A DNA stretch of 64,000 nucleotides from Candidatus Bathyarchaeia archaeon (GTDB lineage Archaea; Thermoproteota; Bathyarchaeia; Bathyarchaeales; Bathycorpusculaceae). The position numbers and the translations under genes were made by a program. Each line of letters starts with the position of its first letter. Positions within the stretch are counted from its first letter, which is position 1. Shown piece by piece: positions 1 to 64,000 of the stretch. The notes beneath the pieces were generated by a model. That model worked only from the letters and a program-made list of their open reading frames with translations, searched no databases and was not told where the DNA came from. The stretch is from positions 32,001-96,000 of the forward strand of contig JAVZLH010000003.1 of NCBI GenBank assembly GCA_038883855.1. The letters are read 5' to 3'.

Positions 1-1
1 A

Positions 2-739
2 ATGTTCCGGAAAGAAATGTTAAGAGCAGCTATAAAAGAGATTAATGAAATGCGCCCCGATGTGGTGCTTGTTACGGGTGACCTGACGGAGAACGGTCTG
101 ATGTCAGAATTTAAGGTGGCTTCGGGAGAACTGAGGAAGTTGAAGGCTGAAAAGGTAATTTTTGTAAGTGGAAACCATGATTATCGCTCGACGGGCTATT
201 TGCTTTTCAAGGAGTTTTTCCCGTTTTCTCAAGTAACAGAAACAGAAGAGGCGGTAATAGTTGTTCTTAGCTCCGCTAGACCAGACCGAGACGATGGGGA
301 GGTTGGCCATAGACAAAATTTATGGCTTGAAAAAACCCTTGAGAAACACGAGGACAAAGCGAAGATTGTGGCTATCCACCACCATATAATCCCTATTCCA
401 GACACAGGAGCAGACCAAATAACGATCGTGGACGCTGGTGACGTTTTAAGAAGCCTAGTAAAATCCAAGGTGAACCTCGTTCTTTGCGGGCATCGTCACA
501 GACCTTGGAGGTGGAGGATAGAGGATATGCTTGTTGTGCACGCTGGAAGTGTTTCATGCGAAAAATTGAGGGGATTTTTCTGTAACTCCTACAATGTAAT
601 AAATGTCAAGAAGGGCGAGATAGAGGCTAAGCTCAAGATGGTGGGCGGAGACTTTGTCGATTTCAGTGAAATAGTCAAGAGGAGAGAGGTTCTCCAAGAG
701 TCAGATATATCGCAGTATGGAGATTCCCTAGCCCGCTGA
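2..739 (+). CDS. Calcineurin-like metallophosphoesterase (CpdA/Icc-like), probably 5'-truncated by the window edge
   Basis: Motifs TGDLT, GNHD, HHH and GHRH are present; the first DxH motif is absent, so it likely lies upstream of the window. Confidence 0.85.
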   Translation: MFRKEMLRAAIKEINEMRPDVVLVTGDLTENGLMSEFKVASGELRKLKAEKVIFVSGNHDYRSTGYLLFKEFFPFSQVTETEEAVIVVLSSARPDRDDGEVGHRQNLWLEKTLEKHEDKAKIVAIHHHIIPIPDTGADQITIVDAGDVLRSLVKSKVNLVLCGHRHRPWRWRIEDMLVVHAGSVSCEKLRGFFCNSYNVINVKKGEIEAKLKMVGGDFVDFSEIVKRREVLQESDISQYGDSLAR

Positions 740-806
740 CGCGTTCTCAATTACAACTTTAAGAATTGGTGCATAAAATCTGTGCTGTTTTCTTAAACAT
801 TTACTG

Positions 807-1730
807 TTAGATTATTAACTGGATCACGGTTAAAGCCACAATTAGCGCTGGTAAGGTTGTTAAAGCTTTTCTGTTGAATTTTGTGGCTTCCTCCATTTTC
901 TTTGCATCTACAAGTCTCATGATATAGACTGATGCGGACAAGTTGTAGAGGAAAAGTGCGTAAACACATAACATAATTCTGTCAGCTAGCGTTAAATATC
1001 CTGTTGGCGGAATACCGCTAAGGAGCGATAAGTGAAAAGCTGTTGCAGACATAAGGGTTGTCACGCCAAGACCTATTCTTTGAGAGAAGTTCTGGGGTGA
1101 AATAAAGAAAGTGAGTAAAGATATTGCAGTTATAACCATTATTGGCAGGACGCTTTTAATAAAAGCTGAAAGGAAAGGTCTTCTTAAGGTGACACCGAAA
1201 ACAAATTGGGAGTACACATCCTCCCCGTAGGCGTGTTCAGTTACAAATGTTTCGAAGTTGCCGACTTCCCATCCAGCAACGTTAACCATCGGGTCGATAT
1301 CTGACGTTGGATCCTCTTCAAAGGATAGTTGGGAAATGTCCAGATTTTTATGTTCCAAAACTACAGCAAGTTCATGAGCATCAAATGGGTACTGTGTAAA
1401 GTCGAAGGTCTTTATGAAGTCTCCCCTAATTCGGTATTCCAAATACCCCTCTGTTTCGTTTATTTTATCTTTTGTTGTAGGAATGCCATTAATAAACTCG
1501 AACTCCTTCACTTTCTCTGCGCTTATCTCTGATGAATTAAATTTGAACCACAAGTAAAAGTCAAGCCTATAGCTGTTTGCAGTTAAATCCACTTTCTCCA
1601 CGTTTATAAGCCAAACCCCAACCTTAACAATTGCGGGCTGATTTGAAGAAGCTCCAGCTTTTACACATGAAATAGACAGACTTATAAGGGTGAGAACTAG
1701 AACAATGGAGAACAACCATTTGGTTTTCAT
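807..1730 (-). CDS. Pentameric ligand-gated ion channel (prokaryotic Pro-loop receptor, GLIC/ELIC-like)
   Basis: Signal peptide, beta-rich extracellular domain with YPFD Pro-loop (FTQYPFDAHEL), GWEV, pre-M1 LRR, four TM helices, M2 RIGLGVTTLMS, M2-M3 PPTGYLTLAD. Confidence 0.85.
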   Translation of the reverse strand: MKTKWLFSIVLVLTLISLSISCVKAGASSNQPAIVKVGVWLINVEKVDLTANSYRLDFYLWFKFNSSEISAEKVKEFEFINGIPTTKDKINETEGYLEYRIRGDFIKTFDFTQYPFDAHELAVVLEHKNLDISQLSFEEDPTSDIDPMVNVAGWEVGNFETFVTEHAYGEDVYSQFVFGVTLRRPFLSAFIKSVLPIMVITAISLLTFFISPQNFSQRIGLGVTTLMSATAFHLSLLSGIPPTGYLTLADRIMLCVYALFLYNLSASVYIMRLVDAKKMEEATKFNRKALTTLPALIVALTVIQLII

Positions 1731-1850
1731 TCGCCATCACTGAGCGCTAATGGATTTTTGGTCATACTTAAAGATGCGATATATAAATTTTCTGAGGGAA
1801 AATTATACTGAAAGCTGGTAAAAACGTTTACAACGAAGTGTTAATTCTCA

Positions 1851-2159
1851 TTATTTTGTTTCGTTTTCCTCTTCATCCACAGGTTTTGTGGATATCTCTC
1901 TAATAAGCGGTTTTCCACCTTCAATTTCTATGTGAGCGCCTGGATACTGCTGCTGAAGCCTTCGCCGTAACTCATTGACATCCGTGTTGTCGCTGACTTT
2001 AGCATAAACTTTTGTGCCTTCTGGCGTTTGCGTCACACTTATGGAGTAGCTACCACCCATTCCCTGCTCAAATGCTTCGAAAAATTCGTCTGATTCGTCA
2101 AAGAATGATCCTTCAAAGAGCCTGTCGATGATGCTTTTCCTCTTTTTCTTGTATGACAA
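1851..2159 (-). CDS. Small hypothetical protein downstream of TIP49
   Basis: 102-aa ORF with a purine-rich RBS-like sequence upstream (AGAGGGAGG), 20 nt after the TIP49 stop. Confidence 0.7.
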   Translation of the reverse strand: MSYKKKRKSIIDRLFEGSFFDESDEFFEAFEQGMGGSYSISVTQTPEGTKVYAKVSDNTDVNELRRRLQQQYPGAHIEIEGGKPLIREISTKPVDEEENETK

Positions 2160-2179
2160 TGCCCTGGTTCCCTCCCTCT

Positions 2180-3559
2180 TTAATGGTACATGAGTTTCTC
2201 TTCATATTTTCGTAGGTGTTCGCTGGCTTTGGTTACATCCATGAACAGTGTATCAACTCTGTCCACGTCTTCGACCGTTACGTTCTTGCGTTTCATTATG
2301 GCGGCGTTCTGCGCTGCCAGGCTTAACAATTGAACTGCATATCTGAGGGAAGATCTAGTGCCTATGGCTGTAAGTTTCTCTAAGGCATCATCTTCCAAAT
2401 CCACTTTTTCTTCTCTTGCTCTGATGCGGAGAATTTCCCTTATGCTTTCTGCATCATATTCTTCCGTGGCTATTATGACTGAACGATCTATGAGGTCAAG
2501 TGGAAAGCCTAAAGGACTTTTCACGTCTGTCCCTCGTATGGTTGTTACACCCCTGTTTGTCGCCAAAATAATTATTGGGACAAGCTCGCTTTCCAACGCG
2601 CGACCAAGAAAGCTAAACGCTTCCAAATCCAGCAAGTGGCTGTCGTCAATGAATAAGACACCTGGATGTATGAAAGCCGTGCCTTCGTCAACCATTTTCT
2701 TAACAGATTCGTCAACGGCGGCTCTAACTTCGGTGTCTATCTCCTTAGTTTCGGAACCACCAAACAGTAGGGAGAAGAATCCTCCACCCATCCTGTTCCT
2801 TGCATTAATCTCGTCCATATCCGCTAGGGTAAGGGTGTAAACAAATTCCTTCTCTTTTAAGACATCACCAGTAGGTCTAGGAACCTTTTCGCGGGTGTCA
2901 ACATCATAAGTTTTACCTTTTGCGCTTTCCAAGCTCAAGCCTAGATTTGCAACTCTTCCCGTTTCCGCATCTATTTGAATGACATATCCTTCGGTGATTC
3001 CCTGCTGGATTATTTGCTGCGCGATTGAGGCTCCAGCCTCTATGGTTTTTTCCTGTTTTGTTGTCTTCAATGTTAGCCGTACGCTTTCTGGAATTTTTTG
3101 ATAGGGATTGTATGGATGAGGCGCAGTTCTAATGTCTATGCCGACAACTTCTCCCTCATACACCTTTCGCATTTCATGTATTTCGACGCCTATGCATTTC
3201 CGCATAGCCTCAATCAAAACCTCCGTTTTCTTACGTTCGCTGCTGTAAATTTCGCTGCCGCTCATTTGAATGAAAGGAACATTTGGTCCTAACTCTCTGG
3301 ATATGGCAACTGCAATGGCTGTTTTGCCGGTCCCTGGAGGACCAGCTATAATGACGGTTTTCCCGCTAAGCTTTCCTTCTTTAATCATTTGAACCACTAA
3401 ACCAGCAGCTTCACGGGCTTTTTCTTGTCCAACCATTCCATCCTTAACTTTAACTGCTCTCAGATTTTTGTCTAAACCTAATCCTTTAATATGAGTGTGC
3501 GCCCCAATGCGCTCGAAGTGGCGACTTGGCGTGGGAGAAACCTCTTTTATCATAGACAT
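2180..3559 (-). CDS. RuvB-like AAA+ ATPase TIP49 (RuvBL1/2 homolog)
   Basis: RIGAHTHIKGLGL, GMVGQEKAREAAG, Walker A GPPGTGKT, PGVLFIDD, ILATNRG, SLRYAVQLL. Confidence 0.95.
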   Translation of the reverse strand: MSMIKEVSPTPSRHFERIGAHTHIKGLGLDKNLRAVKVKDGMVGQEKAREAAGLVVQMIKEGKLSGKTVIIAGPPGTGKTAIAVAISRELGPNVPFIQMSGSEIYSSERKKTEVLIEAMRKCIGVEIHEMRKVYEGEVVGIDIRTAPHPYNPYQKIPESVRLTLKTTKQEKTIEAGASIAQQIIQQGITEGYVIQIDAETGRVANLGLSLESAKGKTYDVDTREKVPRPTGDVLKEKEFVYTLTLADMDEINARNRMGGGFFSLLFGGSETKEIDTEVRAAVDESVKKMVDEGTAFIHPGVLFIDDSHLLDLEAFSFLGRALESELVPIIILATNRGVTTIRGTDVKSPLGFPLDLIDRSVIIATEEYDAESIREILRIRAREEKVDLEDDALEKLTAIGTRSSLRYAVQLLSLAAQNAAIMKRKNVTVEDVDRVDTLFMDVTKASEHLRKYEEKLMYH

Positions 3560-3741
3560 AAAATTACCTCCCAGCTAAATCTGCTTTAAATCATGTTTTC
3601 CGTGTCGTAAGGAATGTGAATTGAGGGGTTAAAGCCAATTTAACCACCTCAACCTTATATTTAAGGCAATTTTAGGAATCTTAAAAATTTATCGTTCATT
3701 AAACCTCTAGTATAAATGTCGATACGTACCTTTTGATATTT

Positions 3742-5730
3742 TTATTTCTTGTAAAAATCCTCTATATCGTCTAGGATTTTCTCTATTCTAACGTGAGCCT
3801 TCATTTCTTTTCTCCATTCTTGGGGTAGTTTCTGTTTAAATTTCCCTGCCGCGCGCCCATCCATGATTAGGATTACGCCTCTGTCCTCTGGGCTTCGCAG
3901 AAGTCTACCAGCGGATTGGGCTAGCGCATTTAAGCATGGAATGTAATTCGCGTATTCCATGGCTTTATCTCCGAACTTTTCTTTAAAGTATTTGTAGAGG
4001 GCAATTTGGAGTTCGGTTTTCTTTGGGTAGGGCAAGCCGACAATTATGACTGTTGAAAGCATGCTTCTCCCTTCATTTGTCATGTCAACTCCTTCGCTTA
4101 CTTTTCCTCTGGCAACTCCAAAAATCAAGCATTGTTCATTTTTACCCAGAAAGTCCAAAACATCCTTGATGTTTGTAGTCTTTTCCTCGACAAGAAGCGG
4201 CAAATCAGGCTTAATTAACCTTGTAATTTCATGCATTAATTCATAGGAGGGGAAGTAGACGGCGACTCTTCCGCCGGTTTTATGAATTATTTTTGTTAGG
4301 TGTTCGGCAATTTTCTTCCACTGTTCTTTACTGCGCTTTTCAAACTTTGTTGTAACTGTCTTATCAACGATTAGAAGTCTGTTTTCTGGAGGGAAAGGGC
4401 TTGGCAACTCTAGGAAACTGCAACGGCTTTGCTCGATTCCCAACACATCAACATAATAATCAGCGCACCATAAAGTTCCAGACATGAGTATAACGGAACG
4501 AAGGTCGTTTATGATGCTGGACGCCAACGCTGGGTCAAGGCATCTAATTCCAAGCCTAACAGTTTTTCTCTTGTCCCTGTTAACTTCAACTTTAACGTAT
4601 GTGGCGTAACCTGAACCTTCAAGGTTAATCCAGTCCAACAGAAAATCTGCACATCTGGACACGTACGAAACTGGGCTTTTGCCCAATTCAATTCTTCTTT
4701 GTCGAATAAGTTCACCAATTTCTAAAAGTTCTAAAACATTTTTCCGTAACTTATCCGCGTTTGCCCCAAGATTTTTTGACAAGGCGTTTACTATGCGGTT
4801 TCCTTCGATGATATGTTCGACGTCCGCTCCATACCTTTTGTAAACATCCTTCCCAATTCTAATCATCACGTTATGTAAGGTTTCTAAAATGTCGAAGGCG
4901 TCCAAATCGAAAATTTTGCATTCCTTTAGAGCCCTTTTGACAGAAGTTGAAGAAAGCTCGTCTGAAAATATTCCAGCAGCATAATAGGGTAAACTGTGGG
5001 CTTCATCGAAAACGCAGTTAACATCCTTCACTCGTATTCCCGCCCTTCCCAGAACAGACCCTCGTATAGAGTTGACGAGGATATAGTTGTAGTTGCCAAT
5101 TATTATGTCAGCGTGCCTTGCCAGAATCTTAGTAACTTCGTAGGGGCAAAGCCCTTTTCCGCAGCAGATTTTGTAAACTTCATCGGGCAAAAGCGGGCCA
5201 GCTTCAATAATATGGTTGACAATACTGTTGGCGTGCCAGCTGGGTTTCCATCCGTTGTATGTTCTTTCATAAAATCTACATGATTCGCCGAAGGCTCCAT
5301 CTTTTAGGTTTTTGCAATAGTGAAGGAAATCTCGATAGTTAATGCCCCCAATTTTGAGGTCTTCAACGGCGTAGGGACACATTTCCTTCTTACTCTTAAA
5401 GATGGAAGCAACAAACCTGACACCGCTCTGCCTCTTTATGTTCTTTAGTTCCCGCGAGTAAATTTCAAGCTGGTTCCTCGTTCTAGTTAACACAAGGAGC
5501 CTTCCCAGAGACTCTTCCAGTTCCTTAGCCATGAAAAAAGCCGTCAAAACGGAGATGGATTTCCCGGTTCCGCACGGCGAAGAAAGCAAACCTATTTTTC
5601 CGCTTTTAAAAACATCGAAAGCGAATTTTATGGCGTCAAGCTGAAATGGGCGAAAGCTTGGATAGGGGAAAATTTTCTTGACAAGCCTTTGATAATCCTT
5701 TTCCCCCAAATCCAAAGCTTTATTCAGCAA
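3742..5730 (-). CDS. XPD/Rad3/DinG-family Fe-S DNA helicase
   Basis: FPYPSFRPFQ Q-motif, SPCGTGKS, Fe-S cysteines (CPY...C...C...CPYE), DEAH, SGTL, GKVSEGVD, QSAGRLLR. Confidence 0.93.
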   Translation of the reverse strand: MLNKALDLGEKDYQRLVKKIFPYPSFRPFQLDAIKFAFDVFKSGKIGLLSSPCGTGKSISVLTAFFMAKELEESLGRLLVLTRTRNQLEIYSRELKNIKRQSGVRFVASIFKSKKEMCPYAVEDLKIGGINYRDFLHYCKNLKDGAFGESCRFYERTYNGWKPSWHANSIVNHIIEAGPLLPDEVYKICCGKGLCPYEVTKILARHADIIIGNYNYILVNSIRGSVLGRAGIRVKDVNCVFDEAHSLPYYAAGIFSDELSSTSVKRALKECKIFDLDAFDILETLHNVMIRIGKDVYKRYGADVEHIIEGNRIVNALSKNLGANADKLRKNVLELLEIGELIRQRRIELGKSPVSYVSRCADFLLDWINLEGSGYATYVKVEVNRDKRKTVRLGIRCLDPALASSIINDLRSVILMSGTLWCADYYVDVLGIEQSRCSFLELPSPFPPENRLLIVDKTVTTKFEKRSKEQWKKIAEHLTKIIHKTGGRVAVYFPSYELMHEITRLIKPDLPLLVEEKTTNIKDVLDFLGKNEQCLIFGVARGKVSEGVDMTNEGRSMLSTVIIVGLPYPKKTELQIALYKYFKEKFGDKAMEYANYIPCLNALAQSAGRLLRSPEDRGVILIMDGRAAGKFKQKLPQEWRKEMKAHVRIEKILDDIEDFYKK

Positions 5731-5861
5731 AGACCATCTCCACTATAAGCTCATTTCAAACTTTTCTAATAAACATCTCCTTCAATCCCCTTGCGAAACA
5801 GTAAACTTTACCTTCTTAGATTACTCATTACTCTCTTCAAAGTACAAAGGATGTGTGGAGA

Positions 5862-6689
5862 ATGTCGTTGGGTGTTGGGTTGATTGGTTGTGGTGCTATT
5901 GGCACCGTTTTGGCTTGCGCAATTGATAGTGGGCAAGCTGGAAACACTCGCTTGACAATAGTATATGATAGGATAAAAGAGAAGTCTAACGTTTTATACA
6001 GAAAACTAGTTTGTAAACCAAAAGTTGCCAATAGTTTTGAGGAGCTAATCGCATGTGAAGATGTGGATTTAATTGTGGAAGCAGCCTCGCAGGAAGCCGT
6101 CAGAGCCTACGCACTTAGGGTGCTTAGAGCTGGAAAAGACCTGATGATTATGAGCGTCGGCGCATTGGTTGATTCAAAATTATTGGAAGAGATTAGAGGC
6201 TGTGCCATGGAAAGTGGAAAAAGAGTTTACATTCCATCAGGGGCAATAGCCGGGTTAGATGGAGTTAAAGCCGCGGTCATTGGCAAAGTAGAAAGCGTAA
6301 CATTGACAACTAGGAAACCTCCAGAGGGATTTAATGACGCTCCATACGTAAAAGAAAAGGATATACTCCTTGAAAAACTGAATAGTCCAACACTAATATA
6401 TGAAGGCCCAGCGTCAGAAGCTTGTAAGCTTTTCCCAGCAAATGTAAACGTGGCAGCGGCTCTTGGATTGGCAGGCATCGGTGTGGAAAAGACGAAAGTG
6501 CAAATAATAGCTGATCCGTCGATAAAGAGGAACATCCATGAAGTGAAGGTTAAAGGCGAATTCGGCGAGTTGGAAGTTCACGCTGAAAATGTTCCATTAG
6601 TGGATAATCCGAAAACAAGCCGGTTAGCCGCCTTATCTGCAATAGCGGTGTTGAAGAAGATATCTGAGCCGCTAACAATCGGAACGTGA
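5862..6689 (+). CDS. nadX: L-aspartate dehydrogenase
   Basis: GCGAIG Rossmann motif, VEAASQEAV, MSVGAL, PSGAIAGLD, FPANVNVAA, NPKTS. Start set at the ATG at 5862. Confidence 0.92.
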   Translation: MSLGVGLIGCGAIGTVLACAIDSGQAGNTRLTIVYDRIKEKSNVLYRKLVCKPKVANSFEELIACEDVDLIVEAASQEAVRAYALRVLRAGKDLMIMSVGALVDSKLLEEIRGCAMESGKRVYIPSGAIAGLDGVKAAVIGKVESVTLTTRKPPEGFNDAPYVKEKDILLEKLNSPTLIYEGPASEACKLFPANVNVAAALGLAGIGVEKTKVQIIADPSIKRNIHEVKVKGEFGELEVHAENVPLVDNPKTSRLAALSAIAVLKKISEPLTIGT

Positions 6690-6766
6690 AGGGTGAATAG
6701 CAATCGCTGTTTTAAACGTGTTCCAAAATAATATTAGCAATTTGAACACCATTACTAAAGTGATAA

Positions 6767-7474
<708 letters not shown>

Positions 7475-7489
7475 ACGAGATGTGGAAGT

Positions 7490-8371
7490 TTGAAAGTTGA
7501 AGCAGAGTGCGCAGCTTGCATAGTGAGTAGAGCGACAACAGAAGTCGTCGAAGCCACAATCAATCCTGCCCTGCGCTTCAGAGCAATGGCTGAGCTTCTG
7601 CGGCTGCTGAGCAAAGAGTTTAAACCGACAGCTATTCCAGCAGACTTAGGGACGAAGAGAGATCGTTTAATAAAAAGGGTTACTGGCAACGATGACCCCT
7701 ATAAGTGGCGGAAGAGATTAAGCAACGAGAAGGCTTTGAAGCTCTTGCCCAGCGTAAAAAAGCTTGTGGAAGAAGGATACGCACAACAGGATAGGTTTAA
7801 GAGGGCTTGTTTATGCGCCATTGTTGGTAACATAATGGAATTCGATATTCCCGGTCACAAGTTTACATTTGGCAGTTTGAGAAAAAGTTTCAGGGAAGCT
7901 GCAAAAGATTTGGTCATAGACGACACGAACAAATTTTATGAACTGGCGAAGAAGGCAAACACGATCCTTTATTTGACAGACAACGCTGGGGAGATAGTTT
8001 TTGACACTTTGCTTGTGGAACAGCTTAAGGATATGGGCTTAAAAGTGACTGTTGCGGTGAAAGGTGGTCCAGTTATTAATGATGCAACTTTGGAGGATGC
8101 GGAAATTTCTGGAATGAATAAAATAGCTGACGAAATAATAACGACGGGCGTTGACGCTGTTGGGTTGGCAGTTAAAGAGGTTTCGCCAGAATTTCTCAAC
8201 CATTACCATTCCGCGGACATGGTTTTCGCGAAGGGAATGGGCTATGCTGAAACCTTAACGGAATATCAGCTCAATAAGCCGCATGCCTTACTTTTTAGAA
8301 CAAAATGCAATCCGGTGGCAAACTTTTTCGGCGTGCCAAGGAATAAAAATGTTGCAAAGTTGATGCCCTAA
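7490..8371 (+). CDS. DUF89/ARMT1-like damage-control phosphatase
   Basis: N-terminal CxxC, DPYK, TDNAGEIVFD, PVINDAT, KGMGYAE, KCNPVA. Confidence 0.88.
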   Translation: MKVEAECAACIVSRATTEVVEATINPALRFRAMAELLRLLSKEFKPTAIPADLGTKRDRLIKRVTGNDDPYKWRKRLSNEKALKLLPSVKKLVEEGYAQQDRFKRACLCAIVGNIMEFDIPGHKFTFGSLRKSFREAAKDLVIDDTNKFYELAKKANTILYLTDNAGEIVFDTLLVEQLKDMGLKVTVAVKGGPVINDATLEDAEISGMNKIADEIITTGVDAVGLAVKEVSPEFLNHYHSADMVFAKGMGYAETLTEYQLNKPHALLFRTKCNPVANFFGVPRNKNVAKLMP

Positions 8372-10453
8372 ATGAGGCTGCCAACAATAAGTTTGCGTCA
8401 AGAAGAGCTTTCCCGTTTTGATGAAGCAATCAGAAAAGAGTGGCTTCTGACAAATGGGTTGGGCGGCTTTGCTTCCTCAACCGTCTTGGGAATAAACATA
8501 AGAAAATATCATGGTTTGCTTGTTGCAGCGCTTAGCCCTCCCGGAGAGCGCAGAGTTTGCCTTGAAAAGTTGGATGAGGAAATATGTGTAGGCAATAATA
8601 CTTATCCGCTCGGCGCCAACGAGTTCAGAGATGGAATTTTTCCGCGAGGCTACCTTTTCTTGAAAGAGTTTGCCATTAATCCTTTCCCAAAATATGTTTA
8701 TGATGTGGAAAATGTTGAAGTTGAAAAGACAATTTTCATGCCTAAAGAAAAAAACGCTGTTATAGTATTCTACAAAGTAGAGAACAAAAACGATTCCACT
8801 GTGAAAGTGCGGGTTTACCCGTTAATAAACTGCAGGCATTTTCACGCGGTCACAGACAAGTGGAAGAAATCGGTAGAATTTCTTCAGAAAAGAGAGGGTT
8901 ATGTTGCAGAGTTAAGTGTTCAGTTTCCCAAATTGGTTTTTGTAATGAGAGCTACTGATGGGAAATACTATATTAAGGGAAAGTGGATTGAAAACATTTA
9001 TTACCGCGAAGAGGCTTCACGGGGCGAAAGCTGTTTCGACGATGTTTTTCAGCCAGGATACTTTGAAATGGATGCTAAAGCTAAAAGAATGGATAAGTTT
9101 GCAGTTATGGTTGCAGCTGACAAAAATGGCGAAAATGCTTTAAGGGTTTTTGATGAAGCCCCAACAACTTATGATGTTGAAAACGTTCTTAAGGATGAAA
9201 CGGAACGGCGAGAAAATTTCCTAGCCAGGTTTTATGAAGTTAACCCTAAGCTTTATGCTGCTGAATGGTTGAACTGGGTTGTTCTGGCAACAGACGCTTT
9301 CGTAGTTAAGGGTTCAAGTGAACAGCAAAGGTTTGTGATTGCAGGATACCACTGGTTCGAGACTTGGGGGCGAGACACCTTTATTTCCCTGCCAGGGCTT
9401 ATGCTTGTAACTGGCAGGTTCGAAGATGCGCGGAGAAGTTTTCTAACATTTAAACAAGAGGTTAAAGACGGTTTAATTCCAAATTTTGTTCCAGACCAGC
9501 CGAACCAACCCGCCTACAATTCTGTTGACGCTACGCTTTGGTATGTGAACGCTGTTTTGCAATACTTGAAATACACCGGCGACTTTAAGTTTGTCAAAGA
9601 ACAACTCTGGAACGAGTTAAAGACAATCTTTGAAAGCCACGTTAAAGGAGCAGCATTTGACATTCGCGTTGACGGCGACTGTCTGCTTCATCACGGACCA
9701 CAGTTGACATGGATGGACGCCATTGTAGACGGAAAACCTGTGACTCCGAGGGCTGGAAAGGCTGTTGAGGTTCAAGCATTGTGGTATAACGCTTTAAAAA
9801 CCATGCAGCTCTTGGCAAATAGGTTCGGCGAAAAAAACGAAGCTGAAAAATATCTTCGGCTGGCTGAAGGCGCACGGAAAGCCTTCGTGGAAAAGTTTTG
9901 GGATTCAGAAAAGAATTGTTTGTTTGATGTAATAGGCGAAGGTGAAAAAGACGCGTCTGTGAGACCTAATCAGATTATCGCAGTTTCTTTGGATTTCACG
10001 ATGCTTGACATCGCCAAAAAGGAGAAAATTGTTGATGTTGTTCACCGTGAACTTTTAACGCCTTACGGCTTGAGGACACTTGCAAAAAGCGACCCAAAAT
10101 ATGTTGGAGTTTATGAGGGCGACCGAAGAAAACGAGACATTGCATATCACAATGGAACTGTTTGGGCTTGGCTGCTTGGACCCTTTACAACCGCCTTTTT
10201 GAAAACTAAGGGCTACGTGGAGCATAGACGTGAATACGCTTTAAAGAACTTCCTTCCGCCTCTTTTCACAGAACAAGTTTACAGGGCTGGTCTTGGAACG
10301 ATAAGCGAAGTTTTTGATGGAGACCCCCCGCATATGCCAAGAGGATGCATAGCTCAAGCTTGGAGTGTTGCAGAACCGTTAAGGGCTTATGTGGAAGATG
10401 TGATGCAAACGCGGCCAGCTCACGAAAAAGAAATTTTGCAAAGTTTAGGTTGA
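8372..10453 (+). CDS. Glycogen debranching enzyme (amylo-alpha-1,6-glucosidase)
   Basis: EWLLTNGLGGFASST, RKYHGLL, AGYHWFETWGRDTFISLPG, TWMDA, YHNGTVWAW, QAWSVAE. Confidence 0.93.
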   Translation: MRLPTISLRQEELSRFDEAIRKEWLLTNGLGGFASSTVLGINIRKYHGLLVAALSPPGERRVCLEKLDEEICVGNNTYPLGANEFRDGIFPRGYLFLKEFAINPFPKYVYDVENVEVEKTIFMPKEKNAVIVFYKVENKNDSTVKVRVYPLINCRHFHAVTDKWKKSVEFLQKREGYVAELSVQFPKLVFVMRATDGKYYIKGKWIENIYYREEASRGESCFDDVFQPGYFEMDAKAKRMDKFAVMVAADKNGENALRVFDEAPTTYDVENVLKDETERRENFLARFYEVNPKLYAAEWLNWVVLATDAFVVKGSSEQQRFVIAGYHWFETWGRDTFISLPGLMLVTGRFEDARRSFLTFKQEVKDGLIPNFVPDQPNQPAYNSVDATLWYVNAVLQYLKYTGDFKFVKEQLWNELKTIFESHVKGAAFDIRVDGDCLLHHGPQLTWMDAIVDGKPVTPRAGKAVEVQALWYNALKTMQLLANRFGEKNEAEKYLRLAEGARKAFVEKFWDSEKNCLFDVIGEGEKDASVRPNQIIAVSLDFTMLDIAKKEKIVDVVHRELLTPYGLRTLAKSDPKYVGVYEGDRRKRDIAYHNGTVWAWLLGPFTTAFLKTKGYVEHRREYALKNFLPPLFTEQVYRAGLGTISEVFDGDPPHMPRGCIAQAWSVAEPLRAYVEDVMQTRPAHEKEILQSLG

Positions 10454-11482
10454 AACTGCTTTTCTCATGGTTTCTGCTGCTGTTTCTGGTGTGACGGTGT
10501 TTATGTATACGCCTGTGCTTTTTTCGAAGCCTGCCCAAATGGCAAGTTTTGGGTAAACCTCCAAATGCCAATGGTAATGTTCGCGTGCATCTTTATTCAC
10601 AACCGTGTGAAAACCGTAATTGTAGGGCGGGTCATTAACTAGCTCCTTTAATGCTTTAAAACATGTTTTCATTGTTTCAGCGAAGGTTTTCACTTCGGCT
10701 TGCGTCATCTCAAGAAGCGTGATTTGATGTCTTTTTGGAATTATCCAGAATTCCATTGGGTTAACGCTTGCGTAGGGAGCAAAAACCACGAAATGCGAAT
10801 TTTCTAGAATGAGCCGTGGCCCTTCCCGTTCCTTCTCTAGGATTTCGCAGAATATGCATTTCCCGTTTTGTTTCCAGGACTTCTTGCTTGCTTCCAATTC
10901 TTCTTTCACGAGCCGTGGGATGAAGGGAGTAGCGATTATTTGGCTGTGGGCGTGGGAAAGCGAAGCTCCAGCTTCGAGACCGTGGTTGCGGAATATAGAC
11001 ACGTAACGCACATAGGGCTTCGATGAAAGTTCGCGTAATCTATCCAAATAGGCGTTTATAACGTGCACAAGCTGCGGAATCTTAGCGTCTGAAGGATGCT
11101 CATCATGCACAGGCGACTCTATCAGAACTTCATGATGCCCAACAGCATCCGCCAAAACGCCGCCTTTCACACTTTGTTTTTTGCTGGTTTTCTCTTTCGG
11201 CGGAGTGAAAGCCGGAAAGAGATTCGGGAAACAGCGAATAACCCAGTTCTCATGTCTAAAACCGTTTTCATCTTTTGTTTTTTCAATTTTTCCGTCAGAT
11301 TCAAGGTAAACAAGAACAGCCGGCGGAGTCATGTGCTCGTTTCCAGGACAAAAGGGACAAACGCCGGTTCTGGTTTGGGTGATTTCTTTTTTGGCGAAGT
11401 CTGTTGGTCTGCGGCTGCGTTCAGTGGCTATGACAACCCAGCGATCAAGCAGATAATCTTTGCGAAGTTCGTTGTATGTCAT
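10445..11482 (-). CDS. galT: Galactose-1-phosphate uridylyltransferase (HIT family)
   Basis: ELRKD, RSRRP, CPFCPGNE, GASLSHAHSQ, HWHLE, AGFE. Start set at the ATG at 11482. Confidence 0.92.
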   Translation of the reverse strand: MTYNELRKDYLLDRWVVIATERSRRPTDFAKKEITQTRTGVCPFCPGNEHMTPPAVLVYLESDGKIEKTKDENGFRHENWVIRCFPNLFPAFTPPKEKTSKKQSVKGGVLADAVGHHEVLIESPVHDEHPSDAKIPQLVHVINAYLDRLRELSSKPYVRYVSIFRNHGLEAGASLSHAHSQIIATPFIPRLVKEELEASKKSWKQNGKCIFCEILEKEREGPRLILENSHFVVFAPYASVNPMEFWIIPKRHQITLLEMTQAEVKTFAETMKTCFKALKELVNDPPYNYGFHTVVNKDAREHYHWHLEVYPKLAIWAGFEKSTGVYINTVTPETAAETMRKAVST

Positions 11483-11719
11483 TTTGAATTCCAACAAGCA
11501 TAGGATATGTTTTAACAAGATTTAGAGTTTTCCAACATTTTTTGGTTTGAAAAACAGCCAATACAGGATACCCCCCTCTAGATTTTCAGCATAAGCCGTC
11601 TTGTAAAGTCTAAAATGTAAATTTGAGGTTTGCAGTTAGTCCCTATCAACATCCTATGCACGCACAAAAGTGTTAACGAGACTTGATGGAAAGATGTTTG
11701 AAGTTATTGGAATAGTTCT

Positions 11720-12012
11720 AGTTACTACGGATGGATAAAAAGAAAGGAGGGTTGGCGATTTTAATTGTTCTATGAGCGTTCAAACTAAGATTTCTGGCGG
11801 CATCATGGTCTTTCGCATACAAGCTCCAGTAATCCACACCGTTTTCTGGCATGACGCCGCTCACAATGCCCTTCCCTTCTTATGTTTTCAGCGTCATGAA
11901 CCCAAACATACCCGTTAGTATTAACATCCACATTCCGTCCAGCAGAGTCCCCCATTTCAAACCGGAATCCGCTTTCAGAAACTCCCCAAAGGAAGCTTTT
12001 AGGAAACCCCAA
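11720..12012 (-). pseudogene. Relic N-terminus of a GH1 beta-glycosidase
   Basis: MGFPKSFLWGVSESGFRFEMG...WVHDAENI, then after a frameshift near 11870 GIVSGVMPENGVDYWSLYAKDHDAARNLSLNAHR; homology is lost after that. Confidence 0.8.
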
Positions 12013-12052
12013 AGGTATCCTCCATAGCTATTATTGGCTTTCTAACTAAAAA

Positions 12053-12371
12053 GGCGGTGGGTCACTGAGGTTCAGCGCCCAGAATCCGCATAACCCCAAA
12101 GCCCTACACTCGTACCTGCACCCCCTTGAGCGCCGAACGTCCAAGCTTAGGTTGCTCCCTCCCGGGCCTAGCCAGTTTCGCCTGGCAAACGTTGAAGACA
12201 GCTTCCCTACGGAAGCCGCTCAACGACCGCCGACTCCAAGGGACAGGTAGTCTTCGCTTCGGGAGTAAGGGGTTTAAGCAGCCACGGGCGCCTCAGCCTC
12301 AGCTTTCGGCCCGTCGTATAGAGGGTTTACGGTTCAGGGGACCCCTAGCCCCCCGCCTAAGACCCACCGCC
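12053..12371 (-). ncRNA. ffs: Archaeal signal recognition particle RNA (7S RNA)
   Basis: GC-rich 319 nt with an 11-bp terminal helix (GGCGGTGGGTC...GACCCACCGCC) and the helix-8 signature CTAGGCCCGGGAGGGAGCAACCTAAG; TATA-like TTTTATA ~30 nt upstream and a T-run downstream. Confidence 0.92.
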
Positions 12372-12433
12372 CAAAACATTCATGAGTCAACAAAACCTAT
12401 AAAAGTTTATGTGCATTGTAGCTGTTGGACTGT

Positions 12434-12760
12434 TTAGATTTTTTTGAGAGAGTTGTCAAGCCACTCCATATAAGCCTTATAGCCTTTTACAACAGGCAAA
12501 GCAATGATTTCTGGAACCTCATAACTGTGTAAAGTCTTAACCCGCTTAGACAATTCATCAAACAAGTTTTCGCGAGATTTCATTAAAAGAACGTATTCCT
12601 CTGCCCTATCAATTTTTCCAGTCCACCAGAAAAGTGAGTGCACGGGACCTATTATGTTGGCGCACGCAATTAACCTTTCATTTAGTAGGCTATTGGCGAT
12701 TTTCTCGGCTTCTTCCTTGCTTGATGTTGTCACTAAAACAACTATGTGGGTCTTCGTCAA
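12434..12760 (-). CDS. cutA: Divalent-cation tolerance protein CutA
   Basis: LLNERLIACANI, SLFWWTGKI, LHSYEVPEII. Confidence 0.93.
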   Translation of the reverse strand: MTKTHIVVLVTTSSKEEAEKIANSLLNERLIACANIIGPVHSLFWWTGKIDRAEEYVLLMKSRENLFDELSKRVKTLHSYEVPEIIALPVVKGYKAYMEWLDNSLKKI

Positions 12761-13115
12761 GAATTAGCACTCTCCAAGTAAGCCTGTGCAACAGTCAAGC
12801 TTATCTTGATTAGCGAGAAAATGTTTAAACTTTACTAGCTGAGGGTTTTCGCGTTTTAGGTTTCGAGAGGTTGGTAAGGCATAATAAACAACGCTTTGTG
12901 TCCTTACCCCGCGTTCTGTTGGCGGCATAACCCAATTAGGCGGCACCATCAATCCACACCTTAAGATGCCCAGAATTTAAGAAAAAGGAAGAATAGCGGA
13001 GAATGCTAAAACCTAGCTAAAAACAGTTTATGGCTGGTCGGCATCAGCGATGACGTTTCATTTAGAAAGCCTAGAACTTAGCAGAGAAAGGAGGAAGTTA
13101 ACCTATTTTCTTCTT

Positions 13116-14145
13116 TCAGCCGAAGAACACGCTTGCCATGTTGTAAAGCTCCAAATCCACAGTTTTACGCTTGCCAACGACATCGTTTAAAGGAACTGAA
13201 ACTATCCTGTTCCCTTGAAGAGCAACCATAAACCCAAACTTTCCTTCGTGGACAAGGTCGATGGCTGCCACTCCGAATCTTGTGGCCAATATTCTGTCAA
13301 ATGGTGTTGGAGAGCCTCCGCGTTGCAGATGCCCCAAAACAACAACCCGCGTTTCTATGCCTGTGCGTTTCTCAATTTCCTTTCCGAGATAGTAGCCGAT
13401 TCCACCGAGGCTTATGTGACCGAACTCGTCTATGCTCTCGCTGTAAACAACTTCCGTTCCGCCTTTCGGCTTGGCACCTTCAGCCACAACAATTAAGCTG
13501 AAGTTTCTACCCCGTTTCTGCCTACGCCTAATGTATTCACAAACTTCTTCTATGTCGAAGGGCTTCTCTGGAATCAAAATCACGTCTGCACCGCCAGCAA
13601 GCCCAGTCTTTAGGGCGATGTGACTCGTGTATCTTCCCATAACCTCTAGAATCATAACCCTATTATGGGCTTCTGCTGTGGAATGAAGCCTGTCAAGGGC
13701 TTCAGCGGCTATGGTAACAGCCGTATTGAAACCAAAAGTGTAGTCTGTGCCAACCAAATCATTATCAATGGTTTTTGGGACGCCGACGCATTTCAGTCCA
13801 AAATCACCCATTTTGTGGGCTACGCTTAAAGTGTCGTCGCCCCCTATGGTGATAACGGCCTCCAGCCCAGCAGCTTTAGCGTTTTCAACAATTTTTTCTG
13901 GTCCCTTTTCGCGTTTTGAAAGGATTTGTTCTCGAAGTTCCAAGGATGGAGCCTCCGCGGGGAAGGATGCCTGAAACAGCGTCTAAATCTAACTTTTGAA
14001 ACTTACTTTCAAGTAGCCCGCGCCACCCATCCCTTATGCCGACAATCTCATCATTGTAGCATTGAATTCCCTTTCTTACAACAGCACGTATAACTGCGTT
14101 GATTCCAGGCGCGTCTCCGCCGCCGCTTAAAATTCCAACTTTCAT
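13116..14145 (-). pseudogene. pfkA: PfkA-family phosphofructokinase (probably PPi-dependent), split by one frameshift
   Basis: N-half GGGDAPGINAVIR...GGSILGTSRTNPFK; C-half GGDDT, PKTIDND, EVMGR, LGHLQRGG. One extra base in the 4-nt run at 13914-13917 joins the halves. Could be a sequencing error. Confidence 0.85.
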
Positions 14146-15004
14146 TCAGGGCATCCTCCTCAAGCTTTCCTGAACTTCCAAACTCTTTCGGCGAGTTTGC
14201 CAGAACTTCGCGGACGGCTGCTGTGAAGGCAAGTCGCAAGTCAGTGTCAATGTTAATCTTTGAGATTCCCATGGAAATCGCCTTTTTTATATGTTCTTCC
14301 GGTATCCCCTTAGCCCCAGAAAGTTCAGCGCCATATTTTGTGGCTTTTTCAATTATCCACGCTGGCACGCTTGAAGCACCATGCAAAACAAGAGGTATAT
14401 CAACCTTTTTAGCTATTAGCTTCAATCTTTCGAAGTCAAGCTTGGCTTCGCCCTTAAACTTGTAGGCGCCGTGGGAAGTGCCTATGGCAACAGCCAAAGC
14501 GTCAACGCCAGTTCGCTTAACGAATTCTTCCGCCGCATCTGGGTCTGTTAGAATGGCTTCTTTCTCTTCAACAGTTTTCTCCTCAACGCCAGCAAGCCTT
14601 CCAAGCTCAGCCTCAACAGAAACACCTTTAGAATGGGCAAGGTCAACAACACGCTTTGTAAGGGCAATGTTTTCCTCAAAACTTAGAAAGGAACCATCAA
14701 TCATGACCGAAGTGAAGCCCGCTTCTATACATTTGGAAACTGTTTCAAAGTCTTCGCCGTGGTCAAGATGCAGGGACATGGGCACTGGTGTGTTTTCCGC
14801 TGCTGTCCTAACAATTTTTACTAAGTAAGCTAAACCAGCGTATTTTATGGCGCTCGGCGTGACTGCAACTATAACTGGAGACTTTTCTTCAACAGCAGCT
14901 TCCGTAACCGCTAAGAAACTTTCAAGGTTTTGAATGTTGAAGGCGCCGACTGCGTAACTATTTTTTCTCGCAGGTAAAAGTAGTTCACGGTTTGTTACAA
15001 GCAT
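14051..15004 (-). CDS. fba: Class II fructose-1,6-bisphosphate aldolase with a damaged C-terminus (possible pseudogene)
   Basis: AVGAFN, LHLDHG, SVMIDGS, VEAELG, GTSHGAYK, LVLHGASS, KINIDTD. The DPR-containing final helix is missing and the stop codon is lost near 14160. Confidence 0.88.
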   Translation of the reverse strand: MLVTNRELLLPARKNSYAVGAFNIQNLESFLAVTEAAVEEKSPVIVAVTPSAIKYAGLAYLVKIVRTAAENTPVPMSLHLDHGEDFETVSKCIEAGFTSVMIDGSFLSFEENIALTKRVVDLAHSKGVSVEAELGRLAGVEEKTVEEKEAILTDPDAAEEFVKRTGVDALAVAIGTSHGAYKFKGEAKLDFERLKLIAKKVDIPLVLHGASSVPAWIIEKATKYGAELSGAKGIPEEHIKKAISMGISKINIDTDLRLAFTAAVREVLANSPKEFGSSGKLEEDALNESWNFKRRRRRAWNQRSYTCCCKKGNSMLQ

Positions 15005-15016
15005 AGTTTCCCTTTC

Positions 15017-15265
15017 TTATAATATTAATTCAATTAAAATACTTAGAATCTTCTGATCTAAAACAACTTGTTCTTCGTCAATATCAACTAAAGGCAAGTT
15101 CATCTTAGTTAAGGGATAGGGTGTGATTTCAAAATCATATATTCTTCTAGGTCCTGCGTCTTTAGGCTGTTTCAGTTCAAGAAACGCCGGTAGAAGCATG
15201 ATGAGAATAAATGTGGATATCTCCAGAAAGAGCATAAGCATTGTTGAAGTCGGATTCGGAGTCAT
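15017..15265 (-). CDS. Small protein with an N-terminal TM helix, downstream of GT2
   Basis: Hydrophobic segment followed by PAFLELKQPKDAGPRRI; co-oriented just after the GT2 gene. Confidence 0.55.
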   Translation of the reverse strand: MTPNPTSTMLMLFLEISTFILIMLLPAFLELKQPKDAGPRRIYDFEITPYPLTKMNLPLVDIDEEQVVLDQKILSILIELIL

Positions 15266-15280
15266 CCTTCAGACAATTGC

Positions 15281-16565
15281 CCTAATTCATAATATAACAG
15301 TTTCCATTTCCAGAATGGGGGGTTACTCCAGCAGTAGTTACCCTTTCTTTTAAAGATTTTAGAAAACAATATGTCAACAAACGCTATTAGGCATATGCAC
15401 ATGTTGTATACAAAATATAAAGATCATCAATGGAATTAGCCATTGGGCTCTTCTTCGGTTGTCTAAATAAGCGCCAATTCCAACTTCAAAAAAGGGTGCA
15501 AAGTTGCCTATAAAGCTGTATAGAAAAACTGGGATGAAAGCCCAAAGGGCTGTTAGCCATTGAGAGGATTTCAAAAGTAAAAGCGGAATTCCCACAACCC
15601 AAGAAAGCATGACCAGAAGAGGCATAATATATATAACAAGAGTAAGCCGTCAATTTTCTCTTTAAGTTTTAGGTTGCTGCTCTTTAAAACTTTAAAAGAA
15701 TGCTTTATTGCGCATTGCATATGCCCTTTAGCCCACTTGTACCTTTGCCTCCAGTAGGTACGCCAGTTCTCAACAGCTTCTTCGTAGCATTCGGCATCGT
15801 TAACATACCGAATCTTATAGCCAGCAAGATAAACACGAAAAGTTAAGTCGGTGTCCTCAGCCAAAACGGATTCATCCCATCCTCCTAAAGACCTTAATAG
15901 GTCGTGTCTGAAGCCTCCAACTGTTCCGCCGAACTGCGGTATAAGCCCGAGAATATCCCGCGCATTCTGGTCAACAAGATATCCGCCTATCCTTTCAAGC
16001 GCTACAAGTCTTGTAACCACGTTTTGGGGGTTCATTCAACACAATAATTCTGCCTTGAACAGCTCCAACTTTTGGGTCTGCAAACTCTCTCGTGAGTTTT
16101 TTCCAAAATGTCTCTTTGAGGGTAATAATCCGCATCAAAACACATGATGATTTCATGTTTAGCGTGTTTAAGTCCAGCGTTAAGTGCAGAGGCTTTACCT
16201 CGACCTCCTTCATGTTGATTTCTATGCACCACATTGATGAAGTTATATTTCTTTGAGTATTCTTCTGCAATTTGTCCGGTGGCATCTGTTGAAGCATCAT
16301 TAATGGCTATAACTTGTAATTTGTCTTTTGGATACGTCAGCTCGGTCATCCTTTTGAGAATTCTTCCAATAACTTTTTCCTCGTTTAGCGCAGGGATTAA
16401 AATGGAAACAGTGGGCTGACAGATAGTGTCTACAACATTAGTACCTTTTTTATTTTTACCCGTATTCTTAATAACAGTTATAACAAAAATGTAGTGTCTG
16501 ACGAGAGAGGCAACCATTAAGACTACTAAAATGACGAATACTGCTTCTAAAAATTCAATAAGCAT
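15281..16565 (-). pseudogene. Membrane GT2 glycosyltransferase (cellulose synthase/PgaC-like) with multiple frameshifts
   Basis: Fragments in successive frames: VSILIPALNEE, NDASTD, GKASALN, FDAD, VGAVQGR, LAEDTD, QRYKWAKG and TM helices. Shifts near 16100, 16028, 15630, 15410 and 15320. Confidence 0.85.
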
Positions 16566-16972
16566 GCTTATGCCTCAGATTCTCCCTTGAAACGGCAAAA
16601 ATGGTTAGACTCACAGACCAAAAGGAGACAAACCATATGAGATTTAAAAACGGATTGAGAATCATGTATAGCACCTCAAAAGAGCTAAAAAAAGTATTCA
16701 GCGGCAGCGACAGCAAACATAATAAAGAGGCTATTCCAAATCAAGCAAATAACATTTCCCAATAACAACATGCACAGTTTCTTTGTCAATGTCCCATCCA
16801 GAGGAAAGGTGAGAAGGGTGTAAAGGATGTTGAAGATTAAGAGCGTGGATGTCAATTCGGTGCTTGTGCGAAAGAAAAATGAGAGTGCAAATGAAACCAT
16901 TATTCCGACAAAAATGCCAAACGTTAAATGGTCTGTTCTGAAACCGCCTTTCTTCATTTTCATTTGCAACAC
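16556..16972 (-). pseudogene. Small multi-pass membrane protein with a frameshift in a 7-nt run
   Basis: The ORF ends EYFF*. Removing one base from the run at 16687-16693 extends it with SSFEVLYMILNPFLNLIWFVSFWSVSL to a stop overlapping the GT2 start. Confidence 0.6.
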
Positions 16973-17057
16973 GACTTCCAGAGCTTTGTTATAGAAGATT
17001 ATATAAAAAGCTTATACAGAAACCTTAAAATTTACGCAAAAACACGCGATCAAAATG

Positions 17058-17672
17058 CTAAGTTGTCTCCGACTTAAGCACGATGCTGTCTATCACTTTG
17101 CATAGAACTTGAAAAACTTCTTCGGGTGTCAAGTTATCAGTGTCCAAAACTAGGTGAAAGGGCGAAAAATCTTCCCCGAGGTCGAAACCGTAAAGCTTTT
17201 TGTAAATGTTTTTTGTTCCCTCTTCTTTTCTTTTTATGGCCTCTAAGGCTTCTTGAACAGTCACGCCATCCCTTTTAGCTATTCTCTCTGCTCTCTTCTG
17301 AAGGGAGGCTTCAAGCCATATTTTGAAACCCTTCTTTAAAAGCCAAGGCATAGCCCAACTGTCTAAAACTACATTTCCTTGCTGTGCTAGCTCCATCAGT
17401 TTTTTGTCAACTGCTTCATCAAATTTTGGGTTATTTTCCCTTTCTTTTATAAAACGTATGCCTTCTTCGCTTTCCCACCATCCGCGTTTAAAAGGCTCGT
17501 GGCCTTTTTCCGCAGCTAGTTCTTTCAGCGCTTCGCCGCCAGAATAGTATTTCAGTCCATATCTTTCTGCAAGCTTTTTAGCTACAGTGCTTTTTCCACT
17601 CCCAGCCATCCCTGAAATGCAAATGACAAGCGGTTCTTTGGTTGCTTTTCTGGATTTTCCATCAACAGTCAT
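17058..17672 (-). CDS. cmk: Cytidylate kinase, archaeal type
   Basis: ISGMAGSGKSTVAK, RAERIAKRD, KLYGFD; position after eL34. Confidence 0.92.
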   Translation of the reverse strand: MTVDGKSRKATKEPLVICISGMAGSGKSTVAKKLAERYGLKYYSGGEALKELAAEKGHEPFKRGWWESEEGIRFIKERENNPKFDEAVDKKLMELAQQGNVVLDSWAMPWLLKKGFKIWLEASLQKRAERIAKRDGVTVQEALEAIKRKEEGTKNIYKKLYGFDLGEDFSPFHLVLDTDNLTPEEVFQVLCKVIDSIVLKSETT

Positions 17673-17690
17673 CAGTGTTCCTCAATTGTT

Positions 17691-17960
17691 TTACATTGTT
17701 CTCGCCGTTTGCTTTAAAGCGTTTTTTAGGCAGTTATGACAAACTTGCCCAGCATAAGGACGCCAAACTCTTCTTCTGCTTAGGTTTTGCTTGCTTGTTT
17801 CCGACGAAGTTAAACGTGGAAATCCCGCTATTGGCTTGCCGCACAGAAAACACGAAGGACCTCGTGGTTTTTCCTTTTTAAAGTATACTTTGTTTTCCCC
17901 GCCAGGCAAGGATTTTTCTATGCGCCTTCTGCTTCTTGTGCGTAAATGAGGTTGCGGCAA
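17691..17960 (-). CDS. rpl34e: 50S ribosomal protein eL34
   Basis: RTRSRRR, PGG, CxxC, RPYAGQVCHNC. Confidence 0.92.
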   Translation of the reverse strand: MPQPHLRTRSRRRIEKSLPGGENKVYFKKEKPRGPSCFLCGKPIAGFPRLTSSETSKQNLSRRRVWRPYAGQVCHNCLKNALKQTARTM

Positions 17961-17972
17961 ACTCTCATCCTC

Positions 17973-18419
17973 CTATTCAATGGGCAACATACCCAAAAGT
18001 CTAGAGGAAAGTACTCCAAAAAGCAAGGAACAAATCATGTACCAGTAAATGAATGGTATTCCGCCGATTCCAGGTATATATGCAACATTTCCGCTATACA
18101 TAGGCATTAATATTGGCCAAATTATGAAGTAAATTGGATAAATTCCGAATAAAACTAGTTGCGGTTTAAGTAATTTCTTTTGCATATTCATAATCTGTGG
18201 TTCTTTCTTTTTTATTTTCTCCATTAGCTTCTTGTCCTTTGTGCGCATTGCTTGAGTCAATTGAGCTTGGTATTCAGCGATTTCTTTTTGCATCATCCTA
18301 TATTGCTTCCAGCCAACAAACCTGCTTATCAAGAGGCGGTTAAGGGAAGACACTGCAAAGGAAATAGCTAGACTGATTAACATAACCTCTATTGTAGCCA
18401 TGGGTATTCCAGTACTCAT
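17973..18419 (-). CDS. DUF106/EMC3-TMCO1 family membrane protein (Oxa1 superfamily)
   Basis: TM-coiled coil-TM-TM layout, WYMICS, conserved position after secY. Confidence 0.85.
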   Translation of the reverse strand: MSTGIPMATIEVMLISLAISFAVSSLNRLLISRFVGWKQYRMMQKEIAEYQAQLTQAMRTKDKKLMEKIKKKEPQIMNMQKKLLKPQLVLFGIYPIYFIIWPILMPMYSGNVAYIPGIGGIPFIYWYMICSLLFGVLSSRLLGMLPIE

Positions 18420-18508
18420 GGTATTTCACCTTTCTGCGCATACAAACTTGCTTAATTGCTTTTGTTTAAGTCCAGTTAATAACTATTTTTGCTTCTAGGC
18501 TCACAGTT

Positions 18509-19948
18509 TTATTCTCCAAATATTCTGCGGAAAGCTGGATACATTTCGGCGGCTCTTTCCCTAACCAAAATTTCGTAATACTGATATATTATACCAACAG
18601 AAAGCAGAATGCCCATTCCTGAACCGAAAACTCCTAGAAAATCTGAAATACCAGCAATCAGTCCTACAATTATTCCGCCGAGAACTGTAACTGCTGGAAT
18701 GTAACGCTTAAGAATGGATTCAATAGCCTTTTCAGAGCGTCTGTATCCAGGAATTTGCATGCCGGCATCGACCAGTTGCTTAGCCACGGTCGATGGTCCT
18801 AAACCGCCAACCTCAAGCCAAGTAAGCGAGAAAATAACACAGAAAACAACGAGAATCGTGAGATAACCCAATGCTCGATCTGGACGGGCAGCAACATCTG
18901 CAAGGCTATGCGGTGCTGTAACATAATAAACAAGGCCTCCAACAGGCTCGAGACTGGGCGTGCTACCCTCTGTGTTCCATCTAAACTGCCCTAAAATGTC
19001 AATCCAGAGTATTCCGGTTCCATTCTCTCTTTGACCGCCAAACGTGCTCCAGAAGAGCTGCGAGAAGATGAAGATGTTGGCGAAGAGAGCAGATGCGAAA
19101 ATTACTGGCAAGTTGGATACGTATAGAAGTTTTATTGGGTATCGGCTTCTGAAACCTCTGTAACCAGCATAAGATATGGGTAGTTCAACTCTTACACCTT
19201 CCATGTAAATTATCACCAAAAAGGCTGCTATTGTAGCTATAAAACCTATCAAAGATGGATAGTTTCCCCTTAATAATAAGCCTGTCGCTGGTTTTCCGCT
19301 CATTATTGTTTGCGCTAATGCCACAAAAATTCCATAACTACCATATTCATCAACCGGTGGAGAGGGGTTAAAACATGCAAGGAATATTTGTTGTGCTACA
19401 CCAGCCATTATAAAAAGGCTTATTCCACTGCCGAACCCCCATCCCTTTTGAACAAGCTCATCTAACAACTGCACGATAATTCCAGCAGCCACTAGTTGTA
19501 AGAAAACCATTATTCTTATCGTGCTAGACAAATCACCGTACATTCCGCTGAGTATATAGGCTGTTGCCTGAACCCCTGTGAGAATTATGGCAAGAGCTTT
19601 GCTCGCTGTCGTGAAGAGGCTTCTGTCTTCTGGACGGGACATGTCGCATTCTATCATGGCTGAGCCAACTAAAAGTTGCAGTATTAATCCAGCCGTGACT
19701 ATGGGACCTATCCCCAGCTCCATGAGGGTGCCGTGGCTTGAAGCCCAAATTATTCTTAAAGCACTGAATCGTTCCTCTGTGGTTGAAGGTATGCCATATA
19801 GTGGGGTTACTGCCATAACAAGGTATATTATCACAACTAAAGCTGTCCAGAACAGTTTCTCGTTAAACCGTACTCTCCGTTCTGGAGCCTTTACTTCTGG
19901 TAGAACCCTTGCAATTGGTTTGAACAGGTTTAGGAATCTGCCAGCCAT
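18509..19948 (-). CDS. secY: Preprotein translocase SecY (Sec61alpha)
   Basis: EKLFWT, GTLMELGIGPIVTAGLILQLL, GSGISLFI, YPIKLLYVSNLPVIF, IPGYR. Confidence 0.98.
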   Translation of the reverse strand: MAGRFLNLFKPIARVLPEVKAPERRVRFNEKLFWTALVVIIYLVMAVTPLYGIPSTTEERFSALRIIWASSHGTLMELGIGPIVTAGLILQLLVGSAMIECDMSRPEDRSLFTTASKALAIILTGVQATAYILSGMYGDLSSTIRIMVFLQLVAAGIIVQLLDELVQKGWGFGSGISLFIMAGVAQQIFLACFNPSPPVDEYGSYGIFVALAQTIMSGKPATGLLLRGNYPSLIGFIATIAAFLVIIYMEGVRVELPISYAGYRGFRSRYPIKLLYVSNLPVIFASALFANIFIFSQLFWSTFGGQRENGTGILWIDILGQFRWNTEGSTPSLEPVGGLVYYVTAPHSLADVAARPDRALGYLTILVVFCVIFSLTWLEVGGLGPSTVAKQLVDAGMQIPGYRRSEKAIESILKRYIPAVTVLGGIIVGLIAGISDFLGVFGSGMGILLSVGIIYQYYEILVRERAAEMYPAFRRIFGE

Positions 19949-19958
19949 TGGTTGGTTT

Positions 19959-20426
19959 TCACTCTCCCTCTTTTTCTACCTCTTCCGTTAATTCCTCTTC
20001 TACTTCTTCTGTTAAAATTTCTCCACCAACTTCTTTTATCTTTTCAGCCGCCAACCTCGAGCACGAAGCCACTTTAACTATTAGCGGCTTTGTAATTTTT
20101 CCCGCACCAAGAAGCTTTGTATAGCCAAGGCTTGTTAAGTCTACGAGGAACTTTCCATTTTTCTCTCCAACAGAAATCTTCTTAACAATCTCGTCAAGTT
20201 TTCCAACATTTATAGTTTTCACTTTTCTTTTCAAACTTTTAGGAGATGTAAAACCCTTTTTCCCAAAATATTCCGGTTCATACTTTATGACATAAGACCA
20301 TAGATGTTTATGTCGTCCGGCCTTTCGATAACCTTTGGACCCGGACTTTCTGTGTTGACCTACTCTCCCGTAACCTTGAGTCCTCGAACCCCGCTTTTTC
20401 CTGATTTTTCTAAGTTTATGAGGCAT
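19959..20426 (-). CDS. rpl15: 50S ribosomal protein uL15
   Basis: RKKRGSRTQGYGRVGQHR, YFGKKGF, KLLGAG. Confidence 0.95.
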   Translation of the reverse strand: MPHKLRKIRKKRGSRTQGYGRVGQHRKSGSKGYRKAGRHKHLWSYVIKYEPEYFGKKGFTSPKSLKRKVKTINVGKLDEIVKKISVGEKNGKFLVDLTSLGYTKLLGAGKITKPLIVKVASCSRLAAEKIKEVGGEILTEEVEEELTEEVEKEGE

Positions 20427-20429
20427 TTT

Positions 20430-20888
20430 TTAACCAGCTAATTTATCGATAGGTTTCTCTTCAGTAGCTCTTTTTAACCTTATTTCAAGCACACCATTCT
20501 TATATGTTGTACGCATTGTGGTTGGAATAACCTTTTCTGGAAGATTTAAGCTCTTGCGGTATTTGCGGTCCACAGCCTCAGCAGATAATATCAACTGTTT
20601 ATTTTCTGCACTGATTTTAAGATCTTCTATCTTGAAACCAGCCAGCCCTGCAACAACAACAATTTCATCTTTGTCTTCAAGGATGTCGATAAGAGGCTCT
20701 ATCCACTTATACTCTTTCACAGCGAGGCTTTTCGGAGCAAAATACCTATATGGATAAGCCCGCCATCTGCCCTTAGGATTCTTAGTTCGAAAAATTTTAG
20801 AAAAGTTCTTTCCGCGGGTTTCGCTACGTCTCGTTACAACATTGAATCGCTTCCGCGCTTTCTTGTTACTACGCCATCTCGCGCTCAA
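20430..20888 (-). CDS. Hsp20/alpha-crystallin-family small heat-shock protein with a basic N-terminus
   Basis: EPLIDILEDKDEIVVVAGLAG...LNLPEKV...TYKNGVLEIRLKR. Confidence 0.82.
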   Translation of the reverse strand: MSARWRSNKKARKRFNVVTRRSETRGKNFSKIFRTKNPKGRWRAYPYRYFAPKSLAVKEYKWIEPLIDILEDKDEIVVVAGLAGFKIEDLKISAENKQLILSAEAVDRKYRKSLNLPEKVIPTTMRTTYKNGVLEIRLKRATEEKPIDKLAG

Positions 20889-20959
20889 TCAACGCTCCCT
20901 CGGATACAAAGGCATTTCAAAAGTAGCTATAAAATGTATCGGATAGAAAAACGTTAAAC

Positions 20960-21448
20960 TTATATCATCCGCTCTATAAGGTCGTTAACTTTTTCTCCTC
21001 GATAGCCAAGTTCACCGCCCATACCGTAGCTCTTCTTTATCTTTCCCTTAAAACCCTTCTTGGGTGGATGAAGCCTGAAAACGGGTTTAATATTTGGCAA
21101 CTTCCAGTATTCTGCACGACAGTTGAAAACAGCCTCTGCGAGATCTTCTAGGGAGTTATAACCAATTTTCTTGGCATATTCTTCGGTTAACTTCTTGTTT
21201 CCGACCAGTTCACCCTTTTCCTTTATTAGAAGATGCACTATTTCTCTAGAGGCCTCACCCCATGTTATGAAGCTTTGCGCGGTTTTCAACATTCCAAGAA
21301 ATGACGACCTATTATCAATCAGTATGGCGTAGTTGTTCCTTGTTAAATGGAGCATTTTTAGGGTTTCCCTCACCTCATTTGAGGCGCTTATAGTGCCGCG
21401 AACTCTTACAACCGCCAAGCATTTTCGTTCTTCGATTTTCTCGTCCAA
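20960..21448 (-). CDS. rpl30: 50S ribosomal protein uL30
   Basis: AVVRVRG, TLKMLHL, ITWGE, FRLHPPKKG, GELGYRG. Confidence 0.96.
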   Translation of the reverse strand: MDEKIEERKCLAVVRVRGTISASNEVRETLKMLHLTRNNYAILIDNRSSFLGMLKTAQSFITWGEASREIVHLLIKEKGELVGNKKLTEEYAKKIGYNSLEDLAEAVFNCRAEYWKLPNIKPVFRLHPPKKGFKGKIKKSYGMGGELGYRGEKVNDLIERMI

Positions 21449-22090
21449 TTACCTCACCCAGTCCGTCGGAGTTATTAGGCTGTAGGTTTTCTTCAACGCA
21501 TCAAAGACTGCGTATGCAAATGATGGAACAGTTCTCGTTGAACCATAACTCCTAGTCCAGCAATCTTTGATTCCGGCCAAACCTAAAATTATTTTTGCAA
21601 CCTCGCTAGCAACTAGACCCAAGCCTCTCGGGCCAGGAACCATAACTATTTTTACACCGCCACATTTGCCTTCAACTTGGAAGGGCACCGAGTGAGGTTT
21701 ACCACAACCACACTCCCAACTTCCACAACCACGCCTAACAGGAACTAGGTTTAGGCGGGCGTCCGCAGCAGCCTTCTCTATGGCTGTTCGCACCTGACCT
21801 GCTTTCCCAGATCCTAAACCTATGTATCCGTTCCTGTTTCCAACAGCCACAATTGCCTTAAACCTTGATTTTTCGCCAGCATCTGTCTGTTTTTGAACTA
21901 AGTTTATGTTTATGACCTCCTCTTGAATGTCTGGGAGCAAAGCGTCAACAATTTGGGGTTCACGGATTTTATAACCGCCTAAAAAGATTTCTTCCATTGA
22001 GGTGATTTTGCCTTCTTGAATCATTTTTCCAACGCGGGTTTTGGGAACCCATTGCTCCAAACTTTCAGCCGTTTTACCTTCCGCTGTCAA
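21449..22090 (-). CDS. rps5: 30S ribosomal protein uS5
   Basis: [38 protein letters not shown]. Confidence 0.97.
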
Positions 22091-22695
22091 CTCTTTTTAC
22101 CTCCACCCTCAAACTCAGCGATTATGGCTTTTTTGACCTCTTCAAAATGTTCTGGAAGACTTTCTGGTTGAAGCTTATTTGCCAGATACTTTGAAAATCG
22201 AAGATTGTATTCTGCGGGGTTGGAAGCCAAATTTTTTGCATACTTTGCGATGTGTTCACCTTTCACTCGCTCTTCGTCTGGAAGTTTCTCCTCGCCATGG
22301 GGAATATTCATTCCAGCATCTAACGCTCCCTTCAACACTGTTAGAACCCTTGAGCCCTTGGAAGGAAAGTGCAATCCAATGTCTAAAATTGCCTCGCTTA
22401 CTCCCTTGGCTTTAGCCTTCAAACCGCATAAAAGCCCTGTCAAATAGGCTGTTGGAACGTTTCCTCTATGAGCCCTCCACCCATACTTTCTTGCCAGTTC
22501 TCTGCTATGCGCCGAAACCAAAACTTCATCGCCATGGGGTTTAGCGACAACAACTTGAGCAACAATGTTATTTAATGCGCCACGCACAACGAGACGGGGC
22601 TTGCCTGAAAGCGCCAAGGCCTTCCTCTTTCTATAATCTGTTTTTCCCTCTCTTCTCCGCCGAAATGGAACACAATAGCGTGCGTTCCGAGCCAT
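22087..22695 (-). CDS. rpl18: 50S ribosomal protein uL18
   Basis: [29 protein letters not shown]. Confidence 0.97.
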
Positions 22696-23150
22696 CAGCG
22701 TTTCCTCCAGAGTCCATGTGCTTTAAGGTGACGTTCTAAATCAGCGACAGACGTGAATCTTCCACTGCTCGCCATTTTGTAGAGCTTCCGATAAGTTGCT
22801 TCTGTAATAATTCTATTCGCCTTTAATTCACGAAGCCTCATCCTCAAAGCCCTAATCTTAGCCATCCAAGCATCCTTCTTGGAAATTTTAGAATGAAGTC
22901 CCCCGCTTCTACTACCCGGTCCACGCCGCCTTCCAACTTTCTTTTTCAAATGCACCGTTCGAGCTCTTGCTCGACTTACACCTTCCTCTGGTAGCGGTTT
23001 AATAATGCCTTCATGGATTAGTTTACGAATTTCCTCCCTTGTTATTGCAGTTTCAACATCGTCTATCCTTTCAGGGTTTATCCAAACCCTGTTTTGCCCA
23101 ACTTTTAATATTTTGGCTGCAAGACGCCGCTGACTCTTTAGGCTCGTCAT
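22695..23150 (-). CDS. rpl19e: 50S ribosomal protein eL19
   Basis: [30 protein letters not shown]. Confidence 0.97.
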
Positions 23151-23689
23151 CCTTCTTTGGCACCGCCCTCACTTTTTCTTTCACTTTTCCGCTTTTTTCC
23201 CTGTTTTTTCTCCTTAGTCTTCTTTTCTTCTCCCTCTTCCATTTCCTCAGGCTTCTCTTCTAGTTTCTCCTTCTTCTCTTCAACTTTTTCCTCGACTTCT
23301 TTGGGGTTCACAATGGTGATTTTCTTCTTCCTCGCCTCAGCAATGATTTTAAGTCTTTTTCTCTTACCAGTTGTGTGGGCAATGCGCACAACCTGAGTTT
23401 TGGGGTTAACCTTCCTGATTTCATCGAGATTGTGCACCAGCACCTCTTCATAGCCTGATGGATGAAGACCTCTAGCAACTTTTGGTCCCCTATAGCCAAC
23501 ATTCACTGTTGGCGGCCAACCCTTGATTTTTCTTCGCATCTTGTTGTCTATGCCTTTTGGTTTGCGCCAATTCTCTTTTAAGCGAATGTACCGCCAGCTT
23601 TCTTGCCTAACAAAGTTTGGCTTTTTCTTTTTGACGCGTTCCCGCATTTTAAGGGCTTTTTCTTTTGTTATTGCTTTCTGTTCCATCAT
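23147..23689 (-). CDS. rpl32e: 50S ribosomal protein eL32 with an E/K-rich C-terminal tail
   Basis: KKPNFVRQE, WRKPKGIDNKMR, GLHPSG. Confidence 0.96.
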   Translation of the reverse strand: MMEQKAITKEKALKMRERVKKKKPNFVRQESWRYIRLKENWRKPKGIDNKMRRKIKGWPPTVNVGYRGPKVARGLHPSGYEEVLVHNLDEIRKVNPKTQVVRIAHTTGKRKRLKIIAEARKKKITIVNPKEVEEKVEEKKEKLEEKPEEMEEGEEKKTKEKKQGKKRKSERKSEGGAKEG

Positions 23690-24234
23690 GCTTCCATCCC
23701 TTCACTGCGCTCGTACACGTATATGCCGTCCAAGAAAACCCTCGGGTCCTTCCTTTTCACTTTAGTTGCTTGCTCGATGTTTGCTGCTGTTTGGCTTACG
23801 TCCTCAAGGTTTATGCCTTGAACTATTATGTCTTCGCTTTGAACCTTAATTTGCACGTCTCCGATGATTTTTGCCTTCCTTGGATTCCTCTCGCCAGTGA
23901 AATTTTCTATTAAAACTACCTTGTCTTTAACCTTGACCGAAATTGGAAAATGAGAGAAAACTATCTTAAGTTTATACGAGAAACCTTTCCTAACTCCCGT
24001 AATCATGTTTTGGATATGAGAACAAACTGTGCCTACAAGAGAAGCCTCTTTTTTGCGTGGCCACTCAGCCCAAACTCGGATTGTTTTATCGTTAACCTCG
24101 ATTGAAACTGGGGCTTTGGAAAAGTCGCGGGTTAATGTTCCCTTTGCCCCTTTAACCGTAACTTTTCTTCCTTCAACCGTCACTTCCACATCTTCTGGAA
24201 CTTGAATTATTCTTGAAATTTCAACAGCCTGCAT
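23686..24234 (-). CDS. rpl6: 50S ribosomal protein uL6
   Basis: NMITGV, SHFPI, NFTGE, KDPRVFLDGIYV. Confidence 0.96.
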   Translation of the reverse strand: MQAVEISRIIQVPEDVEVTVEGRKVTVKGAKGTLTRDFSKAPVSIEVNDKTIRVWAEWPRKKEASLVGTVCSHIQNMITGVRKGFSYKLKIVFSHFPISVKVKDKVVLIENFTGERNPRKAKIIGDVQIKVQSEDIIVQGINLEDVSQTAANIEQATKVKRKDPRVFLDGIYVYERSEGMEA

Positions 24235-24247
24235 AGGATGACACCTT

Positions 24248-24631
24248 TCAATAGACAAATGCTAACAATCTACCTCCAATGCACTTTTCCTTAGCCTCCT
24301 TATGAGACACCACTCCCTTAGGAGTTGAAACAATTAAGATGCCGATGTCCCTTGACGGAAGAAACTCTTTCTCCCATTTCTCAAATTCCTCTACTCTAAC
24401 AGGGAAGCGTGGTTTTATAGCTCCACACTTGTTTATTCTTCCCAAAAGCTGAACCTTAAATTTCCCAGAACGCCCATCATCGATAAACTCGAACTCTCCA
24501 ATGTAACCATTTAACTGCATAATCCTCAACACTCGACCCAAAAGTTTAGAGGCTGGGCTAATCACGCATTCCCGCTTGTTTCGCATCTCATTATTTATGA
24601 TTGTTGTCAAGCCATTTGCCAAAGTGTCCAT
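24248..24631 (-). CDS. rps8: 30S ribosomal protein uS8
   Basis: [42 protein letters not shown]. Confidence 0.96.
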
Positions 24632-24644
24632 GAAATTTTCCTCG

Positions 24645-24809
24645 CTATTCATATTTTTTGAAGCCAAGTTTTTTAGCTACTTCCCTAAAACAATGTCGAC
24701 ACAAATATAAATTATAACGCCTGATTATTGGTCCATAAGATCCACATCTGCTGCATGGCCTAGCACCCTTACCGTACTTTCTTTCTTTTTTAGGCTTATA
24801 CTTAGCCAT
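24645..24809 (-). CDS. rps14: 30S ribosomal protein uS14, zinc type (not in the ORF track)
   Basis: Read by hand: [54 protein letters not shown]; lies between uL5 and uS8. Confidence 0.95.
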
Positions 24810-24823
24810 ATAATGCTTCCCTC

Positions 24824-25363
24824 CTAGACAATTTCCACCCCTAACGCGTCTTTAACGAAAACCATGGCTTCTTCAGGTGTCAATACATGTCTTGCGCCAA
24901 CCTTTGTCCCTTTAATTCGCCGCTCTTTAACTCGGTATCCAGGGCGGCCGAGGGTGACGCAGACATCCATCCCAAATATGCCAATGTCAGGGTCGTATTT
25001 TACACCTGCTATCTCTATGTGCTCCTTTATGCCAAAGGAGAAGTTGCCGTGCTTGTCAAAACTTTCCTTTGGAATTTTGTTATCGATTACTTGTAAAACT
25101 TTTTTTAAGAAATCTAGCGCCTTTTGCTTTCTAAGCGTAACTATGCAGGCTATCGGTTCGCCTTTCCTAATTCCGAAATCCCTGATTGTCTTCTTTGCTT
25201 TTCGTTTACAGGGCGTTTGACCTGTTAAATCTTTCAAAACTTTTGCAGCCTTTTCTAGCGGCTCCCCAGACTTCCCGACGCTTATGTTAACAACAACTTT
25301 TCCAATTTTTGGTTTCAACATGGGATGTTCTTCCCATTTCTTCCGAATCTCATCTTCAGACAA
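24824..25363 (-). CDS. rpl5: 50S ribosomal protein uL5
   Basis: [40 protein letters not shown]. Start set at the TTG at 25363. Confidence 0.96.
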
Positions 25364-26123
25364 CAGTAGCAACCTCCGGTATTGATATAAGTGGCTTTGT
25401 TTCACCTAAAGCGAAAACAAAGTTCAGTATTGTCTGGTAACGGCTGCCCTTCTCGTCTTCGATTACAACCAAGGCGTTCCTTCGCCGTTCACCTTTCGTT
25501 CTTTTAATCTCCACCACTTTGCCATGTTTCCCAATGTTTTTTCCACCAGTTATTATCGCCAAAACATTCTCTTTAACCTTAACATGTTCCAGGATCCGCC
25601 TATCTGGAAGACTTATCTTCAAAGTGTCTAAGGTTTCATAAACATCCTCTTGCGGATTTCGAGGATCTGCAACTTTCACTAGAATGTTTGAACCATCGTG
25701 GAGACCGAGTTGCACATGACCTTTTTTGACGCAGGTCTTATTTTCTATTCGACACAGCTTAAAGCTTGTTTCTTCCTTGCCAATCGGGTGAAGGATGAAA
25801 CCTTTATGAGAAGGTAAAACGCGGAAAAAAGCGTTTGCTTCAGGTATTGCAATTACGTCCATAAGTCCCACAGGAAAATCGTCTTTTTGTCTAATTTTGC
25901 CATCTACATAGACTTTGCCTTGTGAAACTATGAGTTTAGCCTCTTTCCTTGTCTTAGCAAACCCAAGGATGTCCCGCAGAACTATAGCTAGTGGTAAGCA
26001 ATTTTCAAGGGAATGCGGCCCCGGAGAAGGTTTTACAGTCCACACAAACTTCTTTCTCGGAATAGGCCAGAATTTCGGAGCAGGTTTCCGCTTTAATCCT
26101 GTTGACCCACCTTTTTTACCCAA
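25356..26123 (-). CDS. rps4e: 30S ribosomal protein eS4
   Basis: LKRKPAPKFW, PSPGPH, VDGKIR, FPVGLMDV, LHDGSN. Confidence 0.96.
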   Translation of the reverse strand: MGKKGGSTGLKRKPAPKFWPIPRKKFVWTVKPSPGPHSLENCLPLAIVLRDILGFAKTRKEAKLIVSQGKVYVDGKIRQKDDFPVGLMDVIAIPEANAFFRVLPSHKGFILHPIGKEETSFKLCRIENKTCVKKGHVQLGLHDGSNILVKVADPRNPQEDVYETLDTLKISLPDRRILEHVKVKENVLAIITGGKNIGKHGKVVEIKRTKGERRRNALVVIEDEKGSRYQTILNFVFALGETKPLISIPEVATVV

Positions 26124-26126
26124 AGT

Positions 26127-26708
26127 TTATTCCTTCCCCTCTTTTTTCTGGGCGATTTTCTGTTTTTTCTTCGTTTTTGTCTTAACCTCTCTTTCTTCAA
26201 CCTTCTCAGTTTTTGCCTCTTTTTCCACAAGCTCTTTTGCGGTTTCTATTTCTCTCTCTCGCGATTTCTCCTCTTCTACAAGTTTTTCTTCAACTATTCC
26301 TCCTTTCACTTCCACAGCTTTTTCCAATTCCTTACGAGCCACTTTTTTCCTTTCTAAAACCCCTTTTCTCCATTTGTCATCGAGGTTTAGCCGTGTAATC
26401 ATAACTTTAGATGGATGAACTGGAACAAATATTGTGGATCCATCAACCTTTTCCCTCGTCAAACCTTCCACGTATATTCGGAATTTCTTCCTATCTACAC
26501 GAGTGATTTTTCCTTCAAATCCCTTATGGTCTCCACGCATGACGCGAACTGTGTCACCGCTTCTCACGGGTATAGCGTTTACGCCATATTCGGCTTTAAG
26601 TTCAGGTGAAAGAGGGGCGGCTAAAAGCTTGTGGCGTATGTGGTCTGGTGCTTGACGCAGTATTTTTCTTTGTTTGGACGGTTTTGCCGATTGTTTTAGA
26701 GCTTGCAT
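26127..26708 (-). CDS. rpl24: 50S ribosomal protein uL24 with an E/K-rich C-terminal tail
   Basis: KQRK, APLSPELK, RSGDTVRVMRG, PVHPSKV. Confidence 0.96.
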   Translation of the reverse strand: MQALKQSAKPSKQRKILRQAPDHIRHKLLAAPLSPELKAEYGVNAIPVRSGDTVRVMRGDHKGFEGKITRVDRKKFRIYVEGLTREKVDGSTIFVPVHPSKVMITRLNLDDKWRKGVLERKKVARKELEKAVEVKGGIVEEKLVEEEKSREREIETAKELVEKEAKTEKVEEREVKTKTKKKQKIAQKKEGKE

Positions 26709-26719
26709 GCTTTTTCACC

Positions 26720-27160
26720 CTATATTATTATGCTGGCGGCGCTCGCTATTCTCGGCCATCTTTCTGCCGCCTCCTTCGCTACTGGACCGCGAATTTCCGA
26801 ACCTTTCATTTCTCCGTCAGGGGTTATTATGACAGCGGCATTGTCTTCAAACTGAACCCATACACCGTCAGTTCTTCTGTAGGGTTTTCTCTGTCGTACG
26901 ATAACAGCTTGGAAAATTTTCTTTCTCATGTCAGGGGTTCCATGCCTAACGGATACAATTACTCTGTCGCCCACAGCAGCAGAGGGGTAGCGCCGCAATT
27001 TCCCCTTATAGCCCATAACTTGGACTAGACGTAGTTCTCTGGCTCCAGTGTTGTCAGCGCACTTTAACATGGAGCCTGCTGGCAGCCCCCTAGATATTTT
27101 TGGCCCATGTCCAAGCATCCCCTTCGCAACTAGAGCCCTCTGTTTAGCCTTCGCCGCCAT
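26720..27160 (-). CDS. rpl14: 50S ribosomal protein uL14
   Basis: [35 protein letters not shown]. Confidence 0.97.
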
Positions 27161-27161
27161 G

Positions 27162-27488
27162 CTATCCTTCCTCCTCATGTTTTTCGACAACAACAAATGA
27201 CACGGTTTTGCTTATTGGACGGCATTCCGCTATTGTGACACGGTCTCCTTCTTTTGCGTTTATACATGGGGGATTGTGGGATGGTATACGGCTATATCTT
27301 CTCTCGTATCTAAGAAATTTCGGAACGTAATGGAGATACTCGCGTTTCACTATAACTGTTTTGTCCATTTTTGAGCTTACAACAACTCCTTCCAAGATGC
27401 GCCCTCTTATCGGAAGGTCGCCGTGGAATGGACAGTTTCTGTCGTTGCAGGATTCTTTGGGCTTTTTGAACGTTAAAGGCATTACCAT
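27162..27488 (-). CDS. rps17: 30S ribosomal protein uS17
   Basis: [28 protein letters not shown]. Confidence 0.97.
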
Positions 27489-27763
27489 AACCTCCTAATG
27501 CGCTTTTTAAGGCGGTCTTCAGGTCTGCCTACAAGCAATTTACCATCAATTTCAACTATGGTTCCGTCAAAAAAATTGAAGCGGAAAACTGCTGTTTCTT
27601 TTACAACGACCTTTCTTTTACCTTCATGTAAAATTGTAAAGGTATTTTTTGTTTCATCTATCACTTTGCCACATATCCCAACGTAACAGGGATGCTTACT
27701 TTTAGCAACCGTAGCTTCAGTTCCAATAAACTCACATCGAACTATGTCTGGTGTCACCTTCAT
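27482..27763 (-). CDS. rnp1: Ribonuclease P protein component 1 (Rpp29)
   Basis: [23 protein letters not shown]; position in the operon. Confidence 0.93.
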
Positions 27764-27993
27764 TTTCTTTTCCCCGCTGCTGCTTCGCCACTTTTAAGCT
27801 TTTGTTCATGTTCTAGTGTTAATATTCGTGCAATGGTTTTGCGCAGCTCCTTTATTCTCCCAGGGTTTTCTACAGTGCCACCTGCCTTAATCATTGTTTT
27901 TAACCTTAACAGTTCAGTTCTTAACTCGTTTAATTTTTTTAATCGCTCCTCAGAGGACATCTCTCGAATCTCTTTAATTCGCAGTACGGGCAT
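27760..27993 (-). CDS. rpl29: 50S ribosomal protein uL29
   Basis: EIREMS, ENPGRIKELRKTIARILT. Confidence 0.96.
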   Translation of the reverse strand: MPVLRIKEIREMSSEERLKKLNELRTELLRLKTMIKAGGTVENPGRIKELRKTIARILTLEHEQKLKSGEAAAGKRK

Positions 27994-27994
27994 C

Positions 27995-28663
27995 CTATTC
28001 CTCTGCCTCCCCCTCTTCCTCTTTCAACTCTCCAGACTTTTCTTCCACGACCTCTTCTTCCGATGGGATTTCTCCAATTATTTCGAGCTTGTCTGGAAAC
28101 TTTGCGTCAGGGGGCATTATCCTAACTTTCACGCCAAATATGCCCGGTTTTAGTTGAACATGAACCTCAGCTTTCCGCATGTACTTTAAGGCTGGGTCTC
28201 CGCATTTCGGCAAGTATCCAGCACGGAACTTCTCGTACCTTGCCCTTTCAGTTCTCAGCTTTCCGCTTATGATTATTTCCGCACCGAGGGCCCCTGCTTC
28301 CATAACTTGGTTTAGAGCCCAAAAACCTGCACGCCTAAAATGTACTCCTCGCTGTAGCGCCGCTGCAACCCTTGAGGCTACAACATAGGCGTTTAATTCT
28401 GGAACTTCTATTTCGGAAACAGAAATCTGGGGATTTGAAATCTTAAAATTCTCTTCTAAGATTGTTGCAAGCTCCCTTATTGTTTCCCCTCCGCGCCCTA
28501 TCACTAGGCCTGGGCGCATCGCGTAAATTACAATGTGGGTACCTAAGGGAGTTTTGGATATGGCTACCCCACCGTATCCCGCTCTTTCAAGTTTCTTCTG
28601 CAAGAATTCGTCTATTTCCGCCTTCTTTATTGATTCTGTTATAAAACGTTTGACTATGGACAT
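27995..28663 (-). CDS. rps3: 30S ribosomal protein uS3
   Basis: AGYGG, RPGLVIGRGG, GAEIIISGKL, GVKVRIM. Confidence 0.97.
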   Translation of the reverse strand: MSIVKRFITESIKKAEIDEFLQKKLERAGYGGVAISKTPLGTHIVIYAMRPGLVIGRGGETIRELATILEENFKISNPQISVSEIEVPELNAYVVASRVAAALQRGVHFRRAGFWALNQVMEAGALGAEIIISGKLRTERARYEKFRAGYLPKCGDPALKYMRKAEVHVQLKPGIFGVKVRIMPPDAKFPDKLEIIGEIPSEEEVVEEKSGELKEEEGEAEE

Positions 28664-29151
28664 TACGCTTCTTCCCCTGTTTCTGGTTGCTCTTCCAAAG
28701 CTATTTCAATGTGGCAGAGCGTTTCAAATTCAGGAGTTGCCCTTCCAAAAGCTCTTGGCGTATACCTTTTGACTTTGATTCCAGGATAAGCAGAGGCATG
28801 GATTATACGAAGTCTTTCAGTGTCTAGGCCTTTATACTCTGCGTTGGCCTCTGCACCTTCAAGCACCCTTAAAATGTACTTGGCTGCTTTTACGGGGTAT
28901 CTGCCTGCGTAAGCTTTTTTAAGTCCGTGGCGGTGTCCAGCTTTCTTTTTGAACCTTCTAAAGGGAACGGCTGTTCTTTTTGCCATGACCTCTTTCAAAA
29001 ATTGTTTCGCTTGAGTCAGCATCATACCTTTAATTGTTTTACATATCTCCCGCGCTGATTTAGGGGATACCCTAACCTCTCGTCCACTAACTTTCACGGT
29101 TTTTTCAGGGTCTAATTCCTCTTTCGCTATGGAGTATCCCCATTTTGGCAC
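28663..29151 (-). CDS. rpl22: 50S ribosomal protein uL22
   Basis: VSPKSAREIC, GRYPVKAA, NAEYKGLD, PRAFGRA. Start set at the GTG at 29151. Confidence 0.96.
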   Translation of the reverse strand: MPKWGYSIAKEELDPEKTVKVSGREVRVSPKSAREICKTIKGMMLTQAKQFLKEVMAKRTAVPFRRFKKKAGHRHGLKKAYAGRYPVKAAKYILRVLEGAEANAEYKGLDTERLRIIHASAYPGIKVKRYTPRAFGRATPEFETLCHIEIALEEQPETGEEA

Positions 29152-29322
29152 TTTATGCGCGCTCCAACTGTGCAATTGAACAGCGTCATAGCGATTTATA
29201 ATGTTTTCCTTTAGCTTGAGCGTTTTCAGACAGAGTTAAGCCTTATAAACCTTAATTTTTAGTAAGAACATCTTCGTCACATAGGAGAAACACGAGATAG
29301 ACGAGGCTTCAGCCATTTTTAG

Positions 29323-29608
29323 TTATGATTTATGAAAGAGTAAAAGAATTTCGGTTAAGGAAAGTGTTATGCCTACGAGTTGCAGATACTCGAAAGATTC
29401 TTCAGGAATAGTCGCAGAGAATGCTGCCAAAGGCAAGGGTTCTATGATAGATACTACACTTCCTTTGGCAGATTCAAATCAAAACTTAGCGCATTCAAGT
29501 GACAGGGTTAACGCCTTAGGTGTTCAAAAGCAAATTTTCAAAAAATACCGGTGTTTCCCAAAGAATAGATGCTGCGGCAAGTAGGAGACAGCTCTTCTTT
29601 TGCTCCAT
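29323..29608 (-). pseudogene. Degraded EamA/DMT-family transporter relic
   Basis: Read by hand: MEQKKSCLLLAAASILW..., in-frame stops, then ESAKGSVVSIIEPLPLAAFSATIPEESFEYLQLVGITLSL, resembling the first and last EamA helices with the middle deleted. Confidence 0.5.
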
Positions 29609-29729
29609 GGTTTAGTAACAACTTGCTTTAATTTAGATAATTGATGGGCAGCCCTTTACGTATTTTGCGATTCGTTTATGTCTAACTTCCAGAGTTAATG
29701 GTATCCGAAGTTAAAGTGAGGGTGAATAA

Positions 29730-30797
29730 TTGGTTGTCAAAAATGAGCATATAACCATGTTGCATGGTGCCGGCGGAACAGTCATGCATGACCTTGTCAA
29801 AAATTACATTGTAAAATACTTTGGCGCCACAACCGACTTTGAGGTGCCACTTGAAGCTTTAGATGACGCGGCTGTTGTTGGCGATGTGGTTCTTAAAAGC
29901 GACTCTCACGCAGTTAAGCCCATTTTCTTTCCAGGCGGGGATATTGGACGCTTAGCTGTTTCCGGCACCGTTAATGACATTGCGGTTTTAGGAGCTGAGC
30001 CTTATGCCTTGGCTTGCGGTTTTGTTTTGGAGGAAGGCTTAGCCATGGCTGATTTTGAAAGAATTTTGGCTAGTATGCAGCAAACATGTAAGGAAGCAGG
30101 TGTTAACATAGTTACTGGTGACACCAAAGTTGTGGAAAAAGGAAGCCTCGGTGGCTGCATAATAAACGTTTCTGGAATTGGCAAAAGAACAGCGGCCTTA
30201 GAAAGAAACATTAAGATTGTTAAACGTTTCAGGAGTGATTTTAAAGCACGCTGGATTTTGGACTCAAACTTGCGGGCTGGTGACAAAATAATTCTCTCGG
30301 GAACAATCGGCGACCATGGACTGGCGGTTTTATCTGCACAAGAAGGATTAAGCTTCGGAAGCGGCATAAAGTCAGATGTGAAGCCTCTAAATCGCTTAAT
30401 CCAAAGTTTGCTCTCAGAAGTTGGCGGAGTAATTGCCATGAAAGATCCGACACGTGGCGGTTTAGCTGATGCTTTAAACGAGTTCAGTGAGAAATCCCAA
30501 ATAGGCATACTAATTCATGAAAACAAGATTCCAATAAGAGAAGATGTGCGAGCAGCATGCGAAATGCTTGGTTTAGACCCGCTTGAAGTTGGAAACGAAG
30601 GAAAAATAATCATAGGAGTTATTAGAGAAAAAGCGGGTGAAGTCTTAAAATTCCTTAAGGAGACGAACGAGGGAAAAGAAGCAGAAATCATAGGCGAAGC
30701 CACTGCAGACTTTAGCGGTGTGGCTATGCAAACTATTGTCGGCGGCAAAAGAATTATTTCTAGACCATTAGGAGACCCCATTCCGAGAATATGCTAA
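29730..30797 (+). CDS. hypE: Hydrogenase maturation carbamoyl dehydratase HypE
   Basis: HGAGG, FPGGDIGRLAVSGTVND, TGDTKVV, KDPTRGG, C-terminal PRIC. Confidence 0.97.
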   Translation: MVVKNEHITMLHGAGGTVMHDLVKNYIVKYFGATTDFEVPLEALDDAAVVGDVVLKSDSHAVKPIFFPGGDIGRLAVSGTVNDIAVLGAEPYALACGFVLEEGLAMADFERILASMQQTCKEAGVNIVTGDTKVVEKGSLGGCIINVSGIGKRTAALERNIKIVKRFRSDFKARWILDSNLRAGDKIILSGTIGDHGLAVLSAQEGLSFGSGIKSDVKPLNRLIQSLLSEVGGVIAMKDPTRGGLADALNEFSEKSQIGILIHENKIPIREDVRAACEMLGLDPLEVGNEGKIIIGVIREKAGEVLKFLKETNEGKEAEIIGEATADFSGVAMQTIVGGKRIISRPLGDPIPRIC

Positions 30798-30806
30798 AAA
30801 GGCTCA

Positions 30807-31025
30807 TTATTTTGAGCTTTTCCATAAATCTGAAACGCGACCAGCCTTCACGAGTTTCCACTTGCCAAAAAAGTCCTTCTTATAAAAATGGTACAAGCCA
30901 CAATGGGTGCACTGCATAATCCGCCTACCCTTTTCGAAGTCAACCTCATACAGTACTAAAGGCGAACCGCAATCAATACATACACCAGTGTAAGTTCTGT
31001 CATGTTGAGCGCTCATTTTCAGCAA
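30807..31025 (-). CDS. Small zinc-ribbon protein
   Basis: CIDCG and CTHCG pairs in a 72-aa ORF. Confidence 0.7.
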   Translation of the reverse strand: MLKMSAQHDRTYTGVCIDCGSPLVLYEVDFEKGRRIMQCTHCGLYHFYKKDFFGKWKLVKAGRVSDLWKSSK

Positions 31026-31100
31026 ACCTCTATCCCAAGTGAGACATACTACTGTTTAAATTTTTAACATGTAAAATAAAAAGTGGTGCAACTGTTAAGT

Positions 31101-31712
31101 TTATGGCGGAGACGGTGCGGGCTGCGTCGCGGTTGGTTGAGCGGTCGTTGTTTTAATAGAGAAGAATCCGACGGCGATAAGTATCCATGAAATCCAAATA
31201 AGTATAAAACCCACGAAGATTATTGTTAGCACAGCGCCTATCAGCCAAAGCAAACCCGCAGTTCCAAAAATTTTTTCGCCAGATCTTGCTGAAAGGCTGT
31301 CTAATGATTTTCTAACGAACACCGCTGAAACAATGACAAATATGAAAAGTATAACAAAGGCTACGAGGATGTACCCGATAAAGGTCCAGAGGTTGTTCAT
31401 ATCCATGAAATAATTTTGAATTGCAAACGGGTTAGATATGTCCAGTCCGGAAATCGCCATCATAACCATTGCCACTAACACTGCAAAAAACGCCACCACG
31501 CCCACTATTAGTGCAATGAATCCATAGAGGGCATTGTTGAATATGCCGCTTTCTTGGTAGTGGTCTGCAAAGCCCTTCAAAGCAATCAAAACCAGTATGA
31601 TGCCGACGAGACACAATAAAAGTGTGGGACCTGCTGCGAAGAAACCAAGAAAACCGATGACCAGCAATATAGCGCCTACGCCGCCTAATGTCTTACTCGA
31701 TTCGATACTCAT
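31101..31712 (-). CDS. DUF996-like membrane protein
   Basis: KTLGGVGAIL, IFNNAL, FGTAGLLWLIGAVLTII, AVGFFSI; about five TM helices. Confidence 0.8.
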   Translation of the reverse strand: MSIESSKTLGGVGAILLVIGFLGFFAAGPTLLLCLVGIILVLIALKGFADHYQESGIFNNALYGFIALIVGVVAFFAVLVAMVMMAISGLDISNPFAIQNYFMDMNNLWTFIGYILVAFVILFIFVIVSAVFVRKSLDSLSARSGEKIFGTAGLLWLIGAVLTIIFVGFILIWISWILIAVGFFSIKTTTAQPTATQPAPSPP

Positions 31713-31813
31713 CTAATAAACCTCGATGATTGGTTTTGCATCTTTCTAGATAAAAAGCTTTTCCACGAAGCTTTAGCTCACTCTTTTAAAGCGAATCTTC
31801 TTAAAGTTCACAT

Positions 31814-32902
31814 TTATTTTGTTGCCTTTGCCCATATTCTGCATGTGCCTTCTATGCTTACCATGCAGGCTCCTCTCGGCTTTTGCGGAGTACACGCCTT
31901 CATAAAAAGCGGACATTCTGTTGGCTTAATTTTGCCAATCATAACCAAGTGGCATTGGCACCCTGGCAACAAGTCCTTACCAAACTTGATTTTGACATCG
32001 AACTTTTCTCGTGCATCGTAGTAGGCAAATTCTTTTTTAAGTTTCAGCGCGGAGTTTGGCAATATGCCCAAACCCCGCCAGCCTCCCTCGACGGTTTCAA
32101 AAGCCTCCTTCATTAGTTGTTGCGCTTTCAGATTTCCTTCCGGGCTGACTGCACGTGTGTATTCGTTTTCTAGACGTGCTTTTCCTTCTCTGAACTGTTT
32201 AAGAATCATATATATAGCGAATAATACGTCTAGGGGTTCGAATCCAGCTACGACTGTTGGCATCCGATACGCTTTCGGAAAAATTTCGTAAGGTTTTAAG
32301 CCAATAATTGTGCTTACGTGACCAGGCGCAATAAAACCGTCAATGTGCAAGTCACCTATCCCTAAAAGAAGCTCCATGGCTGGTGGGATAAGCCTATGCG
32401 AAACCAGAAAACTGAGGTTTAAGGGCGGTTTGTGTAAGACTTCAGCTGCCGTGGATGGAGCAGTGGTTTCGAAACCTATGGCGAAAAACACGAATTCCTT
32501 GTTTGGTTCTTGCCTAGCCATTTTAACCGCGTCACCAACGCCGTAAACAACTCGAACATCAGCCCCGTCAGCTTTAACATCCAGCAAAGAGCCTTCAGAG
32601 CCTGGAACTCGCAGTGCATCACCAAAACATGTGACTGTAATGCCTTTTTTGGCTAGGCGGATCGCCTCGTCGATTTCAGAGGCGGGAGTCACACAGACTG
32701 GGCATCCTGGTCCAGCAATTACTTCAACCGTGTCGGGTAGGAGGTTTCGAATCCCAAAATGTGTTATGGTCCATTCATGTGTGCCGCAGACATGGCATAT
32801 TTTCACGGTTTCTTTTTTCGGAGCGATTTCCCGAATTTTTTCTGTTACACGTTTCGCTGTTTCTGGATCTCTAAATCTTAACTTTTCAGTCATTTTCGTC
32901 AA
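31814..32902 (-). CDS. hypD: Hydrogenase maturation protein HypD
   Basis: CGTHE, GPGCPVC, GFETT, PGHVS, GACMVSIEGTC. Confidence 0.97.
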   Translation of the reverse strand: MTKMTEKLRFRDPETAKRVTEKIREIAPKKETVKICHVCGTHEWTITHFGIRNLLPDTVEVIAGPGCPVCVTPASEIDEAIRLAKKGITVTCFGDALRVPGSEGSLLDVKADGADVRVVYGVGDAVKMARQEPNKEFVFFAIGFETTAPSTAAEVLHKPPLNLSFLVSHRLIPPAMELLLGIGDLHIDGFIAPGHVSTIIGLKPYEIFPKAYRMPTVVAGFEPLDVLFAIYMILKQFREGKARLENEYTRAVSPEGNLKAQQLMKEAFETVEGGWRGLGILPNSALKLKKEFAYYDAREKFDVKIKFGKDLLPGCQCHLVMIGKIKPTECPLFMKACTPQKPRGACMVSIEGTCRIWAKATK

Positions 32903-33141
32903 CTATCTTTTTGTTCAATTTCAGCGGAGGCTTCAAGGATTTCGCTCCACAATTTCAACGTTTCATACGCTTCTTCTTCGCTTAAAACTTGGACGGCATA
33001 ACCCGCGTGGACAAGAACGTAGTCGCCTATTTTAGCGTCTACAAGCGTCACGTTTACCTCCCTTAAAACGCCTTCTCCGAAGTCCACTTGAGCCTTATCA
33101 TCTTTTATGCTTATGACCTTTGCTGGAATCGCCAAACACAT
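32899..33141 (-). CDS. hypC: Hydrogenase chaperone HypC
   Basis: MCLAIPA, GDYVLVHAGYA. Confidence 0.97.
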   Translation of the reverse strand: MCLAIPAKVISIKDDKAQVDFGEGVLREVNVTLVDAKIGDYVLVHAGYAVQVLSEEEAYETLKLWSEILEASAEIEQKDS

Positions 33142-33188
33142 TATCCATCAAAAGAATAGCAATTTTACGGCAATAAATCAGTTATGGT

Positions 33189-35468
33189 TTAAAATTGGAA
33201 AAACCCACCTACAATTGCTTGACCAAAGGATAATCCGCCGTCGCCTGGTGGAACAACTTTATGGACAATAAACTTTAAACCAGCTTCTTCCACGGTTTTC
33301 CGCATATAGGAAGCCAATATTTCGTTGCACGCAGCCCCGCCGGAAAAACCAACCGTCTTAACATTGTTTTCTAACGCCTTTTCTATGGCCAGAGTGGCTA
33401 AGCCCTTAGCCAGGTAAGCATGAGCGGAGTAAGCCAAATCAGCCACACGCTGTCTCTTTTTGTTCTCAAATATTTCTAGGAGCAAATGCGTAGTGTCTAA
33501 TTTGTCGCTTTTTATTATTGGGTTTAACTTCAAAACGTCTCTGCCTTTTGAAGCGGCTGATTCAAGTTTCATGGCTGGCTCGCCCTCATAGGTGCGTTCA
33601 TAGCATATGCCTAACACAGCGGAAACAGCATCCAAAACCCTCCCACAACTGGTTGTTTCGATTATGTTGCTCCCTTTTTCAAGTTGGTGGAGAATTACTT
33701 GGATTTCGCTTTCGCCGTGGGGAAAATGCTGTTTATTCTGCAACAGCCAGTCTCTCACATCTGCTTTTTTGTAGAGTATTCCAGCCGCTATTCTTAGGGG
33801 ATAACGTGTAGCCAAGTCTCCGCCTATTAAGGGTTGTTTTTCAAGGTGAGCTAAACGCTTAAAACTTGAGGATTCACTTGTACAGAGGAGGATTTCTCCA
33901 CCCCATGCTCCGCCGTCGGCGCCGTATCCGTAACCGTCGCAGCAAACGCCCACAACCTCCTCCACATTATGCTCAACCATCAAGGCGGCTATGTGGGCGT
34001 AATGATGCTGCACTTGGATTAGTTGCCAACCGTTTTCTTTCGCCAAATTTTGAGCAAGCTTGGTTGTTGTAAATTTGGGATGTAAATCGCAAGCAACCAT
34101 TTCCACTTTGCTGTTTGTTAAACGTATGAGGTGTTTTGTTGCGTTTTCTAGGAATTCTCTTGTTTCGACGTTTTCCACATCGCCTATATGTTGGGATATG
34201 AAAGCTTTGTTTCCAAGCAAAACACAGGCAGTGTTGTTCAGCTCTCCGCCCAAACCAACAACACAACGCATGGCTTTTTTCTTAAGCATTATAGGCGCGG
34301 GCGCATAACCTCTGGAACGCCTAATAAAAACCGTGTCTTCGCTGTGCATCCGTACAACAGAGTCGTCGCATCTGTGGGCTATTTTTCGGTTGTGGAAGAG
34401 GAAGTAGTCAACGGTTTCTCCAAGCGTTTTTAACGCTTCTTCGTTTTCTTTTATTATGGGCTGGTTCGGCGGGTTGGCGCTTGTCATTACGAAGGAGGGG
34501 TCTTCCACTTTGTCAAAAAGCATGTAATGCAAGCCCGTGTAAGGCAACATAACTCCTACATTATGCAGTTCAGGAGCAACCAAGTCTGAAAGATAATAGT
34601 CTTCACTTTTGTTTAGCAGAACTATTGGGCGCGTATAGGAAACTAGCAACTCTTCCTCTTGTCTGCTCATTCGAGCGAACGTTTTTATCGCTTCCAAGCT
34701 TCGAGCCATAATGGCGAAGGGCTTTTGTTTTCTATGCTTTACCCGTCTAAGCCTTGCAAGAGGTTCGTCCTTTAGGGTTGAGGCGGCAACATGGAAGCCG
34801 CCATAACCCTTAACAGCCACTATAAATCCTTCTGAAAGAAGCTTGCCAGCCTCCCGAACTGGGTCAACAGCCTCAATTAACTCGCCCTTTCTCGTTGTCA
34901 AGTAAACTTTTGGACCGCATTTTGGGCAAGCAACGGTTTGCGCATGGAAACGTCTGTTTAAGGGGTCTGTGTATTCCTTTTTGCATAAGTTGCACATTGG
35001 AAACTCTCGCATGGTCGTGTTTTCACGGTCATACGGCAATTTCTCGATGATTGTGAACCTTGGACCGCAGTCAGTGCATGTGATGAAGAAGTACTCGTAT
35101 CTCGGTTTTTTTGGGTTTCTGAGTTCTTTTAGGCATTCGTTGCATATGGCTATGTCTGGAGGGATAACAGAGCCCGAAAGTTCTGCTTCCTCTGAACTTT
35201 TATAAATGGTGAACTTTTCATATTTCTCTTCGCCAATAACTTCTGTTGTGATGATGTCATAAATTTGGGCAAGAGGCGGCTTTTTCTCATTCAAATCACG
35301 CATAAAACTTTTAATGTCATCTTCTTCGCCTTCAACGAGAATTTCAACTCCCGCATCACCCCTGTTCCTCACATAACCTCTAAGCCCGTTTTTTACGGCT
35401 ATGCGATAAATGAATGGGCGGAATCCCACTCCTTGAACTATGCCAGCGACTTTAATCTTTAATTGCAA
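33189..35468 (-). CDS. hypF: Carbamoyltransferase HypF
   Basis: GIVQGVGFRPF acylphosphatase domain, two zinc fingers, RRFHAQ, DLHP, QHHYAH, PGDGGLSFGQ. Confidence 0.97.
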   Translation of the reverse strand: MQLKIKVAGIVQGVGFRPFIYRIAVKNGLRGYVRNRGDAGVEILVEGEEDDIKSFMRDLNEKKPPLAQIYDIITTEVIGEEKYEKFTIYKSSEEAELSGSVIPPDIAICNECLKELRNPKKPRYEYFFITCTDCGPRFTIIEKLPYDRENTTMREFPMCNLCKKEYTDPLNRRFHAQTVACPKCGPKVYLTTRKGELIEAVDPVREAGKLLSEGFIVAVKGYGGFHVAASTLKDEPLARLRRVKHRKQKPFAIMARSLEAIKTFARMSRQEEELLVSYTRPIVLLNKSEDYYLSDLVAPELHNVGVMLPYTGLHYMLFDKVEDPSFVMTSANPPNQPIIKENEEALKTLGETVDYFLFHNRKIAHRCDDSVVRMHSEDTVFIRRSRGYAPAPIMLKKKAMRCVVGLGGELNNTACVLLGNKAFISQHIGDVENVETREFLENATKHLIRLTNSKVEMVACDLHPKFTTTKLAQNLAKENGWQLIQVQHHYAHIAALMVEHNVEEVVGVCCDGYGYGADGGAWGGEILLCTSESSSFKRLAHLEKQPLIGGDLATRYPLRIAAGILYKKADVRDWLLQNKQHFPHGESEIQVILHQLEKGSNIIETTSCGRVLDAVSAVLGICYERTYEGEPAMKLESAASKGRDVLKLNPIIKSDKLDTTHLLLEIFENKKRQRVADLAYSAHAYLAKGLATLAIEKALENNVKTVGFSGGAACNEILASYMRKTVEEAGLKFIVHKVVPPGDGGLSFGQAIVGGFFQF

Positions 35469-35578
35469 ACGTTTTCATCTCTTGATGTTTAGAAAAAGAA
35501 CTTTTAACTTATACATTTCGAGAAAATGAAAACATCTTACCATTAATTTTTGGAAATAAAAAGAGAAAGAAAGAGGGG

Positions 35579-36568
35579 CTAGGCTTTTTGTCCACGAACT
35601 TCGATGATTTTGTTTTTAAGCACTGGCACAATCTTAAACATGTCTTCAACTACGCCGTAATCTGAAAAGCTGAATATTGGCGCTTTCGGGTCTTTGTTTA
35701 TTGCTATGATTAGGTCTGAGTTTTTCATACCCATGACATGCTGGAAAGCGCCGCTTATGCCGAGAGCTATGTAAAGCTTAGGTTTAACAGTTTTACCTGA
35801 TGAACCTACTTGACGGTCTGCTGGAAGCCAACCCTTATCCACTATTGGACGCGAACATGCGAGCACCGCACCCAACATTTTCGCCAGTTCCTCAACCATA
35901 GGCATGTTAGATTGATCCTTTATTCCGCGGCCTATGCCTACAAGCCTCTCTGCGGCTGTTATGTCCACTCCGCCAGGCGGTGGGAGAACATACTGTATGA
36001 AACGTTTTGTTGTTATTTCTTCTGTTAGCGGAGATGGAACTTCAATTATTTGTCCGTTTGCTGGCGATGCTGGCTTTTGAGCTGTGAAGACTGCTTGGCG
36101 TACGGTCACCATGTAGCTTTCGGATTTGCGAAGCTTTGCTTTTACATTTACTTTTCCACCGTACATTTGTCTTGTCACAATAAAACTATCGTCTTCGAAG
36201 GCTAGGTCTATACAGTCCGTTGCGAGGGGAATATTCAGTAATGCCGCAAGTCTCGGAGCCAGCTCTAGACCGTAAGAGGTGTGTCCGATCATTGTTAAGC
36301 GCGGCTTATGCTCCTTAATTAGTGGGGCAAGCACTTTTTGGTAGGCGTCAGAGTTGAAGTTCTCAAGCTTTGCATCTTCAACCAGTAAGACTTTTTTGGC
36401 GTATTCCGACAAGGTCTTGGCGTGTTCTTTAACGTCTTTGCCAAGCAAAACAGCAGTTAGCTCTGCGCCAGTTTTTTCCGCTATTTCTCTTGCTTTGGTT
36501 AACATTTCAAAGGTTGTGTCCCGCATTTGCCCCTGTCTATGTTCGGCTAAAACAAACAGTTCTGCCAT
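35579..36568 (-). CDS. etfA: Electron transfer flavoprotein alpha subunit
   Basis: GIGRG, CSRP, QVGSSGKTVKP, GISGAFQH, AINKDPKAPIF. Confidence 0.96.
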   Translation of the reverse strand: MAELFVLAEHRQGQMRDTTFEMLTKAREIAEKTGAELTAVLLGKDVKEHAKTLSEYAKKVLLVEDAKLENFNSDAYQKVLAPLIKEHKPRLTMIGHTSYGLELAPRLAALLNIPLATDCIDLAFEDDSFIVTRQMYGGKVNVKAKLRKSESYMVTVRQAVFTAQKPASPANGQIIEVPSPLTEEITTKRFIQYVLPPPGGVDITAAERLVGIGRGIKDQSNMPMVEELAKMLGAVLACSRPIVDKGWLPADRQVGSSGKTVKPKLYIALGISGAFQHVMGMKNSDLIIAINKDPKAPIFSFSDYGVVEDMFKIVPVLKNKIIEVRGQKA

Positions 36569-36569
36569 T

Positions 36570-37358
36570 TTAAATCAGCCCCCTAGTTTTTAGAATTTCA
36601 ACAATTTTGGCTGCGATTTCGTCTGGGCTTCCTTTGATAAACTCAGCTTGTTTTTCAACTGGTGGAACATACATTTCCTGTATGCTAAGCCATGAGCCAG
36701 CCACGCCAACATCATTCTCTGTTAAGCCAATGTCCGCTAAACCCATCGCTTTTATTTCTTTCTGCATGGCTTTTCTAATGCCCATAATCGAAACGTAGCG
36801 GGGCTCATTTATACCCGTCTGAACGGTGAACAATGCTGGAAGCTTAACCTCCAACTGTTCTTCGAGACCACCCTCAAGTTCGCGGTTAACTTTAGCTAAA
36901 CCTGTGCCTAACTCGATCTTTTTAACCATAGTCACGTGGGGTATGCCCAACAACTCCGCTAGGATTGGACCTACCATGGCACTGCCGTCGTCTCCTGCTT
37001 GTGCTCCAGTCAGTATTAGGTCGAAATGCAGAGTTTTAATTACACCCCAGAGAATTTTCGCGGTTGCAAAGGCGTCTGAACCCTCAAATTTCGGGTCTAT
37101 TAAGTGTATAGCTGTGTCTGCGCCGCGAGCAAGGCACTTTCTCAATGTGGAGTCTGCGTCTTTGGGACCCATTGTTATGGCTGTAACTGTTCCACCAAAT
37201 TTCTCTTTTATTCGCACAGCCTCTTCCAAAGCGTAGTCGTCCCACTCGTTGATGTCGAAGACAAGCCCGCTTTTGTCTATAGATTTGCCGCTGGCATCTA
37301 TTTTCAGTTCTGCTTCTGCTGTGTCTGGAACATGTTTAACACAAACAATTATGTCCAA
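36570..37358 (-). CDS. etfB: Electron transfer flavoprotein beta subunit
   Basis: VCVKHVPD, INEWDDYALEEA, GAD, INEPRY. Confidence 0.96.
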   Translation of the reverse strand: MDIIVCVKHVPDTAEAELKIDASGKSIDKSGLVFDINEWDDYALEEAVRIKEKFGGTVTAITMGPKDADSTLRKCLARGADTAIHLIDPKFEGSDAFATAKILWGVIKTLHFDLILTGAQAGDDGSAMVGPILAELLGIPHVTMVKKIELGTGLAKVNRELEGGLEEQLEVKLPALFTVQTGINEPRYVSIMGIRKAMQKEIKAMGLADIGLTENDVGVAGSWLSIQEMYVPPVEKQAEFIKGSPDEIAAKIVEILKTRGLI

Positions 37359-37733
37359 ACTACTTCACTCTCCAAGTGATTGAAAATCTGATTAACAATT
37401 CGTCAGCATATAGTTTTTGCTTTGCAAACGCGCTTTTAAATGTAAAAAGGTTAGGAGAATTCTTAATGCCTACAAGAATGGTGCATACAACACAGCCTAA
37501 AAAATGGAGAGCTGGGTTTTACGGTATCATTAACTACAATGGCGTTAGTTTTTTTGCTATCTATCTGGTCTGCTCTTAAGCCTAGCAGCTCTAGAGTTGC
37601 CACGCTCAAAACAATCGTTTCACGAACGCACAACTAACAATAACCACTAAACAAAAATACGCAAATAAATGGCAATAAAAATATTAACATTCAATACATT
37701 CCATTTTCTAGCGATATATAGAGTGTTGTTGGC

Positions 37734-39978
<2,245 letters not shown>

Positions 39979-40102
39979 TCCAAGCCCCTCATAGGTGGCT
40001 CAAGGTTTTAAAGCGAATTTAAACGAAGTAATAACTGAGCAAAAATATTATATAAAAGAGTTATGCCTTTTTTCGCAATTTTTCCTTAAGAAAATTGCGA
40101 AA

Positions 40103-41038
40103 TTATTCTTTGCGGTAGTATGGACGCCTGATGTAACCGTAGGCTTCTAAGGCGGCGGTTATGCCTTGCCCCACGGCTGTTCCAACCTGCTTAACAGGAT
40201 GATTTGTAACGTCTCCAGCAGCATAAACCCCTAGAATGTTCGTTCGCTGAAAAATATCCACCTTAATGTAACCTTTTTCATCAACCTCAACTCCAGCATC
40301 CTTAGCAAACTGACTATTTGGAACCTCTCCAACTTGAACGAAAACACCATCCATATTTAACTCTGCGGTTTCTCCAGTTTTGTTGTTGAAAACCACCACT
40401 TTTTCAACAACTTTTTCGCCCAGTATCTCCTTCACTTCAGTGTTCCACAAAATTTCCACGTTCGCCTTTTTCCTCAAATCTTTCACTAACGCCTCTTCAG
40501 CGCGGAACACGTCTCGGCGATGAGCAATTTTTACTTCGGATACTATCCCAGCCAAGTATAGAGCGGTTATTACTGCCGAGTTCCCCCCACCAACAACGAG
40601 AACTCGTTTACCCTTAAAAAAGGGGCCATCGCAAATTCCGCAGTAGCTTACTCCTCTCCCGCGAAATTCCTTCTCGCCCGGCACTCCAATTTCGCGATAA
40701 TGGGAACCGGACGCGATTATAAGAGCTTTCGCTTCATAAACTCCACGGTTTGTTTTCACAATTTTTCTCTCGCCCTTCAAATCCAAACTTGCCACTGCTT
40801 CAAATTCGTGGATGGTTGCACCAGAGCTTCTGCATTGAGCCGCCATCTTCTGAGCCAGCTCCACCCCAGTTATGCTTTGAAAACCCGGGTAGTTTTCAAT
40901 TATTGGCGCGTCGGCAACAGTGCCTCCTGCCAGCTTTTCATCTAAAACTAAAGTTTTTAGTCCACTTCTTGCACCGTAAATTCCAGAGGTTAAACCGGCA
41001 GCACCCGCGCCAATAATTATCAGCTCCCAATTTTCCAT
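40103..41038 (-). CDS. trxB: Thioredoxin reductase
   Basis: GAGAAG, IENYPG, GVSYCGICDG, GGGNSA, HRRDVFRA, AAGDV. Confidence 0.93.
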   Translation of the reverse strand: MENWELIIIGAGAAGLTSGIYGARSGLKTLVLDEKLAGGTVADAPIIENYPGFQSITGVELAQKMAAQCRSSGATIHEFEAVASLDLKGERKIVKTNRGVYEAKALIIASGSHYREIGVPGEKEFRGRGVSYCGICDGPFFKGKRVLVVGGGNSAVITALYLAGIVSEVKIAHRRDVFRAEEALVKDLRKKANVEILWNTEVKEILGEKVVEKVVVFNNKTGETAELNMDGVFVQVGEVPNSQFAKDAGVEVDEKGYIKVDIFQRTNILGVYAAGDVTNHPVKQVGTAVGQGITAALEAYGYIRRPYYRKE

Positions 41039-41275
41039 GTTAAGCCAACTCTATCAACTATATCAATAGTTAAAGGGTGATGTTAAAATTATATAAATTA
41101 CGGTTTATTTCTAGTGGATGAGTTATTTTGAAGCATGTGACATACGGTACTGCTTGCAGAAGGCAAATAACATCGATTAAGAAGTGCTGGTTTTCTTCCT
41201 CTCTTTTTTATTTACTTAATAGAGGAAACGTATATCTACGGTGAGGCTTCAATTTTTAGTTGCTTGATTTAGGGG

Positions 41276-42361
41276 ATGAGTTTGCCTCGAAAATTTACAT
41301 ATTCTCGTGCTGGCGTTGACAGAAAACTGAGGAGGGAGTCGAAGAGGGCGTTGACAGTTTTGGAGAAAACCTACGGGTTTAGCTGTTATGGTGATGTGGT
41401 TCGGCTTCCCTACGGGAACATTTTCCCTTTTAGAGAAAACTGTTACCTAGACCTTGTTATTGAGGGGGTTGGCACAAAGGTTCTTTTGGCACAGTTAGCG
41501 GACAAATATGACACCATCGGAATTGACGGGGTTGCTATGGCTGTTAATGATGTCATCCGTTCGGGCGCCCGACCATTAGCCGTTGCAGACAACATTCATG
41601 CCCAAGTTTCTGATCCCGTTTTGGTTCACGAGTGGATGAAGGGTATATTGAAAGGCGCTGAAGAAGCGAACTGTGTTGTGCCAAGCGGCGAAATAGGCGA
41701 CGTGGGAGATTTGATAAAAGGGTTGGCTGAGGGTAAGGGTTTTGACATGGTTTTTGCGGCGATAGGTGAAGTTGAAAGGGATAAGGTTATTTTTGGAAAG
41801 GATTTAAGGGCTGGCGATGTTGTTATAGGCTTGCGGAGTTCTGGAATCCACAGCAACGGGATTTCTCTTGCACGGAAAATTTTATTCAAGCATTGGGGTG
41901 GAAAATACGAGCCTTTCGACATTCCAGGAGGCTTTTACAGAGAGATAGTTTATGAGGTTTTGGAGCCAACTAGGATTTACGTTAAGCCGCTGTTAAAAGT
42001 AGCTGATGAGGTTAAGGTGAAAGCCGCAGTGCACATTACTGGCGATGCATACTTAAAGTTTGACCGTTTAATGGCGTTTTCGAAAGGTGTGGGTTTTGAG
42101 TTTGACAATTTTAAGCCTCAGCCAATCTTTGAGTTAATCCAGAAAACTGCCTCGGAGCTTGGCGGAGTTTTAACCGATGAGGAGATGTTTAAGACTTTTA
42201 ACATGGGTTGGGGTTTCGCAGTAGTTGTGGATAAAGAAAGCACGGATAGGGCTATGGATGTTTTGGATGGGGCTGGAGTGCACGCAGAGCAGATAGGGCT
42301 TGTGAATGATTCTGGGAAAATAACAATTCGTTATAAGGGCAGACGATTCATTTTGAGTTAG
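41276..42361 (+). CDS. purM: AIR synthetase (phosphoribosylformylglycinamidine cyclo-ligase)
   Basis: YSRAGVD, EGVGTK, AMAVND, SSGIHSNG, HITG, TFNMGWG. Confidence 0.93.
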   Translation: MSLPRKFTYSRAGVDRKLRRESKRALTVLEKTYGFSCYGDVVRLPYGNIFPFRENCYLDLVIEGVGTKVLLAQLADKYDTIGIDGVAMAVNDVIRSGARPLAVADNIHAQVSDPVLVHEWMKGILKGAEEANCVVPSGEIGDVGDLIKGLAEGKGFDMVFAAIGEVERDKVIFGKDLRAGDVVIGLRSSGIHSNGISLARKILFKHWGGKYEPFDIPGGFYREIVYEVLEPTRIYVKPLLKVADEVKVKAAVHITGDAYLKFDRLMAFSKGVGFEFDNFKPQPIFELIQKTASELGGVLTDEEMFKTFNMGWGFAVVVDKESTDRAMDVLDGAGVHAEQIGLVNDSGKITIRYKGRRFILS

Positions 42362-42421
42362 TGACTGTTTGCATCGTTAATGATGAAAGCGTTTAAATTT
42401 CCTAGAAATCAAACTTAGCCT

Positions 42422-42673
42422 ATGAAATACCGTTTAAGAATAGAAGTGAGTCTAAAATCTGGGCACATCGACCCAGAAGGCGAAACTACAGCGCGCTTGC
42501 TGAAAGAGCTTGGTTACCACGTTAACGGTGTTAATGTGGGTAAGGTTTACACTGTTGTTCTTGAAGCTGGTTCCCGTGAGGAGGCTGATGTTAAGGCTGA
42601 GGAGATGTGCAGGAGGCTTTTGGCGAATCCAACTAAGGATAATTACAGGTTTACGATTGAGGAAGTGAAATGA
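42422..42673 (+). CDS. purS: FGAM synthase subunit PurS
   Basis: DPEGET, VGKVY, LLANP. Confidence 0.93.
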   Translation: MKYRLRIEVSLKSGHIDPEGETTARLLKELGYHVNGVNVGKVYTVVLEAGSREEADVKAEEMCRRLLANPTKDNYRFTIEEVK

Positions 42674-45045
42674 GCCTCTACATTCGAAGGAAAACTCCTT
42701 TCCCACTCTTCGAAATAAATTTGGCTGACGCTTCTGACGAGCAACTGCTAGAGATAAGCAAGGAGTTGGGAATAGGCTTAAACTTGCATGAAATGAAAGC
42801 TGTCCAAGAATATTTCCGAAAGCAAGGGCGAAATCCGACGGATGTGGAGCTTCAAACCATTGGACAGACGTGGTCTGAGCATTGTTTTCACAAAACTTTT
42901 AAAGGCAAAATAATGATGGATGGTAAGGAAATTGACGGCCTCCTCAAAACCTACATTATGAAGGCGACAGAGAAAATTAAGCCAAAATGGTGTTTCTCTG
43001 TTTTCGAGGATAATGCGGGGATAATTCGTTTCGAAAGGGATTATGGAATAGCGGTTAAAGTTGAAACCCATAATCACCCATCTGCAATTGAACCGTTTGG
43101 AGGCGCTGCCACAGGCGTTGGCGGCGTTATACGCGACATCCTTGGGGTTTGGGCAGACCCCATCGCGTGCACTGACGTTTTGGGTTTCGGACCGTTGGAT
43201 TTTGATTATGAGAAACTGCCGTTTGGTGTTAAGCATCCGAAATATGTGTATATGGGTGTAGTGGCGGGTATAGGAAGTTATGGCAATAACATGGGAATCC
43301 CAACAGTGAACGGCGCCATATACTTTGACGAGAGCTACACGGGGAATGTTGTTGTCTACTGCGGGTGTATCGGCATATTGCCACTAAAAAAATTCAAGAA
43401 AAACGCCAAGCCAAACAACGTGATAGTTTTGGCTGGCGGAAAAACTGGGCGCGACGGCATTCACGGCGTGACCTTCGCTTCAGCGGAGCTAACTGAGAAA
43501 TCGGAGGAAGTTTCAAGACCAGCGGTTCAAATTGCGAACCCCATCGAAGAGGAGAAGCTGAAAAGGGCAATAATCAAAGTTCGAGACCTCGAACTTGCCT
43601 CTGCAATAACCGATTTGGGTGGAGGCGGACTTTCATCTGCTGTTGGCGAAACTGCTAAGAAGTTTGGCTGTGGAGCTGTTGTTTGGCTTGAAAAAGTTCC
43701 TTTAAAGTATGCTGGTTTGGCGCCTTGGGAAATTTACGTTTCCGAATCCCAAGAAAGAATGCTCCTTATAGTGCCCAGTGAAAATCTTGAAAAAGTTTTG
43801 GAAATCTTCAACGAAGAGGATGTGGAAGCCACAGCCATAGGAAAGTTCACCGCTGACAAGGTTTTGAGAATCTTTTACTGTGATGAAAAGGTTGCTGAGG
43901 TTGACATCCCATTCCTTTTTGAACCGCCAAAAGCCATTAGAAAAGCAGAGTATAAACCCTCAAGTTTCGAAGAGCCAAATTTCCCAATTCCAGAAAACCT
44001 AACTGAGACACTCATGCAGATTTTGGCTTCGCCGAACATTGCAAGCAAAGAAAGCGTGGTGCGCACCTACGACCATGAAGTGAAGGGAAACACCGTGCTT
44101 AAACCTCTACACGGAGAACATGGAGGTCCAAACGATGCAGCAATCATAAAACCGCTTAACGATTCTTGGAGGGGCTTGGTTATTTCATGTGGAATGAAAC
44201 CGCGTTACGGCAAAATTGACACTTATTGGATGGCGGCTTCCGCCCTAGACGAGGCGATAAGGAATAATGTTGCTGTCGGCGGAAGAAGAATAGCTTTACT
44301 GGACAACTTCACCTGGGGCAACCCTGAAAAGCCCGAAAGGCTTGGAAGCCTCGTTAGGGCTTGCGAAGCGTGTTATGATTTTGCAACAGCTTTTGGCACG
44401 CCGTTCATCTCGGGAAAGGACAGCCTATACAACGAGTCTCCGCTGGGTCCTGTGACGCCTACGCTTTTGATTACGGCTGTTGGGATAATTCCAGATGTTC
44501 GCTTGGCGGTTTCTGTTGATGTGAAAGAACCCAACGACTTAATATACGTTGTTGGCGAAACTTTCAAGGAGCTCGGCGGCTCTGAATATTATAGGCTGAA
44601 GGGTTTTATAGGAAAAAATGTGCCTAAAGTTCGCCCCAAAAAAGCGAAGAAAACCTTCAAGGCAATTACTAAAGCCATCGACTTGGGGCTTGTTAAGGCA
44701 TGTCACGACTTGTCTGAGGGGGGATTGGCGGTGGCTGCGGCGGAAATGGCTTGTGCTGGCGGCTACGGTTTAGAGCTGGATTTGCGAAAAGTGCCGGGTG
44801 AAGCCTTAAACCGTGATGATTTCATCTTGTTTTCTGAGTCGAACAGTCGTTTTCTTGTTGAAGTTTCACCTAAAGCCGAGAAGGAATTTGAGGCTTTGAT
44901 GAGGGGAAAAGCTTACGCTAACATAGGGAAAGTCACTGAGGAAACGCGGTTGCGGATTAAGGGTTTGAAAGGAAAAATTGTTGTTGACGCTTCAATTGAT
45001 GGTTTGCTGGCAAGTTGGAAAAGAACGTTAAGCGGCGGGGTTTAG
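42670..45045 (+). CDS. purL: FGAM synthase subunit PurL
   Basis: WSEHC, KVETHNHPSAIEPFGGAATG, DLGGGG, SESQERM, HDLSEGG. Confidence 0.97.
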   Translation: MSLYIRRKTPFPLFEINLADASDEQLLEISKELGIGLNLHEMKAVQEYFRKQGRNPTDVELQTIGQTWSEHCFHKTFKGKIMMDGKEIDGLLKTYIMKATEKIKPKWCFSVFEDNAGIIRFERDYGIAVKVETHNHPSAIEPFGGAATGVGGVIRDILGVWADPIACTDVLGFGPLDFDYEKLPFGVKHPKYVYMGVVAGIGSYGNNMGIPTVNGAIYFDESYTGNVVVYCGCIGILPLKKFKKNAKPNNVIVLAGGKTGRDGIHGVTFASAELTEKSEEVSRPAVQIANPIEEEKLKRAIIKVRDLELASAITDLGGGGLSSAVGETAKKFGCGAVVWLEKVPLKYAGLAPWEIYVSESQERMLLIVPSENLEKVLEIFNEEDVEATAIGKFTADKVLRIFYCDEKVAEVDIPFLFEPPKAIRKAEYKPSSFEEPNFPIPENLTETLMQILASPNIASKESVVRTYDHEVKGNTVLKPLHGEHGGPNDAAIIKPLNDSWRGLVISCGMKPRYGKIDTYWMAASALDEAIRNNVAVGGRRIALLDNFTWGNPEKPERLGSLVRACEACYDFATAFGTPFISGKDSLYNESPLGPVTPTLLITAVGIIPDVRLAVSVDVKEPNDLIYVVGETFKELGGSEYYRLKGFIGKNVPKVRPKKAKKTFKAITKAIDLGLVKACHDLSEGGLAVAAAEMACAGGYGLELDLRKVPGEALNRDDFILFSESNSRFLVEVSPKAEKEFEALMRGKAYANIGKVTEETRLRIKGLKGKIVVDASIDGLLASWKRTLSGGV

Positions 45046-45047
45046 CT

Positions 45048-45866
45048 TTGAAAACCGAAGACGTCAAAATCTGCATTTTACGCGTAGGCGGAACAAACTG
45101 CGATGCAGAAACCAAACGCGCATGTGAAGAACTCGGTGTTCAAGCCCGCATAGTGCATGTAAACGAACTGTTCAAGAAAAAGAACTTGCTGGAATACAAC
45201 GCCTTAATTTTTCCAGGCGGCTTTTCATATGGAGATTATGTGCGGGCTGGCGCCATATGGGCTAAGTGGATTATGGCAAAGTTGGAGAAGGAACTGAAAG
45301 CTTTTGTAGAAGAAAACCGCCCCATCCTCGGAATTTGCAACGGCTTTCAAGTTCTTGTCGAAGCTGGTTTGCTTCCAGGTTTTGAGGGAATAAGCCCCTA
45401 TCCAGAGGCTGCTTTAGCAACGAATGTTCCACCGGGCTACAATTGCCGCTGGATTTACCTCAAAAACGAAAACAATGGAAAGTGTATTTTTACACGAAAA
45501 ATTTCAGGTGGCAAGGTTCTTCGCATGGCAGTTGCCCATTCAGAGGGGCGTTTCATCTTCGCAAAGGAGAAGGAAAAACAGTTTTTGGAAAGGCTTTACG
45601 AGAACGACCAGCTTGTCTTCCGCTACTGCACGAAAAATGGCGAATATGCGGAAGGCAGTTACCCAGCAAACCCGAACGGTTCATTCCACGACATTGCTGG
45701 AATATGCAATCCAGAAGGAACAGTTTTTGGTTTGATGCCCCATCCAGAAAGAGCGTTTTACTGGTGGCAGCAGCCAGACTGGACTAGGTATAGGCAGTTG
45801 CCGCAGTATGGCGATGGAAAACTAATATTCGAAAGCTTAGTTGAACACTTAACCAAGAAATTTTAA
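45048..45866 (+). CDS. purQ: FGAM synthase glutaminase subunit PurQ
   Basis: GTNCD, PGGFSYGD, GICNGFQ, NPNGS, MPHPER. Start set at the TTG at 45048. Confidence 0.96.
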   Translation: MKTEDVKICILRVGGTNCDAETKRACEELGVQARIVHVNELFKKKNLLEYNALIFPGGFSYGDYVRAGAIWAKWIMAKLEKELKAFVEENRPILGICNGFQVLVEAGLLPGFEGISPYPEAALATNVPPGYNCRWIYLKNENNGKCIFTRKISGGKVLRMAVAHSEGRFIFAKEKEKQFLERLYENDQLVFRYCTKNGEYAEGSYPANPNGSFHDIAGICNPEGTVFGLMPHPERAFYWWQQPDWTRYRQLPQYGDGKLIFESLVEHLTKKF

Positions 45867-46763
45867 ATCCTTAAGCCGTGGAAGCCCAGGTCTAGCACCC
45901 ATCTTCATTATGCAACGGGAAGCCACAAAATTGCCCAACCGCCCACACTCGTAAAGGTTTTTGCCCTTAATCAAACCGTAAAGGAAACCAGCACAGAAGG
46001 CGTCCCCAGCACCAGTCGTGTCAACAACCTTAACCTTGAAGGCATCTATCAAATGATTTTCTCGCCCATCAGCCACATAGCAGCCTCTGCTTCCAAGTTT
46101 AACAGCAACTATCCCTATACCTTTCTCCAGTAGGATTTTTGCGCCTTCCCGATAATCGGAAACGCTAGTTAGCAATTTGAGCTCGTTCTGGTTTGGCATC
46201 AAAACAAAAGTGCGCCTCATTATGGATTCAAGTGCATCAAAACCTTTTCTCGCGTAAAGCTCACCCGGGTCTAAGCTGACTTTAACATTTTCTGGGAGTG
46301 TGTCAACAAGCTTTTTCTGGGTTTGGAAAGATTTTTCTCCAACAAAGGATGTTAGGTGCAAAAATTTTGTGTTAAAGGCGTATTCCTTGTTTATTTCTTC
46401 AAATTCTATTGTGTCATTCACGCCAGGGTCAACGTATAAGGCTCTTTCGCCCTTATCGTCCACGAAGCCCATGACTTTTCCGCTTCTGCCTCTTTTCGCG
46501 ATAATTATTCCATCCGTGTCGACGCCTTCTCGGCGAAAATCTTGGATCAACATTCTGCCTTCACTGTCTTTGGCAACCTTCCCCATGAAGCCAACTTTGC
46601 AGCCTAGCCTTGCTAAACCCACTATTGTGTTGGCTGCTGAGCCGCCGCATGCCTCTTTAAAATCTTTTATGAAGCCTTCTTCTTCGGCTCCAGCTATCTT
46701 ATTAACCCTAAAAAGTTTGTCAACGTTTAATGCTCCAAAACCAACAACATCAAAGCTTTTCAT
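45849..46763 (-). CDS. PfkB/ribokinase-family kinase (EhaT-like)
   Basis: [34 protein letters not shown]. Confidence 0.9.
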
Positions 46764-47671
46764 TTAAACAACTCACGCAAATAAATTTTGTATTCGCCGA
46801 GTTTTCCGCCGTAGTTTCCAGCTGAAATTTTAACCACACCTTCAACAGTTAACGCTGCTTCTATGCCAGCCCTCATAGCCTTTTTCACAGCATCCAACGA
46901 AACGCCGTTTATCACTATTTCGGGGATGAAGCCGACGCCTTCAGGAACCTTGGATTCTCTGCCAAGCTTCTTTTTCAGCGATGGGCAGTATGGGTGGTTT
47001 GTCGTCGGTCCTATCCACGGATAGCGTGTTTCAGGCTTGGAGCCAGCGGAGCAAATGTCGAAGGGTGTTGTAACGCCTTCAACTTCATGTATTGCTTTTA
47101 GAGCTTTTTCACCCGCCTCTCTTAGGGCTTCTTTATCTTTGCACATTATCCAGAAGTTTGCGCCCATGACACCGCGGGCATAGCCTAAATAGCGTTCAAT
47201 TATGAAGTCTGGAACCATTATGGGAACAACTATTACTTTGCGTCCATGCCGTTTTTCTGTCCATTCGTAGCCGTCTCCGCAATGCCCCACCCGTTCCATC
47301 ATGTCAATTTTTCCTTCAGCTTTCGGCAACGCGTCATAAACTGCGGTGAAGGGCTTTACTAAAATGTCTTGGCGTATTCTGTAGGAAAGCTCGATTTCAA
47401 ACTTTTTAAGAGAGTCAGAGAAGCCTTTCTTCTTGTCTATTCCGCCCCAGAACTGGATTAAGGCGCCTTTGCGCTTGTCAGGTGTTTCTCTTGCAGTTAG
47501 CCATTTTTCGATTCCGCCTTCCACTCTTCCAATAACTATGGAAGGGGTTGCTGTGGCGTCTTCAGCTGCTTTCCTCAAAGTTTCTTCGTCGTCTGCCGTT
47601 ATAATTACGTGGCAGTAGATTCCTTCAAAAGCTTCTGCATAAGTGTCCTCTATGAGGATTTCTTTAACCAT
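46760..47671 (-). CDS. Formylmethanofuran:H4MPT formyltransferase (Ftr) paralog (EhaS-like)
   Basis: [50 protein letters not shown]. Confidence 0.88.
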
Positions 47672-48753
47672 TACCCAAGTCTCCCAATGGCTTCTCCTCT
47701 CACTTTTTTCCTGAATTCCGTGCTTTCTTTCGCCAGAACATCCATATTTTCGCTGGTTACTATTTTAACTTTGGGCAGTTTTTGCGGGTATAACTGGAGC
47801 AGTTTCTCGCGCAAGTTCGGGTTTACTGGACTTTTAGCCAGTGTTTCGCGGCTCCAATTTTCAACCAGCTCGAAGACTTGGTTTTTTCCAAACTTGCAGA
47901 AGATGTCTGCAACTGCTGCTGTGGTTAGGCTGGTTTCTGATAGGATGGCAATGTCAGCGTTTTTTACGGCGTATTGGTTGCCGTTGAAGGAAACCGTTAA
48001 ACCGCCCCCGCCTTTAACAAGTTGGAAGGCTTCAACGTCTGTTATGCTGTCGCCTACATACATGACGTCGGAAAGCTCTATGTTGACTTTCTGCGCTGCA
48101 TCCTTTACCGCTTCAGCCTTTTCAAAACCGCCTATAGGGTTAACTTCCTCTAAAATTTTCCTTGAAGCCATCACCGCCATTTCTTTCCAGAAAATCTCAT
48201 CTAAACGCCTAATTGTTTCGCGGTCTCTTTTCGCAAAGTCTTCTATGGACTTTGCTCCATTTGGGATTTCAATGACGGGCATTTGCGCAATTTCCAGCGC
48301 CATCTTTCTGAGTTCAATTATTTCTTTTTCTGGCAGCACATACTTGTCGATGTTGACTTTTGTGCAGTAAGTGTTTTCGTATGGGAAGCCTATGGTTTGG
48401 CAAAGCGCCCTAATATAATGCTCGTAACTTGTGCTCACAATAAAGGCGTGGGCTACGCCCCGCAAATAATCTAGCGTTTCCTTAGTGTTTGCTATTAGAA
48501 CTAGGCTTTTTGCAGAAAACTCCCGCATTTTCTCGTTTGAAACATCATAAGCCTTGAGAAAGGGAAGGATAAGCCTTAAAGTGTCTCCAGCCTTGTAACG
48601 CGATCTCTTAAAGACGTCTGCAAGAACATCATCGTATTTGCTGATTACCGTAAAGAGTTTGTCGCCGTTTGGAACAAAGTGGGCTGTCAGCTCGAAAGCA
48701 TTATCGTTTTTGGATATTGGACCTTCACAGTCTGATATGAAGGCTTTCTTCAC
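47671..48753 (-). CDS. HAD-superfamily phosphatase (EhaR-like)
   Basis: Motif [14 protein letters not shown], motif II IVSTSY, motif III K (GGFEKAEAV), motif [10 protein letters not shown], then SFNGN. Confidence 0.82.
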
Positions 48754-50165
48754 TTTTTGCGCCTCAAACTTTCCATGTGCCCCATGCTTTTCGCTATGTG
48801 CTGTTTAGAGGCAATATCCGTCCGGTGCCAAAGAGCCCCGCCCTCTATGGCTTTTACTCCCTCCAACGATATTTGCCTAGCCTCTTCAATGCTGCTGCCA
48901 ACTCCTAAAACGCCGACAGCCCTGGATTTTAGGGCGTAGACTTTGCCATCGCGCAATTCCATGGAAGCAGGGTAGACGCGGATTTTATCACCATACTTTT
49001 TGGTTAAAGCATATGCTTTTGTTAGGTTGACTGGTGTTCCTATTTCGCTTTTATTCACAAGGTTTGGGAAAGCTTCGGCGTATCCGCCATAGTTTGGAGG
49101 AACTTTATAGGTTAAGACCGTTGCCGCCTTCTCTAGTTCAATGCGCGTTAGGTTTCCTTCCAAGATTTTGTAGCAAATATCAACGAAATCGTCTTTCAAA
49201 ATTGGCAGAATATTTATTATTTCAGGGTCTCCAGGACGGCTGTTATTTTCTAAGATTTTTGGCTCTTTGCCCGTATGCATAAAAGCCACGTAGAAGGGGA
49301 CACCCCTAAAGCCAGAGGGATCGTTTGCTTTTTCTTTCCATTTTTCAAAAAGCGTATTTACTATTTGCAGTTCCTTTTCCCTATCTGCTTTCGTCATGAA
49401 AGGCAAAAATTCGTCAACATCTTTGTAGGAGCCCATTCCACCAGTATTCGGTCCTTTGTCATCGTCAAAAGCACGTTTGTAATCCCTAGTTTCCGGTAGT
49501 GGAATTAGGTGTTTGCCGTCGCAGAAGGCTTGGAAACTAGACTCTTCCCCATCTATTTTTTCTTCAATTATAACTGCGCCATATTGGAAGTTTGACAAGA
49601 AATGTTCTAGGAGTTGTTCGCGGCTTGTGAAGTGGTCTCCCCAGACGCCCACACCTTTTCCAGCAGCGGGCTTGTCTGGTTTAACGACTGCCTCGTTTCG
49701 AAGTTCATCAAGCCAACTATAAACAGCTTTTTTCACAGCATCTTCTGTTTTGTAGTCTTTTGGGTCAAATATTTTGAAACGCGGATTAACTTCTGGAATG
49801 ATTTCTTGAAAGAGCATTCGCTGCTGAACTTTGCTTGCTTCTATGGCATATTCCTTCTTTGGACAAATCATCGGTATACCAGTTCGCTCTTCCACAAGGT
49901 CGCGGACGCCGTCTATTATTGGCTTTTCCGAACCAACTATGCCGAAGTCCATTTTGTCTTTGTTTGCTTCTGCAAATTTGCAGATTTCTTCAACATTTAA
50001 ATCTGGTATGACAACATGTTTGGCGGCTTTTTCAACGTTGAATGGGTTGCGTTGTTTGTCTGCGATATACAATTCAACCTTGTATTTTTGACTTCTTGCA
50101 AACGCGTCTACCATGGCGGCTTCTCTCGCCCCATAAGAAACTACGAGTATGCCAACCTTCTCCAT
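48750..50165 (-). CDS. purD: Phosphoribosylamine--glycine ligase (GAR synthetase)
   Basis: GAREAA, IEASK, AAGKGV, EEKIDGEESS, DYKRAFDDDKGPNTGGMGS, NSRPGDPE, RTDIA. Confidence 0.93.
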   Translation of the reverse strand: MEKVGILVVSYGAREAAMVDAFARSQKYKVELYIADKQRNPFNVEKAAKHVVIPDLNVEEICKFAEANKDKMDFGIVGSEKPIIDGVRDLVEERTGIPMICPKKEYAIEASKVQQRMLFQEIIPEVNPRFKIFDPKDYKTEDAVKKAVYSWLDELRNEAVVKPDKPAAGKGVGVWGDHFTSREQLLEHFLSNFQYGAVIIEEKIDGEESSFQAFCDGKHLIPLPETRDYKRAFDDDKGPNTGGMGSYKDVDEFLPFMTKADREKELQIVNTLFEKWKEKANDPSGFRGVPFYVAFMHTGKEPKILENNSRPGDPEIINILPILKDDFVDICYKILEGNLTRIELEKAATVLTYKVPPNYGGYAEAFPNLVNKSEIGTPVNLTKAYALTKKYGDKIRVYPASMELRDGKVYALKSRAVGVLGVGSSIEEARQISLEGVKAIEGGALWHRTDIASKQHIAKSMGHMESLRRKK

Positions 50166-50181
50166 TTAAAGCACCCCTTAG

Positions 50182-51702
50182 TTAGGGAGTTAGGTTTTCG
50201 GCAAGCTCCGCCATCTCGTAAAGCCTCTCAGTTTCTTTGTATCCTGCAAGGAAGCGTTTCTTCATTTCATCCGCTATTTTCTGAGCGAAAGGCGTCGGAT
50301 ACTTGCCAGTAACGCATCCGAGGCATAATTGGTCTTGTGAAAAGCCCGTTGCCCTAACAAAGCTTTCTATGGACTGGTAACACACCGCATCCGCGCCTAT
50401 TATTCTCGCTATTTCCTCAGCATTGTGTTTTGCACCTATTAATTGGCTGTAGGTTGACATATCAATGCCATAGAAGCAGGGACCAATGATCCTTGGGAAA
50501 GTGACGAAAACATAAACTTTTTTGGCACCCATCCTTCGCAGCTTCTCAACCACAACTTTTGTTGTGTCGCCGCGAACTATACTATCGTCGGTTATTATGA
50601 CACGTTTTCCCCTAACTTTTGGCGCTAGAATGTTAACCTTCTTATCTATTGTCGCGTACCGTTCCTTATTGAGGAGGATGAAGGCTCGTTCAGTGACGTA
50701 ACGGTGTCTGCGGGAAGCCCTCTCCCACTTTAACCCAGACTCTTCATGAACACCAAAGGCGGAATCATCACCAGTTTCAGGCATAGAAAGTATCATGTCA
50801 GCGTCCTTAACTATGTCGGGGTTTTCTCTAGCAAGATTCCTTCCAAACCCCTCACGTATTTCATAAACATATCTATCGTCAAATCTTGAGTCTGGCCTGG
50901 CGAAATACGCAAATTCAAAGGCGCAAAAAGCTTTTTGCGCTCCTTTTACAAGCTGTTCCCTTTCAAATCCTTCTTTGGAAACTTTCACAAGCTCGCCCGG
51001 TTCAAGTTCAAAATCCCTTTCTAAACTGTTTATGTCCAGACCCGCGGTTTCTGAAGAAAAGGCGTACGTGGTTCCGTCGGTGCTGTGTCCAGCGCATAAG
51101 GGTCTTATTCCATGCGGGTCTTTGAAGGCGAAGAGTTCTCCTTTATTCGTTATGCCGGCCACAGAGAAGGCTCCATCCATTTCTTGCATACAGTTTTTTA
51201 CAGCTTTTGCAATATCTTTGTTTTTTGCCAGTTCGATTAGGAGTTTGCGGCATATTAATTCTGCATCCGATTGGCATGAGTAATCTCTGAAATGCTTGCT
51301 TATTTTCTTTTTCAGTTGAAAGACGTTTACGATGTTGCCGTTGAAGGAGATGGCGAGTTTTAAACCGTTTTTTGAAGCGGTAATGGGCTGTGTGCCTTTT
51401 ATTAACGATTTCTCATCCGACTTTCCAGATGTTGTGTATCTTACGTTTCCCATACCTATAGATCCTGGCAAACGTCCAAACCATTCCTGGATAGAGCTTG
51501 TTTTTATTTTTGGGACGAGGTCCAATCCCTTGTAAACGAAAAATTTTCCCCATTCATATGTGAGGAAACCGTGGGATTGATGTCCCCTGTGATTTTGCGC
51601 TCTTAAACCCCAGTATATATAAGGGAATACGGGCTGATTAGAGAAGTTTATTGCAGCAAATACTCCGCATGCTATTTTTAATTCCTCACCCATACTCGAC
51701 AA
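50182..51702 (-). CDS. purF: Amidophosphoribosyltransferase
   Basis: Propeptide then CGVF, HRG, NVRYTT, NGNI, CAFEFAYFARPDS, DDSIVRGDT, CFYGID, CLGC. Confidence 0.96.
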   Translation of the reverse strand: MSSMGEELKIACGVFAAINFSNQPVFPYIYWGLRAQNHRGHQSHGFLTYEWGKFFVYKGLDLVPKIKTSSIQEWFGRLPGSIGMGNVRYTTSGKSDEKSLIKGTQPITASKNGLKLAISFNGNIVNVFQLKKKISKHFRDYSCQSDAELICRKLLIELAKNKDIAKAVKNCMQEMDGAFSVAGITNKGELFAFKDPHGIRPLCAGHSTDGTTYAFSSETAGLDINSLERDFELEPGELVKVSKEGFEREQLVKGAQKAFCAFEFAYFARPDSRFDDRYVYEIREGFGRNLARENPDIVKDADMILSMPETGDDSAFGVHEESGLKWERASRRHRYVTERAFILLNKERYATIDKKVNILAPKVRGKRVIITDDSIVRGDTTKVVVEKLRRMGAKKVYVFVTFPRIIGPCFYGIDMSTYSQLIGAKHNAEEIARIIGADAVCYQSIESFVRATGFSQDQLCLGCVTGKYPTPFAQKIADEMKKRFLAGYKETERLYEMAELAENLTP

Positions 51703-51805
51703 TAAGAAGGCCTGTATTTATCAGTTTTTATAACATTTTTAACTAAAAATGCACTTATCCTAAAGTTAATTGAAAAGCATGTTTAACAAGGCATTTTCCG
51801 TCTGC

Positions 51806-52240
51806 CTATTCCACCGCGCTTGAAGTTATAGTTAACTCCGCGTTTGGAACCACGTGAATCCACCAGTCTAATGCTGTGAAGGAATCGTTGTAGTAGACTA
51901 TGAGCCTTGCAACTGAGCCTATAGGCGCGTCACATGGAACCGTGCCATTCCACGTTAAAGTTTTACGCTGATTTGATTCAAGAGTCAAGATTTGAGGTAT
52001 CCCACTCCAAGTCCACAATTCGCCTTCAAAAGCTATGTTAACATACCATGTGCCAACACTTTGTCCAGTGTTTTTAAAGTAAATCTTGACAATAAAAGTC
52101 TCACAAGGAGTTTTGTCGACAACACCTTTGCTGCAGCAGGCTAAACAAACCAGCTGCTGACCATTAGAACCCGAAGCTGCGAAAAATGCCATAATTATTA
52201 ACGTAGCTACTGCAAGAGTGAACAGAATAATCTTTTTCAT
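51806..52240 (-). CDS. Secreted or membrane-anchored protein with a probable Ig-like beta-sandwich
   Basis: Signal peptide MKKIILFTLAVATLII; FKNTG...W...LTWNGTVP beta pattern. Confidence 0.6.
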   Translation of the reverse strand: MKKIILFTLAVATLIIMAFFAASGSNGQQLVCLACCSKGVVDKTPCETFIVKIYFKNTGQSVGTWYVNIAFEGELWTWSGIPQILTLESNQRKTLTWNGTVPCDAPIGSVARLIVYYNDSFTALDWWIHVVPNAELTITSSAVE

Positions 52241-52773
52241 TTTTGATTACCTTCTTCTATAGAATATACTTAGAAAGTCTGTTTTATCCGTTCTGCAAAA
52301 TACTTCTATAACAAAAAAATAGAAGTTTCGAGAGCATTCCAGATAACAGGTCATAAATCGTATCGTAGAATAGGATGGAAATATTTTCACCTGCAAACTC
52401 TTTCTTTTTCTATTTCTTGGAAATAAAACAATTTATTCTATTCTAATCTCTAAATGTCAGCAAACTAAAAGAACGTCTTAAACCTATGCTGATGTGCCAT
52501 TTATTTGTCCAACCATTTGATGGTTTCAATTCTTTCTTCTCTTTCTTGATTTTGATTTTTGGACGGTTTTCTAGTCTAAACACGTCCAGAGTCAATTTAT
52601 TGATTTCTCTTTAAACCGAATCATGTTCTTTGATATGCCTAAACAGGTCTTAACATCAACCGTACCGATCTTATTGAATACCGTCAATGCTGCACGCAAA
52701 GTATCGACGAATGGAAAATTTTATAAATGATAATGGGTATAATATTTGGCAATCGAAAAGGGGAGGAAGAATA

Positions 52774-53964
52774 ATGGCGAAAATGAAGTATTTGGCAGCA
52801 TGGCCGGGTAGACTTGAGGTTCGAGAATGCGATATTCCAGAGCCAAAAGAAGGTCAAATACGTGTAAAAATAGAGTACGGTGGAATTTGCGGCACAGACA
52901 TACACGTCCTCGAGGAAGGGTTCGGTCCCCATAGAATTAGTGGAGCAGCAACTTACCCGCTAGTGTTAGGGCATGAGTACTCTGCTGTTATAGACAAGAA
53001 AGGGCCAAAAGCAGATGAAAAGATGTTCTACCATACAGAAAAAATTCCAGAGGTAGGGGACCGGGTTTATTACGGCGTAGACTACTACAACTACATGAGT
53101 CCTTTCACAATACGTGGCGCTGGTCAATGGGGAGGCCAATGGTTTTACGGTTTCTGTCCAATTGAAATGGGAGTGCGTGGTGCATGGGGTCAATATGTTA
53201 TCCTTGAACCTTACACCCATATCTGGAATATGAGCGAAGTTTCAGCCGAAGCCACAACGTTTGCCGAAATAAACACCGTTGGGCTTAGACAAGTCAACAG
53301 AGCTCTGACGATGGCATCGGTATCCAGTTTTGATAGAGAGTTTGAGCTAGGAAATGCTTTGGTTTTGATATACGGTGCTGGACCAATAGGCAATGCCGTC
53401 CTTCTCAACGTAAAACGCCACATGCCACTATCAGAAGTGATTCAAGTGGACCTGAATGACCATAGATTGGAAGTTGCAAAGAAAAATGGTGCGGACTATA
53501 CAATTAATGCTAAAAAAACTACGCCCGCTGAAAGAGAAGAAATAATAAAGGACATAGCCACAAGGAAACCGAGACCAGACCTGGGAAGCGCGTGGGGAGT
53601 GGACATAGTATTTGATTGTACAGGAAGGAACGCAAATGACGTGATTCCAGAAGGCATAAAAATGTGCAGACCTGGAGCAATTTTCATCGAAACTGGAGCA
53701 TACGTCTTTAAGACAACCGGAACATTCACTTTGGATCCTCATGAATTCTGCACCAGAGAAATCATCATTACCTCCGGCTGGGCATACCCATTCTCCACAA
53801 TAGACGAATCCCTGAGGATGTTGCTGAAGGACAAAGATCTGCAAAGAAAATATGCTGCAATGATAACCCACAAACACGCTCTTGACGAGGGAATGGAAGC
53901 AATAAAATCAGCCATGCCACCGAGGTATGAGGGAGTAAAACACGTTTTTGACCCGTGGAAGTAA
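52774..53964 (+). CDS. Zn-dependent medium-chain alcohol/polyol dehydrogenase
   Basis: GICGTD, LGHE, GDRV, GAGPIG, DIVFDCTG; GGAGG RBS before the ATG at 52774. Confidence 0.88.
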   Translation: MAKMKYLAAWPGRLEVRECDIPEPKEGQIRVKIEYGGICGTDIHVLEEGFGPHRISGAATYPLVLGHEYSAVIDKKGPKADEKMFYHTEKIPEVGDRVYYGVDYYNYMSPFTIRGAGQWGGQWFYGFCPIEMGVRGAWGQYVILEPYTHIWNMSEVSAEATTFAEINTVGLRQVNRALTMASVSSFDREFELGNALVLIYGAGPIGNAVLLNVKRHMPLSEVIQVDLNDHRLEVAKKNGADYTINAKKTTPAEREEIIKDIATRKPRPDLGSAWGVDIVFDCTGRNANDVIPEGIKMCRPGAIFIETGAYVFKTTGTFTLDPHEFCTREIIITSGWAYPFSTIDESLRMLLKDKDLQRKYAAMITHKHALDEGMEAIKSAMPPRYEGVKHVFDPWK

Positions 53965-54226
53965 AATAGAAACCCAACATCTTCCTTTTTTTATATAATA
54001 CCTTAATTTTTGTTAAATTTCTTTTATACTAAAAATTACCAAACTATCTTTAAATTCAAATCTAATCTTTAGGTTAGTCTATCGTTGACATCAAGGTAAA
54101 AGTACTTCCTAGAAAAGCGGCAGTTTTAAAACATTGTCGATCGCTTACAATATATAAGTAAAGTTAATTAATGTGGAGGGAAACTTTTTATTTTCCCAAG
54201 TTAACTAGTCCCAAAGGGAAGGTATA

Positions 54227-55387
54227 ATGGACTTAATTGGATACGAAAGAGATGACGGATCTGTAGGTGTACGCAACCATGTGCTAGTGCTTCCTTCTGT
54301 GGCATGCGCGATGGAAGTTGCAATGCGTGTTGCCAACCAAGTGGAAGGGGCGAAGGCTCTCATTCACCATCAAGGGTGTACTCAAATGGGATTAGATCTT
54401 GAGATTACGCAACGTACACTGGCTGCTTTGGGTAGAAACCCAAATGTGGGAGCTGTCCTAATAGTTAGCCAAGGTTGCGAAAGTGTATCCGTAGAACGAT
54501 TAGCTGACGACATCGCCAAAGTTGGAAAGCCCGTTGAAATAGTAACAATTCAAGAGTTAGGAGGAGTTGTTAAAACAGTAGCGCGCGGCGTTAGCATCGC
54601 AAGAAAGATGGTGCAAGAAGTCTCTCAAATCAGGAGGAAAACTTTCGATGTGAGTGACTTAACTATAGGTATTAAGTGCGGTGCGTCTGATGCAACATCT
54701 GGTATAGCTTCAAATCCAGCGGTTGGGGTAGCGTCGGACAAAATCCTGAATAATGGAGGAACTGTGATTTTCGGTGAAACTACTGAATTAATAGGAGCTG
54801 AGCATATAATAGCTAAGAGAACTGTTAGTGATGTGGTAAGTAAAAAAATCTATGAAATTGTTGAAAGGATGGAGAACAGGGCAAAGGAGGTTGGAGTAGA
54901 CATGAGAGGTACACAACCAACCCCAGGAAACATAAAGGGAGGGTTGACAACAATCGAAGAAAAGTCTCTAGGAACTATACGCAAAGCTGGGACATCCTTA
55001 ATACAAGGAGTACTTGAATACGCTGAAAGCCCAAAGGGAAAAGGACTATATGTAATGGATACTCCTGGAAGAGAACCTGAGGCATTGACGGGATTTGTTG
55101 CAGGAGGAGCGCAAATATTATTATTTACAACTGGAAGAGGTGCAACACAAGGATATCCTATTGTACCTGTTATCAAGATAACCGGAAACTCAGAGACTTA
55201 TAAAAAAATGATCGATGACATTGATATAGACGTAAGCTCTATTATTGAAGGAAAAGAAACAATTGAGGAGGCGGGTAACCGAATATACCTCGAAATTCTA
55301 AAGGTAGCTTCAGGCAAAAAAACTAAAGCTGAATCTTTTGGGTGCGCAGAACCCGCGGATATTTACAGAATTGGACACACTTTTTAA
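54227..55387 (+). CDS. UxaA/GarD/SuyB-family dehydratase or lyase, large subunit
   Basis: GYERDDGSVGVRNHV, NPNVGAV, KCGASD, GETTELIGAE, PGNIKGGLTTIEEKSLG, FTTGRG. Confidence 0.9.
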   Translation: MDLIGYERDDGSVGVRNHVLVLPSVACAMEVAMRVANQVEGAKALIHHQGCTQMGLDLEITQRTLAALGRNPNVGAVLIVSQGCESVSVERLADDIAKVGKPVEIVTIQELGGVVKTVARGVSIARKMVQEVSQIRRKTFDVSDLTIGIKCGASDATSGIASNPAVGVASDKILNNGGTVIFGETTELIGAEHIIAKRTVSDVVSKKIYEIVERMENRAKEVGVDMRGTQPTPGNIKGGLTTIEEKSLGTIRKAGTSLIQGVLEYAESPKGKGLYVMDTPGREPEALTGFVAGGAQILLFTTGRGATQGYPIVPVIKITGNSETYKKMIDDIDIDVSSIIEGKETIEEAGNRIYLEILKVASGKKTKAESFGCAEPADIYRIGHTF

Positions 55388-55406
55388 TGATAAGGAAGGG
55401 AATTGT

Positions 55407-55682
55407 ATGGGAAAAGCAATAGTAATCGATCCTAAGGATAATGTCGCAACAGCATTAAGCGAAATTAGCTCAGGGGAAGTTGTTGAAATAAAGATAGGAA
55501 AAATCGTGAAAAATATCCAGGCAAAAAACACTATACCTTTTGGGCACAAACTCGCAATAAAAAGAATAGAAAAAGGAGAAGCTGTAATAAAATACGGAGA
55601 AGCAATAGGCAAAGCTACGAGAACAATAGAAGAAGGAGAACATGCACACATACATAACATAGAAAGCACACGAGGCCGATAA
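55407..55682 (+). CDS. SAF-domain small subunit of the UxaA-family lyase
   Basis: DNVATAL, IPFGHKLA, VIKYGEAIG, GEHAHIHNIES. Confidence 0.9.
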   Translation: MGKAIVIDPKDNVATALSEISSGEVVEIKIGKIVKNIQAKNTIPFGHKLAIKRIEKGEAVIKYGEAIGKATRTIEEGEHAHIHNIESTRGR

Positions 55683-55878
55683 AATGGCCACAAAAATTTG
55701 CTTCGCTTTACAAGCGAGTTTGACAGCATCAAACCATGTCTTCGGTGGTCATCTGAAAAGAAAAAGTCAATTGACTCCTCATGCAATTACTTTTTATTCG
55801 GCAAGTTATCAAAGTAAAGAAAGAGATGCATGTGCAATGCATTCACCACTATACTTTAAATTTGGAGGAAAATAAAAA

Positions 55879-57099
55879 ATGGATTTGAGAGAGAAATTGA
55901 ATTTACATATATCAGAGATAAAAAAAGCACTGTTTGGTATGGATGAAGTAATAAAAATTTTTTGTCTTACAAAAGCAGTTGGTCTCTCCACTCTACTTCT
56001 AGGGGATCATGGAGTAGCAAAATCCGATCTATTCCGGAAATGGTCTATTAGCTGCGGACTTGACTACAGGATTGTGACAAGTTCTGAGGTTGATGAAGGG
56101 CTTTTAGCCTATATAGATCCTGCTCATTTCAGAAAATATAACGAGGTTAAAATGAGACCTGGTGAACTAATGCTCAGGGACCACATATTAATTGATGAAT
56201 ATTTCTTGTGGAACAATAAGTACCGAGCAAAACTTCACCAGCTTCTGGAAGAAGGGACATATGCTGGATGTAAAGTCCAAACTAAAGCATACACATTTTC
56301 TTCAACTCCACTAACCGAATATTACGCTGGGCAAATTTCCGACGTTAACATTGCAACCCAAGATCGGATTGATACGGTTCTTCTCATGTTCCAACCTGAC
56401 ATTACTTCCACCGAAAAGCTTCTTAGGAAGTTTTCGGAGCAAGGTGCACATGAAGACGTCCCCCAGGAAAAATATACGCCAAAGCAAGTCATCTCATGGG
56501 ATGATTATATCCAAATGAAGAAAGAAATTCTAAAAGTAGAAATACCGCCAGAAACTGCTAGATGGCTTATTCTTTTCGCTGAATCTATGTCTTCTTGTAA
56601 ATATGTCAATTCTAAGTTTGGTGTATCGAAAGCTGAACTGCGAAAATTGTGCCGGGGATGTAACGAGCAGGAGAATATTTGTTCCCGAGTAGCAATCAGC
56701 AAACCTAGGTTTATACGAGCTACTGTATTACTAGCAAAGGCGATTGCTTGGTTTAATAAGAGAAATTTTGTAGACGTTAGTGATGTGCGAGAAGCTATAA
56801 AGTATACTCTACCACATCGACTTGTATTTCTAAGACGAGAAAGAAATATTCAAGAAGCATTTAGTTATGTAAACAGATTAGTTGCAACATTTGATGAGGA
56901 GTATGATAACTGGAAAAGCAGAGGGATATTTCAAACGTTGGAAGCCATTTCAGCAAATGCCAAATCTTATGGCGAAAGGCAATCTGAACAAGAGTTAGTT
57001 GATAAACTTTTGGTAGAAACTCAGGAGTGCTTGCCGATTAGCAAATATGTTACTGAAACCATTAAAAATCTAGAAATACCGACGAAATACGATAATTAA
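55879..57099 (+). CDS. MoxR/RavA-like AAA+ ATPase
   Basis: Walker A variant GDHGVAKS, Walker B ILIDE, ATQDRID arginine finger, LPHRL; VWA gene downstream. Confidence 0.8.
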   Translation: MDLREKLNLHISEIKKALFGMDEVIKIFCLTKAVGLSTLLLGDHGVAKSDLFRKWSISCGLDYRIVTSSEVDEGLLAYIDPAHFRKYNEVKMRPGELMLRDHILIDEYFLWNNKYRAKLHQLLEEGTYAGCKVQTKAYTFSSTPLTEYYAGQISDVNIATQDRIDTVLLMFQPDITSTEKLLRKFSEQGAHEDVPQEKYTPKQVISWDDYIQMKKEILKVEIPPETARWLILFAESMSSCKYVNSKFGVSKAELRKLCRGCNEQENICSRVAISKPRFIRATVLLAKAIAWFNKRNFVDVSDVREAIKYTLPHRLVFLRRERNIQEAFSYVNRLVATFDEEYDNWKSRGIFQTLEAISANAKSYGERQSEQELVDKLLVETQECLPISKYVTETIKNLEIPTKYDN

Positions 57100-57145
57100 A
57101 TTCTTTAGAATATCTCTTAAGCATGTTTAAAATTAAAATTTAAGT

Positions 57146-58066
57146 GTGACTTTGATGGAAGGTATATTAGGCATCGAGATGTTAGATTCCGAAGAAATCG
57201 TTCTCATAACTCCAGATAAGGTAGCCCAGATAAGACAAGAAATAAAAGATAGTCTAATTAAGTGCAGAAGAATATGTAATCCTATCAGTCCCAGAATGCG
57301 TTTGGTGTTTCATGTTCATCCTGAAGAAAGATACGAAAGCGACGTGGGTGTTCTTAAAATTCTGACACCTGTTTGGAGAGGAAAAACTTTTACAGAAGCA
57401 GTAATAATGCATGAACTTCTACGTTGGTGTATATATCCAAAAGATAAACATAGATTAGAGAAGGATATATTAACTGCGAGAAGGATGTTGGCCAAAGAAT
57501 TGTCTTTCAAACCCAAGAAAACAAATTCGCTATACGACGATGATTGGACAGGTTTCGGGTATACTCTCAATGAGTTAGCGTTTGCGGCAGATATGTTAGG
57601 CCGTTATTTAGTTAATCTTCATTTATATTATCATTATAATGATTTGTGGAATAAAATATGGCATTATTTCCATCCAGATGCCGCATTTCTTAGTAGCAGC
57701 AGGTGGCCACCTAAGATCGACTATATTCGTCTTTTGTACTTAGTTACGTATCCAAAGTTGATGCCTAATTTACAAAAAATAAATCTGAATGTCGCTGAGA
57801 TAGAGTCAGATTCAAGAAAAATAGCGACTCTCATTGAGAAAACCCGAAAAGGGGAGATGAGCAAAGCATTTGCTTTAAAAGAACTAACTAAGATAATTCA
57901 TAAATACCTAAAAAGGATGGATGAAGAAAGAAGGAATAAAGGAAACGGATTTGATCAGGAGAATACACCCAAATGTCCACGATGTGGAAGTGAAGAATTT
58001 GAGATAGTTGCATACCAAGACGAAAAAACAGGTAGCTGGATCACTTTAAAAGAGGGTTCTACTTGA
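57146..58066 (+). CDS. Hypothetical protein with a degenerate HExxH-like motif and a C-terminal CxxC
   Basis: AVIMHELLRW and terminal CPRCGS; sits between the MoxR and VWA genes. Confidence 0.7.
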   Translation: MTLMEGILGIEMLDSEEIVLITPDKVAQIRQEIKDSLIKCRRICNPISPRMRLVFHVHPEERYESDVGVLKILTPVWRGKTFTEAVIMHELLRWCIYPKDKHRLEKDILTARRMLAKELSFKPKKTNSLYDDDWTGFGYTLNELAFAADMLGRYLVNLHLYYHYNDLWNKIWHYFHPDAAFLSSSRWPPKIDYIRLLYLVTYPKLMPNLQKINLNVAEIESDSRKIATLIEKTRKGEMSKAFALKELTKIIHKYLKRMDEERRNKGNGFDQENTPKCPRCGSEEFEIVAYQDEKTGSWITLKEGST

Positions 58067-59088
58067 AAGTTAGGGTTCGATGTTGCAAGTGTGGGTGGGA
58101 ATCGACTGGAGAGATAAATCTTTCTCCACTAGACGTTCTTGCACCAAAAGAACCTAACCTCAACCTTGAGGATCAGAAACAGCAAATTCAGAACCTTCTA
58201 GGTACCGCTACGGGAGCCTCTGATAGTGGAATAAGGAATCCAGACATTAAGGTCACTAAAGAAAGTGATATAGAGGAGGATGAACTCAATGAAATCTACG
58301 ATTTCATACTGCGCGATATAGTTTATACTAACGATAGGAGATTATCCACTGGAGATAAATACAAAATATCCGCTGTCCCATGGAGAATGGGTGATCAATT
58401 CAAGGATGTGGATATAACCTCTTCAGAAGTAAAGGCGCTAGGAATTGAGGACTTAAGATGGATACCTGGATTTAGTCTTCAGGTTAAAGAATACGATTTT
58501 GTCAAATCGAATGACAAAGAAATGTTGAGGGGATCGAGATTTATCGTTTTTCTTGACGTCTCTGGCAGTATGTTTGCAGAGGGTTCTATGGACAGACTGC
58601 CTTACGCGGGGATGCCTAAATCGATGCCGAAGACAAAGATAGGTAAGGCATTACTAATAGCTGAAAGAATTTATCAATTATGCAAACGTTTAGATGTGGA
58701 GTTTAATCTGGCAGTTTTTTCGGACACGGCGGCTAGAATACCTGCCGATAAGTTAGATACTTTTTTCAACCTAACGTTTTCCCCCGGTCTATTTGCTGGA
58801 GGAACAACCTTATCTAAGGCTCTGTCTTTGTATACTAGCAAGGAATATAAGAATAGCAATCTGTTAATTATAAGCGATATGGATTTGGCTGATGCGGAAA
58901 AAACTAAGGATCAAATAAAAAAGATAGGCAGGGTAACCAACTCTTTCAAAATATTGCTTTTTCCGAGTTCTCCACGTGCGCATACACCTGTTCAGTTTGA
59001 AGATCTTAAACGTGAACAACAGCGTAAAGTCAAGAATATATTTTCAGGCTACAATGTCAAAATTTTGAGGATTTACTTAACTAAATAA
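58063..59088 (+). CDS. von Willebrand factor A (VWA) domain protein
   Basis: MIDAS residues DVSGSM, GGTT and IISD; N-terminal CCKCGW. Confidence 0.82.
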   Translation: MKVRVRCCKCGWESTGEINLSPLDVLAPKEPNLNLEDQKQQIQNLLGTATGASDSGIRNPDIKVTKESDIEEDELNEIYDFILRDIVYTNDRRLSTGDKYKISAVPWRMGDQFKDVDITSSEVKALGIEDLRWIPGFSLQVKEYDFVKSNDKEMLRGSRFIVFLDVSGSMFAEGSMDRLPYAGMPKSMPKTKIGKALLIAERIYQLCKRLDVEFNLAVFSDTAARIPADKLDTFFNLTFSPGLFAGGTTLSKALSLYTSKEYKNSNLLIISDMDLADAEKTKDQIKKIGRVTNSFKILLFPSSPRAHTPVQFEDLKREQQRKVKNIFSGYNVKILRIYLTK

Positions 59089-59373
59089 GCTCTAGTTTCA
59101 CTCTAAATGCCCATTTTAAAACTGCATTTCAAGTTAGGTGTCTAACATTTAAAATTTAACTTATCATGCTCTAGGTGAACGCAAATTTGCTTAACTTAGA
59201 AGTGGGCCCCATCAGCACCTCTTCGGCATAAACCTTTTCAAAAGTTGTGTTTTAACCCGCGCAGTGTTTAACAAATACTCGCGACTGTACCCAGAATCAT
59301 TAAGTGCGTGTCTTGGTTAAATGGCCATTTAATAAAGTTAAAAAATGGGAAAAATGGGGGAAAGGGGTGGGGG

Positions 59374-60207
59374 TTATTTTTCCGTTTTCGGAAGACTGGG
59401 CCTAATTAGGAAGTCGTAGAAGTACGCAGCGATGACGCCGCCAACTATTGTGGAGATAGTTGGAACCCACCAGAGACCTCTGGAACCTGGAAAAGCCATT
59501 TCACCCCATCCCATTAGGTAAGCCCAGATTCTTGGGCCTAAATCTCGAACTGGGCCAAATGCACACATGCCGATAGGTGCCTCAATAGCGATCCCTATGG
59601 CAATTACAAGTCCAATGATGACCGCTGCACCCAAGCCACCTGGTCGCCCAGGATTCCTTTCGTCAATCAAAGCGAAAATCATTAGCACCAAAAAGAAGGC
59701 CATTGCAGCTTCTGCAAAGAAATACAGCGCTGGAGGTATGATGTCGTAGGACCACCCCATAGCTGACCTAATCGCTGGATGCGGACTGCTACAGTAGAAC
59801 AACATTCCACTGAGTTCACTGCCCACCTGACCCCGTACTATCCCCATTTTTGTTTCAAAATCTACAATGTAGGGTTCCCACATGTAGTATACTAGCGCTC
59901 CACCACCTATTATCGCGCCTATCAATTGAGAGATCATGTATGCAATGCCATCTTTCACGGGCATCTTTCTACGCAGCATCATTGGGATTGTTACTTGCCA
60001 GTTAAGTTGTGCGCCTGAAATGCTTCCAACCAAATAAACGGCGAAAGCCACCGCTCCTCCCCAAATTAGTCCAACGGCCCATAAGTTGTAGAGATTAACA
60101 GCACCCAAAGCTACTCCGCAGACTACGCTGGAGTTTCCGATGAACAGCACAAGGGCGATTCCAACGAATTCAGCAAAGCATCTTTTTCCTAAATTTGGCG
60201 AACTCAA
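59374..60207 (-). CDS. MIP-family channel (GlpF/aquaglyceroporin-like) with both NPA motifs replaced
   Basis: AEFVG, ISGAQLNWQVT, YMISQLIGA, FGPVRDLGPR, WWVP. The TTG at 60207 is preceded by GAGGAG. Confidence 0.85.
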   Translation of the reverse strand: MSSPNLGKRCFAEFVGIALVLFIGNSSVVCGVALGAVNLYNLWAVGLIWGGAVAFAVYLVGSISGAQLNWQVTIPMMLRRKMPVKDGIAYMISQLIGAIIGGGALVYYMWEPYIVDFETKMGIVRGQVGSELSGMLFYCSSPHPAIRSAMGWSYDIIPPALYFFAEAAMAFFLVLMIFALIDERNPGRPGGLGAAVIIGLVIAIGIAIEAPIGMCAFGPVRDLGPRIWAYLMGWGEMAFPGSRGLWWVPTISTIVGGVIAAYFYDFLIRPSLPKTEK

Positions 60208-60567
60208 CTCAAAGCTCCTCTCCTTCCACTTTAACAAACGTTCTACATTTTTCGTGTATGACGTATAAAAGGTTTTCCTAATATCTGATGTTGACCCAGA
60301 ATTTTTGGCTTTCTTTGATGTTATATAAGACTCCAGCGGCATATTTTGGCAGATTTCGTCTTTACGTTTGTTTTGTTCTACCTCTCCAATCTTTCCCTTT
60401 ATTACATTTGTTCTTTTTCTAACAATAGGGTTTGAGTTTGCCACCGCTCTGCTCTGATTATGCCTTCGTAAATCCCTTTAAAATAAGATAGCCAGTACAA
60501 CGATTGCAAATAAATTGCTGTGTGTGTACTAATTATTTTTCAGTCTTCAGCTTTATGGGAATAGAAG

Positions 60568-62646
60568 TCACTCAATGGCCGAAATAACTATTTCTGTGAT
60601 ATCCTTTACTGACAGCTTGTCATCTAACCCCTCTTCTTTGGCAGCTTCTTCGAGCATAATTAAACAAGAAGGGCATGCCACTGCCAGAATGTCAGCACCA
60701 GTTTCATATGCTTCTCTAACTCTTGACCTGCTGGGGCTTCTCTCGTTTTCGGTTATTAAGCCGCATCCAAAACCTGTATAACAGTTTCCACTTCCTCCTC
60801 CGCAACAGAAAGAGTTTTGTTTGTTCCTTTTCATCTCGACAATGTTGATTCCCGGAATAGCTTCCAAAATGCTTCTTGGAGCTTCATATTCATTGTTCCA
60901 TCTGCCCAAAAAACAGGGGTCATGATATGTTACGCGCTTGTGGACCGCTTTTTCGCGGAATCTAAGCTTTCCGTTTTGGATAAGCTCCCAGAGTAGTTGT
61001 GTATAATGCTTCACGTCAAACCCGCCACCAAAATTGCCATAACAGTTCTTCATAACATTGTAAGAGTGAGGTGACAGGGCAACAATTTTCTCAACATTTA
61101 GCCCTTTAAATAACTCTACGTTAGACTTAGATATGTCCTCAAATAAGCCCGCCTCACCAACCTCGTATGCCTCACTGCCAGAACAGCTTTCATGTACGCC
61201 TAGAATTCCAAATGAAACCCCTGCCAAAGACAATATTTTTGCTAATGTTTTTGCCACAATCTGAGCTCTTGGATCATATGAACCCATGTCGCCTACATAA
61301 TAGAGAAACTCTACACCAGGTTTATATCTAGGTACATTCGCATCCGCCCAGCCATCCCTTTTTGCAGGGGGCAACCCGAAAGGATTTCTGTATTTGTAAA
61401 TGTTCTCCAACATGTCTTTGACTTTAAGCGGCAAACGGCCATCTTCAATGCTTTGCGATCTAAGTCTTCTACAAATTTCGGCGCTGTCAACATTAACAGG
61501 GCAGGAACTCTTGCACGCCTTACAAAGAAGGCAAAACCACGATAATGATTTAGCGTTTTCCACACTCTCAGTTATTGCGGTCAATCCTACGCCCATAGGT
61601 CCTCCATATACTTTTCCGCCCCACACATTCGCACTAATGTCCCAAATTGGACACATAACTTGGCATCGTCCACACTTAATACAAAGCAACTGTTCTTTTA
61701 ATACCGGGTCTTTTGCGGCTTTTATTCGCCCACCATCATAAAGTATCACGTGAACTTTCTTAGGTCCATGAACACCATAAACTCTATAATACTCTATGTC
61801 TGCTGTACTACTAACGCCGCTAATTACATTGACGTAAGTTGGTGGATATAACCCGGCATATGCGCTCTGCACCATCAGTTGTAAGATGGCGTCTTTAAAT
61901 GTTGGCATAATTTTGTCAACACTCGCCACTATTATAAGGACCGGTGGAAGAGCAGCTACGTTGCTTATGTTGCCTTCGTTATGTACAAGGAACACAGATC
62001 CTGTATCCGCAGCAATAACATTTGCTCCGGTGATTCCAATATCTGCGTTCACGAATTTTTCTCTGAGAAACTCTCTAACATAACTGACTAATTCCTCATG
62101 TTTCGCCTCCTTGCTTATCGGCAACCCTATGTGTTGTCCAAGTAATTGTGATGCCCGCTCCCTGCTTATATGAATCGCCGGAGATACAGTGTGCATCGGT
62201 TTTTCTTTGGATATCTGTATTAATAACTCTCCTAGATCAGTTTCATAAACCTCGTGTCCTTTTTCAGCTAGATGTCCACGCAACGAAATTTCGTCGGTTA
62301 CAAGTGATTTGGATTTTACAATTATCTTCTTTCCTTCGCCAATGATCTTATTAATAATTTCCACGGCTTCTTCTGGGTTGCTTGCAAAGTATGCATGTCC
62401 ACCAATAACAGTTATACTCTTCATCGTTTGATCGATGTAGTATTCTAGATTGCCCAGAACCTTCTCTCGGGTAGTTCTAACGTATTCCGCTATTTCAGCA
62501 TGTTCTCGTAACCTACTTAAAGACATATCTACAGCATTGGTGAAATTGATTATCGCCCTTGTAATGCCCACCTGAAAATCTGAATCATTTTGCGCTTTCA
62601 TAATCCACTCGGCAATTTCCTCAACCCTCATTTCCTCAAGCCTCAT
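60568..62646 (-). CDS. LUD/LutB-domain, 4Fe-4S and CCG-domain oxidoreductase (lactate-utilisation/HdrD-like fusion)
   Basis: KSKS, ETDLGE, GITGAN, NEGN, TADIE, GVHGP, two ferredoxin CxxCxxCxxxCP motifs, YHDPCFLGR, CCGGG, ACPSC. Confidence 0.88.
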   Translation of the reverse strand: MRLEEMRVEEIAEWIMKAQNDSDFQVGITRAIINFTNAVDMSLSRLREHAEIAEYVRTTREKVLGNLEYYIDQTMKSITVIGGHAYFASNPEEAVEIINKIIGEGKKIIVKSKSLVTDEISLRGHLAEKGHEVYETDLGELLIQISKEKPMHTVSPAIHISRERASQLLGQHIGLPISKEAKHEELVSYVREFLREKFVNADIGITGANVIAADTGSVFLVHNEGNISNVAALPPVLIIVASVDKIMPTFKDAILQLMVQSAYAGLYPPTYVNVISGVSSTADIEYYRVYGVHGPKKVHVILYDGGRIKAAKDPVLKEQLLCIKCGRCQVMCPIWDISANVWGGKVYGGPMGVGLTAITESVENAKSLSWFCLLCKACKSSCPVNVDSAEICRRLRSQSIEDGRLPLKVKDMLENIYKYRNPFGLPPAKRDGWADANVPRYKPGVEFLYYVGDMGSYDPRAQIVAKTLAKILSLAGVSFGILGVHESCSGSEAYEVGEAGLFEDISKSNVELFKGLNVEKIVALSPHSYNVMKNCYGNFGGGFDVKHYTQLLWELIQNGKLRFREKAVHKRVTYHDPCFLGRWNNEYEAPRSILEAIPGINIVEMKRNKQNSFCCGGGSGNCYTGFGCGLITENERSPSRSRVREAYETGADILAVACPSCLIMLEEAAKEEGLDDKLSVKDITEIVISAIE

Positions 62647-63020
62647 TACTTTTCATAACGAAACTCGGTTCCATTCTTCAACTGTTGTTACTTTTTCTTT
62701 CTTTTAAATTTTTGTGCTTCTTTAAGCACCATTGATGCATATCTCTGTATGTATTCTTAAGCGCACGCTGATATCCACTTAATGGCCTTTTCGACTTTTT
62801 GCCAGACGTTAGAGCTCTTTATATGCTTGTTTGTCATTATAGTTTGTTGACTGCGCGGCATAGAGTTGCGTTAGTTTTGTTTTTAAATTCTTTATGCAGC
62901 AGAATTAGTGTTTTTAACTATTTGATGAATGCGAATGTTTGGTTTATGAAGTAGTGGGATGAGGCTTGGGAAAATGTGTTTCTGGAAGTTGAAGCTTACG
63001 GTACTTAAAGTAGATGACCA

Positions 63021-63284
63021 TTACCCGCCAGCCATAAGAGTTAAAAATATTATTTCAGCGTTATCTTCAACTTTTGCTGAAATATCTGAAAATCTGCCAT
63101 TAACTATAACTCTACATTTGTCTATGGCTTCCATTATACCAAGTCTTCCCTCACCCTTAAACTTCTCATCCATTAGCTTTAATATAACATCTTTTATGGT
63201 AGATCCCTCATTTACCTCAACCTTTATGTTAGGACCAAACTTTTCACGAAGTGCTCCCACAAATTTAACAGCTACTTGAAGCAT
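63021..63284 (-). CDS. MoaD/ThiS/SAMP ubiquitin-like sulfur carrier
   Basis: VKFVGALRE, VIVNGR, C-terminal MAGG. Confidence 0.9.
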   Translation of the reverse strand: MLQVAVKFVGALREKFGPNIKVEVNEGSTIKDVILKLMDEKFKGEGRLGIMEAIDKCRVIVNGRFSDISAKVEDNAEIIFLTLMAGG

Positions 63285-63910
63285 AGTTTAAAATTTCGCA
63301 AAGCATTTTATAAGTTTTTTCATAAGAATTTGTTAAAAGTTCTGTTGTATAGTTAAAAGAGCCGTTGTTGCGCGGTGCTTTTTGCTTTTGGTTAAGAGGA
63401 TCATACGGTTGATACTTAAACTTCGTCAACTCTCGATTCCGTTAAGGGCTCATAGGGAAAGCGGTTAGATTTAAGTTTTTATTCTGCTTCTCAGCTATTC
63501 TGAGAGATGTTGTGCGGCGCCGAAGCATTCTCATTGAGTTCATGGACAATAACTTGTTGCTACACATAAAGGCTGTGAAGAACCAAATCCTCAAAGAAGC
63601 TTTTGAATGCTTTAGGAACAGTTCTACTCCCATAGTCTAAACCACCCTCATAATGCTGTTAGAAACCTTCCTCAAGCCCGTCTAAATTCTTTAACCACCT
63701 TAATAGAGACATTAGAGAAGACGCGGACTATCCGAACACGCCTCAAAGTGTGAGTGAGCATACATCCGAAGACATGAAAGAAGCAATTATTATTATCAGT
63801 AAGCAAAAATAGCAAAAGCCTAATGAGCCCAATTTAACATGTTAGTGAGAAAGTTTTAAATATTTTACGAACAATAAGATAAAAACACAAAGTTAATAGG
63901 GAGGATAAAG

Positions 63911-64000
63911 ATGAAAATTGGAGGATACGCAGGAAATATACTCAGAGTTAATCTTTCGTCGAAAAAAACTAAAAAAGAGCAATTAAATCCCGATGTCGCT
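63911..64000 (+). CDS. Aldehyde:ferredoxin oxidoreductase (AOR family), N-terminus only, runs off the window
   Basis: Read by hand: MKIGGYAGNILRVNLSSKK matches the AOR N-terminal GYxGxILRVNL; GGAGG RBS upstream; divergent from MoaD. Confidence 0.75.
   Translation, partial: MKIGGYAGNILRVNLSSKKTKKEQLNPDVA

Follow-up and report, generated by a model that had tools for sequence, protein, structure and literature searches.

A phosphatase, formyltransferase and kinase gene trio in a bathyarchaeal purine operon as a candidate replacement for PurN and PurT

Results

Gene content and layout of the locus

The window analyzed here is a stretch of 64,000 nucleotides from a Candidatus Bathyarchaeia archaeon (contig JAVZLH010000003.1). 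A minus-strand operon of purF, purD and three further genes (HAD, Ftr and PfkB) converges on a plus-strand set of purM, purS, purL and purQ (Table 1), the latter representing steps 4 and 5 of the purine pathway. A check of the open reading frames in the window gave the same positions as an earlier note on this DNA, and its assignment of purF, purD, purSLQ and purM to the cluster agrees with profile searches and with the right Pfam domains. The start/stop overlaps by which it chained the trio to purD were also recovered when the junctions were read on the minus strand: GTGA combines the purD stop with the GTG start of the HAD gene, TAATG joins HAD and Ftr, and ATGA joins Ftr and PfkB. Its statement that eha subunits are absent holds for the annotated part of the window (37.7-57.1 kb), in which no eha or hydrogenase genes were seen.

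Table 1. Purine genes and associated genes of the window
Gene	Position	Strand	Description
purM	41276..42361	+	above NCBIfam cut-off
purS	42422..42673	+	above NCBIfam cut-off
purL	42670..45045	+	above NCBIfam cut-off
purQ	45015..45866	+	above NCBIfam cut-off
PfkB-family kinase	45849..46763	-	ribokinase-like; PF00294
ftr2	46760..47671	-	Ftr paralog; FTR + FTR_C domains
ehaR-family HAD-IB	47671..48753	-	360 aa; HAD motifs, JGI name EhaR
purD	48750..50165	-	divergent GAR synthetase subtype; GARS_N/A/C domains
purF	50182..51702	-	amidophosphoribosyltransferase, leads minus-strand operon

The three proteins of the trio

Family profile searches with the HAD protein return generic HAD matches only. 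Proteins 93-94% identical to it carry the JGI label 'energy-converting hydrogenase A subunit R', and the Eha name tested here is EhaR in the sense of JGI/KEGG K14109. The motifs D8-x-E10 (with Glu where a second Asp is usual), S107-T-S, K212 and G234-D-S-I-T-D239 are conserved; residues D8, E10, S107-T108, K212, D235 and D239 vary little or not at all among 25-60 sequences. The nucleophile Asp, Ser/Thr, Lys and acidic pair of HAD-IB proteins are thus all present, and a C-terminal tail (RK.VRG...G.LG) is conserved as well. AF1437 (PDB 1Y8A) is matched with an E-value of 1.8e-36 by the single sequence and 1.5e-70 by the profile, after which the nearest proteins to the profile are phosphoserine phosphatases (approximately 1e-7). 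EhaR is predicted to be a Mg-dependent phosphatase or phosphotransferase that would act on the formyl acceptor.

The Ftr paralog, Ftr2, has both lobes of the family (PF01913, 155 bits; PF02741, 198 bits) and matches solved structures of Ftr (1M5S, 1M5H, 1FTR) with E-values of about 1e-55. It scores above the cut-off of NF002554 (356 bits, cut-off 297) and below that of the fhcD equivalog TIGR03119 (245 bits, cut-off 292.6). A quick tree separates 36 Ftr2 rows from 37 Ftr1 rows with an SH-aLRT of 100% on both sides; identities are 37-44% to Ftr1 against 57-86% within Ftr2, and a 9-residue insertion and 26 positions specific to the clade set Ftr2 apart. The window protein groups with Ftr2 in this clade test and was rejected as a canonical C1-pathway Ftr1. 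The Glu of the EIVING motif, which we take to be the catalytic residue of Ftr, is invariant across both clades. At least two Ftr matches are found in 36 of 41 EhaR-positive Bathyarchaeia, against one Ftr1-type match or none in five EhaR-negative ones. Since Ftr1 is widespread in genomes without EhaR, a role of the module in cofactor biosynthesis is unlikely. In the window's own genome, as in two others (G267 and G291), only the Ftr2 type was seen; with FwdA and Mch both found in the own genome, Ftr2 may still serve there as an ordinary Ftr.

The kinase matches PF00294 with 189 bits. Its motifs are intact (GGSAAN at 40, NQNE at 191, DTTGAGD at 248-254) and cover the di-Gly lid, NxxE and GAGD anion-hole motifs of the PfkB family, the last with the catalytic Asp. 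Among solved proteins, the kinase comes closest to sugar, ribo- and adenosine kinases (E-value about 1e-27). Assignment as the ribokinase equivalog was rejected on score (TIGR02152, 175.5 bits, cut-off 299.65). No close ortholog is present in the five EhaR-negative genomes examined, where the best match has 36% identity. We propose that this protein would be the 5'-kinase that puts a phosphate back.

Linkage across relatives

The earlier note tied the trio to purine genes on one contig and named a linkage unique to that contig as grounds for refutation. The linkage extends well beyond it. Among 80 Bathyarchaeia loci with an EhaR identity of 54-73%, most of which repeat the convergent pur arrangement, the purD end meets the ehaR start in 69/69 loci, and purF lies upstream of purD-ehaR in 62/64. 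The Ftr2 start lies within 200 nt of ehaR in 55/71 loci and within 10 kb in 64/71, with PfkB immediately after Ftr2 in 64/65. In seven of the 71 loci the 10 kb around ehaR hold no Ftr2; in the two genomes of this kind that were examined, the Ftr2-PfkB pair sits elsewhere in the genome. Given purD upstream in all 69 loci and no eha genes at 37.7-57.1 kb, gene context speaks against the window EhaR as an Eha hydrogenase subunit.

The slot after purD is taken by a PurT or PurT-like gene in two EhaR-negative relatives: G237 has purF-purF'-purD-PurT (PurT 472 bits, cut-off 339), and G297 has purF-purF'-purD-PurT-like, convergent with purS-L-Q. A different exchange is seen in the G322 family, where the order is purF-purD-PurN-like-ehaR-pfkB-folD; here the formyltransferase is swapped and EhaR and a kinase are kept, although this operon's kinase is only 35-37% identical to that of the window. 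In a metagenomic protein (P0178) the same type of PurN-like domain is fused to EhaR. Divergent PurN-like genes also adjoin purD without EhaR (G325, families f56 and f54), showing that not every unusual formyltransferase needs EhaR.

Both leading genes of the operon score below their equivalog cut-offs: PurF with 314 bits (TIGR01134, cut-off 350; GATase_6/7 domains present) and PurD with 268 bits (TIGR00877, cut-off 288; domains correct). PurD retains the SRPGDPE motif (PS00184-type), has indels of its own and is without the C-terminal tail of the other PurD type. E-values range from 1e-61 to 1e-81 in 40 EhaR-positive Bathyarchaeia with a PurD match and from 1e-99 to 1e-113 in four EhaR-negative ones. 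Judged from these comparisons, the window PurD is a distinct subtype common to EhaR-positive genomes; it is also present without EhaR in G310. Between G297 and the window, identity is 66% for PurL and 55% for PurF but only 31% for PurD; in G297 purD was swapped along with the trio.

Absence of PurN and PurT

The own assembly comprises 1.11 Mb in 24 contigs and is 85% complete. The whole-genome search for purN and purT that the earlier note called for found neither: PurN gave no match in the whole assembly, and the best PurT match, which falls in a 1102-aa open frame, reached 55.9 bits (cut-off 502). The same genome holds purF, D, S, L, Q and M, two adjacent PurP genes, FwdA and Mch.

Table 2 summarizes a sample of 301 Thermoproteota genomes, each at least 85% complete. 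PurD occurs in 211 of these, 208 of which have PurN, PurT-like or EhaR. Nearly all genomes with both PurN and PurT-like matches belong to family f13, whose PurT-model matches (only approximately 140-160 bits) score like the gene confirmed as PurK in G306; G306 itself, the one apparent overlap of EhaR and PurT-like in the class sample described below, was rejected as such, its PurT-model match being this PurK. G271, one of the three genomes without any match, carries a divergent EhaR (hhalign 97%) that overlaps an Ftr2-type gene.

Table 2. Matches in the 211 PurD-positive Thermoproteota genomes
Matches	Genomes
PurN only	61
PurT-like only	75
PurN and PurT-like	31 (30 from family f13)
EhaR only	39
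EhaR and weak PurN-like gene	2
None of PurN, PurT-like, EhaR	3

EhaR and PurT-like occur together in none of the 301 genomes, and none of the 42 EhaR-positive genomes of this phylum sample has a PurT-like or above-cut-off PurN gene. The outcome is the same for a class sample of 151 Bathyarchaeia, where EhaR is found in 65, PurT-like in 10 and PurN above cut-off in 22 genomes with zero overlap (0/65 EhaR-positive genomes with either). PurN or PurT in most trio carriers, which had been set out as a reason to abandon the idea, is thus not what these samples contain. Bathyarchaeia without EhaR have a PurT(-like) gene, a PurN(-like) gene or no purD, and in 6/6 tested genomes without PurT/PurN (G025 and five others) PurD, EhaR and Ftr2 were not found. 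PurP is duplicated in PurT-positive relatives too, so its duplication does not track PurT absence. As the EhaR-positive genomes sampled nearly all belong to one class (the exceptions being G295 and, with its divergent EhaR, G271), these counts perhaps rest on some 4-6 independent gains, losses or swaps.

The anticorrelation expected across archaea stands within the Thermoproteota sample; its extension to methanogens and Archaeoglobi comes from published reports. Seven Euryarchaeota (PMC3261824) and ANME-1 (PMC9012536) are reported to be without a GAR formyltransferase, in line with what the earlier note stated. PurN/PurT are reported as lacking from Archaeoglobi, Methanobacteriales, M. kandleri and ANME-1 (PMC3261824; PMC9012536). 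Ftr2 is reported for Archaeoglobales, M. kandleri, M. marburgensis, ANME-1 and ANME-2a/2b (PMC9012536), and the two lists largely coincide. ANME-2a/2b are reported with both Ftr2 and PurN (PMC9012536), so outside Thermoproteota the complementarity appears not to be strict; for Methanobacteriales, labelling data are described as inconsistent (PMC3261824). The ehaR/S/T annotation, likewise stated in that note, is found for EhaS and EhaT in PMC3087415 and for EhaR in the JGI name. EhaS and EhaT of Methanothermobacter were first annotated as formyltransferase and ribokinase, and the Thauer group, on account of their co-transcription with eha, counts them among the components of the Eha complex (PMC3087415). 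Our literature search found no paper tying the trio to GAR formylation.

Discussion

Proposed function and alternatives

Gene content, linkage, phyletic complementarity, same-slot replacement, the formyltransferase swap and intact catalytic motifs support, as genomic evidence, the earlier proposal that the trio would be a purine module. We consider it probable (roughly 0.7) that ehaR-ftr2-pfkB supplies the GAR-formylation function, replacing PurN/PurT. Together the three proteins would convert the PurD product to FGAR and so bring carbon 8 into the purine ring. As to substrates, donor and order of steps, we infer the following. Ftr2 would be the formyl-transfer enzyme, acting on the glycinamide amine with formyl-methanofuran or N5-formyl-H4MPT as donor; with FwdA and Mch present, the cell makes both. 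EhaR and PfkB are kept when the donor-side enzyme changes, so both should act on the acceptor. In the shunt that we favor, EhaR would dephosphorylate GAR, Ftr2 would formylate glycinamide riboside and PfkB would re-phosphorylate the product to FGAR, feeding canonical PurL at a cost of one ATP, equal to that of PurT. This passage through a dephospho intermediate is put forward tentatively: removing and restoring a phosphate looks wasteful, and no datum requires it. If the assignment of function is true, the trio provides the enzyme for purine carbon 8, a gap left unexplained in several archaeal groups since 2011.

It is conceivable, if on the unlikely side, that Ftr2 alone formylates GAR directly as a one-enzyme replacement of PurN. 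This shares the claim of GAR formylation with the main reading and differs in mechanism alone; EhaR and PfkB would then be helpers off the main line, for example a salvage or repair pair for dephosphorylated intermediates, or a control point. Formyl-methanofuran is the formamide of a primary amine, and from established chemistry its exchange with GAR should be about isoenergetic, with PurL pulling. The invariant EIVING Glu (presumably catalytic) and the divergent PurN-like genes beside purD without EhaR also point this way, as does the Salmonella aminoimidazole riboside kinase, a PfkB protein that salvages a purine-pathway riboside. However, EhaR is the most tightly pur-linked member of the trio. 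It is kept, and once even fused, when a PurN-like gene replaces Ftr2, and is not found where PurT is present; to track the formyltransferase in this way, and to be dispensable just where PurT occurs, is unexpected for a mere helper.

A reading in which the trio is unrelated to GAR formylation is improbable. Ftr2 would be a C1 Ftr isoenzyme or an accessory of an Eha-type hydrogenase, EhaR and PfkB would act on a sugar phosphate, and a PurP paralog or an unrecognized ATP-grasp protein would fill the step. The three Ftr2-only genomes, including the own genome with its Fwd, Mch and two adjacent PurP paralogs, fit such a role, as do the co-transcription with eha in Methanothermobacter (PMC3087415) and the reported joint presence of Ftr2 and PurN in ANME-2a/2b (PMC9012536). 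Yet pur genes stand where eha would be expected, with purD adjoining ehaR throughout; genomes with PurT-like genes, and those lacking purD, yielded neither EhaR nor Ftr2; relatives with PurT have duplicated PurP as well; Ftr1 is common without EhaR; and the PurN-like/FolD version of the module is unconnected to methanofuran. The divergence of PurD, with its below-cut-off score in EhaR-positive genomes and its exchange with the trio in G297, would suit yet another route, in which Ftr2 formylates free glycine and PurD makes FGAR in a single step from N-formylglycine and phosphoribosylamine. We regard this as very improbable: such a route has no use for EhaR and PfkB, G310 carries the divergent PurD but no EhaR, and in G271 a canonical PurD (385 bits) coexists with the EhaR-like/Ftr2 pair. 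The PurD subtype may just reflect the lineage from which a block of genes was transferred.

Comparison with known systems

The tail of the Methanothermobacter eha operon (EhaR/EhaS/EhaT) holds the same three families as the trio, but there they belong to an eha operon whereas in the window and the 69/69 related loci they belong to a purine operon. The only solved member of the EhaR family is AF1437, a structural-genomics 'hypothetical protein' of Archaeoglobus fulgidus; its motif I (D-W-E-G-P) resembles D-C-E-G-P of the window EhaR, and the match stops at EhaR residue 298, so that the last 60 residues, which include the conserved tail, lie outside it. Ftr itself (1FTR, 1M5S, 1M5H) is formylmethanofuran:H4MPT N-formyltransferase, with a primary amine and a pterin as the partners in formyl transfer. 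Ftr2 has the same two-domain fold family and keeps the EIVING Glu, but forms a separate clade and is pur-linked instead of C1-linked; genomes with the module usually hold a canonical Ftr1 beside it. For the step proposed for the window kinase, the Salmonella aminoimidazole riboside kinase provides a precedent in the PfkB family, as it phosphorylates the riboside of a purine-pathway intermediate, though it is a salvage enzyme outside the main pathway. PurN uses N10-formyl-tetrahydrofolate and PurT uses formate and ATP. Each is one protein against the module's three, is without homology to Ftr2 and needs no phosphatase or sugar kinase; still, they share with the module the proposed step and the slot after purD, and in the sampled genomes the two solutions are mutually exclusive.

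Genomic context of the trio

Re-annotation of 37.7-57.1 kb of the window returned the same open reading frames and family assignments at 41276-51702 as the earlier note had described. On the coding strand the junctions between purD and the HAD gene, the HAD and Ftr genes, and the Ftr and PfkB genes read GTGA, TAATG and ATGA, so the last four minus-strand genes are translationally chained. PurL, PurM, PurQ and PurS of the window are canonical, and the output that the module hands to PurL must be phosphorylated FGAR, whatever the chemistry of the module itself.

Coordinates of the trio, its neighbours and related loci (window positions unless a locus is named)
Feature	Coordinates	Strand	Remark
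Three redox genes	37734-41038	minus	upstream of purM
purM, purS, purL, purQ	41276-45866	plus	converge on the minus-strand pur and trio genes
PfkB kinase, 304 aa	45849-46763	minus
Ftr-like protein (Ftr2), 303 aa	46760-47671	minus
HAD protein (EhaR family), 360 aa	47671-48753	minus
purD	48750-50165	minus
purF	50182-51702	minus
ORF, 144 aa	51806-52240	minus	just upstream of purF
Zinc alcohol-dehydrogenase-like gene	52687-53964
Altronate/galactarate-dehydratase-like gene	54227-55387	plus	adjoins the preceding gene
PurP pair (L010, L011)	G000:C4:36415-37880		outside the window
PurT-like gene, genome G297	L105:4451-5815		occupies the purD slot
PurT-like gene, genome G007	L102:8814-10196		adjoins hypD and hypE
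EhaR-like and Ftr2-type genes, genome G271	L144:7980-10984		EhaR-like gene overlaps start of Ftr2-type gene
PurN-like gene, genome G325	L155:2766-3605		overlaps the purD stop

The window's own genome (G000) is a 1.11 Mb assembly of 24 contigs, 85% complete, and close homologues come from Bathyarchaeia metagenome-assembled genomes. PurN and PurT had been noted as absent, and a whole-genome profile search of this 85% complete assembly agrees: no PurN was found, and the highest PurT-model score is 55.9 bits (cut-off 502). FwdA, Mch and two adjoining PurP paralogs are encoded.

The redox genes upstream of purM specify a 469-aa protein with Fer4_20 and pyridine-nucleotide-disulphide oxidoreductase domains, a protein of 280 aa that carries the dihydroorotate dehydrogenase B Fe-S domain, and a thioredoxin-reductase-like flavoprotein of 311 aa; the first two resemble a pair of the NfnAB or sulfide-dehydrogenase type. 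Of the altronate/galactarate-dehydratase-like protein only the second and the C-terminal domain are present, and the 144-aa ORF shows no match in Pfam or NCBIfam.

Motifs of the three enzymes

All four HAD motifs are kept in EhaR, with D-x-E as motif I, and the C-terminal tail is conserved. Its profile matches AF1437 (1Y8A) and then phosphoserine phosphatases. Enolase-phosphatase E1 likewise has D-x-E as motif I, and the variant is thus consistent with a working phosphatase. The window kinase retains its di-Gly, NxxE and GAGD motifs. A complex prediction for EhaR and Ftr2 scored 0.00, a 'no answer' that is not evidence either way.

Ftr2 forms a clade of its own. On PF01913, five large Bathyarchaeal genomes each give one strong Ftr at about 186 bits and a weaker, pur-linked one at about 148 bits; the protein of the window scores 157 bits. 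In a quick maximum-likelihood tree (73 rows), 36 Ftr2 and 37 Ftr1 sequences fall apart with 100% SH-aLRT on both sides, the long-branch rows of genomes G295 and G271 falling at the base of Ftr2. Ftr2 carries an insertion of 9 residues, and at 26 positions its fixed residue is not the one fixed in Ftr1. All sequences of either clade keep the EIVING Glu; we take it to be the catalytic residue described in the M. kandleri Ftr structure papers. In three genomes (G000, G267 and G291) only the Ftr2 type was found, though FwdA and Mch are present in G000. The absence of Ftr1 there may reflect the unassembled 15% of the genome, or Ftr2 may double as the ordinary Ftr.

Linkage to purine genes across relatives

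Scanning one genome per species returned 474 EhaR relatives. The best 80 of these 474 loci were studied (79 labelled Bathyarchaeia and one, L037, Thorarchaeota; EhaR identity 54-73%), and neighbours were counted only where the flank was long enough. Within this best-80 set the start of ehaR lies at the end of purD in 69 of 69 loci, purF is found upstream in 62 of 64, Ftr2 starts at most 200 nt from ehaR in 55 of 71 and at most 10 kb away in 64 of 71, and PfkB follows straight after Ftr2 in 64 of 65. The linkage to pur genes is thus general beyond this contig. Seven of the 71 loci show no Ftr2 within 10 kb downstream of ehaR. In the two of these genomes that were examined, the Ftr2-PfkB pair is located elsewhere, once beside purQ. 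Some loci have unrelated genes, such as an integrase-like one, inserted between ehaR and ftr2.

Exchange of the formyltransferase

Ftr2 was not found in one Bathyarchaeal family (genomes G041, G073 and G322). In G322 a single minus-strand operon reads purF-purD-PurN-like-ehaR-pfkB-folD, with the stop of the PurN-like gene overlapping the ehaR start. A fusion survey of the best 150 of 654 EhaR representatives yielded a 599-aa protein (P0178) in which the same PurN-like subfamily is fused to EhaR. Members share common insertions, and both catalytic motifs, N-x-H-P and D-E-G-P, are kept. EhaR, along with a ribokinase-like kinase, is retained while the donor side changes from methanofuran/H4MPT to the folate type, which would put EhaR on the acceptor side.

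In two more long proteins (P0201 and P0208) EhaR is joined to an ATP-grasp domain. These were rejected as PurT fusions because the likeness to PurT is confined to a 36-residue motif (hhalign 62.6%). The ATP-grasp-EhaR fusion locus L143, on a metagenome contig, has uninformative neighbours (a restriction-modification methylase, a helicase, SIR2-like and AcnX). A 682-aa 'long EhaR' (P0309) was dropped, as its extension past the native ...ARLG terminus resembles read-through where a stop codon was missed, and a 486-aa protein (P0241) was left unused, its low-complexity tail giving no family match.

A further PurN-like protein of 270-300 aa, scoring 83-106 bits (cut-off 150), occurs in families f56, f54 and f61 and in G325; a large block of Bathyarchaeia has no other candidate formyltransferase. 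It is an additional PurN variant missed by the equivalog model.

Phyletic complementarity

An identical set of 301 Thermoproteota genomes, at least 85% complete, was used for every query. EhaR (profile, E<=1e-10) is present in 42 of them, namely 41 of the 46 Bathyarchaeia including G000 plus a weak match in G295. PurN (E<=1e-8) was matched in 96, above the cut-off in 76; the PurT model (E<=1e-40) in 106; and PurD (E<=1e-30) in 211. The PurD-positive genomes divide into 61 with PurN only, 75 with PurT-like only, 31 with both PurN and PurT-model matches, 39 with EhaR only, 2 with EhaR and a weak PurN-like match, and 3 with none of these. Thirty of the 31 'both' genomes belong to family f13, where PurT-model scores of about 140-160 bits are at the level of the PurK of genome G306. 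EhaR and PurT-like were found together in 0 of the 301 genomes.

Two of the three 'none' genomes have merely partial PurD matches. The third, G271, is a non-Bathyarchaeal member of the Thermoproteota without PurN or PurT, and a 361-aa ORF in it is a very divergent EhaR (hhalign 97.1%, E 6.5e-11). This EhaR-like gene and its Ftr2-type partner lie back to back with Ftr1, beside CdhC (an acetyl-CoA synthase subunit). G295, from the same family, has an adjoining PfkB-like/EhaR-like pair and a second Ftr.

Sampling the class itself (151 Bathyarchaeia genomes) gave EhaR in 65, PurT-model matches in 11 (that of G306 being PurK; NCBIfam, 466 bits), PurN above the cut-off in 22 and a weak PurN-like gene in 38, with 20 lacking any EhaR, PurT-model or PurN-like match. 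None of the 65 EhaR-positive genomes has PurT-like or PurN above the cut-off. PurD was not found in 5 of 5 tested 'none' genomes and is present in 5 of 5 tested genomes with a weak PurN-like gene only. The anticorrelation that the earlier note had expected across archaea is borne out in both samples of this one phylum, with no PurT-like or above-cut-off PurN in EhaR-positive genomes. As the EhaR-positive set is essentially one class, these large counts correspond to only a few independent events.

Among the 46 Bathyarchaeia of the 301-genome set, the five without EhaR give the sharpest phyletic test. Four of them carry PurT or a PurT-like gene: in G237 a true PurT (472 bits, cut-off 339) stands immediately after purD, and in G297 a 454-aa PurT-like gene (246 bits) does so, convergent with purS-L-Q. 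The G297 locus is the architecture of the window with the trio exchanged, and purD exchanged along with it. In the fifth, G025 (98% complete), no PurD was found. Each of the five has at most a single Ftr gene, of the Ftr1 type, and none yielded a close ortholog of the window kinase (best 36% identity; orthologs 62-82%). The PurT-like subfamily (454-470 aa, about 225-265 bits, below both PurT cut-offs) is widespread in Thermoproteota and is probably a divergent PurT overlooked by curated models.

The PurD found in EhaR-positive genomes belongs to a separate subtype. In G310 that subtype is present without EhaR, and G271 combines a canonical PurD with an EhaR-like gene; both cases rule out a strict coupling, and the divergent PurD may mark just a transferred gene block.

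Outside this phylum, the correspondence between genomes without PurN or PurT and those with Ftr2 and EhaR in methanogens, Archaeoglobus and ANME is drawn from papers and one solved structure. ANME-2a/2b are an exception to strict exclusivity, since PMC9012536 reports Ftr2 as well as PurN for them. Methanococcales possess PurT together with eha. The taxon names obtained for divergent EhaR representatives were Bathyarchaeota and Methanomassiliicoccales. A protein atlas lists EhaR-like clusters, as leads only, in Methanobacteriota, Thermoplasmatota and bacteria (Thermodesulfobacteriota and Spirochaetota). Thermodesulfobacteriota, Spirochaetota and Thermoplasmatota are groups not known for methanofuran; if real, the partner of EhaR in the bacteria and Thermoplasmatota is likely PurN-like or another formyltransferase.

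Discussion

The background given in the earlier note holds on both points. GAR formyltransferase has been listed as missing from purine-prototrophic archaea since 2011, when PMC3261824, in its passages on this step, did not find it in two Archaeoglobi, four Methanobacteriales (written 'Methanomicrobiales' there) and Methanopyrus kandleri; it is given as missing again for ANME-1 by Chadwick et al. 2022 (PMC9012536). The latter passages also assign a divergent 'Ftr2' to ANME-1, ANME-2a/2b, Archaeoglobales, M. kandleri and M. marburgensis, and report the two observations separately, without connecting them. As to naming, the JGI term for the window's HAD family is 'energy-converting hydrogenase A subunit R', and the pertinent part of Kaster et al. 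2011 (PMC3087415) states that EhaS and EhaT were originally annotated as formyltransferase and ribokinase, functions judged unlikely on account of co-transcription with eha. Two A. fulgidus transcriptome papers, where they list both Ftr copies, give them simply as acetyl-CoA-pathway enzymes. A full-text literature search found no paper tying EhaR/S/T or Ftr2 to GAR formylation. Metabolic models of methanogens must fill the step without a gene.

We tentatively propose, at a probability of about 30%, that a nucleoside-level three-enzyme bypass with an exchangeable formyltransferase installs purine carbon 8. EhaR would strip the 5'-phosphate from GAR, a formyltransferase would then formylate glycinamide riboside, and the PfkB kinase would restore the phosphate; the formyltransferase could be Ftr2 (methanofuran/H4MPT), a PurN-like enzyme (folate-type) or possibly an ATP-grasp enzyme. 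Such a shunt, the second option of the earlier note, would be the most economical way to give each of the three intact enzymes a part. It is preferred to direct formylation of GAR because EhaR is the member bound most tightly to purD, outlasts the swap of the formyltransferase (and is fused to one), and was not found exactly where PurT is present. EhaR and PfkB may instead have a helper role, or their chemistry may be a phosphotransfer variant.

Two other explanations were rejected. A role of the trio in cofactor biosynthesis (methanofuran, H4MPT) fits poorly, since Ftr1-bearing genomes without EhaR are common. A PurP paralog as the missing enzyme fails as the main reading, since two copies occur in EhaR-positive and PurT-positive genomes alike (checked in five genomes and G000). 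The adjoining pair of G000 recurs in G007 and G237 (PurT-positive) and in G159 (EhaR-positive), so the second copy is no stand-in for PurT.

The locus provides a concrete three-gene candidate for the missing step. The proposed bypass, if true, would account for the missing step in Methanobacteriales, Archaeoglobi, Methanopyrus, ANME-1 and Bathyarchaeia, and EhaR/S/T would be re-read as three biosynthetic enzymes rather than hydrogenase subunits, directly linking the formyl-methanofuran that Eha supplies for anabolism with the making of purines. It would give a function to a widespread Ftr paralog, now counted as a C1-pathway enzyme, and to the AF1437 family, whose structure is solved yet whose function is unassigned. 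Purines would be shown to draw directly on methanofuran- or H4MPT-bound formyl groups, which published work regards as improbable donors. The PurN-like form of the module should lend itself to tests in E. coli, where no archaeal cofactor is needed and where a purN purT double mutant is unable to form FGAR (PMC3261824). Compared with the established enzymes, dephosphorylation, formylation and rephosphorylation would cost one ATP, equal to PurT, and the bypass would constitute a third, modular class of GAR-formylation system.
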